Shown: positions 1 through 61,754 of the stretch, piece after piece | How the letters are laid out: every line of letters begins with the position of its first letter | How positions within the stretch are numbered: the stretch's first letter is position 1 | DNA from: Omnitrophica bacterium GWA2_41_15 | Lineage (GTDB): Bacteria > Omnitrophota > Gorgyraeia > Gygaellales > Profunditerraquicolaceae | DNA length: 61,754 nucleotides | Direction of reading: 5' to 3' | Assembly: GCA_919902045.1 (NCBI GenBank) | Contig: CAKKSP010000021.1 | Coordinates: forward strand, 1-61,754 | Program-made: the position numbers and the translations under genes | The notes under the pieces: generated by a model | What the model saw: only the letters and a program-made list of their open reading frames with translations | Databases searched by the model: none | Told to the model about the DNA's origin: nothing

Positions 1-834
1 TGCCTCTGCCACATCGCCTGCAGCATAGATATTAGGAAATGAACTCTGCATATGGTTATCTACCAGAATACCATTTGCTACCTTCATATCAGTATGCGCA
101 ATTATTTCTTTATTCGGTTCAACTCCCTTTCCCACTACCACAAAAGAAGCAGCAAAGGCTTTACCGTTATCAAGTTTTACGGCGCGCACTTCAGGGTCTC
201 CGATAATTTCCACTACATCTTGTCCCAAAAGCAGCTCAATACCGTTTGCAAGCAGCCTCTCCTGCACAATCTCTGCTGCCTGAACATCAAGCATCTGCGA
301 AAGGATTTGTTTTGATTTTATAACCACCTTTACCTCGACATTGCGCTTACGCAAGGCAGTTGCAGCTTTAAGGCCGACTAAACCTCCGCCTAAGACACAT
401 ACTGAACGCGATAAATTTAACAGTCCATTAATTTGCAAGGCGTCTTTTAAAGTACGCAGTGCAAAAACTTCTTTCTTTTTAATGCCTTTGGTCTCGGGTA
501 ATTTCGCACGAGATCCGGTGGCAATAAGAAGCGAATCATACCCAACTTGCGTTTTATCTTCAAAAACCAATACCTGCTTTTTAGGATCGACTTTAATAAC
601 TTTCTTATTAAGTAAAAGCTCTATATTATTTTTCTGGTAGAAATCTTTGGCACGATAAAAGATTTTTGCTTTATCGGTTTCACCGGCGATAAAATAAGAA
701 ATCAGGCAGCGGCAATAAACCGGATATTCTTCGTCGGTAATAACCGTGATTAAGCTTACCTTATCACGCTTACGAATCGCCTCAACTGCTGAAATCCCTG
801 CTGCGGAGTTACCGATAATTACGTATTTTTTCAT
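1..834 (-). CDS. NAD(P)/FAD-dependent pyridine nucleotide-disulfide oxidoreductase (CODH-cluster flavoprotein), 3' end outside window
   Basis: Absent from the ORF track because it runs off the window edge. My reverse-strand translation from ATG at 832-834 reads MKKYVIIGNSAAGISAVEAIRKRDK. It has a second Rossmann motif (VLGGGLVGLKAA, approx. 370-410) and NIYAAGDVAEA at positions 1-33. The frame is open to position 1. It lies 5 nt downstream of the ferredoxin stop. Confidence 0.8.
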   Translation of the reverse strand, partial: MKKYVIIGNSAAGISAVEAIRKRDKVSLITVITDEEYPVYCRCLISYFIAGETDKAKIFYRAKDFYQKNNIELLLNKKVIKVDPKKQVLVFEDKTQVGYDSLLIATGSRAKLPETKGIKKKEVFALRTLKDALQINGLLNLSRSVCVLGGGLVGLKAATALRKRNVEVKVVIKSKQILSQMLDVQAAEIVQERLLANGIELLLGQDVVEIIGDPEVRAVKLDNGKAFAASFVVVGKGVEPNKEIIAHTDMKVANGILVDNHMQSSFPNIYAAGDVAEA

Positions 835-838
835 AACA

Positions 839-1276
839 TTATTCCCATATTATCGCCTTTGTTGGACAAGCTTTTAAACAAACCGGTTCAGGCTTATCCT
901 TGCATTTATCGCAACGTAAAGGTATTTTCTTTTTGAGATCCGGCCTGATGGCGCCATACGGGCAACTCATCACGCACATCCAACATCCTACGCATCGTTT
1001 CTCATCATGAACAACCATCTCTTTTTCGGCATCATAAGTCAGCGCAAAAGCCATACAAGCATCAACACACTTTGGTTCTTTGCAATGCCGGCAGGAAACT
1101 GGATAATCTTTTCCTTTACTAGAAAGTATTTTCTTCCTCGGCCGCGCTAAATTTTCCTCAACTACCGCCTTAAGCAAATCCGAAACCTCCGAATGCGCCA
1201 AAGCGCACGCCACTTCGCAGGATTTGCAGCCGAGACATCTATCGACTCGATAATATAGACTTTTTATTTTTCCCAT
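839..1276 (-). CDS. cooF: 4Fe-4S dicluster ferredoxin, CooF-like electron carrier
   Basis: 145 aa with four Cys clusters (CLGCKSCEVAC, CRHCKEPKCVDAC, CVGCWMCVMSCP, CDKC..CLKACP). It overlaps the cooS stop and sits between cooS and the flavoprotein. Confidence 0.75.
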   Translation of the reverse strand: MGKIKSLYYRVDRCLGCKSCEVACALAHSEVSDLLKAVVEENLARPRKKILSSKGKDYPVSCRHCKEPKCVDACMAFALTYDAEKEMVVHDEKRCVGCWMCVMSCPYGAIRPDLKKKIPLRCDKCKDKPEPVCLKACPTKAIIWE

Positions 1277-3213
1277 TTATACATCACCGGCGCTAAATTA
1301 AGCGCCTTACGTTTATTATCAATATGCGCAATCATCTTTTGCGCCATCACCTTGGGATCATCGCAAAAATCAAATCTTCCGCCGGTAACTCCTTCTATCT
1401 CATGCGTTAGATATTCAGTCAAATTTTTACTGCCTAATACCGCAAACGGGTTAGCTCCGAAGATTGTGTAAACTCCGGAAGCCACAAAATAAAATCCGAT
1501 AGTAATTGCCTTCTCAGACATCCATTCAGGAGCAGCACCTGCTGCCGGGATATCGCTTAAATCCGTACCCAAACCTCCTTCGGCAATAATAGCTGAAGCT
1601 GCAGTTAGAATACGGCTATTATCTACACATGAGCCAAGATGCAGTACTGGAGGGATCCCTACTGCCTCACAAATTTCCTGCAAACCTTTACCTGCATATT
1701 TTATTGCTGCTTCAGGCACTAAAAGCCCTTGTTTTGCGCAGGCAATCGCAGAGCAACCGGTCTGTAAAACCAAAACATCATGCTTTATCAATTCTTTAAC
1801 CAGTTCGGTATGAAAATAATCATGCGTCTGCCTGGGATTATTACAGCCGACAACTCCTGCTAAACCACGCAACCTTCCTGAAATAATTGCTTCGTTAAGT
1901 GGTTTATAAGTAGAACGATAATGGCCGCCAAGCATCTGAAAGATCACTTCCTTGGTAAAACCAGCGACCAGATCCATCTCTTCTTTAGGAATATTTATTT
2001 TCTCTTTATTACGGCAGGAGAAATTTTCCACCCCCATTTTAATGATTTGCTTTGCGGTTTCATAAGCATCTTTAGGATCAAATTCAACATGGATTACTCC
2101 CGGAAAACGCGCTTTGGAATTTGTTGTTACAAGTTTTGTATGGAAACAGCTTGCGACCTCTTTGAGCGCTGGCATAATACACTGCACATCTACCATCATT
2201 ACCTCAACTGCTCCTGTGACAATAGCAAGTTCCTGCTGCAGAAAATTTCCGGCAACCGGTATACCATGACGCATTAGTACTTCATTTGCCGTACAACAGA
2301 TACCAGCTAAATTTATTCCTTTTGCTCCAACGCTTTGCGCAAGCTTAAGTAATTCCGGATCTTGTGAAGCCCTTACTGCCATTTCCGATAAAACCGGTTC
2401 ATGTCCATGCACAACAATATTAACGTGATCCTCTTTAAGTACACCTAAATTAACTTTTCCTCTTATTGGCTCGGGGCTTCCTAAAATAATATCCTGAACA
2501 TCTGTTGCAATCATTGAACCGCCCCAGCCATCAGATAAAGCGCAGCGCAACCCCGACTGGATCAGATTTTTATAGTCGTTATCTACACCCATTGTTGTAG
2601 TATGCAAAAGTTCCACTACCTCCCGGTCAATCCCGCGCGGAGTAATCCCCAGGCGCTTCCAGATCTGTTGGCGCTTTTGCGGAGCGCGTTTTGTAAAGGT
2701 GAGCTCTCCTTCCTGCTTACCAAATTCTTCAAGCAGTTTTTTAGAAAGCTCTTTTGCTATCTGCTCCTCAGGCTTATTTATATCTATGCCAAATTCTTCT
2801 GCTAAAACTTTTAATTTTTCCGGGTCAAGAATTCCGTATTCATGGCTATGGCCGTGACCGTGTTTATCTGTACCATGATTCTGATTTTTCGTAATTAGCG
2901 ATAATGCATTTGCCACATCTCTTCCATGGTCTGAATGAGCTGACGCTCCGACGGCAATTTTGCGCGCTAAATTACGCGCAGCAATCGTATCGGCATTTGC
3001 TCCGCATACACCAACTTGAGCTCCTTCTCCAAACGGATCGATCCGGCAAGGCCCCATGTTACAAACCGTGCAACATACCCCGAGTTGCCCAAAACCGCAT
3101 TGAGGCTGCTGCAGCTCAAACCGATCCCATACAGTCTGGATATCTTCTTTTTCCGCTTTCTTGAGCATCTCTTGCGTTGCTTTATCTATGGATTTTTGTT
3201 TAACGTCGGACAT
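1264..3213 (-). CDS. cooS: anaerobic Ni-dependent carbon-monoxide dehydrogenase catalytic subunit
   Basis: Carries the N-terminal cluster signature CGFGQLGVCCTVCNMGPCRI. About 650 aa, the typical CooS length. Start trimmed from the ORF-track 3240 to ATG 3211-3213, which is preceded by AAGGGGGAA (a strong RBS). Confidence 0.9.
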   Translation of the reverse strand: MSDVKQKSIDKATQEMLKKAEKEDIQTVWDRFELQQPQCGFGQLGVCCTVCNMGPCRIDPFGEGAQVGVCGANADTIAARNLARKIAVGASAHSDHGRDVANALSLITKNQNHGTDKHGHGHSHEYGILDPEKLKVLAEEFGIDINKPEEQIAKELSKKLLEEFGKQEGELTFTKRAPQKRQQIWKRLGITPRGIDREVVELLHTTTMGVDNDYKNLIQSGLRCALSDGWGGSMIATDVQDIILGSPEPIRGKVNLGVLKEDHVNIVVHGHEPVLSEMAVRASQDPELLKLAQSVGAKGINLAGICCTANEVLMRHGIPVAGNFLQQELAIVTGAVEVMMVDVQCIMPALKEVASCFHTKLVTTNSKARFPGVIHVEFDPKDAYETAKQIIKMGVENFSCRNKEKINIPKEEMDLVAGFTKEVIFQMLGGHYRSTYKPLNEAIISGRLRGLAGVVGCNNPRQTHDYFHTELVKELIKHDVLVLQTGCSAIACAKQGLLVPEAAIKYAGKGLQEICEAVGIPPVLHLGSCVDNSRILTAASAIIAEGGLGTDLSDIPAAGAAPEWMSEKAITIGFYFVASGVYTIFGANPFAVLGSKNLTEYLTHEIEGVTGGRFDFCDDPKVMAQKMIAHIDNKRKALNLAPVMYKWEK

Positions 3214-3233
3214 TGCTTCCCCCTTATGAAATG

Positions 3234-3261
3234 GTGACAAGACACAAGTGACAAGTCACAA
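3234..3261. promoter_or_regulatory. heptamer-phased GTGACAA/GACACAA/GTGACAA/GTCACAA block containing the perfect palindrome GTGACAAGTCAC, 21-48 nt upstream of the cooS start
   Basis: Read directly. The palindrome is at 3248-3259. The same 12-mer recurs upstream of metF at 5576-5587. Confidence 0.4.
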
Positions 3262-3319
3262 ACAAAAATTTATAAATGACAACCGAAACGACAACCTATT
3301 TAATAATTAAACGATGTTA

Positions 3320-4612
3320 CTATTTTACTACACAAATTGATTTATTTAAACTAGAGATATTGCCTTTTTTATCTTTTACAAAACAATATACTCTATATAC
3401 CCCTTCTTTTTCCGGGCTTTTAATCCGCACTTTACTTCCTTCTCCGATAACTTCAGCATCAACATAACTATTTACGTAATATTGCAACACCCCTTCTTTA
3501 GCTGTACTCAGGAAATATTCATAATTATAATTATCTTTATTAATATCAGGCATCCGAACTTCGACTTCTATCGATTCCCCGGGGCTTAGAGCTTCGACTT
3601 TACTCAATATTAAATGTTTAATTTTTGGCGCAGAATAAGGGGCTGTCTTCCCGGTAAATATTTCATAAACTACCCAGTAAGATTGCCTTTTAAAATTTCC
3701 TTCATTGATATTCCACCATGTCATAGTTTCCTGCGTGGTTTCACCAAGATGAAAAACAAACCCGCCCAAATTATAATTTTTAAAACTCAAAATCTGATTA
3801 GTAAAATCTTTATACAACAAAGCCTTATTATAATCACTTAGCTCTTCAGACTTACCATTTGAATCTTTTGGCCTTTGTTCCGTTAAATATGGCCCATATT
3901 CGGTAAATATATAAGGCTTATTAAAACCAAGAAAATCCCATTGCGAATGAAACGCCCTAATACTGCCATAAGCATTCATTCCGACGATATCTAAACTCGG
4001 AACGTATTTTTTTAAATAAGGTAGGTCCAGATAACCTGCAGAAGCATAAATAACTGGATGATACGGATCAATTCCATGCACTTCCTGGATAAGTTCTTCT
4101 AAAAAAGAACATAAAGCAAACTTCTCTTCCTCGGATTTTGTAAAAAATATCGCTTCATTGCCGATATTCCACATTAGCACAGCAGGATGATCTTTAAACT
4201 CTTCAACGTAAGATAAAACTTCCTTACGCTTATTTTTCTTATAATCATTATCCCCTATATAACTAAACCCTTTTTCAGAATCAGCCCAATTCAACCAGAT
4301 CCCAACATCAACCATTAATCCATACTTAGATGCCTTATCCAGATATTCTTTTGTACCCTGATCAATACCCCAAGTCCTTACGCAATTTGCTCCTAATTCT
4401 TTGGCTAATTTCAAATAATCTTCTTTTTTCTTTCCTTCAGCCACCCCGCAACCTACACCTTTAATATAAAACGGATTACCATCAACTAATAAATTCCAAC
4501 TGCCTTTTTCCCCTTCTATTTTCACTTCTTTTGCTCCTTGCGCATAAGAATTAATTAAGCAGATAAAAAACGCAACTAAACATATCCTTGTAATCCGAAA
4601 TATCAAATTCAT
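3320..4612 (-). CDS. secreted clan GH-A (GH2/GH5-like TIM-barrel) glycoside hydrolase with C-terminal beta-sandwich domain
   Basis: N-terminal signal peptide (ICLVAFFICLINSYAQG). Candidate acid/base motif WNIGNEA and nucleophile-like FTEYG. The family assignment is by eye only. Confidence 0.55.
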   Translation of the reverse strand: MNLIFRITRICLVAFFICLINSYAQGAKEVKIEGEKGSWNLLVDGNPFYIKGVGCGVAEGKKKEDYLKLAKELGANCVRTWGIDQGTKEYLDKASKYGLMVDVGIWLNWADSEKGFSYIGDNDYKKNKRKEVLSYVEEFKDHPAVLMWNIGNEAIFFTKSEEEKFALCSFLEELIQEVHGIDPYHPVIYASAGYLDLPYLKKYVPSLDIVGMNAYGSIRAFHSQWDFLGFNKPYIFTEYGPYLTEQRPKDSNGKSEELSDYNKALLYKDFTNQILSFKNYNLGGFVFHLGETTQETMTWWNINEGNFKRQSYWVVYEIFTGKTAPYSAPKIKHLILSKVEALSPGESIEVEVRMPDINKDNYNYEYFLSTAKEGVLQYYVNSYVDAEVIGEGSKVRIKSPEKEGVYRVYCFVKDKKGNISSLNKSICVVK

Positions 4613-4670
4613 TTTATAAAAAACTTCGAAAACTACCGAAGCGTCCCCTAGTTTTTTCTAGTTTTTAAAT

Positions 4671-5543
4671 TTAGCTAAGTCCAGCCGCCTCAATTACTCT
4701 CGGCACATATTTATCCCAGCCAATAGGCATAATATGAATACCGTCGCACATCGGCTTTAATTCTTTAATCAGCCGGACTGCGATTTCAACACAAGTAGCA
4801 GCTTTATCTTTGGTTGTTTCCATTTCTTTGATCAGATTATCGGGAACAAATACTCCTGCGACATTTTTATTCATAAAGCGTGCCATACCAGCTGACTTAA
4901 GCAGGACAATACCAGCTAAAATTTTAGTTTTAAGATGTTTTGTTTTACTTAAAAAATTCTCAAAAGTTTTTACATCATAGATTGCCTGAGTCTGGAAAAA
5001 TTCTGCACCCGCTTCAATCTTTTTTTCCATTTTAATAATTTGTGGCTCAATTGGCTCTGCTCCTGGATTTACTACGGCCCCTGCAAAAAAAGCCGGAGCC
5101 CTTCCTTCAAGTTTATTCCCGTTCATATCTGTGCCAGATTTAAGCTTTCCCACTACTTGCAGAAGTTGTACTGAATCAAGATCAAAAACCGGTTTTGCAT
5201 CAGGATGATCCCCGGCAAAAGGATGATCTCCTGTCAAGATTAAGACATTCTCGATTCCCATGCTTGCTGCAGAAAGTAAATCTGATTGCAAAGCAAGGCG
5301 ATTTCGGTCACGGCAAGTAAGCTGATATATCGGATCAAAACCCTTTTGTTTAAGTAGCGCGCAAACTGATAATGAACCAAGGCGCATCACCGAACTCTGC
5401 AGATCCGTAACATTGATTGCATCGGTAAACTCACGGATTGACTCAGCATCTTCTAAGATCTTGTGAGTTTCTATTCCCTTTGGCGGGCCGATCTCTGAAG
5501 TAACAACAAATTCACCGGATAATAATTTTTCTTTAAAAGTCAT
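4671..5543 (-). CDS. metF: methylenetetrahydrofolate reductase
   Basis: MTHFR-like sequence (FVVTSEIGPPKG, INVTD, LTCRDRNR, ILTGD). Start trimmed to ATG 5541-5543 (MTFKEKLL). The upstream ORF-track extension MSLKKCP... is encoded by a repeat element. Confidence 0.85.
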   Translation of the reverse strand: MTFKEKLLSGEFVVTSEIGPPKGIETHKILEDAESIREFTDAINVTDLQSSVMRLGSLSVCALLKQKGFDPIYQLTCRDRNRLALQSDLLSAASMGIENVLILTGDHPFAGDHPDAKPVFDLDSVQLLQVVGKLKSGTDMNGNKLEGRAPAFFAGAVVNPGAEPIEPQIIKMEKKIEAGAEFFQTQAIYDVKTFENFLSKTKHLKTKILAGIVLLKSAGMARFMNKNVAGVFVPDNLIKEMETTKDKAATCVEIAVRLIKELKPMCDGIHIMPIGWDKYVPRVIEAAGLS

Positions 5544-5575
5544 TTTACAGTAAGCTCCTGGGTTTCCAGTGGCCA

Positions 5576-5587
5576 GTGACAAGTCAC
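5576..5587. promoter_or_regulatory. second copy of palindrome GTGACAAGTCAC, 33-44 nt upstream of the metF start
   Basis: Read directly. Identical to 3248-3259. Lies between the nested-palindrome repeat and the metF RBS (AGGAG). Confidence 0.4.
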
Positions 5588-5594
5588 ATGTTAG

Positions 5595-5672
5595 AGGGCA
5601 CTTCTTCAGGGACATTTCTTAACATGCAAACAATATCTTAAGAAATGTCCCTAACTGTTAAAAAGTGTCCCT
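5595..5672. repeat. nested double-palindrome intergenic repeat, diverged copy
   Basis: AGGGCACTTCTTCAGGGACATTTCTTAA-loop-TTAAGAAATGTCCCTAACTGTTAAAAAGTGTCCCT. It has the same architecture as the 17630 and 46735 copies and overlaps the last folD codons. Confidence 0.8.
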
Positions 5673-6509
5673 ATACTTTGCAGCCTCAACCAAATTCCGC
5701 ATCAACATCGTCACGGTAAGCGGGCCGACTCCGCCGGGAACAGGAGTGATCCAGGAAGCGCGCTTTGCTGCCTCATCAAACTCTACATCGCCGACGATTT
5801 TATCACCCACACGGTTAATTCCCACATCTATTACTACAGCGCCATCTTTAACCCACTCGCCTTTAATTAATCCGGCCCTTCCAACTGCTACAATTAAAAC
5901 CTCTGCTTTTCTTACATGCTCATCTAATTTCCCGGCTTTACTTGTGCCAATATGACAAACTGTTACAGTAGCAAATTTATCAAGTAACATTAAAGCAAGC
6001 GGCTTTCCAACGATTTCACTATGCCCCACAATTACAACTTCTTTACCGTATAAATCTAAACCCGTAACATTAAGCAGCTCCATTACTGCCGCAGCTGTGC
6101 AAGGCAAGACCTTTGCCTTACCAAAAATAATCTTACCGATATTTTCCGGATGCATACCTTCAACATCTTTATCTGAAGCAACATAATTACTGACCTTTTT
6201 ATAATCGATATGCGCAGGAAGAGGCATTTGTATAATAATGCCATTTACCGAATTATCCGTATTTAATTTTTTAATTAAACTAATAAGCTCTTCTTCAGTT
6301 GTGCTTTGAGCCATTTTCTCATGACGGTATTCAATCCCTAAACTTTCAGAAACTTTGCGTTGTGATTTTACATAAACATCCGCACCTGCATTTTCGCCTA
6401 CCTGGATGCTTGCCAATACAGGCGGTTTTGATAACCCCTCAACCTTAGCCTTTATCTCAAGCTTAATCCTATCTGCTAACGGCTTACCTTCCAATAAGTT
6501 TGCCAACAT
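5658..6509 (-). CDS. folD: bifunctional methylene-THF dehydrogenase / methenyl-THF cyclohydrolase
   Basis: 283 aa with typical FolD motifs (VGENAGADVYV, NGIIIQMPLP, DVEG, VVGHSEIVGKP, TPVPGGVGPLT). Confidence 0.95.
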   Translation of the reverse strand: MLANLLEGKPLADRIKLEIKAKVEGLSKPPVLASIQVGENAGADVYVKSQRKVSESLGIEYRHEKMAQSTTEEELISLIKKLNTDNSVNGIIIQMPLPAHIDYKKVSNYVASDKDVEGMHPENIGKIIFGKAKVLPCTAAAVMELLNVTGLDLYGKEVVIVGHSEIVGKPLALMLLDKFATVTVCHIGTSKAGKLDEHVRKAEVLIVAVGRAGLIKGEWVKDGAVVIDVGINRVGDKIVGDVEFDEAAKRASWITPVPGGVGPLTVTMLMRNLVEAAKYRDTF

Positions 6510-7044
6510 TCTCCTCCGTTTTTGTACGGATAATTTTAGAGTTCTTTATAAGCGCGCATAATTCTTTCTCGATTTTCAGCATCAGTTTTTTATCATCAAA
6601 GTTAGCTAAATTTATCCGGACATTAACTGCGGCAGTACTTACTGCTGCCTCAAGTAAAACTGCAGCTACTGCCACATCACTTATTAGATTACGATTGCCT
6701 TTTTTGATTAAAGGTGGACAAAGTTTAAGTGCATCAAGAGCTAGCCAACAAACCGAAAGAGGGATTTTTAATGACTGTTTTATATTTTTGCTCTTATAGG
6801 CTTCGACATCTTGATCAACTAAATCTAGGAATGCTTTGCGCAATTTTTCAGAACTATTAAGAATTTTTTTAAGCTCTAATTCATAACCAGAATATTTTGG
6901 TTTACCAATAGTAAAATTTACCACCATTGAAATAAGCGCAGCCCCCATTGCCGCAGACAATGCTGCAGCAGATCCGCCTCCCGGAGTAGGCAACTTTGCT
7001 GCTAAGTCGTCTAGGTATCGTTTAAGAGATAAATTTTTATACAT
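6484..7044 (-). CDS. fchA: cyclodeaminase/cyclohydrolase family protein (FtcD C-terminal-like; methenyl-THF cyclohydrolase candidate)
   Basis: 186 aa helical protein with the PTPGGGSAAALSAAMGAAL motif characteristic of this family. Located between fhs and folD. Confidence 0.7.
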   Translation of the reverse strand: MYKNLSLKRYLDDLAAKLPTPGGGSAAALSAAMGAALISMVVNFTIGKPKYSGYELELKKILNSSEKLRKAFLDLVDQDVEAYKSKNIKQSLKIPLSVCWLALDALKLCPPLIKKGNRNLISDVAVAAVLLEAAVSTAAVNVRINLANFDDKKLMLKIEKELCALIKNSKIIRTKTEENVGKLIGR

Positions 7045-7056
7045 AATTTTAGTTCT

Positions 7057-7191
7057 GTGTAATGTTAGATGTGTAAAGTGTAATGTGAGTTTAATGGTTT
7101 ATTGTGTAATGGAAAAACCTATTTGCTTGGTATTTCCTTTACACATAGTTTCATTACACCAGCATTACACATTACACAATCCACATTACAC
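7057..7191. repeat. about 135-bp imperfect hairpin built from GTGTAATG / CATTACAC words between fhs and the cyclohydrolase gene
   Basis: The left half has 3-4 TGTAATG-type words and the right half has 4 CATTACA/TACACA words in inverted orientation. The centre is GGAAA..TTTCC. Confidence 0.75.
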
Positions 7192-7194
7192 AAA

Positions 7195-8889
7195 TCACGA
7201 TAATCCTACAACATTACCCTTACTATCCAGATCCATCTTCTCACCTGCCGGATGACTTGGAAGTCCGGGCATAGTCTGCATTGTTCCGCATAAAGGATAA
7301 AGAAAACCAGCGCCTGCCGAAAGCCTGATATCTCTTACCGGCAGCGTAAAACCGCTTGGCCTACCTTTTAAATTAGGATCATGTGATAACGAAAGATGTG
7401 TCTTTGCCATACAGATCATTAAATTCCCAAAGCCGCGCTCGGTAAAACTTTCAATCTTCTCTTCGGCAAGAGGTGCATACTCAACATCTTTTGCCCCGTA
7501 AATTTTTGTTGCAATAGTATAAATCTTATCTTTAATAGGCATATCAAGCGGATAAAGACAACTAAACTTCTTTTTCTCATCAGATGCAGCTACAACGGAT
7601 TTAGCTAGTTCTACTCCGCCCTTTGAACCCATTCGCCATAAACGGCTTTCATCACAAGCATACGCACCAAATTCAAGCGCTTTTTTACGTACAAACTCAA
7701 TCTCTTTATCGGTATCTGCGTCAAAACGATTTACCGCCACTACCACCGGAATTCCAAACTGCTTAATATTTTCAATTTGTTTAGCAAGATTTACGATTCC
7801 TTCTTCAATTGCCGGAATATTTTCAGTTAATAATCCTTCATCAAGAGGTTTACCTGCTATAATCTTAAAATGTCCGCTATGGGCTTTAAGCGCTCGGATA
7901 GAACAAACTAACACCGCCGCATCCGCAGCTAAACCACTTACGCGGCATTTAATATCAAAAAATTTCTCTGCCCCACAATCTGCTCCAAAACCTGCTTCTG
8001 TAACCACAAAATCCGAACAAGCCAAAGCAATCCGATCGGCAATAATCGAGCTATTACCATGAGCAATATTAGCAAATGGCCCGGCATGCACAAAACAAGG
8101 AGTATTTTCAATAGTCTGTATTAGATTAGGTTTGATCGCATCTTTTAAAAGCACTGCCATTGCTCCATCTACTTTTAAATCAGCAGTAGTTACGGGCCTA
8201 CCGTCGGTAGTCTCAGCAACAATAATCTTACTGATCCTTTGACGCAAATCTTTTAAATCCTTAGAAAGCGCTAAAATCGCCATGATCTCCGAAGCTACAG
8301 TAATATCAAAACCGCTATCCCGCGGTATACCGTCATTTTCTGTACCCAAGCCAATTTTTATATTACGCAAAGCCCGGTCGCTGACATCCATTACCCTGCG
8401 CCAATAAATCTTATTTAAGTCAATGCCTAGCGTATTCTTTTTAAAGATAGAGTTATCTAAAACTGCGGAAGCCAAGTTATGCGCCAGGCCAATTGCGTGC
8501 ACATCACCGGTAAAATGCAGGTTAAACTCCTCCATCGGAAGCACTTGAGAATAACCTCCGCCGGCTGCTCCCCCTTTTATTCCAAATACCGGGCCAAGAG
8601 ATGGCTGACGGATACAGGCGGAAGTAAATTTTCCGATTCTATTTAACGCCATGGATAAACCTATAGTAGTTACGGTTTTTCCTTCGCCTAAAGGCGTAGG
8701 AGTAATAGCGCTTACTAAAATGTACTTACCTCTTTTACGGGATTTTATTTCTTTTAGAATGTCGAGATCGATTTTGGCGATGGATTTGCCGTATGGAATA
8801 AGATATTTCGATTTAATTTTTAACTTGCGGGCGATTTTTTCAATTGGGAAGGTTTTAGCTTTCTGTGCGATTTGGATATCAGACAACAT
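7195..8889 (-). CDS. fhs: formate--tetrahydrofolate ligase
   Basis: 564 aa with the P-loop-like TPTPLGEGKTVTTIGL motif and conserved FTHFS blocks (PSLGPVFGIKGGAAGGGY, GPFANIAHGNSS). Confidence 0.95.
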   Translation of the reverse strand: MLSDIQIAQKAKTFPIEKIARKLKIKSKYLIPYGKSIAKIDLDILKEIKSRKRGKYILVSAITPTPLGEGKTVTTIGLSMALNRIGKFTSACIRQPSLGPVFGIKGGAAGGGYSQVLPMEEFNLHFTGDVHAIGLAHNLASAVLDNSIFKKNTLGIDLNKIYWRRVMDVSDRALRNIKIGLGTENDGIPRDSGFDITVASEIMAILALSKDLKDLRQRISKIIVAETTDGRPVTTADLKVDGAMAVLLKDAIKPNLIQTIENTPCFVHAGPFANIAHGNSSIIADRIALACSDFVVTEAGFGADCGAEKFFDIKCRVSGLAADAAVLVCSIRALKAHSGHFKIIAGKPLDEGLLTENIPAIEEGIVNLAKQIENIKQFGIPVVVAVNRFDADTDKEIEFVRKKALEFGAYACDESRLWRMGSKGGVELAKSVVAASDEKKKFSCLYPLDMPIKDKIYTIATKIYGAKDVEYAPLAEEKIESFTERGFGNLMICMAKTHLSLSHDPNLKGRPSGFTLPVRDIRLSAGAGFLYPLCGTMQTMPGLPSHPAGEKMDLDSKGNVVGLS

Positions 8890-8903
8890 ATCTTTTTCCC
8901 TCG

Positions 8904-9269
8904 CTAGATAGGCGAATCAAATGCGTTTTTGATAACCCTTATCGGCTCAACCTGATTAACTTCAATGCAAACAACATCAAAACGACAGTTACAATCTAAT
9001 TTTTTCTGTGACTTCAGGTAACACAAAGCCACTTTCGCAATATGGCGTTGTTTTACCGCATTAACTGCATCTTCAGGCAAGCCAAAATTACGGCTTGAGC
9101 GCGATTTTACCTCAATAAAACAAATTATTCCGCGATCTTCTGCGATTATATCTATTTCACCTAAGCGCGTACGATAATTACGCTTCAGAATCTTGTAACC
9201 TAAATTGCTTAAAAACCGCGCTGCTTCTTCTTCATGAAGGCTGCCCTTACTACGCGTGTGCAAGGCCAT
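8904..9269 (-). CDS. yraN: YraN family (UPF0102) endonuclease-like protein
   Basis: 121 aa. GEIDIIA...FIEVK matches the YraN/PD-(D/E)xK pattern. The yraN-rnhB-rplS-trmD neighbourhood is conserved. Confidence 0.8.
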   Translation of the reverse strand: MALHTRSKGSLHEEEAARFLSNLGYKILKRNYRTRLGEIDIIAEDRGIICFIEVKSRSSRNFGLPEDAVNAVKQRHIAKVALCYLKSQKKLDCNCRFDVVCIEVNQVEPIRVIKNAFDSPI

Positions 9270-9873
9270 TCAAGAAACTTCTACGATGAATTATAGAAAC
9301 ACCGTATTTAATTAAATTTTGGCGATGCAAAAGAGTACCGTACCCTTTATGCCGTCTAAAGCCCCATTGCGGAAAAGCCTTATCGTAAATCTCCATGATC
9401 CTGTCTCGCGTAACTTTAGCCACGATAGAAGCAGCGGCAATAGATTTTGAAAGAGCATCACCATCAATAATAAAACTCTTATCTGCTTCTATTTTTACAG
9501 GAACTTTACCGTCAATTAGTATATGAAACTTTTTTCCTAAAATTTGAGGATATTTAGAAAGCAGGCTGCTAACTGCTATCTCCATCGCTCGCGCAGTCGC
9601 CTGTAGAATATTAATCCGGTCAATTACAGTTTCACTTACCAAGCCTACCCCAAAAGGACAAGCTTTAGTAATAGCAAGATATGCAACTTCGCGATTTGCA
9701 GAGCTTAATTTCTTGGAATCATCAATCCGGCAGGAATCTTTAAAATTTCCCAAAACTACGGCTGCGGCAACCACAGGCCCAGCTAAAGGGCCACGGCCCG
9801 CCTCATCAATACCAATGATAAAATCGTAACCTTGTTTCCGAAGTTTATGTTCAAAACTTAATGTTGCGTGCAC
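9250..9873 (-). CDS. rnhB: ribonuclease HII
   Basis: GIDEAGRGPLAGPVVAAAV and DSKKLS motifs; 207 aa. Confidence 0.9.
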   Translation of the reverse strand: MHATLSFEHKLRKQGYDFIIGIDEAGRGPLAGPVVAAAVVLGNFKDSCRIDDSKKLSSANREVAYLAITKACPFGVGLVSETVIDRINILQATARAMEIAVSSLLSKYPQILGKKFHILIDGKVPVKIEADKSFIIDGDALSKSIAAASIVAKVTRDRIMEIYDKAFPQWGFRRHKGYGTLLHRQNLIKYGVSIIHRRSFLNGLAHA

Positions 9874-9899
9874 AAAGACACCTGCTTGCAGGTTAAGTT

Positions 9900-10267
9900 T
9901 TAGGCTTTTACTTCTTCTTCCCGTGCTACGCCGGTCTCGATTTTAGTAGCGCGTTTTCCGATTCTACCGCGAAGATAATACAATTTTGCGCGTTTTACTT
10001 TTCCCGTATGTATCACTTCAATACGCTCAATGCTCGGAGAATGCGCCATAAATACGCGCTCTATTCCTTCTCCGTAAGAAACCTTGCGCACGGTAAAATT
10101 AACATCTACACCGTTACCGCACTTAGAAATAACCACGCCTTCAAAAGGATGCAATCTTACCTTGTCTCCTTCCGGAATACGGGTAAAAACCTTAACGGTA
10201 TCTCCCACACCAAAAGCAGGAATTCCTTTTTTTAGATTAGCCTGTTGAACTATTTTTAATTTGTCCA

Positions 10268-10268
<1 letters not shown>
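9900..10268 (-). CDS. rplS: 50S ribosomal protein L19
   Basis: 122 aa with FGVGDTVKV...EGDKVRLHPFEGVVI...GIERVF..HSP.IE.IEV, a classic L19 sequence. Confidence 0.95.
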
Positions 10269-12179
<1,911 letters not shown>

Positions 12180-12182
12180 TTA

Positions 12183-14051
12183 TTAGTAGTTAATTTTATA
12201 AACTAAAATTCTTCCTGCGCCGTGTTGCATCTTTTTTTCATAAAACAGCTTAAAATGCTTTAAACCGCTTCCTTCCAGGTAATAAAGACGCGTAAGCAAA
12301 GATTGCACAAGTTTTACATGGGCGACAACCATCCTATATTTATCTTCATCTTTATTTTTAATTAAAATAGCGGCGATATTTTGATCGCCATTAACTAACT
12401 GCTCTCTTGTATTGCCATCTTGATAATAGATAATCTTCCCCGGTAAAATCCAGGCATTACTTCGGTAATCATAGAAATAAGTTTCAAAGGTAGCAGGATC
12501 TACCCATAAACTTTTATCAAAAAATATCAAGCCATCCATTCCTTTGGATCCCTGCGATTCTCCATAAAAAGGCAGTCCCGGAAAAAATTTAGAATCATCC
12601 TTTATGCTATAATTATAAATGCTGCTAAGCGAATCTATAAACGTTTTATCAATCATCAAATAAACCGGCCTTAGTCGGTTTTGCCCTGGATTTAACAGTT
12701 TTATAATTTTAACTGCTTCCTCTTCATCGCTTGAACATAAAACCTTGGCTAACTGATGGGATTCGGAGGAATTATTCATGTCTGCGTCTAAAATAACCCC
12801 CCTTCCAGAATAAGTTTTTATCCAGCCACCGAAATTCCACCAAGAATAAATAACAGCATCTTTTTCAGTATTTATTTTAATTTTAGAAAAAACATCCGCA
12901 AAGTCATTATTCATCAAAGGAAGAAGCGCACTAGAAAAATTAAAACCTCTGGTTAAAAACAACGGGACAACTAAAATACAAATTAACAGAAAAATAACTT
13001 CTTTCTTAAATAAAACAGTTTTTTTATACTGATTCAAAAATCTTTCAAGAAAATAAACTCCTTTTTCTAAAATTAAACCAACTATTAGAGTTACCGGTAA
13101 AACTAATAACATATTAAATTTTTCTGTATATTTTGATAATAAAAAAACAATAATAATCCATAAAGAAAACAATAGCCCGATAAATTTTTTTCCTCCTCTG
13201 TCTTCTCCCCTGCTAAACAAAACTAACCTTATGCAAAAGAAAGAAGAAATAAGCAATACCGCTTGCCCTCCTAAAGAAAAAATTAACTCATTAAGAAAAA
13301 ATACGTTAGGATTATCTGCCTTGCCAGCAAACTTTAACCACCCCAGAATAGGCATTAAAAGGCTTTTTGTTCCTAAAAAAATTGCCACGAATAAAAATGA
13401 GGTTGTAAAAAATATTAAAGACACATTAAGAAATACTCTAAAGTTAACATTAAAATCGTTATCTTCTTTACGGGAAAACAAAATCAACAAATACAAGAAT
13501 AACGTAACTAAAATTAAATCTAATAAAATCCACCAGACCTCAGAAATAAAAGAAAATAAACCAATAGAAATTCCTGCGCCTATAATTAATATAGTTCTGC
13601 CAATTGTCGTTAAACGCGTGTTAAAACTTAAAAAAATCAGGTAAGTTATAAGTAAAGAAAAGAAAATATTATACGGCTCAAGGCCTGCCCAACCAACTGT
13701 AGTTTTACTTAAAACCACAGGAACAGACCAAAATGTAAGAATTACAAAAAAACCACCGATATTTATACCCCCCATACCTAAGGTTTGTAAAAAATAAAAA
13801 AGTAATACTAACGTCAGGGCCATTATAAAAAGCGGCAAGTAATACGCAACCTTAACGGGTAATTGATAACCTTCGTATCCTAAAATATAGGCATCTTTTT
13901 TTTCATCCTGCCAGTAAGACTTCGTAGTTTTTTTCTGATCATCAGAAAAACTATCTGCAGAAAGCAAAAAAGCAGGCAAAATTCTTAAAAACAAACTTAC
14001 TGCTAAAGCAACAACTAACAAGATAAAATTTACTTTTTTAATTCTAAACAT
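12183..14051 (-). CDS. polytopic membrane protein, degenerate STT3/PglB-like oligosaccharyltransferase paralog
   Basis: 622 aa and multi-TM. It shares the SYWQD block and overall layout with the adjacent 855-aa protein. Its catalytic motifs are altered: WWNFG instead of WWDxG, SKTTVGWAGLEPY instead of SRSxxGxxDxD, and no DPY in the first loop. Confidence 0.5.
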   Translation of the reverse strand: MFRIKKVNFILLVVALAVSLFLRILPAFLLSADSFSDDQKKTTKSYWQDEKKDAYILGYEGYQLPVKVAYYLPLFIMALTLVLLFYFLQTLGMGGINIGGFFVILTFWSVPVVLSKTTVGWAGLEPYNIFFSLLITYLIFLSFNTRLTTIGRTILIIGAGISIGLFSFISEVWWILLDLILVTLFLYLLILFSRKEDNDFNVNFRVFLNVSLIFFTTSFLFVAIFLGTKSLLMPILGWLKFAGKADNPNVFFLNELIFSLGGQAVLLISSFFCIRLVLFSRGEDRGGKKFIGLLFSLWIIIVFLLSKYTEKFNMLLVLPVTLIVGLILEKGVYFLERFLNQYKKTVLFKKEVIFLLICILVVPLFLTRGFNFSSALLPLMNNDFADVFSKIKINTEKDAVIYSWWNFGGWIKTYSGRGVILDADMNNSSESHQLAKVLCSSDEEEAVKIIKLLNPGQNRLRPVYLMIDKTFIDSLSSIYNYSIKDDSKFFPGLPFYGESQGSKGMDGLIFFDKSLWVDPATFETYFYDYRSNAWILPGKIIYYQDGNTREQLVNGDQNIAAILIKNKDEDKYRMVVAHVKLVQSLLTRLYYLEGSGLKHFKLFYEKKMQHGAGRILVYKINY

Positions 14052-14062
14052 AAAACTCCTTT

Positions 14063-16630
14063 TTATTTCCAGTCTATAGAATAAAGCTTATAAAAGAGCC
14101 AGTCATTATCTTTTAATTTTTCTTTAATAAAAATTTTGTAGTATTTTAATCCTTCACCGTTAAAAAAATACAGCTTAGTAAAAACAGAATCTGCTGCCAA
14201 TTCGTCTAAATAGACCAGAAGATATTTATCTTTTCCATCATTTTTCACAAGTACTACGGAAAAATCTACAGTATTTTCTAAAAATTTCTTTTCTTTTATC
14301 GTGCCATCTTCCAGATATATTAAGCTCTTGGGATATTTCCAACTACGACTTTTTCCGTCATAGCAATAAACATTTTTCTTGTCCAAATCCGCCCAACATC
14401 CATTAGAAAAAAATATTTTGTTTGACTCCCTGCGTATCTGAGCCTGCTCTGCGTACGTACTAAAAACTTTCGAAATCCACAACGAAGCTTTATCCGGGTT
14501 AAAAGACAACAACTCCTTATGCAGGCCAGACGCATCCTTAAAAGAATAGCCATACTTACTCTGTAGTATCCTGATGAAATCAATGGTTTTATCTTTTTTA
14601 AACTCTTCATAAATTTCAGCCTTTTTGAAATTCCAATTACCTAAAAATGATATCGCATTAAGTTTAGACGCTAAAGTCGGGTCAAATAAAAAATAGGCTT
14701 TTTTTGGATTATGAGTGCTGAGAATAATTTTATCTATTTGATCGGTTTTTGTTAAATATTTTGTAAGGAACTTGCGGGCAGAATCCTTATCAAGTAAAAT
14801 TATATCACTTAAGATTTCAAGGCTTTTACGCTTATCAAATCCTAAGCTACAAAGATCCTCGAAAGCCATGTTAGAGCCAGAGTTAAGCATGCGCAATATC
14901 CCATAAGACTCCTGCTCATCTCTAGCCAACATCGCCCTGCCCATCCAATAAGCAATAGGTGTATTCTGCGTTGCGCCATCAAATATTACAGGCCTATCCG
15001 CTATAGCTTTAAATAAATGCCCAAAATCCCACCAACTATTGATAATTGAGCCCTGCGGAGTACTTGCTTTTATCTTTATAAGAAAACTCTCGAAATCCCT
15101 GTGCATCATTGGAACAACTCTACTGCTGTAAATATAAGCATTTCCCCAGAATAAAAAAACCATCGTCATAAATAAGATAATCATTAAAACAATTTTTTTA
15201 TTAATTTCATTAAACCGTTTGATTTTAAGTCCGCTCAGAAAATAATATATCTTTTCAAGGCCTAAGCCAAACGATATGGAAATTGGCATTACAAGCATAA
15301 TTTCGAATCTCGCAGCTGATTGGGAAACTAACAAAAATACAAAAATCCAGACAACAAACAACATTACCGCAAATTGGCGGTGTAAATCAGCATCCGAACT
15401 TTTTTTAAAAATCGTAAGAAACAGATACCACAGGCTGACAAAAAGCAACAACATCCCGCCTGTCCCATTTATAATTGAGACAAAAGGCATTTTTCTTAAT
15501 TCTTGCACGGTGAGAAACGTATTCGGCCAAAAATTATTAATAGTTAAATTTTTAGTGTAAAATAAATTAATTAACCCGACAAAGAAATTTTTGAATACAC
15601 CCCAGCCAGAGATTAAACAAACTAAAACAGACGAAAATAGAATAAAAATCAGGAATGATTTTACAGGCTCCAGGACTTCTATTCTTTTATCGGTTTTATT
15701 ATTCATGTATAAATTAAGCAAATAATACAGGCCGGAAAAAATTAAAATATCGAAAATATACCACCAGCCATCCCAGGTAAAAGAAAAAAGCGCTATACTA
15801 ATCCCGGTTAAAAAAGCAAATAATATCTTTCTTTTTAATGAAAAACCCGGATTTATGCTTAAATAAAATAACCAAACTGTCAATAAGGAGAATAAAATCA
15901 CGTAGGGGTCAGTATCAAACCATCCTGCCATGCTCCTGCTAAGTAAAATAGGGGATAACCACAAAGTTATACTTGCAAAAAAACCGGCGATATTAAGATG
16001 ATTTTTACTGATACTGGAGCATAAATAAAACAATATAACCAATAAAAAAGCGGTAATTAGCACCGGTAAATAAAAAACTACACTTATCAAAGATACTCCG
16101 GGAACTAACAACCGAATAAACTTATAAATATAAGCGCTAAGGTAGACATGAAAATTTTTATGCATGCTCACTCTAGCCTGGAATCCCTTAGGTGCTAGCA
16201 TATAATCATCATAATAAATTTTATTTTTACTGCTTGTTTCTATTTTTCCGGTTTGGACTAAATTCCTGGTCAATCTAAACCAATGGTAGGGGTCAATTTC
16301 AAGCAAATACGTCTGGCCGCGATCATCTTGCCAATAAGACTTAAATTCTTTTTGTTTATTTACAACCAAATCTTTAATTTTATTTTTTTCGTTCTTTTTC
16401 TTATCATCTAAGATTTTTTGCACTAATATATTTTTCTCATCCAAAGAAACTAAACTATCGCTGCTATTACTTACTTTATTGTAAGCATCTAAAAACAGCT
16501 CTTGATTAACTTTACCAACCGCCATATCTTTTGTAAACGGCAGCCAACCAGGCAGTATTCTAAAACCAATATTCACAACAAGAATTACTGCCAGAAAAAC
16601 TAAATTTATATGTTTTGTTTTAAGTTTCAT
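14063..16630 (-). CDS. STT3/PglB/AglB-family oligosaccharyltransferase-like membrane protein
   Basis: 855 aa, more than 10 predicted TM segments plus a C-terminal soluble domain. By eye it has EIDPYHWFR (compare STT3 EFDPYFNYR), SRSMAGWFDTDPY (compare SRSVAGSYDNE), TVQELR (an EL5 TIxE/SVSE-like motif) and WWDFG (the WWDYG motif). Confidence 0.7.
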   Translation of the reverse strand: MKLKTKHINLVFLAVILVVNIGFRILPGWLPFTKDMAVGKVNQELFLDAYNKVSNSSDSLVSLDEKNILVQKILDDKKKNEKNKIKDLVVNKQKEFKSYWQDDRGQTYLLEIDPYHWFRLTRNLVQTGKIETSSKNKIYYDDYMLAPKGFQARVSMHKNFHVYLSAYIYKFIRLLVPGVSLISVVFYLPVLITAFLLVILFYLCSSISKNHLNIAGFFASITLWLSPILLSRSMAGWFDTDPYVILFSLLTVWLFYLSINPGFSLKRKILFAFLTGISIALFSFTWDGWWYIFDILIFSGLYYLLNLYMNNKTDKRIEVLEPVKSFLIFILFSSVLVCLISGWGVFKNFFVGLINLFYTKNLTINNFWPNTFLTVQELRKMPFVSIINGTGGMLLLFVSLWYLFLTIFKKSSDADLHRQFAVMLFVVWIFVFLLVSQSAARFEIMLVMPISISFGLGLEKIYYFLSGLKIKRFNEINKKIVLMIILFMTMVFLFWGNAYIYSSRVVPMMHRDFESFLIKIKASTPQGSIINSWWDFGHLFKAIADRPVIFDGATQNTPIAYWMGRAMLARDEQESYGILRMLNSGSNMAFEDLCSLGFDKRKSLEILSDIILLDKDSARKFLTKYLTKTDQIDKIILSTHNPKKAYFLFDPTLASKLNAISFLGNWNFKKAEIYEEFKKDKTIDFIRILQSKYGYSFKDASGLHKELLSFNPDKASLWISKVFSTYAEQAQIRRESNKIFFSNGCWADLDKKNVYCYDGKSRSWKYPKSLIYLEDGTIKEKKFLENTVDFSVVLVKNDGKDKYLLVYLDELAADSVFTKLYFFNGEGLKYYKIFIKEKLKDNDWLFYKLYSIDWK

Positions 16631-17616
16631 GTTAAAAACATGGCATCGCCATAGCTATAAAACCGGTATTTTTCATCAATCGCTTTCTTATAAGCTTCCC
16701 GCATAAGTTCCATCCCGCCAAAAGCAGAAACCAACATAAGAAGTGTGGTGCGCGGCAGGTGAAAATTAGTAATAAGCGCATCGGTAAACCTAAATTTATA
16801 TCCCGGATAAATAAAAATTTCTGTAGATCCGGAAGCCTTACCTTCTGCGAAGCTCTCAAGAACACGGCAAGCAGTTGTACCTACGGCAATAACCCTGCCG
16901 CCATTATTCTTAGTGCGGATAATTTTTTCTTCTGCATCCTTACTGATGAAAAAATCTTCCGCTTCCATACGATGGCACATTATATCTTCATCCTTTACCG
17001 GCTTAAATGTGCCCCATCCGACATGTAAAGTTACAAAAGCAACCTGAACACCATTTTTTTTTATTTTTTCAAGAAGGCCGGTAGTAAAATGTAACCCTGC
17101 GGTAGGAGAAGCCACAGCGCCTTCTATCTTAGAATAAACAGTCTGATAATCAAGATCGTCAGTTTCACAAGCAGGACGCTTAATATACGGCGGTAAGGGA
17201 ATAACCGCGTACTTACGAATAAGTTCTAAATCTGAGCTAGAAAATGATATTTTATTTTTTCCTACAATTTTAGCAGAAAGAGCTCCCTCGTTAAAAAATA
17301 TCTCCTCTTTCTCTTTTAACCTTCCCGGCCTCAATAATGCTTCAAAAACAGGGCCTTTTTCCTGCTTAAGTAAAAAAACTTCTACCTTACCTCCGCTTTT
17401 ACGCCGGCCAAAAAGCCTACACTTAACCACCTTCGTATCATTAAGCACCAGGAGATCTCCCGGACGCAGATATTCTAGTATATTACTAAAAATATCCTGG
17501 TTTAAATCTCTATTTAAACGATTTACTACCAGAAGCCTTGCCGCATCGCGCTCTTTAAGCGGATGCTGAGCAATCAGTTCCTTAGGCAAATTATAATCGA
17601 AGTCAGATAGTTTCAT
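16627..17616 (-). CDS. queA: tRNA preQ1(34) S-adenosylmethionine ribosyltransferase-isomerase
   Basis: MKLSDFDYNLPKELIAQHP, PLPPYI, TAGLHFT, VTLHVGWGTF. Start trimmed to ATG 17614-17616; the MSLKRRL extension derives from a repeat arm. Confidence 0.95.
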   Translation of the reverse strand: MKLSDFDYNLPKELIAQHPLKERDAARLLVVNRLNRDLNQDIFSNILEYLRPGDLLVLNDTKVVKCRLFGRRKSGGKVEVFLLKQEKGPVFEALLRPGRLKEKEEIFFNEGALSAKIVGKNKISFSSSDLELIRKYAVIPLPPYIKRPACETDDLDYQTVYSKIEGAVASPTAGLHFTTGLLEKIKKNGVQVAFVTLHVGWGTFKPVKDEDIMCHRMEAEDFFISKDAEEKIIRTKNNGGRVIAVGTTACRVLESFAEGKASGSTEIFIYPGYKFRFTDALITNFHLPRTTLLMLVSAFGGMELMREAYKKAIDEKYRFYSYGDAMFLT

Positions 17617-17629
17617 AAGTCGTCTTTTT

Positions 17630-17708
17630 AGGGACACTTCTTACAGGGACATCTCTTGACAGGCAAATTACTTGTTAAGAGATGTCCCTAACGTTAAGAA
17701 GTGTCCCT
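17630..17708. repeat. nested double-palindrome intergenic repeat (about 79 bp)
   Basis: Outer arms AGGGACACTTCTTA / TAAGAAGTGTCCCT. Inner arms AGGGACATCTCTT / AAGAGATGTCCCT. Nearly identical to 46735-46814, differing by one indel. Confidence 0.9.
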
Positions 17709-17734
17709 GACACTCAATACGCCGTACTAATTTA

Positions 17735-18865
17735 TTATTTTAAATTTGTAATCTCCGCGCCCGGATAATAATATTGTAAAATCTTGTGATAATCAAACCC
17801 GGCTTTCGCTTGAAAATATGCTCCCCACTGGCACATTCCCACTCCATGGCCCCAGCCTACACCTTCAAAAACAGCATCTTTTCCCACTACCTCTACGGTA
17901 AGATGAAGGCTCTTTATATAATTCGGCCCAAGTGCCGCACGCAGATTTTTAGCAGAAATATCTACGGGGTTACCTTCGCTTGTAATCCGTAAATTAGCGG
18001 CTCTAGAGGAAGCAGTTTTATCTAATATAGCCATAGATTCAATAGGGCCTGTTTTAATTCCGTAATCAAGAAGCTTTTCTCTAATTTTACGCAGAGAAAA
18101 ACTCGCTTGCCAATAATAATGCGGAGAGTTTGTGCAATAATTACAAACTACTCCTTTTAACGGCGCTATATCTATACTCCATAGAACCGAGGCATCTTCA
18201 GTATGGCCTCCGCAACAGGCATGGTAATAAGTAGGAAACCCCTGGCCGTTAAAATCTAAAACTTGTCCACGCGTCTCTCCAACTGCTTTGTTGGTACGAT
18301 AACGCTCAGAAGTTTTCCCGCCGTAAACTTGCGAATAAATATCTGCGGTGAGATCATAATCTTTATTTACAGGGTAATTGACCTGATAAACGGCATAACT
18401 TCTACTTACCACTGCTTGAGCCTTCAGGGCCTCAAACGGCCAATAATGCGAAACTTCATGATATAATATGCCTTTAATATAATCTTCAAGACCCAGATGA
18501 TTTACAGCTAAAAGCTTACCCGATGTTTGCAAAATAAACTCTATATCCCCTCTAAAATAACGATTATCAAGAGCTAACGAACTTAAATTAGCATCAGTAC
18601 GAATTCGCAGGCGCTTAATAGGAAAAAATTTTCCTCCTACAAAAATACCTCCTTCCCCAATAGCAACCGCGCTATTTAGATCTTTACCGCGCAAAAGAAT
18701 ACGTTCGGCTTGTGTATCTTCTATTTCATATAGACCTCGAATTTTAAGTTGAACGGAAGAAAAATCGCGATTTACCGCAATCCTTACCTGGCTAGATTCT
18801 TGAGCATAAAGATTGACTAATAATCCGATGCTACAGAAAAAAATTACCAGAAAAAATTTTCGCAT
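17735..18865 (-). CDS. SpoIID/LytB domain-containing protein (peptidoglycan-remodelling amidase enhancer family)
   Basis: Signal peptide. Motifs LEDYIKGILYHEV, ALKAQAVVSRSYA, CCGGHTE, WGHGVGMCQWGA. Confidence 0.8.
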   Translation of the reverse strand: MRKFFLVIFFCSIGLLVNLYAQESSQVRIAVNRDFSSVQLKIRGLYEIEDTQAERILLRGKDLNSAVAIGEGGIFVGGKFFPIKRLRIRTDANLSSLALDNRYFRGDIEFILQTSGKLLAVNHLGLEDYIKGILYHEVSHYWPFEALKAQAVVSRSYAVYQVNYPVNKDYDLTADIYSQVYGGKTSERYRTNKAVGETRGQVLDFNGQGFPTYYHACCGGHTEDASVLWSIDIAPLKGVVCNYCTNSPHYYWQASFSLRKIREKLLDYGIKTGPIESMAILDKTASSRAANLRITSEGNPVDISAKNLRAALGPNYIKSLHLTVEVVGKDAVFEGVGWGHGVGMCQWGAYFQAKAGFDYHKILQYYYPGAEITNLK

Positions 18866-18867
18866 AC

Positions 18868-19398
18868 TTACCGCTTAAACCTTTCAACCTCTGAATAAAT
18901 ACAACCACAGTAGTTTTGACAATAAATACCTTGCTCTTTTGCTTCCTGATGCGCTTTGCGAAATCCAGGACGAAAATCCGTATAATAAAACTCTACCCCT
19001 ACCTCTTTTGCAACATCCTCTCCTATATCCTTAATTGCTTCTTGATTTTGATATGGACTAACTAACAAAGTGGTAGAAAAATGGCTAAAACCTTTATTTT
19101 TTGCCTCTAGTGCGGTCATGCCCAAACGCAGTTTCCAACATATACGGCAGCGGCGTTCCGGGTCTTCTTTTAGATATACAGCGCGGAAAAATTCAGCAGG
19201 CACATATTCAGGCACTTGCACCTGCATCTTATTATCTTCTGCCCATTTAATCACCGCTTCTTTTCTGCGCTGATATTCACTTAAAGGATGAATATTCGGA
19301 TTATAAAAAAATCCCTCAACCGAAAAACCCTGCTCGCACAAATAGCGGTAAGGATAAATCATGCACGGAGCACAACAAGTATGCAAAAGTAATTTCAT
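18868..19398 (-). CDS. queH: epoxyqueuosine reductase QueH (DUF208)
   Basis: MKLLLHTCCAPC N-terminus and C-terminal YCGCIYS. Start placed at ATG 19396-19398 rather than the GTG at 19416. Confidence 0.8.
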   Translation of the reverse strand: MKLLLHTCCAPCMIYPYRYLCEQGFSVEGFFYNPNIHPLSEYQRRKEAVIKWAEDNKMQVQVPEYVPAEFFRAVYLKEDPERRCRICWKLRLGMTALEAKNKGFSHFSTTLLVSPYQNQEAIKDIGEDVAKEVGVEFYYTDFRPGFRKAHQEAKEQGIYCQNYCGCIYSEVERFKR

Positions 19399-19471
19399 AA
19401 TAGGTTGCAATGTCACAAAACCAAAGTGTTAAATTTCTTGTGTAATTCTGCTCATATTAATAGATTTTCCA

Positions 19472-19641
19472 GGTCAACGTCTGCCTGGACAATTTTGCTC
19501 GGGAACGCTCGCTTTTTCCCGGCGTGAAAAAGCTTCGCTCGGGGTAGGCTGCGTCGCTCTCCTATATAAGTAAAACGAAGGGAACCATGCCCGCTCCTTG
19601 CCTACACGTCCCGCTCAAAAGTTGTCCAGTCACCCGTTGAC
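19472..19641 (+). ncRNA. candidate structured RNA or MITE-like element E1 (170 nt, closed by an interrupted helix of about 27 paired positions)
   Basis: GTCAACG (19473-19479) pairs with CGTTGAC (19635-19641). TGGACAATTT pairs with AAAGTTGTCCA with one U-G that works only on the plus strand. CGGGA pairs with TCCCG. There is an internal hairpin GCTTTTT-N9-AAAAAGC. GC looks higher than the flanking DNA. Strand and function are uncertain. Confidence 0.3.
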
Positions 19642-19649
19642 TTATAATA

Positions 19650-19885
19650 TATATAATCTCCTGTCAATTCTAGCGAGCGAATGTAGATTTTAGCCAATGC
19701 AGCTTGAGCAGTGAGGGCATCCCAAGGCCACAGAGTGGCAATCTTGGGATGGCTGATATTGTCTGAGCCCCGCCGCCAGAAAGCGGCGGGGCGAGTTCAT
19801 CAGCCACCGAGATGCGAAAGATCATTGGCGAGCCCCGAAAGGGCAAAATCTACTTGAGCGAGCAGAATTGATAGGAGATTATATA
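19650..19885 (+). ncRNA. candidate structured RNA or MITE-like element E2 (236 nt, about 40-bp closing helix plus GC-rich internal hairpins)
   Basis: Left arm TATATAATCTCCTGTCAATTCT..GTAGATTTT pairs with right arm AAAATCTAC..AGAATTGATAGGAGATTATATA. The single G-T is compatible only with a plus-strand RNA. Internal hairpins: 19718-19751 (9-bp stem), 19751-19805 containing CCCCGCCGC-CAGAAA-GCGGCGGGG, and GCCC-CGAAA-GGGC. By eye it does not match RNase P, tmRNA or SRP signatures. Confidence 0.35.
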
Positions 19886-19955
19886 GTAGAACTAAGTGCA
19901 CGGCAAAAATAATCCAGCACGAAAGTACAATATCCTGAAGGCATAATTTATAAGA

Positions 19956-21044
19956 TTATTCCTTAAACAACTCTTCTTGTTTATCTTTATTATAGGTTAA
20001 CCCGAAGTGCTCAAAGGCAAGCTTGGTTGCCAGGCGGCCGCGAGAGGTACGTTTAAGGTATCCAGTTTTCAAAAGATACGGCTCGATAGTATCGGTAATA
20101 GTATCCACTTCTTCGTTAAGGCTGGCAGCAAGAGACTCTGCGCCAACAGGCCCTCCGTCAAAAGAAGTAAGAATGAGTTTAAGCAGTTTCCGGTCCAGCT
20201 CATCAAACCCGGCTTTATCAATACCCAAATCGCTAAGTGTTTTTTTTGCCCCCTCAAGAGTAATTTTTTTTACTCCTAGAACCTGGGCATAATCACGCAG
20301 GCGCCTTAAAAGCCGGTTAGCAATACGCGGAGTACCGCGGCTTCGCCGTGCCGTTTCTTCTGAAGCATCGGTATCAATTTCTACACCGAGCGTCTTTGAA
20401 GAAGCTGTAATAATTTTGGATAGGTCTTCGAAAGGATAAAAATCAAGGTAACAGAATATTCCAAAACGGCTACGCAGCGGAGAAGAAAGTAATCCTGCGC
20501 GAGTAGTAGCGCCCACCAAAGTAAAAGGTTTTAAATTAAACTTAATGGTTTTTGCGTAAGGCCCTTTATCAATCACAAAATCAATCTGAAAATTTTCCAT
20601 TGCAGGATAGAGAAACTCCTCTACCACCTTTGATAAACGGTGTATCTCATCGATAAAAAGAATATCGCCTTTTTCCAAATTTGTCAGGATTCCTATAAGG
20701 TCACCGGCGCGTTCAATGGCAGGCCCTGAAGTAGCGGTTATTTTTGTTCCCATTTCATGGGCAATAATATGTGCAAGGGAAGTTTTTCCTAATCCGGGAG
20801 GGCCGCTTAAAAGCACATGCTCTAAAGGTTCCTGACGCTGCTTTGCAGCAGTAAGGCATACTTTTAAATTTTCTATTGTTTCCTTCTGGCCTACAAAATC
20901 ACCCAGTTGTTGCGGACGTAAAGATAGGTTTAATACAACCTCTTCCTCGGTTTCCTGGGCTTGGCGAAGGTAAAGATTCTCATCCTGCAGGCCAGGTTCT
21001 TTTGGGCTATTCTTTAAGAGCTTCTTGGTTATCTCTTCGGCCAT
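19956..21044 (-). CDS. ruvB: Holliday junction branch migration ATPase RuvB
   Basis: LRPQQLGDFVGQ, Walker A GPPGLGKTSLA, Walker B LFIDEIHRL, GATTRAGLLSSPLRSRFG. It has an N-terminal extension of about 30 aa. Confidence 0.95.
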   Translation of the reverse strand: MAEEITKKLLKNSPKEPGLQDENLYLRQAQETEEEVVLNLSLRPQQLGDFVGQKETIENLKVCLTAAKQRQEPLEHVLLSGPPGLGKTSLAHIIAHEMGTKITATSGPAIERAGDLIGILTNLEKGDILFIDEIHRLSKVVEEFLYPAMENFQIDFVIDKGPYAKTIKFNLKPFTLVGATTRAGLLSSPLRSRFGIFCYLDFYPFEDLSKIITASSKTLGVEIDTDASEETARRSRGTPRIANRLLRRLRDYAQVLGVKKITLEGAKKTLSDLGIDKAGFDELDRKLLKLILTSFDGGPVGAESLAASLNEEVDTITDTIEPYLLKTGYLKRTSRGRLATKLAFEHFGLTYNKDKQEELFKE

Positions 21045-21783
21045 AAGGTAAAATATTATTGATATTGCGGCTAATCTCTATTTCTCCGAAAAGGCCTTTC
21101 TGCTGGGCAACAATTTCCTTCATGCGGATAAGCTCTAAGGTTGATAGAAATATTACCACTATTTCAAGCTTATTTTTTGCACGAGTAAAAAGCTCAAAGA
21201 TTGATACTGAAGGCCGGATAAGCAAAAGATGCAATATCTCGTGAATTTTCCCTTCAATGCTGAATTCATCTTTAATTACTTCATAAAAAAGCTCTCTGGG
21301 GATATCCTTCATTGCCTGGGAAAAAGCATTGATAAGGTCAAAAATACTTGCCTCAAAATAAACCTCTTGTTTTTGCTCTTTCTCATCTACTTCAGAAACC
21401 TTTTCTTGTATTTTAGGGCGCGTAAAAATATCTCTTTGCTTCTGTTCGCGCTCTTTAAGCGTCTGCGCGATTTCTTTAAATTTTTCATATTCAAGTAATC
21501 TGCGTATCAATTCCGCACGCGGATCTTCTTGAAGCTCTTCCTGCGCAGTCTCGACGATCGGAAGAAGCATCTTTGATTTAATTTGCATAAGGGTAGCTGC
21601 CATTACTAAAAATTCACCCGCGATATTAAGATCCATCAACCGCATCAATTCCAAATACTGTAAGTACTGTTCGGTAACTTTTGATATCGGAATATCATAA
21701 ACATTGAGGTGATCTTTTTTAACCAAATATAACAATAAATCAAGCGGGCCTTCAAAAATCTCAAGCCTTATTTTATAACTCAT
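21007..21783 (-). CDS. scpA: segregation and condensation protein A
   Basis: FEGPLDLLLYLVKK..L.VYDIPI..VTEQYL, typical of ScpA; 258 aa. Confidence 0.85.
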   Translation of the reverse strand: MSYKIRLEIFEGPLDLLLYLVKKDHLNVYDIPISKVTEQYLQYLELMRLMDLNIAGEFLVMAATLMQIKSKMLLPIVETAQEELQEDPRAELIRRLLEYEKFKEIAQTLKEREQKQRDIFTRPKIQEKVSEVDEKEQKQEVYFEASIFDLINAFSQAMKDIPRELFYEVIKDEFSIEGKIHEILHLLLIRPSVSIFELFTRAKNKLEIVVIFLSTLELIRMKEIVAQQKGLFGEIEISRNINNILPYGRRDNQEALKE

Positions 21784-22760
21784 ATGCCTATTGCCTCTTT
21801 TACTTCCTTCATGGTGTTGCTTGCAAAATTGGAAGCATTTTCTCTTCCGGCTTCTAATATCTTTTTTATTTTGTTAGTATCCCCGGATAAAGCTTTACGC
21901 CGTTCGTGAAAAGGTTCCAGGGCTTTGATCAGGCCTTCGGCAAGTTGTTTTTTACAAGCAGTACATCCGGTTTTAGCATTCCTGCACCAATCAAAAACAC
22001 TTTCTTTCATACTAGGGACAAAAGTCGCATAATATGAATACACATTACAAATATCAGGATGTCCTTTATCCATAAGTTTGATGCGCTTAGGGTCAGTAAA
22101 CATATTTGAAATTTTTTTATTGATTGCCTCGGCAGTATCGGAAAGATTAACGGCGTTATCATAGCTCTTGCTCATCTTCCGGCCATCAAGGCCAAGAAGC
22201 CTGGGAACTTTAGTAAGCAGAGCCTGAGGATCAGGAAAAATCTCTTGCTTATAAAGGCCATTAAAACGCCTAGCGATTTCACGGGTCAACTCAAGATGCG
22301 GCAGTTGATCTTCACCTACCGGCACAGCGTTAGCTTTATATAAAAGAATATCTGCGGCTTGCAAAACCGGATACCCCAAAAATCCATAAGTATTCAGATT
22401 ACGGGTCTCTACTTCTCTTAATTGTTCTTTATAGGTTGGGCAGCGCTCAAGCCATCCAAGAGGAGTAAGGCAAGAAAAAACCATATTTAATTCCAGGTGT
22501 TGGAAGACCTGAGATTGCACAAAAATATTTGATTTCTCAGGATCAAGGCCAGCGCAAAGCCAATCAATTACATTCTCGGTAATAAATTCACGCATTTGAT
22601 GGCTACGCTCATAATCTCCCATAAGAGCATGCCAGTCAGCCACCATAAAATAACATTCATATTCATCCTGCAGCTTAACCCAGTTGTCCAGAGCACCAAC
22701 CAGATGCCCAAGATGAAGCTTTCCCGTCGGCCTCATCCCGCTTAGTATGCGTTTTTTCAT
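21780..22760 (-). CDS. trpS: tryptophan--tRNA ligase
   Basis: SGMRPTGKLHLGHLVG (HIGH motif) and KMSKS; 326 aa. Confidence 0.95.
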   Translation of the reverse strand: MKKRILSGMRPTGKLHLGHLVGALDNWVKLQDEYECYFMVADWHALMGDYERSHQMREFITENVIDWLCAGLDPEKSNIFVQSQVFQHLELNMVFSCLTPLGWLERCPTYKEQLREVETRNLNTYGFLGYPVLQAADILLYKANAVPVGEDQLPHLELTREIARRFNGLYKQEIFPDPQALLTKVPRLLGLDGRKMSKSYDNAVNLSDTAEAINKKISNMFTDPKRIKLMDKGHPDICNVYSYYATFVPSMKESVFDWCRNAKTGCTACKKQLAEGLIKALEPFHERRKALSGDTNKIKKILEAGRENASNFASNTMKEVKEAIGI

Positions 22761-24817
22761 TCAAGTTTTCTGATAATTTTCTGCGTCTCAAACGCTTCAA
22801 TAATATCGCCTTCTTGAAGCTGGTCAAATCCACCAATACTTATTCCGCATTCATAACCTTCGCCAACCTCGCGCACATCATCCTTAAAACGTTTAAGCGA
22901 TGAGATCTTCCCCTCAAAAACCGGCTGCCCGTTACGCAAAACCGACACCGATGAACTACGCATAATCTTACCTTTTGTAACATAACTTCCGGCGATTATT
23001 CCGGATCTGGATAACTTAAATACTTTACGCACCTCAATCCTGCCTAAAAATATTTTTTTAAGTTTAGGCTCAAGCATCCCTTCGATCGCTGTTTTAATAT
23101 CATTTGCTAATTCATAGATGATGTTGTAAGTGCGGACCTCAACACCCTCGCGGCCAATCAGATCTTTTGCCGGCTCATCAGCTTCGACATTAAAACCCAG
23201 AACCAAGGCATTCGAAGCAGCTGCCAAGATTACATCCGATGAATTAATCGCCCCCGCTCCTTCATGAATAATATTGAGTTTTATTTCAGTAGCTTCTATT
23301 TTTTCCAGAGTATTACGGATAGCCTCAAGAGACCCCTGTACATCTGCTTTAATTACAAGCTTAAGCTCTTTTATTTTTCCTTCTTTAATCTGAGAATAAA
23401 GCTCTTCGAGGCTTATTTTTTTAACAGAATGAATCTTTTCCTGACGAGCATGCTCCTGGCGCTTTTCAATTAATTCACGCGCTTTCTTTTCGTCTTCAAT
23501 AACAAAAAACTGCTCACCTGCTGAAGGAATCCCGGACAAGCCCAAAATTTCTACCGGGACAGACGGCCCAACCTCAGTCATTGCCTGTCCATGATCATCA
23601 AACATAGCGCGAATCTTAGCATAATATGTATCTAAAACAATTGTTTCATTTAAGCGCAGAGTGCCATTTTGCACAAGTAATGTTGCAACAGGGCCTTTGC
23701 CTTTACTCATCTTTGACTCTAATACAATCCCTCGGGCAAGCCGTGCCGGATTAGCCTTAAGCTCAAGCATTTGAGCTTCAAGGATGATCATTTCAAGAAG
23801 ATTATCTATTCCTTCCCCGGTTTTTGCAGAAACTGGAACAGCAATAGTTTTTCCTCCCCAATCTTCCGTTTTTAAATCTAAGTCCGCAAGCTGCTTTTTA
23901 ACTTTATCAATATTCGCCTGGGGTTTATCAATTTTGTTCATCGCCACAATCAGCGATACTCCTGCAGCACGGGCATGATCAATAGCTTCCCGTGTCTGTG
24001 GCATAAGCCCATCATCTGCTGCAACCACAAGTACGACAATATCAGTAACACTGGCCCCTCTTGCGCGCATAGCAGTAAACGCTTCGTGTCCCGGTGTATC
24101 TAAAAATGTTATCTCACCGTGATCTAAAGAAACCCGATAAGCTCCGATATGCTGGGTAATGCCTCCATGCTCTTGCTCGGCAACTTTAGCTTTACGGATA
24201 GCATCAAGCAAAGATGTTTTGCCATGGTCAACATGCCCCATAAAAGTGACTACCGGTGCACGAGGTTTAAGCAAAGCCTGATCATCTACATCTTTATGTT
24301 CCTTAAGCAACTCTTCTTCATCAGATAAAGCTTTTTTTACCGTAACACCCAATTTAACGCAAAGCGCTGAAACAACCTGTTCATCTAAAAATTGGTTAAT
24401 CCCTGCCATTATCCTCATATCCATAAACAGCTTGATAATGTAAGAACTTTTCTCCTGAAGTTTAATTGCTAAATCTTTTACAGTAATAGGAAATTTTAAC
24501 TCAATAACTTTTTGTTCTACTAGTTTAGAGGCTACAGGAGGAAGCTCTATAGGAAGTTCTACGGCAACTTCTTTGGGAACGGGTACCTCTTTAATCAAAA
24601 CTACAGCTTCTTCCTTAACTTCAGATAAAGGCTTTTCCTCATGTTTCTCTATAACGGAGGCCTTAGTTATTTTTTTACTTACAATAGCCTTACGCGGTGC
24701 GCGCAAAACTTTAGCTTTAGTAACCGTAGCTTTTTTCTTCTCAACTTCTTTAGCCGCTGCTTTATGAATAACCGTTTTCGCAGGAGCTTTTGTTTTAGTT
24801 TTCTTTTCCTTAATCAT
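22757..24817 (-). CDS. infB: translation initiation factor IF-2
   Basis: GTPase motifs [28 protein letters not shown], plus the conserved C-terminal domains; 686 aa. Confidence 0.95.
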
Positions 24818-24820
24818 ATT

Positions 24821-26029
24821 TTATTTTTTGACCAGCTTCTTTGCTTGAGCAATTAATTTTTCAGCTTTTTTCTGGCCAATTCCTTTCACCTGTGTTAATA
24901 GTTCAATATCTGCTTTAGCAATATCTGTCAAATTTTTAAAACCTGCTTCTTTGAGGCCTAGGAGAGTCTTTTCTCCTACTCCGTCAAGCTCATTAAGCCC
25001 CTTAGACTTATCTACTTTTGGAGCCTCAACGCTTGCGGCAGCTAATTCAATTTCAGCCGGAACCTCTGGCTTTACCTCTTCCTTAGCAAGTATCTCACGC
25101 GTACGAATATCCAGCTCCCAGCCAATCAGCTTTGAAGCAAGGCGCACATTCTGCCCGTGTTTACCGATAGCAAGCGAAAGCTGATCATTAGCTACGATTA
25201 CCTGCGCCTTCATCTTTTCTTTATCTAATTTTATCTCCGCAATCTCAGCAGGAGATAAAGCAGCTTTCACGTATTCCCGGATATCTTCATGAAAACGCAC
25301 AACATCAATTTTTTCGCCGTTAATCTCACTGACAATATTCTTGATCCGGTTACCGCGCATGCCGACACAAGCCCCCACAGAATCAACTTTTTCATTTTTT
25401 GAACAAACCGCGATCTTTGTGCGCTCCCCAGCCTGACGGGCAATTGATTTTATTTCAACTATTCCCTCATAAATTTCCGGAACTTCAAGCTCAAAAAGTT
25501 TTTTTACAAAATTGGGGTGGCTGCGCGAAAGTATTATTTGAGGCCCCTTTAATTCTTTTTTTACCTCTAAAGTAAAAGCGCGGATACGCTGGCCCTGGCG
25601 AAACTCTTCCCGCGGAGACTGTTCACGCTTAAAAATTATACCCTCTGCTTTACCCAAGAGATCAACGATGATATTTCCTTTTTCAAAACGATAAACTACA
25701 CCCGATACAATCTCACCCACTTTTCCCTGAAATTCAATAAAAACAACATCTTTTTCCGCTTCACGAATCTTCTGAATAATCACTTGCCGCGCTACCGAAG
25801 CAGCAATCCGGCCTAAATCAAGAGAACTAATCTCTTTTTCATTTCTATAAGCCTTAAACTCTCCGGATATTTTGTCTAAATCAACTCTGATTTCTTCTCC
25901 GGGCTTAGTATCAATAACTTTACGCACTGCCGTTAATAAAGCCGACTGCACTGCCTCAATAAGAACCTCTTTTTTAATCCCTTTTTCCCGCTCAATCTGT
26001 TCTATTACTGCAACTAATTCCTGATTCAT
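24821..26029 (-). CDS. nusA: transcription termination/antitermination factor NusA
   Basis: N-terminal, S1 and two KH domains (GACVGMRGNRIKNI, AIGKHGQNVRLASKL) plus a C-terminal HhH repeat. The rimP-nusA-infB order is conserved. Confidence 0.95.
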   Translation of the reverse strand: MNQELVAVIEQIEREKGIKKEVLIEAVQSALLTAVRKVIDTKPGEEIRVDLDKISGEFKAYRNEKEISSLDLGRIAASVARQVIIQKIREAEKDVVFIEFQGKVGEIVSGVVYRFEKGNIIVDLLGKAEGIIFKREQSPREEFRQGQRIRAFTLEVKKELKGPQIILSRSHPNFVKKLFELEVPEIYEGIVEIKSIARQAGERTKIAVCSKNEKVDSVGACVGMRGNRIKNIVSEINGEKIDVVRFHEDIREYVKAALSPAEIAEIKLDKEKMKAQVIVANDQLSLAIGKHGQNVRLASKLIGWELDIRTREILAKEEVKPEVPAEIELAAASVEAPKVDKSKGLNELDGVGEKTLLGLKEAGFKNLTDIAKADIELLTQVKGIGQKKAEKLIAQAKKLVKK

Positions 26030-26049
26030 TGATTCCCCCTAAATTTGAC

Positions 26050-26514
26050 CTATTCTATTAACTGTTTTCCTTTTCGAATATTGCTAAGCGCAAAATTTAT
26101 ACTGCGATCATCCTCCAATATACCCACTATTTCATCCGTTGTTACTTCACTTATAACGGCATCCCATTCTATTTTACCATTAACCTGCTCTTTTAGGAAG
26201 AACTTTACTTTCCTTCCGATACAACGCAAAAAATCACTGCGCAAGGTTAAAGGCCAGTCTAAACCGGGAGAGGAAACTTCAATCACATAGCTCTGTGATA
26301 TAATATTTTTTTCATCAATAATTCCTCCTAATTCACGGTTAAAACGCGCGCATTCCCCAATAGTTATCCCACCATCAGGCCTATCCGTAATAATACGTAG
26401 GGTATTCTGATGATCCTGGAATATATAAGATAACTCAACTAAAACCGCTGCGTGCGCGCTTAAATAATTTTCTACAATTTCTTTTAATTCATTCAGCAAG
26501 CTTTCTCTATCCAT
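26050..26514 (-). CDS. rimP: ribosome maturation factor RimP
   Basis: 154 aa with the EVSSPGLDWPL motif, immediately upstream of nusA. Confidence 0.85.
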   Translation of the reverse strand: MDRESLLNELKEIVENYLSAHAAVLVELSYIFQDHQNTLRIITDRPDGGITIGECARFNRELGGIIDEKNIISQSYVIEVSSPGLDWPLTLRSDFLRCIGRKVKFFLKEQVNGKIEWDAVISEVTTDEIVGILEDDRSINFALSNIRKGKQLIE

Positions 26515-26549
26515 GATTTTCTCCTGTGAAAATATTTGCTACAACACAG

Positions 26550-26575
26550 GTAGGGCAGGTTTAAACCTGCCCTAC
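26550..26575 (-). terminator. GC-rich hairpin overlapping the proS stop codon (possible terminator or attenuator before rimP-nusA-infB)
   Basis: GTAGGGCAGG-TTTAAA-CCTGCCCTAC, a perfect 10-bp stem. No clear U-tract follows on the transcribed strand, so terminator function is uncertain. Confidence 0.35.
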
Positions 26576-27819
26576 TTAATTAGCCCTAATATACGCCCCA
26601 CCACTTCTGCGCTAGGAGATGAGATTTTTTCTCCTGTGCGGCGAACTTTTATTTCAAAGGCATTATTTTTTATCGCTTCTTTTCCTACAATTACCTGCAC
26701 AGTACACCCAAGAAGATCCGCGTCTTTAAATTTTACTCCTGCGCGCTCATCACGATCATCTAAAAGAACCTCGATGCCTTCTTTTTCTAAAGATTTATAC
26801 AGGTCGTCTGCCATTTTACTCATATTTACGTCAGCAGTATCTAAAACTAAAATCTCTACCGCATAAGGGCTGACTTGAGCCGGCCAGATTATTCCCTGCG
26901 CATCATGATTCTGCTCAATAATAGTAGGAATAAGCCTTGAAACCCCGATACCATAGCAACCCATAATAATCGGATGATTCTTACCCTGGGCATCAAGGAA
27001 TTTTGCTTCAAGGATTTCGGTATATTTAGTTCCCAATTTAAAGATATGGCCTACTTCAATAGTATTAGTTTTTTTCTGTGGAGTATTGCATTTTACACAG
27101 CATGAGGCCATCTCTTCTTTATAGGATATGGTATGGCTGCATTTTGGGCATAACCATACGATATCTTCGCCGCTCTGCGCAGGGATCATAAACTCATGCG
27201 AAACTTTACCACCCATAACCCCGGAATCTGCAGAAACTGAAAGATACTTTAACCCCATACGGCTAAAAATATTTTGATATGCTTTATGCATTGCCTGATA
27301 GTTTTTATCAAGCCCTTCTTCATCTTTGTCAAAACTATAGGCATCTTTCATGATAAATTCACAGCAGCGTATCAGGCCAAAACGCGGCCTCATCTCATCG
27401 CGAAATTTAGTCTGGATCTGATAAAGTAACACTGGTAGCTGCTTGTAACTCGATACATAAGCTCGCAGGAGATCAGTAATCACCTCTTCATGAGTCGGCC
27501 CAAGACAAATATTTCTGCCGCGCCGATCAACAAAACGGATCATTACCTCTCCTATATCTTTATCTCTACCGGTTTTCTGCCATAATTCTTTTGGCTGAAG
27601 CGCAGGAAGCAAAACTTCGTTTGCTCCACAAGCATTCATCTCTTCACGGATAATTCTTTCAATATTATTTAAGACTTTTAAACCCACCGGAAGATAGGAA
27701 TAAACACCTGCCATAAGCATACGCACAAGCCCTGAGCGCAGCATAAGTTGATGACTGATGGTTTCTGCTTCTTGCGGAGCTTCTTTTAATGTAGGAATTA
27801 AAGTTTTTGTCCAGCGCAT
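26572..27819 (-). CDS. proS: proline--tRNA ligase, bacterial type, lacking the INS editing domain
   Basis: TLKEAPQEAETISHQLMLRSG, class II motifs (FRDEMRPRFGLIR, GCYGIGVSR) and an anticodon-binding C-terminus. Start trimmed to ATG 27817-27819. Only about 30 aa (CPKC...CVKC) sit where E. coli ProRS has about 180 aa. Confidence 0.9.
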   Translation of the reverse strand: MRWTKTLIPTLKEAPQEAETISHQLMLRSGLVRMLMAGVYSYLPVGLKVLNNIERIIREEMNACGANEVLLPALQPKELWQKTGRDKDIGEVMIRFVDRRGRNICLGPTHEEVITDLLRAYVSSYKQLPVLLYQIQTKFRDEMRPRFGLIRCCEFIMKDAYSFDKDEEGLDKNYQAMHKAYQNIFSRMGLKYLSVSADSGVMGGKVSHEFMIPAQSGEDIVWLCPKCSHTISYKEEMASCCVKCNTPQKKTNTIEVGHIFKLGTKYTEILEAKFLDAQGKNHPIIMGCYGIGVSRLIPTIIEQNHDAQGIIWPAQVSPYAVEILVLDTADVNMSKMADDLYKSLEKEGIEVLLDDRDERAGVKFKDADLLGCTVQVIVGKEAIKNNAFEIKVRRTGEKISSPSAEVVGRILGLIK

Positions 27820-27835
27820 TTGATTTTTCCTTACT

Positions 27836-27903
27836 GTCATTGCGAACCCCGAAGGGGTGAAGCAATCTTATTTTTTAGATTGCTTCGCTTCGCTCGCAAT
27901 GAC
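27836..27903. repeat. 68-bp composite palindromic element between ispG and proS
   Basis: GTCATTGCGA...TCGCAATGAC outer arms. Inner hairpins CCCC-GAA-GGGG and GAAGCAATCT-TATTTTTT-AGATTGCTTC. Overlaps the ispG stop region and the spurious upstream proS ATG. Confidence 0.75.
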
Positions 27904-28972
27904 TTAATAATTTTAATAATTCATCAACGCAACGATCGTAAGAAACCTTGCGTAAAAGTTTTCCTTTTTTAAAAAGCACGCCTTGATTTTTCCCGAAAGC
28001 TATCCCTAAATCCGCTTCTTTGGCTTCTCCGGGACCGTTGACTACGCAGCCCATTACAGCAATGCTTGTAGGCGCGTATAGCGTATAGCGTTCGCCCGCC
28101 AAAGGCGGACAGGCGGATAGTTTTTTTTCAAGCTCTTTTACGATAGCAATTAAATCTACTTCGCATCTTCCGCAAGTAGGACAGCTTATAATCTCCGGGC
28201 CGAAATTACGTAATTTAAGCGCTTCTAAGATCGCCCTTGCTGCTTCTATCTCACGCGTAGGAGAATCAGTAAGTGAAATGCGAATGGTGTCACCTATTCC
28301 CTCATAAAGTAATGTCCCCACAGCGATACTTGATTTAATCGCTCCGCTAAACGGTAAACCTGTTGCCGTAACTCCTAGATGTAAAGGATAATCACAAACA
28401 TTCGCCATCAACCGATACGCCTCCACTGTTTCCTGTACATCAGAGGCTTTAAGCGATATTACGGTGTCAAAAAATTTCATCTTCTCGACCATGTGTAGAT
28501 ATTTTGTTGCTGCCAACACCAAACGCTTTGGCATGGATAATTTTGAATTTACGCCTGATCCTTCAACAGAACCGGAATTTAAACCAATACGTAATGGTTT
28601 TTTTGCAGATTTTAACGCACTGATTACTTGAGCAACCTCATTTTTCTTATAAATATTTCCGGGATTAAGCCTGATTTTATCAGCTCCCGATTCAATTGAT
28701 TCTATTGCCAGTTTCCAATGAAAGTGAATATCTGCCACAAGCGGAATAGTAATACTTGGTTTGATCTGCCTGATCGCCTTAGCATCGGCAGAATCTTTTA
28801 CTGCCACGCGTACAATTTCACATCCTGCTTTAGCAAGCTCATTAATCTGGGCAATGGTTTTTGCAATATCGGCAGTCTTGGTTTTAGCCATAGATTGGAT
28901 CGCTACAGGATGTCCGCCTCCAATAACAATATTACCAATCTTAACATTTCGTGTTTTTCTGCGCTTAATCAT
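27875..28972 (-). CDS. ispG: 4-hydroxy-3-methylbut-2-en-1-yl diphosphate synthase
   Basis: VAIQSM, RVAV, VADIHF, RLNPGN, SCPTCGRC, GCVVNGPGEA. Has a repeat-encoded internal loop and a repeat-encoded C-terminal tail. Confidence 0.95.
   Translation of the reverse strand: MIKRRKTRNVKIGNIVIGGGHPVAIQSMAKTKTADIAKTIAQINELAKAGCEIVRVAVKDSADAKAIRQIKPSITIPLVADIHFHWKLAIESIESGADKIRLNPGNIYKKNEVAQVISALKSAKKPLRIGLNSGSVEGSGVNSKLSMPKRLVLAATKYLHMVEKMKFFDTVISLKASDVQETVEAYRLMANVCDYPLHLGVTATGLPFSGAIKSSIAVGTLLYEGIGDTIRISLTDSPTREIEAARAILEALKLRNFGPEIISCPTCGRCEVDLIAIVKELEKKLSACPPLAGERYTLYAPTSIAVMGCVVNGPGEAKEADLGIAFGKNQGVLFKKGKLLRKVSYDRCVDELLKLLSHCERSEAI
28072..28120. repeat. heptamer-word insertion (GCGTATA x2 ... 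CCGCC-AAA-GGCGG ... GCGGATA) inside ispG
   Basis: Read directly. Encodes SACPPLAGERYTLYAP, which is absent from the equivalent E. coli IspG region. Confidence 0.75.
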
Positions 28973-30048
28973 TAGTGAATAAATTTATCTATCTTATCTT
29001 TAAATATTCTTAAAAAATCATTATAAGTAGCAAAAATTGCCAGCGTAACCATCAAACTAATCCCTATGCGCGTAATAACTAACTCTGCTTTCTGGTTTAA
29101 AGCTTTTTTACGTATTTTTTCAATTCCCAAAAGAAATATATGGCCCCCATCTAATACCGGTAAAGGCAAGAGATTAAAAATTGCCAGGCTTATGCTTAGA
29201 ACTGCTAAAAGCTGCACTAAAGCACCAACTCCTAAAGAAGCGGTTTTAGTAGTTACATAATAAATTCCTAACGGCCCAGACACAGAATCACGAAAAGACA
29301 ATTTTCCGCTTACAATACGCCAAAGCGCTTTATAAGTAAGTATCGTTAAATCATAACTTTTCTTTACTGCAAGGCCAAAAGAAGTGATGGCACCATGACG
29401 GACTACTACGGTTTCATCAGACGGAGAAATCCCCAGCATCCCTACTCGCTTCTTTTCGCCTAAAATATTCTTTACTTCATTATTGGTCAAAGAAACATTT
29501 ACTGATAAAATTTCCTCACCGCGTTTGAATTTTACCTCTACTGTTGATTTATTTTTAGATAAAATCTCATCCTGCAGCTCTTCCCATAATTTTATCTCTT
29601 TATTATCAATTGCCAAAATACTATCTCCTGCCTTTATCCCAACAGCCTCTGCGCCATAACCTTCAAGCACCTTTCCGACTTTAGTGGTAAAAGTTGGATA
29701 ACCGAAAGTAAAAATCAACCAAAAACAAATTATCCCCAATATATAATTAGCTGCCGGCCCTGCTAAAACAATCAAAGCTCTTTTACCCGGGGCTTGAGCC
29801 AAATATTCCCTTTCCCCACCCTTAAATTCTGCGCGTTCGTCTCCTGACATCTTTACATATCCGCCGAGAGGAAAAACACTTAACGAATACTCGGTTTCAC
29901 CTTTTTTTCTTTTTAATAGTTTTTTACCAAACCCAAGGGAAAACTCCTCAACTTTTACTCCGATTTTTTTAGCCACCCAAAAATGCCCGAATTCATGGAT
30001 AACGATCAGAATTCCCAATACTAACAAAAATATTATTGGCGCAAACAT
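28972..30048 (-). CDS. rseP: RIP metalloprotease RseP (site-2 protease, M50)
   Basis: HEFGHF zinc motif, a PDZ-like middle region, and NLLPLPVLDGGH. Confidence 0.9.
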   Translation of the reverse strand: MFAPIIFLLVLGILIVIHEFGHFWVAKKIGVKVEEFSLGFGKKLLKRKKGETEYSLSVFPLGGYVKMSGDERAEFKGGEREYLAQAPGKRALIVLAGPAANYILGIICFWLIFTFGYPTFTTKVGKVLEGYGAEAVGIKAGDSILAIDNKEIKLWEELQDEILSKNKSTVEVKFKRGEEILSVNVSLTNNEVKNILGEKKRVGMLGISPSDETVVVRHGAITSFGLAVKKSYDLTILTYKALWRIVSGKLSFRDSVSGPLGIYYVTTKTASLGVGALVQLLAVLSISLAIFNLLPLPVLDGGHIFLLGIEKIRKKALNQKAELVITRIGISLMVTLAIFATYNDFLRIFKDKIDKFIH

Positions 30049-30052
30049 TAAT

Positions 30053-31207
30053 TTAACCTCCGATTATTTTTTTTGCCTCACAACGAGCCCAGTTATCTGC
30101 CTCAAGAATTTGAGGTAGGTCCGGATGCAGGAAATTTTTATGCCTAGTAAGCACCTTCTCAACAACTTGAGGTATCCCCAGAAATTTTAACTTCCCACGC
30201 AAAAAACAATCTACGCATATTTCATTAGCAGCGTTTAATACGCAGGGCATTGTACCTGCATCCTGCGCAGCTGTATAAGCAAGCCCAAGACAAGGAAATT
30301 TTTTCATATCAGGTGCTGCAAAATTAAGGGATTTTAATTTAAAAAAATCTACAGGCTTGAGATTATTTGCCATCCGTTCAGGGTAAGTGAAAGCGTACTG
30401 AATAGGAAAACGCATATCAGTATCTGAAAGCTGGGCTAAAATTACCTTATCGCGAAACTCTACCATAGAATGTATTATAGCCTCAGGATGGATTACCACT
30501 TCTATATTCTGCGCCTTTACCTTAAAAAGATGCATCGCTTCAATTACTTCTAACCCCTTATTCATAAGAGTAGCAGAATCCACAGTGATTTTTTTCCCCA
30601 TTTTCCAGCGCGGATGCTTAAGCACTTCTTTAACAGTTATTTTTTTAAGAGCGGCTGCACTTTTATCTTTTAGCGGCCCACCTGAAGCAGTAAGATAAAT
30701 TTTATTTAAATAGCGGCTCTCCTGGCCTCTTAAACATTGCCAGATTGCCGATTGTTCACTATCAACCGGGATAATCAAAGATTTAAACTTGCGCGCTTCT
30801 TGCATCACCAGTTCTCCGCAGGCAACCAAAGCTTCTTTATTAGCAAGCGCTACGATTTTACCCTGACGGATTATTTTTAATAGCGGCAGGAGCGCCTGCG
30901 CCCCACTTATTGCCAAAAGCACCCGGTCAATGCGCTTATCTTCAAGCATGGCAAGTAAACCATCCATTCCCTCATAAACCTTAACATTAGATCGCCCTTT
31001 AAGCAGTTTTTTAAAACGCACAACAGCTGCTAAATCATTAATCGAGACGTATTCCGGATTAAACAACTTTACCTGCTTAGCAAGTAATTCTACATTAGCG
31101 CGCGTGCTTAGCCCCAAAACTTTAAATTCCCGAGGGAAATCTTTTAGCAGCTTTAAAGCACTTTCACCAATTGAACCGGTTGAGCCTAAAATTACGATAT
31201 TCTGCAT
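30053..31207 (-). CDS. dxr: 1-deoxy-D-xylulose 5-phosphate reductoisomerase
   Basis: ILGSTGSIGESAL, LANKEALV, PVDSEQSAI, LTASGGP, NAANE. Confidence 0.95.
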   Translation of the reverse strand: MQNIVILGSTGSIGESALKLLKDFPREFKVLGLSTRANVELLAKQVKLFNPEYVSINDLAAVVRFKKLLKGRSNVKVYEGMDGLLAMLEDKRIDRVLLAISGAQALLPLLKIIRQGKIVALANKEALVACGELVMQEARKFKSLIIPVDSEQSAIWQCLRGQESRYLNKIYLTASGGPLKDKSAAALKKITVKEVLKHPRWKMGKKITVDSATLMNKGLEVIEAMHLFKVKAQNIEVVIHPEAIIHSMVEFRDKVILAQLSDTDMRFPIQYAFTYPERMANNLKPVDFFKLKSLNFAAPDMKKFPCLGLAYTAAQDAGTMPCVLNAANEICVDCFLRGKLKFLGIPQVVEKVLTRHKNFLHPDLPQILEADNWARCEAKKIIGG

Positions 31208-31209
31208 AT

Positions 31210-32019
31210 TTATAATACTTTATGTAAGTACGCTACCAGGATAAAATAAAACACGGGAATAGCAAAGAGGAGGCTGTCTACTAAATCTAAAACCCCGCCG
31301 ATTCCTGGAATAATATTACTTGAATCTTTTACCAGGCAGTCACGTTTCATTAAGGATTCGGATAAATCTCCTAATTGGCCAACTAACCCTATTAGAAATC
31401 CCATCAGAGCCATCTGCCAGGCAGGCAAGCCAATTAACGGCCTAAATGCCAAACCAACCAACGCGCTTGTAATTAATCCTCCGAGGGTCCCTTCTACTGT
31501 TTTATTCGGGCTAATTCTTGGAATCAATGGAGTTTTTCCAAACCAACTACCAAAAAGATACGCTCCGATATCCGCAGATTTTGTCATACTAAGCACTGCT
31601 GCCAAATAACCTATACCGTTTTCCATATAACGGATCTTTATGGCAAAACTTAAAGGCCATGCCACATACATCAGGCCAAAAAGAGTGGTAGCAATACCGA
31701 CAGTAGCCCCGGAATTCTGCCGGCGCTTAAATTGCATCATAAATAAACATATGAGCGAACACACAAAAAGTAACAGCTCCCAGTTACGGGTAAGCTCAAA
31801 ACGGCTAAGCACTGAAAGCGGGATTATTACACCTATGGTTATCCCAAAGTATTTATAGATCTCGATTTTTTTGTTTTCAAGCATAGTAAAATATTCATAC
31901 AACCCTAACGCTACAAAAATCATTACCACAATCCCAAAAAACCAATCTACTACCGCGCTCAATGCAAAAAAACTTACTAAAACTATAGTACTTAAACTCC
32001 TTTTTAAAAGGCTAGACAT
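31210..32019 (-). CDS. cdsA: phosphatidate cytidylyltransferase
   Basis: Polytopic membrane protein with SPNKTVEG and the C-terminal signature GDLSESLMKRDCLVKDSSNIIPGIGGVLD. Confidence 0.9.
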   Translation of the reverse strand: MSSLLKRSLSTIVLVSFFALSAVVDWFFGIVVMIFVALGLYEYFTMLENKKIEIYKYFGITIGVIIPLSVLSRFELTRNWELLLFVCSLICLFMMQFKRRQNSGATVGIATTLFGLMYVAWPLSFAIKIRYMENGIGYLAAVLSMTKSADIGAYLFGSWFGKTPLIPRISPNKTVEGTLGGLITSALVGLAFRPLIGLPAWQMALMGFLIGLVGQLGDLSESLMKRDCLVKDSSNIIPGIGGVLDLVDSLLFAIPVFYFILVAYLHKVL

Positions 32020-32021
32020 CT

Positions 32022-32732
32022 TTAATTCGCCCCTCCAAATCGACGCTCTCTATTCTGGAATTCTTCGATTGCCCTGGCTAACCCTTCTGCGCCAAAATCA
32101 GGCCAGTAAACTTTTTCAAAATAAAGCTCAGCATAAGATAACTGCCATAATAAAAAATTACTGATGCGTTCTTCTCCGCTTGTGCGAATAAGCAGATCAG
32201 GGTCAGGTAACCCCGCTGTATAAAGATACCGGTTAAAAACATCAGGGCTAAGATCATTGATATTTTCTTTGCCTTCGATTACCTCTCCACACCATGCCTT
32301 GGCTGCATTGACTATTTCCTGGCGGCTTCCGTAATTAATCGCAACGACTACAGTCATGGCAGTATTTTTCTTAGTCTGCTCCTCGGCTTTACGCAGTTTT
32401 TTTATTAACTCTGGCGGAACAGGATCAACTTCACCGATAACAAGAAAACGAATATTTTTACGCTGCATATCTTTAACCTGGGAAGCAAGAAATCTATCAA
32501 TAAGGCCCATGAGCACTTTTACTTCAAATTTAGGCCTGGACCAGTTTTCTGAAGAAAAAGCATAAAACGACATCACTTCAATTCCCAGGTCATTACCTGC
32601 CGTTATAATTTTACGCATGCTTTCTACGCCAGCGCGATGCCCGGCAACACGCGGCAGGCCGCGTGCTTTAGCCCAACGCCCATTTCCGTCCATAATAATA
32701 GCTATATGCCTAGGTAATTTTGTTTTTATCAT
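32022..32732 (-). CDS. uppS: di-trans,poly-cis-undecaprenyl-diphosphate synthase
   Basis: HIAIIMDGNGRWA, FSSENW.RP, IRTSGE.R.SNFLLWQ.AY.E. Start placed at ATG 32730-32732 rather than the upstream TTG. Confidence 0.95.
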   Translation of the reverse strand: MIKTKLPRHIAIIMDGNGRWAKARGLPRVAGHRAGVESMRKIITAGNDLGIEVMSFYAFSSENWSRPKFEVKVLMGLIDRFLASQVKDMQRKNIRFLVIGEVDPVPPELIKKLRKAEEQTKKNTAMTVVVAINYGSRQEIVNAAKAWCGEVIEGKENINDLSPDVFNRYLYTAGLPDPDLLIRTSGEERISNFLLWQLSYAELYFEKVYWPDFGAEGLARAIEEFQNRERRFGGAN

Positions 32733-32818
32733 AATTAAGCTTGTTTGCAAAAAAAATACAAAAAAACTCCCCTATGCATACTCTCCCAAACTTAAGCAGC
32801 ATACTTAATAAGCAAAAA

Positions 32819-34399
32819 CTACTGGTGCACCCGATAATCGATTTCAGGAAACAAATTGTCTTTGCTTTCAATATCAGCAAGCCATGATTCATCAATCGCA
32901 TTAGACCTGATATCTTCGTAAAGCCGACTGAAACGCAGAATATGCTCTTTGGTACGTTTGACAGCGTAACTTGTGTGAGTCCCCGTACCAAGAATAAAAG
33001 CCCAATCGGAACTCTGCGCAAGCAAAAGTTCGCGAAGAGCCTGGTTAAGGGCACGCCGCAACACGCCGTTAGGATGGGTTTCTGAATAACTGCGGGCAAG
33101 TTCGGACATTCGTTCGCTGGCCTTGTGTAGATGGCGGTAAATCCAGTCATTGGGGCCTTGTAACCACATCTCACTGTAACCTTTCCATCCCCAGCTAGAC
33201 ATTGACGGCGTAACCACTTGGTTACGCGGATTTTCCGCCAGATACTCCGAAGGCGTAATCAAACGAATTGTTTTCTGGTCAAAATGAATTTTGCGAAAAA
33301 GATATTCCAGCCACATCGGGCCTTCATACCACCAATGCCCAAGAAGTTCAGTATCATAAGGAGAAATAATCAAAGGTTTTTTATGCATAAGGCCATACAA
33401 ATACTCTACCTGTCTCTCCCGGTTAAACATAAAATTCCCCGCATGTTCTGCAGTCTTTTCACGAGCAAGAGCAGGTGAATAAGGCTGTTTCTCATCGCTT
33501 CCGGTAATGCGAAAATATTTTATCCCGGTATTAATACGTATGCCATCAGGATGAATATAAGGTTTAATATATTCAAAATCCAGATCAAAACCGATATCTC
33601 GGTAAAACTCCCTGTAACAATGATCTCCCGGATATCCTTCGACAGAAGACCAAACCTGCTTTGAAGATTCAAGGTCCCTGCCAAAACAGGCTACCCCGGA
33701 CTTACAATACACCGGAGCGAATACTCCGTATTTAGGCCTGGGAGTTCCGTGCAAAACCCCGTGCGCGTCGGTAAAGAAAAACTTTATCCCTGCTTCACGT
33801 AAAAGCTCATCCTGCCCCGGGTAATACCCGCATTCAGGCAGCCATATCCCTTGAGGCTTACGGCCAAAAACACTCTCATAATGGCTTACCGCAACCCTTA
33901 ACTGCGCGCGTACTGAATCACGATGAGTATCCATGAGCGGGAAAAATCCGTGTGTTGCCGCGCAAGTAACTACTTCGATTTTACCGGCGTCCTGAAAGGC
34001 CTTAAAAGCAAGAACAATATTTCCATGATAACGCTCAAATATTTCACGTGACCTGCAAAAATTATTCAGATAAGTTACTGCCAAGTGTTGAAATTCCGGC
34101 TGCCAACGGGTACGCTCTACTTCTTTATGCGCTAATTCAATCAACCTATTAATATGTTTTCTGTACCGATTTTCAAGAAGCGGATCTGAAAGCATGGATA
34201 TAAGCGTAGGAGTAAGAGACATCGTCACCCGAAAATCAACCTTATCATGCATAAGCTTCTCAAAAGCATCAATAAGAGGGATATAAGTTTCGGTGATCGC
34301 CTCAAAAAGCCAGTCTTCTTCCAGAAAATTTTCGTGTTCCGGGTGGCGCACAAACGGCAGATGGCTATGCAACACTATACATAGATACCCTTTATTCAT
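32819..34399 (-). CDS. glycoside hydrolase family 57 protein (alpha-glucan branching/amylase-type)
   Basis: MNKGYLCIVLHSHLPFVRHPE N-terminus, GKIEVVTCAATHGFFPL, WLPECGY; 526 aa. Confidence 0.8.
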   Translation of the reverse strand: MNKGYLCIVLHSHLPFVRHPEHENFLEEDWLFEAITETYIPLIDAFEKLMHDKVDFRVTMSLTPTLISMLSDPLLENRYRKHINRLIELAHKEVERTRWQPEFQHLAVTYLNNFCRSREIFERYHGNIVLAFKAFQDAGKIEVVTCAATHGFFPLMDTHRDSVRAQLRVAVSHYESVFGRKPQGIWLPECGYYPGQDELLREAGIKFFFTDAHGVLHGTPRPKYGVFAPVYCKSGVACFGRDLESSKQVWSSVEGYPGDHCYREFYRDIGFDLDFEYIKPYIHPDGIRINTGIKYFRITGSDEKQPYSPALAREKTAEHAGNFMFNRERQVEYLYGLMHKKPLIISPYDTELLGHWWYEGPMWLEYLFRKIHFDQKTIRLITPSEYLAENPRNQVVTPSMSSWGWKGYSEMWLQGPNDWIYRHLHKASERMSELARSYSETHPNGVLRRALNQALRELLLAQSSDWAFILGTGTHTSYAVKRTKEHILRFSRLYEDIRSNAIDESWLADIESKDNLFPEIDYRVHQ

Positions 34400-34420
34400 T
34401 AAATTTTCCTTTATTACCTG

Positions 34421-34460
34421 TTCGACCTACGCGGTCGAATTTTCGACCGCGTAGGTCGAA
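34421..34460. repeat. 40-bp near-perfect palindrome (two 19-nt arms, each itself a hairpin) between the DUF4912 gene and GH57
   Basis: TTCGACCTACGCGGTCGAA-TT-TTCGACCGCGTAGGTCGAA, read directly. Confidence 0.8.
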
Positions 34461-34465
34461 GAAGG

Positions 34466-35500
34466 TTATTTGGTTTCTCTGGTTACAATGGGAGTAATCA
34501 CACGGTAATCAATATCATCGGCAGAATTTGCCTCAACCGGTATTACCTGTTTCCCGTCAGGAAGCGCAAATCTTAATGTAAATGTACCGTCGGGCCGTAG
34601 TTTTATTGCTTTTCCCTGAACCTTCACCTTTGCATCCGGCTCAGTCGCGCCATATACTATTAATTCAGTATTAACAATAAGCCAAAACTTGCGTTCTTTT
34701 GCCAGTTGTTTTTTTGCTCCGGTCGGGCTTGCCATTGAAGCCATGCCAGGAGAAGCAAGTATCCCCGAGAAGAGCTCTCTTTTTACGCGCTCCTGCCACG
34801 CCTTACCAATAGGGGAACTTTGACCTAGACCAAAACCCATACCATACAAACGGGCAAACATCTCTTCAGGAATCATCCATTCTTCTTCACCCGTTACCAA
34901 AGAAGGCCCATCAAGCGGAGTTAAAACAACGTTTGATCTCAGGAGCGTAATAAACCTACCATCAGCTAGTATTAGCCCCAAATCCACACACCATGAACGA
35001 CCGGCTGCCTGTGCATTAATATACCAATTAGTTGCCGCTGGGTGTATTTCAATATCATAATAGCTGTGGGCATTACGGCCGTTAAATTTGATATGGCTTA
35101 CGTCATAGACGCGTAACACTTTTTTGGCATGATATACCACGTCACCATATTCATGTCTTAATTTTTCAAAAAGTTCCCCCGTTGTCTCCCAATATGTATA
35201 CATCCACCATGGGTCTCTTACCAAAAGTACAATCTTGTTTTCGTTATATCCCCCGGGAAGATCCTGCGGCATAGGCCTTGGAGAAGATTTTATAATTTCA
35301 GGAGTAGAAAATTTAGTCGTACCAACAGCTACTTCGCGGGCCCCGAGAATTTCATTTTTAAATCTTGATTCCGGCAAAAGCTCTTTTTTTCTGCTTTTTG
35401 TTTCTGTAACACGCTTTACTGCACTCCGGCCTCTTTTTACTTTGGTTGCTCGATCCTTGATGGCTTTGATTTTGTTTTTAATTTTACGCAGTATTGCCAT
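34466..35500 (-). CDS. DUF4912-like protein commonly paired with GH57
   Basis: 344 aa. It has a basic N-terminal region, then LLVRDPWWMYTYWE... and a C-terminal beta-rich region. Domain recognised from memory only. Confidence 0.5.
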   Translation of the reverse strand: MAILRKIKNKIKAIKDRATKVKRGRSAVKRVTETKSRKKELLPESRFKNEILGAREVAVGTTKFSTPEIIKSSPRPMPQDLPGGYNENKIVLLVRDPWWMYTYWETTGELFEKLRHEYGDVVYHAKKVLRVYDVSHIKFNGRNAHSYYDIEIHPAATNWYINAQAAGRSWCVDLGLILADGRFITLLRSNVVLTPLDGPSLVTGEEEWMIPEEMFARLYGMGFGLGQSSPIGKAWQERVKRELFSGILASPGMASMASPTGAKKQLAKERKFWLIVNTELIVYGATEPDAKVKVQGKAIKLRPDGTFTLRFALPDGKQVIPVEANSADDIDYRVITPIVTRETK

Positions 35501-35529
35501 TTTAAATCACCCCACTTTCCTAAAACTAT

Positions 35530-35913
35530 TTATTTTTTTACCTGTTTTACTGCCACTAATGCTTCTTTAAGATCCTCTTCCAGGGTCAGCTTAAGTTTGG
35601 TCACTTTCTCTAATTCCTCATTTATACTTTTATTCACTAGTTGTTCTTGTAAAAGCACTTTTTTTGTAGAGTCTAACAGCAGCTTTTGTTCTTCCAACTC
35701 TTTATTAAGTTTGGTACTCGTTTCTTCGGCAGAACTAACTTTTTTTTGCAACTTCTCAAAACGTTCCTCTGCCTCAAGCCGGGAACTCATTTCACTATTC
35801 CATTTTTTTCTCATCTGCGCAGAATCCGAACATGACTTTACGGAGATGACCAATAAAAGCATCACCAAAACAGAGAGTATTAAAACTATGTTTATCTTAA
35901 CTTTTCCGCCCAT
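35530..35913 (-). CDS. membrane-anchored coiled-coil protein, function unknown
   Basis: 127 aa with one N-terminal TM helix followed by an E/K/L-rich heptad-like sequence. No recognisable motif. Confidence 0.4.
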   Translation of the reverse strand: MGGKVKINIVLILSVLVMLLLVISVKSCSDSAQMRKKWNSEMSSRLEAEERFEKLQKKVSSAEETSTKLNKELEEQKLLLDSTKKVLLQEQLVNKSINEELEKVTKLKLTLEEDLKEALVAVKQVKK

Positions 35914-35943
35914 TTAATTCCTCCTTGCCCGGTGCTAAAAATA

Positions 35944-36588
35944 TTATTTCAAATTCCCTTGATCCACGCCTTGCTTAACTTTTTTTGCCTCTTTTGCTTT
36001 GTTCGCAGGCGGTAAAATAACAATCTCTACGCGGCGGTTAAGTTGACGGCCTTCATTATTATCATTAGGAGCTACCGGTTGATATTCTCCGTAACCAATT
36101 GCGGCCAACCTCTTTGGATTTACTAATGCTTCCTCCTGCAAATAATGCAGAACGCTTACTGACCTAGCAACAGAAAGCTCCCAGTTGCTCTTCCAAGAAG
36201 AATATTTTATCGGCTCATTATCAGTATGGCCTTCTATACCTACTTTTAAATTCGGTACAGTATCCTTTAAAACAGTAGAAATCTTTTTTAAAATTGACAA
36301 GCACTCCTGACGAAGCTTATCTTTACCTGAATCAAAGAGGACATCGCCTAACACCGTAATTACAAGGCCACGCTCAAGCATCTGAAGCTTAACCTGCTTA
36401 TCGCTAATCTCCTGGCTTAATTTATCTTCAAGCATGGTTTTTGCCTGAGATAGTTCATCCAGCTGACGAGAAAGAGTTTCAATTTTTTCTACATCAGAAC
36501 GCCTACCGGTCTGAAAAATGAAGGTACATCCGGAAACCATACTTATAAAAACTATAATTGTCGCAGAAAATAAGATCTTCTTTTGCAT
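35944..36588 (-). CDS. OmpA/MotB-family peptidoglycan-binding lipoprotein
   Basis: Lipobox MVSGC, a coiled-coil linker, and a C-terminal OmpA-like domain (GHTDNEPI...NWELSVARS...GYGE..P.A.N....GR..NRRVEIVI). Confidence 0.8.
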   Translation of the reverse strand: MQKKILFSATIIVFISMVSGCTFIFQTGRRSDVEKIETLSRQLDELSQAKTMLEDKLSQEISDKQVKLQMLERGLVITVLGDVLFDSGKDKLRQECLSILKKISTVLKDTVPNLKVGIEGHTDNEPIKYSSWKSNWELSVARSVSVLHYLQEEALVNPKRLAAIGYGEYQPVAPNDNNEGRQLNRRVEIVILPPANKAKEAKKVKQGVDQGNLK

Positions 36589-36657
36589 ATTTTTGCCTCA
36601 CTTTCTTAATTTTTAATTGATTTTAGTTGGGATTTAACTATAACACGGGCAAATAGT

Positions 36658-37959
<1,302 letters not shown>

Positions 37960-39192
37960 TTACGGAGACATTGTAAATATTTTACGGGCAATGTCGGGAT
38001 ATTTAGCGATAAATTTCAACTCTTCATCAACCAGCGGCTTCTGATTATGGACATTGGCATAACGCACTAGCTCTAATATCTCTGCTGCCTCTAATTCGTT
38101 CTTAAAAATAATTTCGAGCTTATCGTAGACATTACGAAAACCCTTGATACCGGAATATTCCCCTACGGTGATTTTACGCCCGGTTTCAATGATATCGGGT
38201 TCTCCGCGGCCAAGCTCTTCATAATCATAAAGCTCATAGTTTCTGCGGTCCTTAAGCGCTCCGTCGGCATGAATGCCTGATTCATGTGCAAAGGCATTAG
38301 CTCCAACTCCCGGTTGATTTATTGGAACAGGAATACCAAAGGCATATGAAGCGTATTTTGAAATCTTCCATGCTGTCTTAAGACTGACCTTACTATCTAA
38401 ATAATTTGGAAATCCGCTTCCATATTTAATAGCCAGAATTACTGAAACCAGATCCGCATTTCCTGCCCGTTCACCCATTCCATTTACACAAGTGTTGATA
38501 TAAGTATCTACTCCTGCCTCAACAGCGGCTTTTGCCCCGGCAATGGAATTAGCTACCGCAAGCCCTAAATCATTGTGCGAATGAATTTCAATGGGGATTT
38601 TTACAGCTTCTGCCAATACCTTAATACGCTCATAAATGGAAAATGGCGTATCGCAGCCAAGAGTATCACAATATCGGACCCGGTCAGCGCCTGCATTTTT
38701 TGCCGCGCCAGAAAACTCAACCAAATAATCCATATTTGTGCGCGAAGCATCCTCGGCATTAACACCTATACTTTCTGTTCCATGTTTACGCGCAAGCTTA
38801 ACTGCTTCCTGCATCTCCTTGATTATAGAAGCGTGATCAAGTTTTCCTTTAAACTTATGCATAATCATCTGATCAGATGTAGATATAGAAAGATTAAGAT
38901 GTTTAATCTTTGGAACAAACTTATAAGCAGTAGAAACATCCTCTGTAGTTGCGCGCAACCAACCTCCCAATCTAATTGAAGAAAGAGCCCCTTGCTCAAC
39001 TAATTCCAGGTTTGCGTTAAGATAATTAGTTTCATGCCGGGTTACCGGGAAACCAAACTCCGACTGAAAAACACCAATCTCATTTAAATAAATATTGAGC
39101 ATGGTCTTTTCAAGCTTTGAAAGGCAGATACGCGAAGTCTGCACTCCGTCACGATTGGTTACATCAACAAGATAAATTGTAGGTTTTGACAT
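37960..39192 (-). CDS. HMGL-like (pyruvate carboxyltransferase) family synthase, homocitrate/citramalate/isopropylmalate synthase-like
   Basis: DVTNRDGVQ (a variant of the usual LRDGEQ), IEIHSHNDLGLAVANS, GMGERAGNA. Start placed at ATG 39190-39192, preceded by GAGGTG. Confidence 0.65.
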   Translation of the reverse strand: MSKPTIYLVDVTNRDGVQTSRICLSKLEKTMLNIYLNEIGVFQSEFGFPVTRHETNYLNANLELVEQGALSSIRLGGWLRATTEDVSTAYKFVPKIKHLNLSISTSDQMIMHKFKGKLDHASIIKEMQEAVKLARKHGTESIGVNAEDASRTNMDYLVEFSGAAKNAGADRVRYCDTLGCDTPFSIYERIKVLAEAVKIPIEIHSHNDLGLAVANSIAGAKAAVEAGVDTYINTCVNGMGERAGNADLVSVILAIKYGSGFPNYLDSKVSLKTAWKISKYASYAFGIPVPINQPGVGANAFAHESGIHADGALKDRRNYELYDYEELGRGEPDIIETGRKITVGEYSGIKGFRNVYDKLEIIFKNELEAAEILELVRYANVHNQKPLVDEELKFIAKYPDIARKIFTMSP

Positions 39193-39218
39193 AATAGGCA
39201 CCTCACGAGTTAATAGTT

Positions 39219-41054
39219 TTAACGATTCTCAATCAACTTCTTAAAATCTTCCTGTTTGGGTATGCCTCTTGTGCCGAAAATCCGCTGATTTTCTAAAAGA
39301 TAAACTGGCCCTAACATAACTTTTAATTCTGAATTAAGACGAATATTTTCTTTTAAAAGAGTACTACCCTCTTCTCCTCTTGCGCAAGCTTTAATCAGAT
39401 CCTGGTTTACAATAGGTGCGCAGTCTTCCCACCAAGAATTATTGATATTCTTTTCCCGGCAGCTAATATAATCAAAAAAACTCTTCGGATAATATTTTTG
39501 TATACATAAAGCGCGCTCGTAATCCTGAATTTCTAGATCTCCATAAGAAGAGGTCAACTTACCATTTTCTTCCTTAGTAAGAAAATGAACAACAGGATTA
39601 AACGGCCTTAACGCCTCAAGTATGCCTAATGAATTCTTATCATATAAACTTAAAAAAACATCAACCTTCCCAGGAATTAACTGGCGGTCAATAAAATATG
39701 ATACCCCACCAAACTCCTCTTTAAGAAAATAGTAATTTTCCTTTTCAACTACTTTATCTTTAAAATTAGTAAAACCAACATCGTCTGAAAATTCTTTGTC
39801 AAACAGGAAAACCGGCAAAGACTTAGCAACAACTTCTTTTGCTAATTTTTTGGCTTCAGCTTGCGGATAATAAAGATATTTTACCTTGAGTCCTGGTATC
39901 TGCGCTTTAATTGCCTGCACAACAGAGCTGGCATCGCAAACTTTACAAACACGAGGCAGGACCACTTTTAATCCAATTTTGGGCGCTTCTTTAAATATAC
40001 ATTGCGCCTTAAGTGTGCCAGGATTAAGACAATTTACTGTCATTGCTTCTTTTTTACACTGCAGGTCAGAAAAACAACGCGGAAGAATATTTAATATCTG
40101 CGTATCATCGCTCGTTTTGTCTAGAAGGCGTATTTCTTCATACTGATAAGAAGAAATTTTTTTATCTTTCATGGAAAGCGTAAGCTTACATAGTTTCTTC
40201 CCTTGCCATGACGGATAACAAATAATAGTGTTACCGATATTACGAATATTGGAATCTTTTCTATGGCCGGTGTGCCCTGAAATAATTATATCAATACCAG
40301 GATTATCTTTTGCTAAACGTTCGTCTTCAATTTCGCCCAGATGGCTTAAAACTATAATGATATCCGCGCCATTTTCTTTTGCATCTAAAACAGCCTTTTG
40401 CACTGCAGCGTGAGGCTCATTTAAAATAAATCCCGTAGCTACGGCCTTTGCTTGAGGCATAACTACGCCTATCAATGCAAATTTTACCTCTCCGGCTTCT
40501 TTAATAATATACGATTTAAGATTTATTCTTTTATCTAAATTTCGGTAATCAATATTAGCGCAGACAAAATTAATACCGGGGTTGGACTTCATCTGCTCCT
40601 CAAGAAAAGTTTTACCAAAGTTAAACTCTTCATCTCCAAGGCCTACGGCATCATAGCGCATGATCTTCATCGCCTCTACCTGAACTCTTGTGCGCTCTTC
40701 GTCAAGCTCTACATTCTGTGCATATTCATCAAAAACTCCTCCTGCAAAAAATGCGCCGGAATCAATAAGCAAGGAGTGAGGATTTTTTTTACGCAGTTCC
40801 TTAATTAAAGTAGCTCGCCTACTAACCCCACCATCTGGTTGTATCGGACAAGTACAAGGATAAAGCATGGCGTGAGTTTCGCCGGTATATAGAATGTCGA
40901 TATTTTCAGCATAACAAGAGAATAGAAAACTTAATAAAAATATTATACTACTTATAGCCACCTTAGCGGATAGCGGATAGCGGATAGCGGATAATTTATA
41001 CGCTATACCCTCTACGCTACACGCTAAAAATTTTGTTTTTTTCTTTTTACTCAT
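39219..41054 (-). CDS. secreted calcineurin-like metallophosphatase / 5'-nucleotidase N-domain fused to thioredoxin/DsbA-like C-terminal region
   Basis: DILYTGETHAM, GDEEFNFG, LSHLG and ISGHTGH phosphoesterase motifs, then Cys-containing alpha/beta modules. The ATGA overlap with the serA stop supports the start at 41054. The N-terminal region contains a heptamer repeat. Confidence 0.6.
   Translation of the reverse strand: MSKKKKTKFLACSVEGIAYKLSAIRYPLSAKVAISSIIFLLSFLFSCYAENIDILYTGETHAMLYPCTCPIQPDGGVSRRATLIKELRKKNPHSLLIDSGAFFAGGVFDEYAQNVELDEERTRVQVEAMKIMRYDAVGLGDEEFNFGKTFLEEQMKSNPGINFVCANIDYRNLDKRINLKSYIIKEAGEVKFALIGVVMPQAKAVATGFILNEPHAAVQKAVLDAKENGADIIIVLSHLGEIEDERLAKDNPGIDIIISGHTGHRKDSNIRNIGNTIICYPSWQGKKLCKLTLSMKDKKISSYQYEEIRLLDKTSDDTQILNILPRCFSDLQCKKEAMTVNCLNPGTLKAQCIFKEAPKIGLKVVLPRVCKVCDASSVVQAIKAQIPGLKVKYLYYPQAEAKKLAKEVVAKSLPVFLFDKEFSDDVGFTNFKDKVVEKENYYFLKEEFGGVSYFIDRQLIPGKVDVFLSLYDKNSLGILEALRPFNPVVHFLTKEENGKLTSSYGDLEIQDYERALCIQKYYPKSFFDYISCREKNINNSWWEDCAPIVNQDLIKACARGEEGSTLLKENIRLNSELKVMLGPVYLLENQRIFGTRGIPKQEDFKKLIENR
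40965..40992. repeat. 4 x 7-bp tandem repeat (AGCGGAT)x4 inside the 5' end of the metallophosphatase gene
   Basis: Read directly. It is followed by TATACGCTATA words, the reverse complement of the ispG GCGTATA word. It lies between the basic n-region and the hydrophobic core of the signal peptide. Confidence 0.85.
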
Positions 41055-42637
41055 AACCTAATCACTTTCGCTGCTTTTACATTTTCTGTTTTCTGTATTT
41101 TTCCTAGTAATTCTGCATCAATAACGCTATCTACATTAAGAATAGTTAACGCCATACCTCCTGGCGCCAGGCGGCCAAAGGTCATTGCCGCAATATTTAC
41201 CTGATGCTTTCCCAAAATAGTCCCCAAGTTTCCTATAATTCCCGGCCGGTCAACATTGTTTACTACAATCATTTCTCCTTGAGGAGAAACTTCCATAGAA
41301 TATTCATCAATTTTTACAAGGCGCGGCTGTTTATTAGCAGAGAGCGTGCCAAATATTACGCGGGATTCTTTATCGGTTTTAAGCTCTACCCGCACAAGAT
41401 TCAAAAACTCTTCTTCACGATTAGATTTAACTTCCTGAATCTTAATCCCGCGCTCTTTTGCTAAACTTACAGCGTTAATAAAATTTACCGTTTCCTTTAA
41501 AATCGGAGAGAGCATCCCTTTAACTAAAGACATGGTTAACGGGCTTAAATCATGCTTAATAATTTCTCCGCTGTAAGTTATGGAAAGATCCTGGAATCTT
41601 CCTTCTGCTAACTGGCTTAAAAAACCCCCCATTTTTTCACAAAGATTTATATACGGCTCTAAGGTTTTACAAGCATCCGCCTCAAGGCAAGGGTAATTTG
41701 CGGCATTGCGTATCCCGCGGCCAAGAAGAGCGTCACGCACAATCTCCACTACTTCAATGGCAACGTTCACCTGGGCCTCTTCTGTTGATGCGCCAAGATG
41801 AGGGGTAACTACTACATTTTCAAATTTCAAAAGTTCATTATCAGCAGCCGGCGGCTCTTTTTCAAAAACATCGATAGCAGCTCCTGCAACTTTTCCTTCT
41901 TTAATTGCTTCTACTAAGGCTATCTCGTCAATAATCCCGCCGCGGGCGCAATTAATGATCCGTACGCCTTTTTTCATCAGCGCGAATTGATTACGCGAAA
42001 TCATATGCCGGGTATCATCAGTAAGCGGAGTATGCACGCTGATATAGTCCGCACTCTTAAAAAGCGCTTCAAGTTCAACTAATTCTATTCCCAGGCTTGC
42101 AGCATTTTCTCGCGATAAATAAGGATCATAGGCAATAACTTTAACCCCGAAAGATATAGCGCGTTTGGCCAATTCTTTTCCAATACGGCCAAAACCAACA
42201 ATCCCCAACACTTTTCCGTAAAGCTCAACCCCCATAAATTTAGAGCGTTTCCATTCACCGACCTTTGTCGATTGGCTTGCCTGAGGGATGTTGCGCGACA
42301 AAGAAAGCATCATACTTATCGTATGTTCAGCAGTAGATATAGTATTTCCACCCGGCGTATTCATGACAATGATTCCCTTTTGCGTTGCTGCTTCTAAATC
42401 TACATTATCAAGCCCCACACCTGCGCGGCCAATGACTTTAAGTTTATCTGCTGCGTTTATTATATCTTTTGTAACTTTAGTAGCGCTGCGCACAATTAAA
42501 GCATCATAATCCCTAATAATTTCTTTTAAAGCATCAGGCTTAAGATCTGTCTTAATATCAACCTGAAAATCTCCTACCTCTCTGAGTAACTTTATCCCTT
42601 CTTCTGACAAAGCATCGCTAATCAAGATTTTTTTCAT
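41051..42637 (-). CDS. serA: D-3-phosphoglycerate dehydrogenase (long form with ASB and ACT domains)
   Basis: 528 aa. GIVGFGRIGKELA NAD motif, HTPLT, ARGGIID, PHLGAST, and a C-terminal ACT-like domain. Confidence 0.95.
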   Translation of the reverse strand: MKKILISDALSEEGIKLLREVGDFQVDIKTDLKPDALKEIIRDYDALIVRSATKVTKDIINAADKLKVIGRAGVGLDNVDLEAATQKGIIVMNTPGGNTISTAEHTISMMLSLSRNIPQASQSTKVGEWKRSKFMGVELYGKVLGIVGFGRIGKELAKRAISFGVKVIAYDPYLSRENAASLGIELVELEALFKSADYISVHTPLTDDTRHMISRNQFALMKKGVRIINCARGGIIDEIALVEAIKEGKVAGAAIDVFEKEPPAADNELLKFENVVVTPHLGASTEEAQVNVAIEVVEIVRDALLGRGIRNAANYPCLEADACKTLEPYINLCEKMGGFLSQLAEGRFQDLSITYSGEIIKHDLSPLTMSLVKGMLSPILKETVNFINAVSLAKERGIKIQEVKSNREEEFLNLVRVELKTDKESRVIFGTLSANKQPRLVKIDEYSMEVSPQGEMIVVNNVDRPGIIGNLGTILGKHQVNIAAMTFGRLAPGGMALTILNVDSVIDAELLGKIQKTENVKAAKVIRL

Positions 42638-42645
42638 TTCGTCTC

Positions 42646-44022
42646 CTATTTATCTTTGCTGTATTCGTCATAAGTTTCTGCACTTATTAAACCCTGTTCA
42701 AAAAGCTTATCAATAGAATCCTGCATTAAATGCATTTTATATTTTGATCCGGTTTGAATTACCGACGGTAATTGCGTAAAATCTCCGCTACGAAGAATCC
42801 TTCGCACAGCGCTATTTGCCACGCACACTTCGGTAGCAAGAGCTCTTCCAACACCATCCTTATGCACTAAGAGCGTCTGAATAATTACAGCGCGCAAAGA
42901 ATGCGATAATCTTGAATATATAAAATCCCTTTGCGAAAACGGAAAAAAACTTATAATCCGGTCAAAAACCTGCACCGCATCAGTAGCATGCATAGAAGTT
43001 ATTACCAGATGGCCTGTTTCTGCAGCCTCAAGGACAGTTTCTACGCTGTCTGAATCCAGGATCTCTCCTACTACTATTACATCAGGATCCTGGCGCATAG
43101 CTGCTTTTAACCCCTGAGCAAAACTTTCCACGTCCGTACCAACTTCCCGCTGTTTAACTATGCTTTTAATATTTTTATGCATATACTCTATCGGTTTCTC
43201 TAAAGATAAAATAACTCCGGCTTTCCTACGATTTATAATATCTACCATCGTAGATATGGTAGTAGTTTTACCGGATCCGGTTGTCCCTCCGATAAAAATT
43301 ATACCGTCTTTAAACTGACAAAGATCTTCTATTATTTCCGGCAAACCCAATTCCTGCCTTCCCTTGATATTTGCAAGAATATTACGAAAAACTACCTCGG
43401 TTTTGCCGCGCTGTTTATAAATACTTACCCGGTAACGTGATTCAGAAGTAGGAGAAAACGCAAAATCTAAATCTTTTTCTACTTCAAAGCGCTTCTTCTG
43501 GGCATCGCTTAAAATACTATAAATCATCTGGCGGATCTGCTCTTCGGTAAGCGTATTTTCTTCAAGCGGCTTAATCTCTCCGCAATAACGCATCATAGGC
43601 GGAGACCCAACAGTCAGGTGCAAATCAGAAATATCTTTTAGTCTTCCTTTTTCAAGCAAGCGTAATATATCTATGCGTTCAATAGACTGACGAAGCTGCT
43701 CTTTTTGCCCTTCTAAAAGATCATTAAAATATACACCAATATTAAAACGTTCGGCGGATATTTTTTCAAGCCGCACTACTTTTGCGCCTATGGCCAGAGA
43801 TAATTCTTCAACTCCGGGAAGTTTGATGAAAATCTTAAGTTCTTCATCAATAGGAATTTGCTTAGGATTTTCAAATAGCATCCCGGAAGCACTGATGTTT
43901 TTTGTTATCGCTTCACAATTTTCAGAATCCTGCTTTAAAGCGTAAAAAAACTTAATCGCAAGAGGAACTCTGGGGGCTAAGCGCCTTTCATCAGGATTAC
44001 CAACTTCTTCTCTTATTTCCAT
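42646..44022 (-). CDS. PilZ domain fused to PilT/PilU-type (type IV pilus retraction-like) ATPase
   Basis: The N-terminus has RRLAPR ... NISASGM (PilZ RxxxR and D/NxSxxG motifs). The C-terminus has Walker A GGTTGSGKTTT, Walker B DVIVVGE, and HLVITSMHA. Start placed at ATG 44020-44022, preceded by AAAGAGG. Confidence 0.8.
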   Translation of the reverse strand: MEIREEVGNPDERRLAPRVPLAIKFFYALKQDSENCEAITKNISASGMLFENPKQIPIDEELKIFIKLPGVEELSLAIGAKVVRLEKISAERFNIGVYFNDLLEGQKEQLRQSIERIDILRLLEKGRLKDISDLHLTVGSPPMMRYCGEIKPLEENTLTEEQIRQMIYSILSDAQKKRFEVEKDLDFAFSPTSESRYRVSIYKQRGKTEVVFRNILANIKGRQELGLPEIIEDLCQFKDGIIFIGGTTGSGKTTTISTMVDIINRRKAGVILSLEKPIEYMHKNIKSIVKQREVGTDVESFAQGLKAAMRQDPDVIVVGEILDSDSVETVLEAAETGHLVITSMHATDAVQVFDRIISFFPFSQRDFIYSRLSHSLRAVIIQTLLVHKDGVGRALATEVCVANSAVRRILRSGDFTQLPSVIQTGSKYKMHLMQDSIDKLFEQGLISAETYDEYSKDK

Positions 44023-44038
44023 GCGGAGCCTCTTTAAT

Positions 44039-45178
44039 TCATTTAAGAAAAACTTCCTGCGCAGCACGCACTCCAGAACCAAAATTAAATTTATACCCCA
44101 TCTGAGTTAAAACTTTTTCAAGACAGGATAATCCGACGATAATATCAAACTCTTCAATAAAACCCATATGCGCGAAACGGAATACTTTTCCTTTAAGTTC
44201 GGATTGCCCTCCGGCAATAGTCACGCCAAATGTATCACGCATTGTTTTTACCAGCTTTTCTCCATCAAAGCCAACAGGGAGTTTAACCGCTGTTACAACA
44301 TCTGAATAAGCATCCGGAGCAAAAAGCTCTAAACCAAGCGCTTTCATCGCCGCGCGTGTTGCCTCCGCCATTTTACTGTGGCGTTTAAAGATATTCTCAA
44401 GGCCATCTTCTTTCATTATACGCAAACTCTCATTAAGCGCCATAACCAAAGTAATCGCGGGAGTAAACGGAGTATCAGTGCTTTTAAGCGCTTTCCTGGC
44501 TTCCTTCATATCAAAATAATATTTCGGGCATTTCGATTCTTCAGCTAACTTCCATGCTTTAGGGCTCAAAGAAATAAAAGCTAAGCCGGGAGGAAGCATC
44601 ATGCCTTTTTGTGAACCTGACACCACTACATCAATACCCCAGGCATCGGTTTTAAGATCTATTGCACCCAAACCGCTGATTGCGTCTACAACTAAAACGG
44701 TTTCTGTGTCTTTGGCCACTTTTCCTAACGCTTCTATATTTGTAGCCACACCGGTTGAAGTTTCACATAAAGTGGAAAATACCGCTTTAATTTTAACTTT
44801 AGAATTTTGGATTTTTGACTTAACCAAATCAGGGCTAACTGCCTTGCCCCATTCAACTGAAATTACTTCTGTATTTATCCCATAGGCTTTACATATTTCT
44901 GTCCAACGCTCTCCAAATTTTCCCGCTTCTATGGTAATTACGGTATCTCCGGGCGAAAGAAGATTGATTACTGCCGACTCCATTGCACCCGTGCCTGAAG
45001 AAGTAAGAATAAAGACGTCTTGTGTAGTCTGAAAGATATATTTTAATCCTTCAGTTGCTTCTTTTAATGCTGCCTGAAACTGCGGAGTGCGATGATGAAT
45101 TATAGGACGCGCCTGCGCTTCCATTACCTGCGGTGGAAGCGGAGTCGGCCCCGGTGTCAATAAATAGTTCTTTCTCAT
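44039..45178 (-). CDS. class V aminotransferase (serine-pyruvate / alanine-glyoxylate family; phosphoserine aminotransferase candidate)
   Basis: LLTPGPTPLP, SGTGAME, VVVSGSQKG (PLP lysine). A few genes upstream of serA in the same co-directional run. Confidence 0.8.
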   Translation of the reverse strand: MRKNYLLTPGPTPLPPQVMEAQARPIIHHRTPQFQAALKEATEGLKYIFQTTQDVFILTSSGTGAMESAVINLLSPGDTVITIEAGKFGERWTEICKAYGINTEVISVEWGKAVSPDLVKSKIQNSKVKIKAVFSTLCETSTGVATNIEALGKVAKDTETVLVVDAISGLGAIDLKTDAWGIDVVVSGSQKGMMLPPGLAFISLSPKAWKLAEESKCPKYYFDMKEARKALKSTDTPFTPAITLVMALNESLRIMKEDGLENIFKRHSKMAEATRAAMKALGLELFAPDAYSDVVTAVKLPVGFDGEKLVKTMRDTFGVTIAGGQSELKGKVFRFAHMGFIEEFDIIVGLSCLEKVLTQMGYKFNFGSGVRAAQEVFLK

Positions 45179-45195
45179 TAAAAACCTCCGTTTAT

Positions 45196-45798
45196 TTATT
45201 TATGCTTGGCAATCACTTCATCTACTAAACCGTATACCTTGGATTCTTCAGCAGACATAAAATAATCGCGATCAGTATCTTTAACGATCTTTTCGAGCGG
45301 CTGATTCGTATGCTTTGCGATAATTTGATTTAAATTATCCCGCAGTTTTAAAATCTCCTGGGCATGGCGGGAAATATCTTCTGCACTTCCCTGCACTCCC
45401 CCCCAAGGCTGGTGTATCATTACGCGCGAATTCGGTAAAACATAGCGTTTGCCTTTTGTGCCGGCGCATAATAGCACTGCCCCCATGCTTGCAGCTTGCC
45501 CCACACAATAAGTAGCTACTTCGGGTTTTAAAAACTGCATCGTATCATATATGGCAAGCCCTGCGGTTACCGAACCTCCGGGAGAATTAATATAAATGCA
45601 AATCTCTTTATTCGCGTCTTCCATCTGCAAAAAAAGCAGCTGGGCAATTATAAGATTAGCGACCATATCATCGATTGGGGTGCCGATAAAAATAATCCGG
45701 TCTTTTAACAGCCGTGAATAAATATCATAAGCACGCTCATAACCCCGGCTAGTTTGCTCGATTACCATCGGAACAAGTGTTTGGTTTTTTATACTCAT
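45196..45798 (-). CDS. clpP: ATP-dependent Clp protease proteolytic subunit
   Basis: [35 protein letters not shown]. Start placed at ATG 45796-45798, preceded by GGAGA. Confidence 0.95.
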
Positions 45799-45815
45799 AG
45801 TAATCTCCTTAAACG

Positions 45816-46694
45816 TTATGCTTCCTGTTCCCACTTCGCTTCCCTTAATAAAAATTCCATGACTTTGCGCGTCATATGCTCATCAAGCGGAATATTTTCT
45901 TTTTTAGCGACTTCTTGAAAAACTAAATAGACCTTTACCTGTTGAACCGCTTGCGGCTCTAGCTTTTCACGCAGCGTACTCTCTTCCTTTTTAATTTCTT
46001 CCGTAGGAATTCCTTTTAATGCCAGGTCCATCTTCGTCTGCCTGACCAAATCTCCAAGCTGCCTATTTACTATTGACTGTGGAATTTTAAAATTCAAATC
46101 TTTATTTAGCGCATCAACTACCATGGTTTCTGCTTTTTGCCTGCGCTGGTTATCCTTTTGCAAATACAATTGCGCCTCAAAAGTTTTCTCAAGATCGCGA
46201 AGTGCCGGATATCCTAAAGAACGCGCCACAGAATCATCAAGGTTCTCTAATTTACGCGACTCTTTTAAAGAATCAAGGCTGCGTTTAACTTCATCGGCAG
46301 TTACTTCTGTATTTTTATAAAGAATTTTTATGCCTTTGTAATTATTTAATTTAATCTCCGGAGCTATCTCCACCTTTGCTTTAAAAGTCAAGAGGCCGTT
46401 TTCAAGTTTTACATCAGAAACTTCCGGTAACTCAATTGCTGCAATGTTTTCTTTTTCAAGCGCCTGGTCATAAGCTTCAGGAATTAGCTCTTTAATTACC
46501 ATTTCCTGGGCATGGCCTGAAAAATTCTTTTCTAAAATATCTCTTGGGACATTACCCTGTCTAAAACCTTTAACCTTAGCTTCTTTGCTTAAACGGCCGA
46601 ATACATCAGTAAATTTATTTTTTACGGTTTCTGCCGGAACTTCAATAGTTAATTCCCGAGTTGATCCATCAATTTTTTTCACAGCTGTTTTCAT
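45816..46694 (-). CDS. tig: trigger factor lacking the central PPIase domain
   Basis: N-terminal ribosome-binding signature GFRQGNVP. The N-domain runs directly into C-domain-like sequence. Only 292 aa, against about 430 aa for canonical Tig. Sits upstream of clpP as usual. Confidence 0.75.
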
Positions 46695-46734
46695 CTCTAA
46701 AAAACCTACCTTTCTATAGTTGATTTGTTAAATT

Positions 46735-46814
46735 AGGGACACTTCTTACAGGGACATCTCTTGACAGGCAAATTTACTTGTTAAGAGATGTCCCTAACGT
46801 TAAGAAGTGTCCCT
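46735..46814. repeat. nested double-palindrome intergenic repeat (about 80 bp)
   Basis: Same sequence as 17630-17708 except for one extra T in the loop. Lies between lptB and tig. Confidence 0.9.
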
Positions 46815-46822
46815 ACAATTTC

Positions 46823-47545
46823 TCACATACTAAACTTCTCACCCAAATAAAGCTCTCTTGCTTTAGGGTTATTAATCAGGTCACTGGCAGTGCCTGAAAT
46901 AAGGATAGTTCCTTCGGTTATCAAATAAGCGCGGTCTGTAATTGAAAGCGTTTCGCGCACGTTATGATCCGTCAAAAGAATCCCCAAGCCTCTCTCCCTA
47001 AGTTTACGTATAATTTCCTGGGCTTCATTAACCATTATCGGGTCAATTCCGGAGAATGGCTCATCTAAAAGAATAAACGATGGATTAGTCACAAGCGCCC
47101 TGCTTATTTCAAGCCGCCTACGCTCTCCTCCGGATAACGTATACGCTTTATTCTTTGCTAAACGGGTGATATTAAACTGTTCAAGCAAACTTTCCAAGCG
47201 GCGCTTTCTTTCCTGGCGGCTTATGGAAAGCGTCTCAAGTATTGCCATAATATTATCCTCGACGCTAAGCTTACGGAAAATTGACGGTTCCTGAGACAGA
47301 TAGCTTATTCCAAAACGGCAACGGCCATGTATAGGAAGCTTAGTGATATCTTCGTTATCAAAAGTAATCGTCCCCTGATCAGGGGGAATAATACCGACTA
47401 CCATATAAAAAGTAGTAGTCTTACCGGCGCCATTGGGCCCGAGCAATCCTACGATTTCACCGCGCTTGACAGTCATATCAATTCCTTTAACTACCTGCCT
47501 GCCGGCATAGCTTTTACGCAGATCCTTAATTTCTAGAAGATGCAT
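46823..47545 (-). CDS. lptB: LPS export ABC transporter ATP-binding protein
   Basis: [30 protein letters not shown]; 240 aa; downstream of the lptA-like gene. Confidence 0.9.
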
Positions 47546-48416
47546 CTATTTTCTCCGTAGAGTTGATCACTAATTTAGGTTGCCCGGAAAGAGTAATCTT
47601 TTTGCTTACGGCGTCATAAACAGCTTCGTTACTAAAAGAAGTGTTTTCCCCGCGTATGATCTTAACATTACCCCTGGCAATTATCCGGTTGATCTTATTG
47701 CTTATATCACTAAGGGTTTCCCCGGGATTTCCGGAAGATTTCCCCCCAGAAGATTTAACAAAGTGCACTTCCATGGTATCGCTCATAATTTTCATATCCG
47801 GACGCTCTACTATAACATTCTTATTGAAGTTAGCGATATTACGCTCGTAATCGATATCTAACGGCCCATCGCAGGTAATAATTGTTTTTCCGGTTGAATC
47901 ATTATCTGTTTTTTTCTCGGGAGTAATTTCAACTGTAATATCTTTTTGCAGCTTTACCTTACTTAAACCGGACTCAGCAACAGCACCTTGTGCCACGGTA
48001 ATCATATTATTCTTAGTTATATCTACACGGTCGTTTGTAGTAATAGTCTTTTCTTTTCTATCCCAGTCAAGCGAAGAAGTTTTAAGCTCTGCTCCTGATG
48101 CAGTGGTAATTATTACATTATCTTCAAGATGGACTTTACCTTCATTTTTAAGAAAATTTCCTTTATCCGCCGTAAGTTTCACCTGTTCCTTCTCACCGTA
48201 AAAATTACCTACTACGGTTTTAAGGTTCACGGTATCAGCCAGTATATCCGCACTCTTTGCGGATATATCCCAGGCTTTCTTCCCGCGGTCGCCAAATCCG
48301 CTTAAAGAAAACTCGTTTATCTGCTCATTACCGGAAGGAGATTCCCCCTTTGCAGAAACAGAATAATACCCTAAAAAAAATATAATCGCAGCCAAAAACA
48401 AAAGTTTACGAATCAT
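47526..48416 (-). CDS. LptA/OstA-family periplasmic LPS transport protein (possibly LptC-LptA-like, two OstA-type repeats)
   Basis: N-terminal hydrophobic anchor or signal followed by beta-jellyroll-like repeats. Its position between kdsC and lptB matches the conserved kdsD-kdsC-lptC-lptA-lptB order. Confidence 0.6.
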
Positions 48417-48933
48417 AAAAATTAATAACCTCTTTCCATTTCCCTTGAGTCTTTAAAATCAGCTCCGCCACTTCACGCACTGCTCCGTGGCCACCTTCTC
48501 TTAAGGTTATATAATGGCTGACACGCTTAATTTCAGGACAAGCATTAAATACTGCTACGGCAAATCCTACGCGTTTAAGCAAGCAAAGATCTACTAGATC
48601 ATCTCCTACAAAACAGAGTTCTTCAACGCTTACCCTATATTTTTTGAGGATTTTATCAAGAACTACTGTTTTTGGGGAAATATTTTCATAAACCACATCT
48701 ACCTTCATATCCCTGGCACGCGGATGGATTGCCTTTGAACCTTTGGCAGTTATTAAGACAGTGGGAATACCAACTTTTTTAAGCATATACACGCCAAGAC
48801 CGTCGCGAACATTAAAAAATTTTGAATCGCGGCCGCGGGAATCATAAATAATCTTCCCATCGGTAAGCACACCATCAACATCTAGAAGCAAAACCTTTAC
48901 TTTCTTTGCCCTCTCTAATATATATTCTTCCAT
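48406..48933 (-). CDS. kdsC: 3-deoxy-D-manno-octulosonate 8-phosphate phosphatase
   Basis: HAD motif LLLDVDGVLTDG, then GDDLVD; 175 aa. Confidence 0.85.
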   Translation of the reverse strand: MEEYILERAKKVKVLLLDVDGVLTDGKIIYDSRGRDSKFFNVRDGLGVYMLKKVGIPTVLITAKGSKAIHPRARDMKVDVVYENISPKTVVLDKILKKYRVSVEELCFVGDDLVDLCLLKRVGFAVAVFNACPEIKRVSHYITLREGGHGAVREVAELILKTQGKWKEVINFYDS

Positions 48934-48939
48934 TGTTTT

Positions 48940-49908
48940 TTACATTACCCCGGCTTTAAGCAGGTCCTGGACATCTAGCAAACCGACCGGAGAACCTTTT
49001 TTATCTACCACCGGAACTTCATCAATATGCTTTTCCTGTAAAATCCGCATTGCCTCTGCCGCAAGCATTTGTGAACTAACAGTAGTAGGATTTTTTGTCA
49101 TTACTTCTTTTACCTGGCGATGCGCAAGCTGAGGGTCGTTCTCAAGATGCCGCCGTAAATCTCCGTCAGTAAAAATACCGACGAGCTTACCTTTTGAGTC
49201 TACAATGGAAGCGCTGCCGGCACGAGCACCGGTAATTTTAACTAAAACTACCGAAACCTTTGTTAATTCATTTAATACCGCATGGGACTTCCCGCTGCGC
49301 ATAATATCTTCCACTTTAAGCAAAAGCCTTTTGCCTAAAGCCCCGCCCGGATGATAAAAAGCAAAATCTTTTTCCCTAAAACCTTTTAATTCTATGAGGC
49401 ATACTGCCAATGCATCTGACATAGCAAGCATTGCAGTTGTTGAAGATGTTGGCGCCAGGCCCAAAGGACAAGCTTCTTTTTTTACATAAGTATTTAACAC
49501 CGCATCGCTATAGCGGGCAAGCACTGAATCAGGATTACCTGTAATAGCAATAATCTTTGCCCCGATTTTTTTTAAAAGCGGCAGTAGCTTTTTTATCTCT
49601 TCGGTTTCTCCGCTATTAGAAAGCATGATTATCACATCTTCCTTTGTTACCCTGCCTAAATCTCCATGTATTGCCTCTGCCGAATGTAAGAACAGGCTGG
49701 GCGTACCGGTTGAAGCCATGGTAGCAGAAAGTTTTTGCCCGATGATCCCGGCCTTGCCCATACCGGTAACTACGACTCTTCCCTTACAATTAAAAACAAT
49801 CTCTGTGCTTAAAGAAAAATCTTTATCTAACAGTTTTTTTAAATCAAGAATTGCCTGCGCCTCAATATCAAAAACTTCCCTAGCTCTTTTAAGCACATCT
49901 AAATTCAT
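48940..49908 (-). CDS. kdsD: arabinose-5-phosphate isomerase (SIS plus tandem CBS domains)
   Basis: VVTGMGKAGIIGQKL, SNSGET, then two CBS repeats. Confidence 0.9.
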   Translation of the reverse strand: MNLDVLKRAREVFDIEAQAILDLKKLLDKDFSLSTEIVFNCKGRVVVTGMGKAGIIGQKLSATMASTGTPSLFLHSAEAIHGDLGRVTKEDVIIMLSNSGETEEIKKLLPLLKKIGAKIIAITGNPDSVLARYSDAVLNTYVKKEACPLGLAPTSSTTAMLAMSDALAVCLIELKGFREKDFAFYHPGGALGKRLLLKVEDIMRSGKSHAVLNELTKVSVVLVKITGARAGSASIVDSKGKLVGIFTDGDLRRHLENDPQLAHRQVKEVMTKNPTTVSSQMLAAEAMRILQEKHIDEVPVVDKKGSPVGLLDVQDLLKAGVM

Positions 49909-50723
49909 AATGAAGCCTCAATTTTTTTGATCTGTCTAAGTAAAATTTCTAATTCCTTAAAATCAATCATATTCGGGCCGTCACAGAGCGCCTTATCTGG
50001 AGTCAAATGCACCTCAAGGAAAAGCGCATCGCAGCCAAAAGCAACTGCTGCACGGGCAAGCCCAGAAACAAATTGCCGCTGGCCGCCGGAACAAGTTCCT
50101 TTTCCTCCTGGAAGCTGCACGCTATGAGTAGCATCATAAATTACAGGATAACCTGAATCCCGCATTATCGAGAGGCTGCGTAAGTCCGAAACCAGATTAT
50201 TGTAACCGAAACTTACTCCCCGCTCAGTAATCAGTATTTTTTTATTACCGCTTGATTCTACTTTCTTGATAAGCGGCTCTATATCCCAAGGCGCCATAAA
50301 TTGGCCCTTTTTTATATTAACCACTTTTCCGCTATGGCCGGCAGTAACTAAAATATCCGTCTGACGGCAAAGAAACGCCGGTATCTGGATAATATCTAGA
50401 ACAGCCTTTGCCTCTGCAATATGGCTTTGGCAATGCACATCGCTTAGAATAGGAACTTTAACTTTTTGCTTTACTTTATGCAAAATCTCAAGCCCTTTTT
50501 TCAGGCCAGGGCCTCTATAAGAGTTAAGAGACAGCCGATTTGCTTTATCATAACTTGATTTAAAAATAAACGGCACTTTAAGGCTTGCCGTCAGCTCTTT
50601 TAAGCGCAATGCTACCTCAAGGCAGCTTTTTTCGGATTCAATCACACAAGGCCCGGCGATAAGGGCAATGGGCGAATTTCCTCCGATATTAATTGAGCCT
50701 ACGGGTATAGTTCTAGTAATCAT
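49905..50723 (-). CDS. kdsA: 3-deoxy-8-phosphooctulonate synthase
   Basis: IAGPCVIES, FKSSYDKANR, IPAFLCRQTD, DATHSVQLPG. Confidence 0.95.
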   Translation of the reverse strand: MITRTIPVGSINIGGNSPIALIAGPCVIESEKSCLEVALRLKELTASLKVPFIFKSSYDKANRLSLNSYRGPGLKKGLEILHKVKQKVKVPILSDVHCQSHIAEAKAVLDIIQIPAFLCRQTDILVTAGHSGKVVNIKKGQFMAPWDIEPLIKKVESSGNKKILITERGVSFGYNNLVSDLRSLSIMRDSGYPVIYDATHSVQLPGGKGTCSGGQRQFVSGLARAAVAFGCDALFLEVHLTPDKALCDGPNMIDFKELEILLRQIKKIEASL

Positions 50724-51457
50724 TTGATTTTCTCCACGTAAATTTTTACCTGCTTGAGATCTTCCGGAGTATCAACCCCTATTGTATCATAACGAGTTTC
50801 AAGCACTTTTATGCGGTAGCCATCCTGAAGGATACGTAATTGTTCAAGACATTCAGTCTTTTCAAGGCTAGAAGTAGGAATATTTTTATAAATAAAGAGA
50901 AAATCTTTTGTGTAGGCATATAAACCGATATGTTTATAGACCACCGGCTCCCCGACACTGGAATTACGCGCCTTAAATGGAATAGGAGAACGGGAAAAAT
51001 AAAGCGCGAAATTATTCTTATCTACCACAACCTTGACTACATCGGGGTTAGAGATCAGGGCAGGGTCTTCGATTTTTTTCATCAGCGTTGCCACAGAAAG
51101 AGTTTTATCCTCAGAAAGAGCACGAGCCACCGTATCAATCATCATCGGATGTACCAGCGGCTCATCTGCCTGAATATTTACTACGATTTTTACATCGATA
51201 GGGTTTACTACTTCGCAAATCCTGTCTGTGCCAGAGGTATGGCCCTTAGCAGTCATCACGACTTTCGCCCCGAACTCCCGGCATACAACAGCAACTTTTT
51301 CTTCATCACAAGCAATCAAAACTTCATCAAGAAGCAGAGATTGTTTTGCCCTCTCCCATACATGCTGTATCATCGGTTTACCTAAAAGATCAGCTAATAT
51401 TTTTCCTTCAAAACGGGTTGAAGAATAACGTGCAGGGATCACTCCTAAAATATCCAT
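50720..51457 (-). CDS. kdsB: 3-deoxy-manno-octulosonate cytidylyltransferase
   Basis: VIPARYSSTRFEGK, NIQADEP, GIYAY-like HIGLYAY; 245 aa. Confidence 0.9.
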   Translation of the reverse strand: MDILGVIPARYSSTRFEGKILADLLGKPMIQHVWERAKQSLLLDEVLIACDEEKVAVVCREFGAKVVMTAKGHTSGTDRICEVVNPIDVKIVVNIQADEPLVHPMMIDTVARALSEDKTLSVATLMKKIEDPALISNPDVVKVVVDKNNFALYFSRSPIPFKARNSSVGEPVVYKHIGLYAYTKDFLFIYKNIPTSSLEKTECLEQLRILQDGYRIKVLETRYDTIGVDTPEDLKQVKIYVEKIK

Positions 51458-51458
51458 A

Positions 51459-52481
51459 TTATTTTATCCTTGATAGAAGTTCCGGACGCGTTGTAACAGC
51501 GGTTCCAAGTTTACTTACTACGATTCCGGCAGCGAAGTTAGCGATATGAGCCGCCTGAAGCTTACTTGCTCCTAGACATAAAGCAAGCGTAAAACAAGCA
51601 ATCACCGTATCACCGGCCCCTGAAACATCAAATACTTCCTGCGCCACTGTCGGGATATGAGTAAAGTTTTTGCCTTTTTCAAAAAGCCGCATCCCCTGCT
51701 CTCCCAAAGTCACTAAAACCGACTCCAATCCAAGATATCCCATAACTTCAAAAGCAGCTGTATTGATTTCTTTATCAGTAAAAAGCCGTTCGCTGTTAAC
51801 GCGGAAACTATTGGTCATATCCTTAATTTTTAAATTTCTTACCGCATTCTCAAGTTCTTTCCGATTAGGAGTAATAGCTGTTACCCCACGATAACAAAAA
51901 AAATTCTCTTCTTTCGGATCTACTGTGAGGATCTTTTTATATTTTTTGGCTAACTCAACTAACCTCTCAAGAAGGCCGGAATTAACGACACCTTTACCGT
52001 AATCTTCAATAACTAGACCATCGTAACCAGGAAGTTTCTTTTCAATAAATTTAAGAATCTTTTCATTTACTTCTTTACTAAGAGGGTCCCGATGTTCCCA
52101 ATCTACGCGCACTACCTGCTGATGCCCGGCAAGGATACGCGTTTTTAAAGTAGTGTGGCGCCGAGGCTGTACAAATACTCCGCTTATATCAGCGCCGCGT
52201 TTTTTAAGCTGCCCAACCAGGATTTTTGCGTTCAGGTCATCTCCTACTACCCCGACAGCAGAAGCTTTGGCATCCATAGCTAAAATATTATTTACCACAT
52301 TAGCGGCACCGCCTGGAACATAATGACGCTTATCTGCCCATATTACCGGCACAGGTGCTTCCGGTGAAATTCTTTCCGCGCCTCCTGAAATATACTCATC
52401 AAGAATAAGATCTCCTATTACCAAGACCTTTGCCCGGTTAAAATTTTTCACTAATGCTTTAAGAGATTTTAAATTTTTCAT
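51459..52481 (-). CDS. hldE: D-glycero-beta-D-manno-heptose-7-phosphate kinase (RfaE/HldE domain I only, PfkB family)
   Basis: VLVIGDLILDEY, GGAANV, and the C-terminal DVSGAGDTV PfkB signature. 340 aa, so it has no adenylyltransferase domain. Confidence 0.75.
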   Translation of the reverse strand: MKNLKSLKALVKNFNRAKVLVIGDLILDEYISGGAERISPEAPVPVIWADKRHYVPGGAANVVNNILAMDAKASAVGVVGDDLNAKILVGQLKKRGADISGVFVQPRRHTTLKTRILAGHQQVVRVDWEHRDPLSKEVNEKILKFIEKKLPGYDGLVIEDYGKGVVNSGLLERLVELAKKYKKILTVDPKEENFFCYRGVTAITPNRKELENAVRNLKIKDMTNSFRVNSERLFTDKEINTAAFEVMGYLGLESVLVTLGEQGMRLFEKGKNFTHIPTVAQEVFDVSGAGDTVIACFTLALCLGASKLQAAHIANFAAGIVVSKLGTAVTTRPELLSRIK

Positions 52482-53407
52482 ATTCCCTCAACAATGGCTT
52501 GGGCTAACATTGGAAGCATGATCTCATGATGCCCGATAATATAATGGCCTTTACCTGAGCTTTGAGTAGGCCGAGCCACAATATTCTGCTGCGGCCGATA
52601 ATGATAAATCATATCGAAATTGGCGCTGGTAAAATTTTCTACTCGGTTACCCAGATTACGGCAAAGATTAAGCGCTTTAAGGAATACCTCCGGCATAATC
52701 ACTGCCGAACCAAAATTTAATACCACCCCTCCGTTATTTAAACGCGCAATTTCCATAGAAAGCTTGCGAAAATCTCTTGAGCTGCCAAGTCCGGCTGCTG
52801 CTGCATCAAAAGAAGGATGCTGATGAATAATATCTGTGCCAATTGCCACAAAAACACAAACTGGAATATGGCTCTCTTCGGCCTGAGATAAAAGACTAAG
52901 CTTCTTAAAGGGAAGCTTTGCGGAATAAATTTTATTGCTTACTGACTCTCCTAGGCCTAAACCTTTATTTACACCATCTTTTACCGCTAGATTTATAAAT
53001 TCCGCGGTTTCTCTGCCCATCCCAAAACTGCCATTTTTTAAGCTTGCGGCAACATCTTCGGAAGTTTTACCCAGAAAAGCAAGCTCAAAATCATGAATCA
53101 ATCCTGCGCCGTTAATACAAAGGCAGGTAATAATTTTACGACGGATGAGCTCGTTAATTACCGGGTTCAGGCCGCATTTAATCACATGCGCCCCACACAT
53201 AAAGATCACTGCGCGTTTCTTATGATAAGCCTTAATTACTGCTTGGCTTACTTGGCGAATATCCGCGGCTTTAAGTATATTTGGAAGCGAAGTATAAAAA
53301 CCCTTAAAACTCTTTCCTTTAACAGGAATAGAGGCAAAATCACCTGATTTTACCTTGCTTAGGCGCTTTTTTATAGAATATGTTTTAACTTTATCCCAGT
53401 TTCTCAT
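52478..53407 (-). CDS. deoxyhypusine synthase-like (DHS-fold) family protein, function unknown
   Basis: By eye, INGAGLIHDFE resembles the DHS TTAGGxEEDL block and IPVCVFVAIGTDIIH resembles IPVFCPAxTDGSxGD. It has a 4-bp overlap with the heptose kinase gene. Confidence 0.4.
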   Translation of the reverse strand: MRNWDKVKTYSIKKRLSKVKSGDFASIPVKGKSFKGFYTSLPNILKAADIRQVSQAVIKAYHKKRAVIFMCGAHVIKCGLNPVINELIRRKIITCLCINGAGLIHDFELAFLGKTSEDVAASLKNGSFGMGRETAEFINLAVKDGVNKGLGLGESVSNKIYSAKLPFKKLSLLSQAEESHIPVCVFVAIGTDIIHQHPSFDAAAAGLGSSRDFRKLSMEIARLNNGGVVLNFGSAVIMPEVFLKALNLCRNLGNRVENFTSANFDMIYHYRPQQNIVARPTQSSGKGHYIIGHHEIMLPMLAQAIVEGI

Positions 53408-53450
53408 AAGAAGATTAATTGTAACATAAAAGACGGTGAAAGCAAATATT

Positions 53451-53465
53451 TTAAAAAGTGTCCCT
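53451..53465. repeat. solo outer arm of the nested-palindrome repeat (TTAAAAAGTGTCCCT)
   Basis: Identical 15-mer to 5658-5672. It encodes the RDTF-stop tail of the tandem GT9 gene, as the other copy does for folD. Confidence 0.6.
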
Positions 53466-55520
53466 GGCTATATTCACAAAAATCGAACTCGCTGCTTCTA
53501 AGACATCACTAACTTCTATGGCCTGAAGACAAAGAAATCCTTTTTGACAGCGATGCGCAAGACATTTTACGCAGCCTACCTCTTTATGAAGCACGCGGTC
53601 AAGCGGCCCCACCGGCCCCCACCTGCGGGGACTAAGCCCTTTCTGGTTACGTCCAAAAATAGAGATTACCGGCGTGCCAACTGCTGATGCTACATGCACA
53701 GGCCCAGAATCATTAGAAAGAAAAAGTTGAACTCGCCAAAGCAAGGCCGCCAACTGGCGCAAATCGGTCTTCCCGGAAAAATCCACTGCCAAATCACCTA
53801 AGAGGCTGCTTACTTTTTCTGCAATTTTGATATCTTTTGCCCCGGCCAATATTAAAACTTTTTTAAAATTATAACGGCCAGACAAAGCCCTTGCTGCATC
53901 GGCAAATTTTTCTGCCGGCCAGATTTTAGAAATACAACTTGCTGACGGATGCACTGCCATAATTTTATCAAGTTTGCCAACCCCTTCTTTTTCTAAAATC
54001 GAAACCGCCCAATCCTGTAACTTCGCATTTAAAAAAACTACCGGGCGATAATCATGGGGCCTGATCCCCAACCTGCGCACTAAATCCAGAACGTATTCAA
54101 GTTCATGTTTTTCACCCAGCTGTTTAAGGTGTTTGATTTTTTCTGTTAAGAAAATACTGCATTTGCGGTCATAACCGATGCGCCTACGGATACCGGCTAA
54201 AAAAACCATAATATGCACCCAGCAGTTAGGATGCAGGACTAATACCAGATCAAACTTTCTCTTCCTCAAACTAAAAATAAATCTTATTGTGGCAAAAAAG
54301 CTGCGCTGTAGTTTATTTTTATCGTAAACTATTATTTCATCAAGCCAAGGATTATCTTTTAAAATCTCGGCGATTTGCGGACTAACAAGCATAGCGATAT
54401 AAATATCCGGATAATTATCTCTTAATGCTTTAATTGCCGGTATAGATAAAACTACATCTCCTAACCGGTCTGTACGGGAAACCAATATTCTTTTAAAATT
54501 ATCCCTATTATTAAAGATCTTGCCTTCGGAACTACTTGTGCCGATACAAACATTACCTGCTGCATCCATAACTTGATTAATACTGATTTTCTGCATACAA
54601 TCGATATTTTTATAACGGCACTGCGGCCTCTGGCAAGGCCGGCAGAAAACTTCTTTTTTTACTATCGCGCAACTTTGCGACCATGGGCCGTATTTGGTTT
54701 CATCTGTCGGCCCAAAAAGTGCGACTATCGGACGATCAAGATAGCTTGCTAAATGTAACAACGCGCTGTCATTAGTAATTACAAGCAGTGCGCGCTTGAC
54801 TAAATGCGCAAGTTGCGTAAGGCTCGTACGCCCAGTTAGATCAATAACATAATCACCACAGTTTTTAACAATAAAACTAGATATATCCTGGTCCTGTTTG
54901 TCGCCACATAAAACTACTTTGGCACAAAATTCATTAGCTAACATCGGGATAAGTTTACAAAATTTTTCTGCCGGCCAACGTTTTATATGGCTGCGCGCTC
55001 CGGGCCCGACTAAAATTATCCGGCCTTCATTAGTTATACCTTCTTCTTTAAGCCATAAATTCATTCTCACTTCCTCAAGAAGGCTAGGTTTAAGCGAAAA
55101 ACCTGAATGGGGCTCACTCAACAAAGGAAAAACTCCTTCTACGCGCATAAGCCTAAAAAGATGGCGCTCCCGCATGTGTTTAATATATTTGGGGATGCGC
55201 AAAAATGGCGACGTACGGTAGCGCGCGCCTAAAAATGCTCCAAATAAACTATTGCGTAAATCGACTACCATATCAAAATCCTGCTTGTTTAACTCCATAA
55301 AAAGCCTAATCTTATCCCGCAAAGGCGCATGTTTATCATAAACCATCAGTTTGTCTACCGAAAGGCTACGCTCAAAAAGCTCTCTTGGTTTTAACGGACA
55401 AAGACAAACCAACTCTGCCTTAGGAAAATTACGGCGTAATAAATCAAGTGTCGGCAAAGTCAATACCGCATCGCCGATATTACTCAAGGTAATGAATAGT
55501 ATTTTGTTAATTTTTTGCAT
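53451..55520 (-). CDS. tandem double GT9 (heptosyltransferase-family) glycosyltransferase
   Basis: Two complete GT9-like modules. Each starts with an I/LxxxxxxxGD(A/V)VL motif (ILFITLSNIGDAVL; ILVSRTDRLGDVVL) and ends with a Cys4 tail (CRPC..C..C; CVKC..C..C). Confidence 0.8.
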   Translation of the reverse strand: MQKINKILFITLSNIGDAVLTLPTLDLLRRNFPKAELVCLCPLKPRELFERSLSVDKLMVYDKHAPLRDKIRLFMELNKQDFDMVVDLRNSLFGAFLGARYRTSPFLRIPKYIKHMRERHLFRLMRVEGVFPLLSEPHSGFSLKPSLLEEVRMNLWLKEEGITNEGRIILVGPGARSHIKRWPAEKFCKLIPMLANEFCAKVVLCGDKQDQDISSFIVKNCGDYVIDLTGRTSLTQLAHLVKRALLVITNDSALLHLASYLDRPIVALFGPTDETKYGPWSQSCAIVKKEVFCRPCQRPQCRYKNIDCMQKISINQVMDAAGNVCIGTSSSEGKIFNNRDNFKRILVSRTDRLGDVVLSIPAIKALRDNYPDIYIAMLVSPQIAEILKDNPWLDEIIVYDKNKLQRSFFATIRFIFSLRKRKFDLVLVLHPNCWVHIMVFLAGIRRRIGYDRKCSIFLTEKIKHLKQLGEKHELEYVLDLVRRLGIRPHDYRPVVFLNAKLQDWAVSILEKEGVGKLDKIMAVHPSASCISKIWPAEKFADAARALSGRYNFKKVLILAGAKDIKIAEKVSSLLGDLAVDFSGKTDLRQLAALLWRVQLFLSNDSGPVHVASAVGTPVISIFGRNQKGLSPRRWGPVGPLDRVLHKEVGCVKCLAHRCQKGFLCLQAIEVSDVLEAASSIFVNIARDTF

Positions 55521-56526
55521 ACTTTTTAACTATTTCTAATACTTCATCTACGCTAATCGCTTTCATACAACGATTATCAGGGCAGTTACTATTATAACAA
55601 GGTAATTTGCAACCTACATCCTTTTTTAAAATATCTATTCCTGCCCCCTTAGGATACGGGCCGGTAAGCAGAGCAGAAGTCGGGCCAAAAAGAGCGACAA
55701 TGTGTTTTACTCTAGAAGCATTGGCAATATGTAGAGGACCGCTGTCTGCAGTAATAAATATATCAAGAAATTTACACAATGCGGCAAATTCATTAAGGTT
55801 TAATTTCCCGCAAAGAATATCTGCCTCTATCCCAGCTCCGGTTTTAATTTCTTCTGCAAGCAGCTTATCCTTAGCACCTCCAGTAATTAAAATCCTCACT
55901 CCCGGTAAACTGCTTAATCTTTTTACTAACTCAATCCATTTATCTTTTGGCCAGCGTTTAGGGCCCCAATTACCACCCGGGTTAATACCAACAAAAAAAT
56001 TATCCGTTTTACCGATTAACTGCCTCGCTTTTTTTTCATCAGCCTCATTAAAGAAAAAATCTGTATGCCTGTCTTTTATTTTTAGCCCCGAACCTCTAAG
56101 GACACCCAGATAATAATCAAGCCGATGGACATTGTTGATGTCTTGTGATTTGATTTTATCCGTTAAGAACCAGGAGCTCTTTTTTCGCGCGTAACCTATT
56201 CTTTTTTTTATCCCTGCCAGGAAACATATAAACATACGGCTAGCTGAACGATGTAAAAAATACACTCGATTAAATTTCTTACTGCGTAAAGAAAAAATAA
56301 ATTTTAATTTTGAGATTAGGCTGCGATTTTCTATACGTTCATCAAAAAGGATTATTTCGTCTAAATTCGGGTTATTAATCAGGATGTCACGGCAACGCGC
56401 AGGTAAAGCGCAGGCAATATAAGCATCGGGAAAATTATAGCGTAAATTACGGATCACCGCGGTTGAAAAAACCACGTCTCCTAACCAATTCACATTAAAC
56501 AACAATATCCGCTCAGTCTTTATCAC
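55507..56526 (-). CDS. GT9 family LPS heptosyltransferase
   Basis: ILLFNVNWLGDVVF, KRWP, DSGPLHIA, FGPT; 339 aa. Confidence 0.85.
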   Translation of the reverse strand: MIKTERILLFNVNWLGDVVFSTAVIRNLRYNFPDAYIACALPARCRDILINNPNLDEIILFDERIENRSLISKLKFIFSLRSKKFNRVYFLHRSASRMFICFLAGIKKRIGYARKKSSWFLTDKIKSQDINNVHRLDYYLGVLRGSGLKIKDRHTDFFFNEADEKKARQLIGKTDNFFVGINPGGNWGPKRWPKDKWIELVKRLSSLPGVRILITGGAKDKLLAEEIKTGAGIEADILCGKLNLNEFAALCKFLDIFITADSGPLHIANASRVKHIVALFGPTSALLTGPYPKGAGIDILKKDVGCKLPCYNSNCPDNRCMKAISVDEVLEIVKKYAKN

Positions 56527-57304
56527 GATGCTCCTTAATAAAGGTATAAAAACCGCTAGTCTGAATCCAAAAAACTAACAAATTTTCCGCAGTTGAAGAA
56601 ATACGCAGCCGTTTAAGTAAAAATATATCATTATTAGGATATTTTTTCCCAGGTGAAGTAACAACCGCTGCCTTATAACCTGCCTCTTTTACTAAATCTT
56701 TTATACGCGAATTAAATTTGCCTTCGGGATAGCTAAATAAATCTACGGGCTTGCCTACTTTTTCCTGAAACTTTACTTTTGAAAGAAATATCTGCCTTCT
56801 AACTTCATCGTCCGACTTAATATTAACGAGCGGTTCAGGACCGAGGGTATGGCTACCAAAAGTGATCAGTCCGCTATCGCGCATAGTATAAACTTCATTC
56901 CAGCTTAGGCGATCAAACCTCCCGATTTCGTTATAAATAATAAAGATTGTTGCAGGAAGACCGTACTTTTTCAATATAGGAAACGCGAAATAGTAATTAT
57001 CCCGATAACCATCATCAAGTGTAATCACCACGGTTTTATGAGGAACGGATTTTCCGCTTAAAATTATCCTCGCGACTTCTTCTAAAGTAACTACATTATA
57101 TTTTTTTTCTTTTAGAAAACGCATTTGCCGATCAAAAGTATCCTGGCTAATTTGTAAGCGATTACCCTCTTTAGGCATTAAATTTACAGAATGATACATG
57201 AGAACAGGCACCGCATAGATGCGAGGACTTAGCCAACTTAAAAAACCTAAGCCCACTAAAACTAAAATTATGATAAGAATTAATATTTTTACTCTTAAAC
57301 GCAT
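56513..57304 (-). CDS. polysaccharide deacetylase (CE4) family protein with N-terminal membrane anchor
   Basis: VVITLDDGYRDNY (NodB motif 1) and FGSHT; 263 aa. Confidence 0.8.
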   Translation of the reverse strand: MRLRVKILILIIILVLVGLGFLSWLSPRIYAVPVLMYHSVNLMPKEGNRLQISQDTFDRQMRFLKEKKYNVVTLEEVARIILSGKSVPHKTVVITLDDGYRDNYYFAFPILKKYGLPATIFIIYNEIGRFDRLSWNEVYTMRDSGLITFGSHTLGPEPLVNIKSDDEVRRQIFLSKVKFQEKVGKPVDLFSYPEGKFNSRIKDLVKEAGYKAAVVTSPGKKYPNNDIFLLKRLRISSTAENLLVFWIQTSGFYTFIKEHRDKD

Positions 57305-58389
57305 TCTAGATAGATTTTGCTGGTTTCTTTTACCATTTTTTCTAACGAAAATTTTTCAAGCATATATTTTACTGCCTGAGCACCTAAACCAACACGTAAA
57401 GCTGGATCGCCGGCTAACCTTTTTATCGCCTTGGCTAACTCTTTGCTATCTGCCGGGGGCACTAGCAAGCCATTTACTCCGTCATTAATCAAGCAAATTA
57501 TTCCGCCTACGGCAGTTCCGATTACCGCGCAACCAGCTGCCTCTGCCTCCATAAGGCTTAGCCCCAACCCTTCTTTTAAAGAAGGCAGAACAAAAATATC
57601 AGTTATCATGAGGATTTCCTTTGTAGAAGCCACTGTGGGTAAGAATATCACCTGCTTGCTAAGCTGAAGTTTTTTAACCAGCCGCAGAATATTCTCTTCT
57701 TCCCTACCTTCTCCGACTATTAAAAGCCTGGCGTCTTTAAAATCTAAAATTATCTCCGCAAATGCTTCGATAAGATAACTATGGCCTTTTTCCGGAGAAA
57801 GCCGCGCAATAATGCTGATTATCGGCCCATTTGTAAGATTAAATTTTTTGCGTAAATTATCTTTTTCTTGAACCGTTAAATTATTTATAAAATTTTGCAC
57901 ATCTACACCGCTTGAAACCACAGCTAGGCTATCCTTCCGCGCGCCTAAATCATTAATAAAGTGTTCCGCTACCGCAAGGCTTACGGTGATAATGCGCTTT
58001 GGCCAAAGCGGAAATAACCTCCTGCCAAAACGTGGTTTGAAAAAACCATGGCCAGTCATTACATGAGCGGCTCCGGTTTTTTTGCTTAAAAAATAACCTA
58101 AAACTTGTGTAGTTCTACTCTGGGAATGAATGATATCAATCTTATTCTCCCGAATAAAATTAGCCAAGCTGCCGAAACAACTCCAAAGACGCGGGCTTAA
58201 CTCTGATTTTGTATCAAGCCTTGCCCTAATAAAATTTAGGCCATAACTTTTCAGCTCTTCCTCTTTTTCCCCTCCTGAAGAAGCAACGTAAACATCAAAA
58301 CCTTCTTTTACTAGCCCTTTTGTAAGTATAAGAATATAGCTAGTAATACCTCCGACATTAAGATGATTGACTAAAAAAAGTATTTTCAT
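57295..58389 (-). CDS. GT4 family glycosyltransferase
   Basis: MKILFLVNHLNVGG, and a C-terminal EGLGLSLMEAEAAGCAVIGT (E-x7-E region). Confidence 0.85.
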   Translation of the reverse strand: MKILFLVNHLNVGGITSYILILTKGLVKEGFDVYVASSGGEKEEELKSYGLNFIRARLDTKSELSPRLWSCFGSLANFIRENKIDIIHSQSRTTQVLGYFLSKKTGAAHVMTGHGFFKPRFGRRLFPLWPKRIITVSLAVAEHFINDLGARKDSLAVVSSGVDVQNFINNLTVQEKDNLRKKFNLTNGPIISIIARLSPEKGHSYLIEAFAEIILDFKDARLLIVGEGREEENILRLVKKLQLSKQVIFLPTVASTKEILMITDIFVLPSLKEGLGLSLMEAEAAGCAVIGTAVGGIICLINDGVNGLLVPPADSKELAKAIKRLAGDPALRVGLGAQAVKYMLEKFSLEKMVKETSKIYLECV

Positions 58390-60473
58390 GGTAAAAATTT
58401 TAATACCGCATCTACTACTTCTTCCGGTTTAATAAGATTCATACAACGGACATCTTTACATTTCGGATGATAACATGGCCTGCATTCAATATCTTTTTCA
58501 ATTACCACGGCGTCTTTTACAGGGGGCAAATGCCTTCGCGAATCTGTCGGCCCAAAAAGAGCTACTATCGGCACCTTCATTGCCGCTGCGATATGTAAAG
58601 GCGCTGAATCAGCTGAAACAAAAACCGCACACTGCTTAATTAACCAGGCTAATTCATTAATTGTAGTTTTACCACAAGCATTTATCAGTTTAGTATTTTT
58701 TAAATCTAAAATAAGCTGTTGGGCCAGGAGATTATCTTCTTCTGTCCCGGTAAGTAATACACGGATATCGCGATGCGCAAGCAGTTCAATAAATTTTTTT
58801 AACTGCGCAACAGGCCAATTCTTTGCAGGCCAGCGCAAACTTGCACTTAGGCTTAAACCCACAAGCATCTTTAATTCTGGTACCCATTGCTGGGCTAAAA
58901 AATCTTCTGCGGATTTTTTCTGCTCAAGCGTTGGCCAAAGCTCAAGAGCAGAGTCTGTAAGCATAATACCTGCTAAGCCAAGAACCTTAAACTGATGCTC
59001 AACCGGAGGAATATTTTTTTCTATTTCTTTTATTTTACGGTTTAAAAGAAAACCTAACTTCCGGGCATAGCCAAAACGCTCCGCAGCAAAAGACAGCGCT
59101 GCCAAAATATGGCTTTTACGATTGTTCTGCAGGTCAAAAACCATATCAAAACTTTTATTTCTTAAAAGCCGGCCTAAATTCCATAATCCTATTATGCCTT
59201 GATCGCGGAATTTAAAATCACAAACCAACAGCTCATCTAAATACGGACAATTAAGAAACACTTCCTTTGTTTCATTAGAAACTAACACGCAAAGATAGGC
59301 TTTTTGCCCGAATTTATGGCGTAAAGCTCTTAAAGATGCAGTTGCAAGCACTACATCTCCTAAGGCGCTAAGCTTAATCAATAAAATTCTCTTGCTCTCA
59401 AGGGCTTGCTGATAAACCTCAAGAGTGCTTTCTACCATCTGCGTAATATTATAATTATTTTTTGTTTTCAAGAGGGCTGCCTGTGAAATTTTTTCTGCTA
59501 AATCTTTATCTTTATATAAACGCACTACTGCCTGAGCCATACGCACAGGATCTGCCGGAGGCACAAGTAGTCCGTTTTTATTATCCTCTATAATATCCAC
59601 TACCCCTCCGACACGCGTTGCTACTACGGGAACTCCTGCAGCCTGCGCCTCAATAATCACTCTACCAAAAGCTTCCTGAGTAGTGGTTGCCATTACCAAA
59701 ACATCCAGATGCTCTAATATCCCGGGAATATCTCTCTGGGTCCCCAAGAATTCGGTATGCGGCCATAACCCCAGCCGCTTTACTAAAAGTTCAAGCTGTT
59801 CCTTATAAGCTTCTTTTGAAACAGGGACTTCCCCTACTACCCAAATTTTTAAATTCGGGATCTCTTTCGCCACCTTTGCCATTGCCTTCATAAAATACAT
59901 ATGGCCTTTTAAAGGCGTAATGCGCCCGATAATTCCAACGTTAAATCCTTTATGCTTTTTTTCACGTGGATTAATATACCGGAAACACTCTATGTCAACA
60001 CTGCGCGGAATAAGTTTTATGCGATCTCTGGGCACTCCCAAATCTTCAACCATGTGCCTGCCGATCACATTACTTATTACAATTACTCGCCTACCCCAAC
60101 CCATCACAAAACTAAACGGATGCTTCCGATAATAACCATGGCAGGTAGTAATAAAAACGGTTTTTGTTAAACAAGAAGCGATAAAAGCTGTCCAGGCCGG
60201 GACTCTAGAACGCGCATGAACAATAGAAATATTCTCTTTAAGGATTATTTCTTTTATTTTTGGAATCACGCTAACCATCGACCATAAAGTTTTTTTATCT
60301 ACCGGAAGCTGATAATGTATGGCACCAGATTCAGTAAGAGGCGTAACCAGCCTGCCGCCAGCAGAAATTACTACTACCTTATGGCCAAGCCTAACTAACT
60401 CCCGCGATAAATCAAGAGTTCCCGTCTCAACTCCACCAACATTAAGTTCCGGGATTATTTGCAATATATTCAT
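58386..60473 (-). CDS. GT4 glycosyltransferase fused to GT9 heptosyltransferase-family domain
   Basis: The N-terminal half has GT4 motifs (MNILQIIPELNVGGVE; EAFGRVIIEAQAAGVPVVAT). The C-terminal half has GT9 motifs (ILLIKLSALGDVVL; DSAPLHIAAA; FGPTD; CRPC..C..C). Confidence 0.8.
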   Translation of the reverse strand: MNILQIIPELNVGGVETGTLDLSRELVRLGHKVVVISAGGRLVTPLTESGAIHYQLPVDKKTLWSMVSVIPKIKEIILKENISIVHARSRVPAWTAFIASCLTKTVFITTCHGYYRKHPFSFVMGWGRRVIVISNVIGRHMVEDLGVPRDRIKLIPRSVDIECFRYINPREKKHKGFNVGIIGRITPLKGHMYFMKAMAKVAKEIPNLKIWVVGEVPVSKEAYKEQLELLVKRLGLWPHTEFLGTQRDIPGILEHLDVLVMATTTQEAFGRVIIEAQAAGVPVVATRVGGVVDIIEDNKNGLLVPPADPVRMAQAVVRLYKDKDLAEKISQAALLKTKNNYNITQMVESTLEVYQQALESKRILLIKLSALGDVVLATASLRALRHKFGQKAYLCVLVSNETKEVFLNCPYLDELLVCDFKFRDQGIIGLWNLGRLLRNKSFDMVFDLQNNRKSHILAALSFAAERFGYARKLGFLLNRKIKEIEKNIPPVEHQFKVLGLAGIMLTDSALELWPTLEQKKSAEDFLAQQWVPELKMLVGLSLSASLRWPAKNWPVAQLKKFIELLAHRDIRVLLTGTEEDNLLAQQLILDLKNTKLINACGKTTINELAWLIKQCAVFVSADSAPLHIAAAMKVPIVALFGPTDSRRHLPPVKDAVVIEKDIECRPCYHPKCKDVRCMNLIKPEEVVDAVLKFLP

Positions 60474-61754
60474 AGAATACGCTCAAGAGCCTCTTGGATT
60501 TTACTACGGTCATCTAGCCGCTTAGGGGCGTCTTTAGTTTTTAATAAAAGCTCTAAAGTTTGGCTTACGAGCTCCGGCTTGACTAACTTAATAAATCCAT
60601 TTTTAGATAAATTACTAAGAAAATCCCGATGTTTAGGGCTTAACCCTTCAGAATCAAATACTATTGTATGAGCCATACTTTTTGCTGCTTCAGAAACCAT
60701 AGAAATACTCTCGGGAGATACCACTACTACTTTGCTTAAACCAAGGATCCCGGATACGGAATACGAAGGATTTTTCCGGGATGCAAGCACTAAAAAACTA
60801 CACGTTTTTTCACCTGCCAACTCTTTTTCTAAAAGTTCTTCTACCTCAATAGACGTCCTACGTGAACTGGTAGCTAAAATCTTTATATTGTTTTTCAAAG
60901 CGTTAGCCTTAACCCCTTTTAAAATTTCACTGACACATTTTACGGAAAGAGAAAATTTCTTTGTATCCCCTCCTAATAATATTCCGACATAATTATTTAG
61001 TTGAGGGTTAATACCTGGAGTATTATCGGATAATTCCTTACTACCTTGCTCAAGGTAATTTTTATCAACAATATTTAGCGCTCCCTCAGTAACCAGAACA
61101 TTTTTCATCTCTTGAGGCTTGTCATGACGCGGGATAAAAATTAAATCAAATAAATTGCGCATATATAAAGGTGGTTTCATAGCAACTAATGATTTTGCAT
61201 GGTGGTAACGAGAAAAAATAAGATTAGCTCCTGCCACTGAGGACCCGGTAGAAATCACTACATCCGGCTTAAAAGAAATAAGGCGCTGGAAAATATTTTT
61301 GTAATTTATTTGAATTTCGTGTAAGTTTACCGTAAAATTATTTTTTTTGTAATACTCCTCAACTTGTCTTGCAATTGCCTGCGATTGACGCAGGTGCCCG
61401 GTTTTTCCGTCGCTTATGATCAATACATTTTTTTGCGAAGAATATTTCCATACCCTATAACTCCATAAATATTGCGCGGGATTCAGCGTAATCTCATCCT
61501 CAAAAACTCGCACTAAACTTTGCAGGTTTTCTCGGATATCTGATTCATTATCGGAAGTTTTAACCAGCACAAATGGCGGGTGTATTGAAATTTTTATGTG
61601 CGGACCTTTCTCACGACTAAAAAATACAGGGATAAGCGCAGCATCATATTTAAGCGCAAGACGTACTGCACCCGATGCCATTGATGCGCTACGGCCAAAA
61701 AAATCAACTATTACCCCCTCTTTCCCTCCCTGATCCAGACTCAAACCTATAGCT
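60470..61754 (-). CDS. lipid A late acyltransferase (LpxL/LPLAT)-like C-terminal segment fused to ELM1/DUF1022-like domain; 5' end outside window
   Basis: The frame is open to the window edge. The track start is an in-frame TTG, and AIG codons precede it. The LPLAT-like segment is VDFFGRSASMASGAVRLALKYDAALIPVF. It is followed by SDGKTGHLRQSQAIA, typical of ELM1/DUF1022. Confidence 0.55.
   Translation of the reverse strand, partial: AIGLSLDQGGKEGVIVDFFGRSASMASGAVRLALKYDAALIPVFFSREKGPHIKISIHPPFVLVKTSDNESDIRENLQSLVRVFEDEITLNPAQYLWSYRVWKYSSQKNVLIISDGKTGHLRQSQAIARQVEEYYKKNNFTVNLHEIQINYKNIFQRLISFKPDVVISTGSSVAGANLIFSRYHHAKSLVAMKPPLYMRNLFDLIFIPRHDKPQEMKNVLVTEGALNIVDKNYLEQGSKELSDNTPGINPQLNNYVGILLGGDTKKFSLSVKCVSEILKGVKANALKNNIKILATSSRRTSIEVEELLEKELAGEKTCSFLVLASRKNPSYSVSGILGLSKVVVVSPESISMVSEAAKSMAHTIVFDSEGLSPKHRDFLSNLSKNGFIKLVKPELVSQTLELLLKTKDAPKRLDDRSKIQEALERIL

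Follow-up and report, generated by a model that had tools for sequence, protein, structure and literature searches.

The stretch of DNA analysed here (the window) comprises 61,754 nt of Omnitrophica bacterium GWA2_41_15 (assembly GCA_919902045.1, contig CAKKSP010000021.1, positions 1–61,754, forward strand), and all 56 of its ORFs of at least 80 aa lie on the − strand. The sole gap longer than 150 nt in this array extends over 539 nt between queH and ruvB (19417–19955). An earlier note on this DNA had described this ~540-bp gap as the only long non-coding stretch and as richer in GC than its surroundings, and both statements hold: GC amounts to 0.47 in the gap versus 0.398 over the whole window, with a local peak of 0.53–0.56 across 19650–19874. 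Two structured elements, termed modules A and B, lie in the gap. Module B had been singled out in that note as a candidate novel structured ncRNA or miniature transposon (MITE); module A and its fixed polarity toward B had been overlooked. The ruvB stop codon is 70 nt from the 3′ end of module B, and the gene is convergent with the + strand of B, hereafter B(+). The features, including the paired elements P1 to P6 of module B, are given below.

18868–19416, − strand: queH, context gene outside the element, flanking on the module A side (Pfam QueH, E 4e-61)
19470–19645, in B-strand coordinates: module A, second conserved structured element, ~170 nt (profile E 1.9e-32)
19650–19885, + strand: module B, the whole 236-nt structured unit (MFE −124.1 kcal/mol, z −11.7; profile E 2.5e-50; covariation)
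19650–19671, + strand: P1, 5′ arm of the closing helix (outer sequence TATATAATCTCC; family consensus AAATGAAyCTG)
19672–19682, + strand: purine internal loop, 5′ half, opposite 19854–19863 (AGCGAGCGAAT; family consensus GAGCGAAUG; near-invariant in 100 copies)
19683–19691, + strand: P2, 9 bp, GTAGATTTT pairing with AAAATCTAC at 19845–19853 (folding; covariation, helix 3)
19693–19699, + strand: P3, GCCAATG pairing with CATTGGC at 19823–19829 (covarying UA:72/AU:26 and CG:87/GC:11)
19700–19717, + strand: core, 5′ strand (CAGCTTGAGCAGTGAGGG; columns invariant or near-invariant in 100 copies)
19718–19751, + strand: P4 hairpin (CATCCCAAG...CTTGGGATG; architecture variable in the family)
19751–19805, + strand: P5′ helix (GGCTGAT/ATCAGCC), conserved joining strands and GC-rich P5 hairpin (19767–19792)
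19806–19829, + strand: core, 3′ strand (ACCGAGATGCGAAAGATCATTGGC; served as search pattern)
19832–19844, + strand: P6 hairpin, GCCC-CGAAA-GGGC, optional in the family
19854–19863, + strand: purine internal loop, 3′ half (TTGAGCGAGC; family consensus CUGAGCGAG; near-invariant in 100 copies)
19864–19885, + strand: P1, 3′ arm of the closing helix (folding, inverted repeat, covariation)
19956–21044, − strand: ruvB, flanking gene (Pfam RuvB_N/AAA_lid_4/RuvB_C)

The + strand of the window copy of module B folds with a minimum free energy (MFE) of −124.1 kcal/mol versus −68.8 ± 4.7 for 200 dinucleotide shuffles, none of which equals it (z −11.7), and the − strand is likewise very stable (−115.1 kcal/mol, z −10.6). 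The helices proposed in the earlier note were recovered almost in full. The closing helix, described as 13 perfect bp followed by a G–T and 8 bp, is P1 (22 bp, 19650–19671/19864–19885), whose arms form a 22-nt inverted repeat with 95% complementarity and whose columns covary in the family (for example AU:57/CG:27 and AU:48/CG:31). The further 9 bp placed beyond the internal loop correspond to P2, in which a cross-strand GA/GA mismatch replaces two Watson–Crick pairs in about one-third of the copies. The inner helices at 19718–19751 and 19751–19805 (with 19767–19792), as well as GCCAATG/CATTGGC and GCCC-CGAAA-GGGC, were all found. The one correction concerns the internal loop: GCGAGCG, claimed for both of its strands, is present in the 5′ strand only, while the 3′ strand reads GAGCGAGCA, with AGCGAGC common to both.

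Inside the junction, a CUU-GA-GCA segment of the 5′ core strand faces UGC-GA-AAG at 19813–19820, and the covariation analysis has the core pairs 83–85/269–271 and 89–91/264–266. The peripheral helices are far more plastic. P4 has three architectures in the family and double changes at 7 of the 8 pairs of its stem (helix 8); the P5 stem (helix 16) has double changes at 7/7 pairs, and its hairpin occurs as 84 distinct sequences in 90 copies. The family retains only the inner GGC/GCC part of the P5′ helix, and P6 is missing from about half of the copies but reaches ~120 nt in L005. A protein-coding function is excluded by indels among homologues and by the optional hairpins, which leave no conserved frame, and the two short ORFs within module B have no Pfam match.

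Comparison with described RNAs was negative. No Rfam 15 model matches the window at gathering score, none matches 19300–20050 even at E ≤10, and scans of 20 homologous loci at E ≤5 gave nothing at module A or B. These scans covered 4227 families, including 6S, SRP, RNase P, tmRNA, riboswitches and self-cleaving ribozymes, as well as group I and II introns, HEARO and ROOL/GOLLD/OLE/raiA. That the element resembles neither RNase P, tmRNA, SRP and 6S-like RNAs nor riboswitches, as judged by eye in the earlier note, is thus borne out even at permissive E-values. In contrast, homology searches revealed a large family. Profile searches gave about 115–125 module B matches (partial ones included) and ~50 module A matches; the model behind the E 2.5e-50 match in the window was built from 100 module B homologues. 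The 3′ strand of the core, used as a search pattern, was found in at least 118 metagenome contigs and in no viral contig, most hits coming from freshwater sediment data sets. In all, more than 115 copies are distributed across Omnitrophota metagenome-assembled genomes (MAGs) and metagenomes; none was found in viral contigs with two degenerate patterns, nor in phage and plasmid records by blastn, and the family appears to be confined to a clade of Candidatus Omnitrophota. Within it the species are numerous and well separated, with RuvB proteins only ~70–80% identical. Pairwise identity among copies, which compares module B from many genomes and not within one genome, has a median of 77% and a maximum of about 96% (96.4%, in flank-sharing pairs), and pairs with unrelated flanks reach at most ~93–94%.

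Covariation was assessed on 100 distinct copies, with the structure projected from the window copy onto a profile HMM alignment. Paired cells amount to 84.9% versus 74.3% after shuffling, and compensatory cells to 877 versus 321 ± 19. The covariation score is 0.273 versus 0.105 (0/500 shuffles as good) and at most 0.078 for slid controls. The compensatory changes that the earlier note expected of a structured ncRNA are thus abundant, with double changes at 52 of the 76 pairs; in a set of 6 species, compensation concerns 38/75 pairs. Module B therefore has what is generically required of a structured RNA, namely a secondary structure covarying beyond controls. The fold common to the family starts with a closing helix of 20–22 bp with termini AAAUGAAyCUG...CAGrUUCAUUU, followed by a symmetric GAGCGA/GAGCGA purine loop and by P2. 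A three-way junction then leads to a purine-rich core of almost invariant sequence, surrounded by three variable or optional peripheral hairpins. About 60 unpaired junction nucleotides are nearly invariant, so that hairpins that vary freely, are optional or are expanded adjoin long unpaired stretches that do not vary. This signature suggests an RNA with a demanding biochemical job.

The genomic setting of the copies argues against a conventional role. Neighbours of module B are diverse housekeeping genes, with no protein family in more than 11 loci. When 75 upstream neighbours and the biggest clusters of neighbouring genes were scanned with Pfam and PADLOC, the matches were to housekeeping genes except for one AbiJ, one IS256 and one GIY-YIG, and a recurrent partner (recombinase, reverse transcriptase, nuclease or defence gene) was rejected, there being no recurrence among the scanned neighbours. 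Linkage of the modules to tRNA genes was also discarded, a tRNA being adjacent in only ~4/60 loci. Orientation is strongly biased: of 76 loci, 55 have B antisense to the genes on both sides and 11 have it in sense, and ~14–20% of copies stand in the opposite orientation with the same conservation. Neither a sigma-70 promoter nor an intrinsic terminator flanks module B in a conserved manner, as a −10-like TAnAAT overlaps the start in 20/96 copies with no −35 element, and there is no U-tract on either side. Because orientation varies between species, mostly as antisense, and neighbours differ from locus to locus, module B is not a cis-regulatory leader. It could still be asked whether it is an RNA of a conventional kind with a single function: a divergent form of a housekeeping RNA (6S, SRP, RNase P or tmRNA), or a riboswitch or leader of queH or ruvB. 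A GC-rich, highly structured element in the sole long gap beside queuosine genes evokes this possibility, but it is very improbable. Besides the empty Rfam scans, ~90% of the copies lie away from ruvB, queH and queA, the favoured strand in the window is antisense to every gene, some loci have several copies per contig, and most of the 80 species surveyed lack an element at the ruvB–queH site. Conventional RNAs are thus effectively refuted by the distribution data, and a queuosine leader or riboswitch in particular by the position and antisense orientation of most copies.

The choice of the active strand deserves attention. In 100/100 copies, B(+) gives the more stable fold (−110.0 versus −96.2 kcal/mol for B(−)). 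The earlier note had relied on the single G–T pair of the closing helix, a wobble on the + strand only, but this indication does not survive in the family, where G–U and A–C cells in helices are balanced (235 versus 279 over 100 copies). The strand call for B consequently rests on the energy model and on the purine loops, in which G·A mismatch cells outnumber C·U ones (379 versus 74); together these would favour the + strand. Since DNA energy parameters give the same asymmetry as RNA parameters, a role as single-stranded DNA is possible. With B(+) as the favoured strand and every ORF on the − strand, a plus-strand transcript would be antisense to all genes of the window, as already remarked in the earlier note. 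Where B lies in an operon, it is certainly its − strand that the host mRNA contains.

Module A belongs to the same system as B. It is closed by a helix between GTCAACG (19473–19479) and CGTTGAC (19635–19641), and 24 of its 35 predicted pairs show compensatory changes in 6 species. Its − strand folds better in 35/36 copies, whereas G–U counts favour the + strand. The window has one A and one B, and in the 37 loci with both modules, A shares the strand of B and precedes it on its 5′ side, other arrangements being absent. The two modules either abut or flank a single unrelated gene, which varies among loci and can be in either orientation. A signature shared by both modules, called here the bracket signature, occurs 61 times for B on one strand and 9 times for A on the opposite strand, against a background of 4–6, suggesting a head-to-head pair. 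Profile searches for homology between the reverse complement of A and B were not significant (E 0.47 and 2.1), and the bracket motif is the one feature suggesting such a relationship. Integrons were also considered. Their attC sites are imperfect palindromes of 57–141 nt between co-oriented single-ORF cassettes in arrays, with or without intI. The attC or cassette-array explanation was rejected, the modules being scattered singly among housekeeping genes, of two types, and with a single cargo gene in either orientation.

Many properties of module B are those of an inserted sequence. Its termini are sharp and conserved (AAATGAAyCTG...CAGrTTCATTT) while the flanks are not, and the closing helix has the form of the terminal inverted repeats of MITEs, although its middle positions covary like an RNA helix. 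Modules A and/or B are found at the ruvB site in several related species; 11/80 species have them within 4 kb of ruvB, in either orientation, and at the same intergenic site both their presence and their orientation differ. The empty ruvB–queH sites are found only in distant relatives (~70% identity), too diverged to mark insertion boundaries. Decayed, truncated and nested fragments occur. Spacing extrapolated from scattered contigs corresponds to ~1 extra element per 75 kb and, very roughly, to tens of copies per genome. For a MITE, the earlier note had looked to many near-identical copies flanked by target-site duplications. Copies are indeed many, but with a median identity of 77% among many genomes none is near-identical at unrelated sites, and no direct repeat of k ≥3 exceeds permuted controls in 100 copies over several offsets and lengths, the only trace being a weak k = 2 signal at the boundaries (0.13 versus 0.07). 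In the loci around the copies, no copy is interrupted by an ORF with more than 40 nt of insert, and no transposase recurs nearby. Module B is not a solitary RNA gene, nor is it a miniature transposon of the ordinary sort. Concerning the novel structured ncRNA proposed in the earlier note, its conserved, structured and non-coding nature stands, but not its status as a unique RNA gene in a special gap; it is a copy from a dispersed family with insertion-like behaviour, previously undescribed.

These data raise the question of a non-autonomous mobile DNA element that an enzyme encoded in trans would act upon as a folded single strand. It could be a giant REP/BIME-like or IS200/IS605 PATE-like element (of HUH/Y1 or RAYT type) or be moved by some other recombinase that does not duplicate its target. 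On this view A and B, placed head to head, would serve as its two ends or as partners, with structure conserved for mobilisation. Such an element would account for the dispersed, multi-copy state with sharp termini and unconserved flanks, for the differences of presence and orientation at a given site, for truncated and nested fragments, for the strong orientation bias, for the fixed A/B arrangement with an occasional cargo gene and for the opposite-strand bracket signature. The strand asymmetry under DNA parameters is compatible with it, and several contigs terminate inside B, as expected of a repeat. However, the loci around copies show no recurrent link to a transposase, RAYT, TnpB/IscB, reverse transcriptase or integrase (a single IS256-type insertion was seen), the ~1.3 Mb of sequence that these loci comprise has no RAYT (Y1 HUH) gene, and neither flank has a conserved target or TAM-like motif, the flank profiles being AT-rich only. 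Identity between copies has a ceiling of about 96% (~94% with unrelated flanks), the near-invariant junction with its covarying optional hairpins exceeds a usual enzyme-binding end, and in the window the favoured B strand is on the inferred leading-strand template and not on the strand exposed in replication. Conservation is a further difficulty. Among 34 orthologous pairs, ~24 show B matching or exceeding the conservation of the neighbouring coding sequence, with values such as 0.973 versus 0.873, 0.939 versus 0.829 and 0.927 versus 0.783; this excess could nonetheless stem from repeated site-specific re-insertion or gene conversion and not from selection on each copy. On balance, mobile DNA is a serious but rather unlikely explanation.

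Conservation at orthologous sites would also fit a locally selected role, as in a cis-acting intergenic element of the host operons on the ERIC/REP/bcr model. Here a stable structure behind the stop codon, mostly read as the − strand, would modulate the stability, processing or termination of mRNA 3′ ends or, alternatively, insulate neighbours from antisense or read-through transcription. The position of the copies is suggestive: the 3′ end of B is within ±8 nt of the stop codon of the convergent gene, that is the preceding gene in operon direction, in 32/72 loci, and the majority of copies are embedded in arrays of genes that share one direction, so that read-through can be expected. Both strands are very stable, and known dispersed repeats at 3′ ends are co-transcribed and affect mRNA stability (PMC3184786). 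What a stabiliser or terminator needs, however, is a stable stem, which leaves the multi-junction core and its ~60 invariant unpaired nucleotides unexplained; moreover, the strand that folds consistently better is absent from host mRNA, a U-tract is lacking on either side, reversed copies are conserved equally and the fixed A-to-B polarity has no obvious role. A cis-acting element is accordingly quite unlikely.

The reading that we put forward, though still tentatively, is that of a new family of dispersed structured-RNA modules, seeded by insertion, kept under selection and acting through the fold of the + strand. The modules would act as folded nucleic acid, most probably as + strand RNA, the strand with the stabilising G·A loops. 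Longer transcripts might be cut within the extended closing duplex, the length of which is that of an RNase III-type substrate, to free the RNA; such a release would account for the lack of a conserved promoter or terminator near B. The invariant junction core would bind a partner encoded in trans, a protein more likely than a ligand. As for their spread, copies would have been seeded by non-autonomous insertion without target duplication, mostly just behind stop codons, tolerated mainly where host mRNAs bear the inactive complement, and then retained by selection. A bolder version, improbable on present data, would make A and B the RNA parts of a new kind of mobile or RNA-guided system in Omnitrophota, centred on RNA. 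An enzyme encoded in trans would recognise the self-contained folded modules and perhaps also copy or insert them, and single accessory genes would come and go at the A|B junction, used as a landing site. If true, the system would be the bacterial equivalent of SINE-like or guide-scaffold elements, without described relative.

Known dispersed repeats share some of these traits. In the Bacillus cereus group, bcr1 and the bcr group B are dispersed intergenic repeats of 150–310 bp; bcr1 is transcribed, compensatory changes preserve a cruciform-like fold of the RNA, its distribution over the genome differs between relatives, 5-bp direct repeats are found at its flanks and its structural stability is judged to have been lost repeatedly (PMC3184786). 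Module B resembles bcr1 in being dispersed and intergenic, in size and in its compensatory changes, but differs by the lack of target duplications, a fold kept in 100/100 copies, a multi-junction core with long invariant unpaired stretches, conservation over many species (RuvB ~70–80% identical) and a polar partner module. ERIC (IRU) and Correia/NEMIS-type elements are imperfectly palindromic repeats of intergenic DNA that is transcribed, frequently at the 3′ ends of genes and with possible effects on mRNA processing; they are simple hairpins of ~100–160 bp with terminal inverted repeats and TA or other target duplications, distributed at the species or family level (PMC3184786). Module B shares with them the imperfect palindrome, the long terminal complementarity and the intergenic location, but it is larger (~230 nt) and three-branched, makes no target duplication and has a strong antisense bias.

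Other systems were compared by description. REP/BIME elements are multi-copy, extragenic, located just behind stop codons and arranged as inverted pairs of two unit types without target duplication, and their units are simple hairpins of ~20–40 nt. Location, absence of target duplication and pairing, if A(−) and B(+) are read head to head, are alike in A/B, which at 170 and 230 nt are nevertheless 5–8 times larger, with multi-branch conserved cores and no RAYT near any copy; A and B are not short units of the REP/BIME kind. IS200/IS605 PATEs and the omega-RNAs of TnpB/IscB have distinct structured ends without terminal inverted repeats between them, no target duplication and a strand or orientation bias, with a conserved structured RNA of ~150–250 nt at one end and non-autonomous copies. 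A/B are similar in their distinct structured modules, absence of target duplication, orientation bias and size. However, tnpA, tnpB and iscB are not linked, the flanks lack a target or TAM motif, and module B is closed by its own helix with no obvious guide segment, unlike an omega-RNA. Rfam includes HEARO or IS605-related models, and the scans without match would have covered any of these. In size, complexity, conserved junction nucleotides and variable peripheral stems, module B is close to raiA, ROOL, GOLLD, OLE and HEARO. These RNAs usually occur in one or few copies per genome in typical gene neighbourhoods, whereas module B is dispersed, orientation-biased and insertion-like, and has no Rfam match to them.

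Omnitrophota are uncultivated, mostly ultra-small bacteria, and literature searches on ncRNAs and repeats of this phylum brought up no paper on an ncRNA family in it. The ~230-nt fold of module B, known from over 100 representatives, shows very strong covariation and a junction core that hardly varies, which makes the module a strong orphan RNA candidate. It combines an RNA-like signature, dispersed-insertion behaviour and a polar partner, an unusual pairing of traits that is absent from the repeat families compared. If it acts at the RNA level, it would offer a tractable entry to the spread and domestication of structured RNAs in compact genomes; if at the DNA level, it would extend REP/PATE-type biology to far larger and more elaborate folds. 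The alignment is ready for a covariance model, which would prevent such loci in MAGs from being left unannotated or mis-called as small ORFs.

The only gap >150 nt in the window, in which all 56 ORFs (≥80 aa) lie on the − strand, spans 19417–19955 (539 nt) and has a GC content of 0.47 compared with 0.398 overall, with local values up to 0.53–0.56 at 19650–19874, in agreement with the earlier note, which had singled out one long, gene-free and GC-richer gap. It houses two structured elements, modules A and B, each present exactly once in the 61.7-kb window. Module A, overlooked in the earlier note, has its own closing helix (GTCAACG...CGTTGAC) and occupies the remainder of the gap.

Features of the gap and helices of the window copy of B (flanking genes according to Pfam)
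18868–19416, − strand: queH, flanking gene
about 19470–19645: module A
19650–19885, + strand (favoured fold): module B, 236 nt
19956–21044, − strand: ruvB, flanking gene
19650–19671 with 19864–19885: P1, closing helix of B, 22 bp (13 perfect pairs, one G-T, 8 pairs)
between P1 and P2: purine-rich internal loop
19683–19691 with 19845–19853: P2, 9 bp
P3: GCCAATG/CATTGGC
19718–19751: hairpin P4
19751–19805: GGCTGAT/ATCAGCC helix enclosing a GC hairpin
small hairpin: GCCC-CGAAA-GGGC

All helices proposed from the sequence alone were recovered in the window copy, and the heptamer common to both strands of the internal loop is indeed shared, its sequence being AGCGAGC and not GCGAGCG. The minimum free energy of the + strand is −124.1 kcal/mol versus −68.8 ± 4.7 in shuffles (z −11.7), and that of the − strand is −115.1 kcal/mol (z −10.6).

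Module B is a conserved fold, more than an inverted repeat. Compensatory changes in homologues, to which the earlier note had tied an ncRNA reading, are abundant: with RNAalifold on six species, double changes affect 38 of the 75 predicted pairs of B (and 24 of 35 in A). When the window-copy structure was projected onto a 100-sequence alignment of B, 84.9% of cells were paired compared with 74.3% after shuffling, 52/76 pairs showed double changes (38.1 ± 2.0 in shuffles) and compensatory cells numbered 877 (321 ± 19 in shuffles). The covariation score was 0.273 versus 0.105 in shuffles (0/500), and at most 0.078 with partners slid by 1–3 columns, a control over which the tested structure has an advantage since it comes from the window copy (alignments by MAFFT and profile HMMs). 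Nearly invariant are the unpaired or junction stretches GAGCGAAUG, UUUUAGCCAAUGGAGCUUGAGCA, GGGAyGGCGA and UGUUUGAG, together with CGAGUUC-GCAGCCrCCGAAAUGCGAAAGAUCAUUGGCGU and CCUGAGCGAGAAAA. The peripheral hairpins vary: P4 has three architectures across the family, P5 has 84 stem sequences in 90 copies, and P6 is missing from about half of the copies and reaches ~120 nt in locus L005. In P2, two UC:GA Watson–Crick pairs become a GA:GA mismatch in roughly one-third of copies. Such invariant junctions with variable hairpins are, judged from sequence, the pattern of functional RNAs. Three copies (L132, L115 and L150) carry within P2 a GC-rich hairpin, CCTGCCTG(A/C)CGGCAG(G/A)CAGG (alignment columns ~50–69), and a related one, TTGCCTGCC-TTTA-GCAGGCAA, is inserted elsewhere in the L005 copy (L005:5398–5420); these may represent a tiny insert nested within B.

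At such distances, neutral intergenic DNA is expected to diverge far more than coding DNA. In contrast, B is at least as conserved as adjacent coding DNA in about 24 of 34 orthologous pairs, defined by flank identity ≥0.76 (for instance 0.973 versus 0.873, 0.964 versus 0.857, 0.939 versus 0.829 and 0.927 versus 0.783), so that its copies would be either constrained in place or renewed site-specifically.

A RuvB scan of the genome collection gave 80 loci (63–80% RuvB identity), nearly all titled Candidatus Omnitrophota MAGs. By nhmmer, B was found in five and A in seven, together 11/80, all within a conserved trpS-scpA-ruvB-queH-spoIID-queA block. The RuvB protein of the window recurs identically on two Hainich groundwater metagenome contigs, where the whole gap is 100% identical. 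Occupancy of the site is variable.

States of the ruvB–queH site in the window and homologous loci
Empty (about 100 nt): L006, L008
B alone, antisense: L016, L184, L083
B, sense: L155
A alone: L017, L003, L020, L004
A and B, antisense: window
A and B, sense: L005
Decayed A or B fragments beside intact B: L014, L011

A degenerate pattern from the most conserved stretch of B, AGCCNCCGAN-N{1,2}-TNCGAAANANCNTTGNC, matched at least 118 contigs in metagenomes of freshwater sediment, groundwater and stratified lakes, and none among viral contigs; profile searches gave about 115–125 matches to B (partial ones counted) and about 50 to A, with none in the phage or plasmid records searched. The taxonomy of these contigs is deduced solely from the similarity of the subset with ruvB or queA neighbours. 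About 90% of metagenomic copies of B lie away from ruvB/queH. This distribution rules out a single-copy ncRNA or leader and effectively excludes a housekeeping RNA of conventional type or a leader of queH/ruvB, now a highly improbable explanation.

The impression that B matches no known RNA family was borne out with Rfam 15, which gave no match in the window at gathering score, none in the gap at E ≤ 10 and none at A or B when 20 homologous loci were scanned at E ≤ 5. Within the reach of covariance models, this excludes housekeeping RNAs, known riboswitches, self-cleaving ribozymes, group I/II introns and known large orphan RNAs. A literature search returned no description of such an Omnitrophota ncRNA or repeat. 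At L105:2633–2942, ~70 nt from B, a sub-threshold match to the cspA thermoregulator (49.7 bits, gathering score 78, E 8e-10) is probably a cold-shock gene leader not related to the modules.

The neighbours of B are ordinary housekeeping genes (CysS, MurJ, LpxB, MreB, UvrD, RecJ, TilS, methionine-salvage enzymes and QueA), the most frequent family occurring at ≤11 loci; among them, PADLOC and Pfam picked out no recombinase, reverse transcriptase, TnpB/IscB or defence partner that recurs. Several modules may share a contig (e.g. L148, L113, L193 and L159), and extra modules, the selected copy not counted, occur roughly once per 75 kb, which extrapolates to tens per genome. tRNA genes lie ~10–170 nt from A or B in 4/60 scanned loci (Arg-CCG twice and Val twice; L095:3132–3204, L125:5454–5526, L140:306–379 and L121:11082–11158), a frequency too low for an association.

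Three of the features that define classical MITEs (PMC3184786) are a duplicated target site, copies that are nearly identical and a parent IS. The termini of B are conserved (AAATGAAyCTG...CAGrTTCATTT) within flanks that are just AT-rich, with no target-site duplication at any offset and no conserved flanking promoter or U-tract. Pairwise identity among the copies, which come from many genomes, has a median of 77% and never exceeds 96% (at most ~94% for pairs with unrelated flanks), and a parent IS was not found at the loci searched. Thus, of the earlier proposal of a novel structured ncRNA or a MITE, the conserved fold stands, while both the single-copy ncRNA and the classical MITE fall. Two inverted copies 92% identical on one 4-kb contig, L159:1390–1607(−) and 2739–2954(+), have flanks also ~90% similar, each beside queA-like sequence, and are an inverted segmental duplication, not a transposition. 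At least eight contigs start or end within B (L090, L096, L098, L110, L128, L142, L143 and L146), above random expectation, as would be seen if assembly graphs break at a repeat whose copies share identical core stretches of ~30 nt.

The two modules have a polar layout. In 37 loci B is preceded by A on the same DNA strand, at ≤150 nt in 21 and at 150–1300 nt in 16; A was never found downstream or on the opposite strand. A single best ORF takes up the interval in each of the 13 widely spaced pairs inspected. These ORFs lie on either strand and belong to unrelated families, encoding a protein with an AbiJ domain, a transposase of IS256 type, a recurrent Cys-rich protein of ~170 aa and several proteins without a Pfam match. 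The closely related loci L018, L113 and L177 share the gene on the 3′ side of B and differ wholly on the 5′ side, and one orthologous site has B-only, gene+B and A+gene+B alleles (L192, L186 and L181); hence, genes are gained and lost at the 5′ side of B. The Cys-rich protein (GCCCFHCWPxTWE ... LECHESGPE; no Pfam match) occurs at three distinct loci, where it may run with the modules or against them.

L156:482–1000, +: Cys-rich spacer protein
L181:1429–1944, −: Cys-rich spacer protein
L104:6201–6710 (= L157), + in locus coordinates, antisense to A/B there: Cys-rich spacer protein

The + strand of B folds better than the − strand in 100/100 copies (mean −110.0 versus −96.2 kcal/mol), and G·A mismatch cells outnumber C·U (379 versus 74). 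Since G-U and A-C are balanced in its helices (235 versus 279), the single G-T once taken as strand evidence has no weight. For A, folding energy is better on the strand opposite B(+) in 35/36 copies, whereas G-U counts point to the B-parallel strand (30/13 versus 22/31). The signature TTT(T/C)(C/G)GAGC ... G(C/A)GAGAAA occurs 61 times on the B + strand and 9 times on the opposite strand of A (background 4–6), suggesting a common closing architecture in head-to-head placement; a profile comparison of A and B was not significant. DNA energy parameters give the same asymmetries for both modules, so folding by itself does not tell whether the modules work as RNA or as single-stranded DNA. Mobilisation as single-stranded DNA, in the manner of REP/BIME or PATE elements, would account for the distribution, polarity and missing target duplications, but is hard to square with an invariant core of several junctions, with finding no linked enzyme and with the conservation, and is considered rather unlikely.

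Relative to its two neighbours, B(+) is antisense to both in 55/76 loci and sense in 11/76; in 32/72 cases no more than 8 nt, in either direction, separate its 3′ end from the stop codon of a convergent gene. This adjacency is what a purely cis-acting mRNA element would explain; such an element is an improbable answer, given that the better-folding, motif-bearing strand is usually missing from the host mRNA. The data are best explained by dispersed structured modules that form a new family, and the leading, though tentative, reading is that B acts at the RNA level via its + strand. The modules would have been inserted between genes, leaving no target duplication, and would mostly be tolerated where host mRNAs carry the complement; selection would maintain the elaborate fold, the invariant junction core pointing to a specific partner. 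The + strand RNA would be cut from longer transcripts at the closing duplex of ≥20 bp, which would also account for its having no private promoter or terminator. Closest in working are bcr1/bcr group B and ERIC, as transcribed, structure-conserving interspersed repeats, and also REP/BIME pairs, from all of which the modules differ in size, fold complexity, missing target duplications, conservation across species with RuvB only ~70–80% identical, and polar two-module layout with a gene-accepting junction. Orphan large ncRNAs are alike in sequence/structure signature, but not in genomic behaviour. That the modules form a categorically new RNA-centred mobile or guide-scaffold system has a small probability.

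A separate ~80-nt palindromic intergenic repeat, TTAGGGACACTTCTTACAGGGACATCTCTTGACAGGCAAATTTACTTGTTAAGAGATGTCCCTAACGTTAAGAAGTGTCCCT, with AGGGACA-type units, looks REP-like and not related to A or B; two copies, 17628–17708 and 46733–46814, are 98–100% identical 29 kb apart, and a third, 5591–5671, is diverged (~65% identical). An overlap of 38 nt (21007–21044) between the scpA and ruvB ORFs as called is also present in related loci, reflecting either translational coupling or an over-extended ruvB start. Intergenic spacers are nearly absent across 1–61754, and the + strand GC skew is mostly negative in the sampled stretch 18000–21450 which, with all ORFs on the − strand, suggests that the window lies on one replichore with all genes co-oriented with replication.
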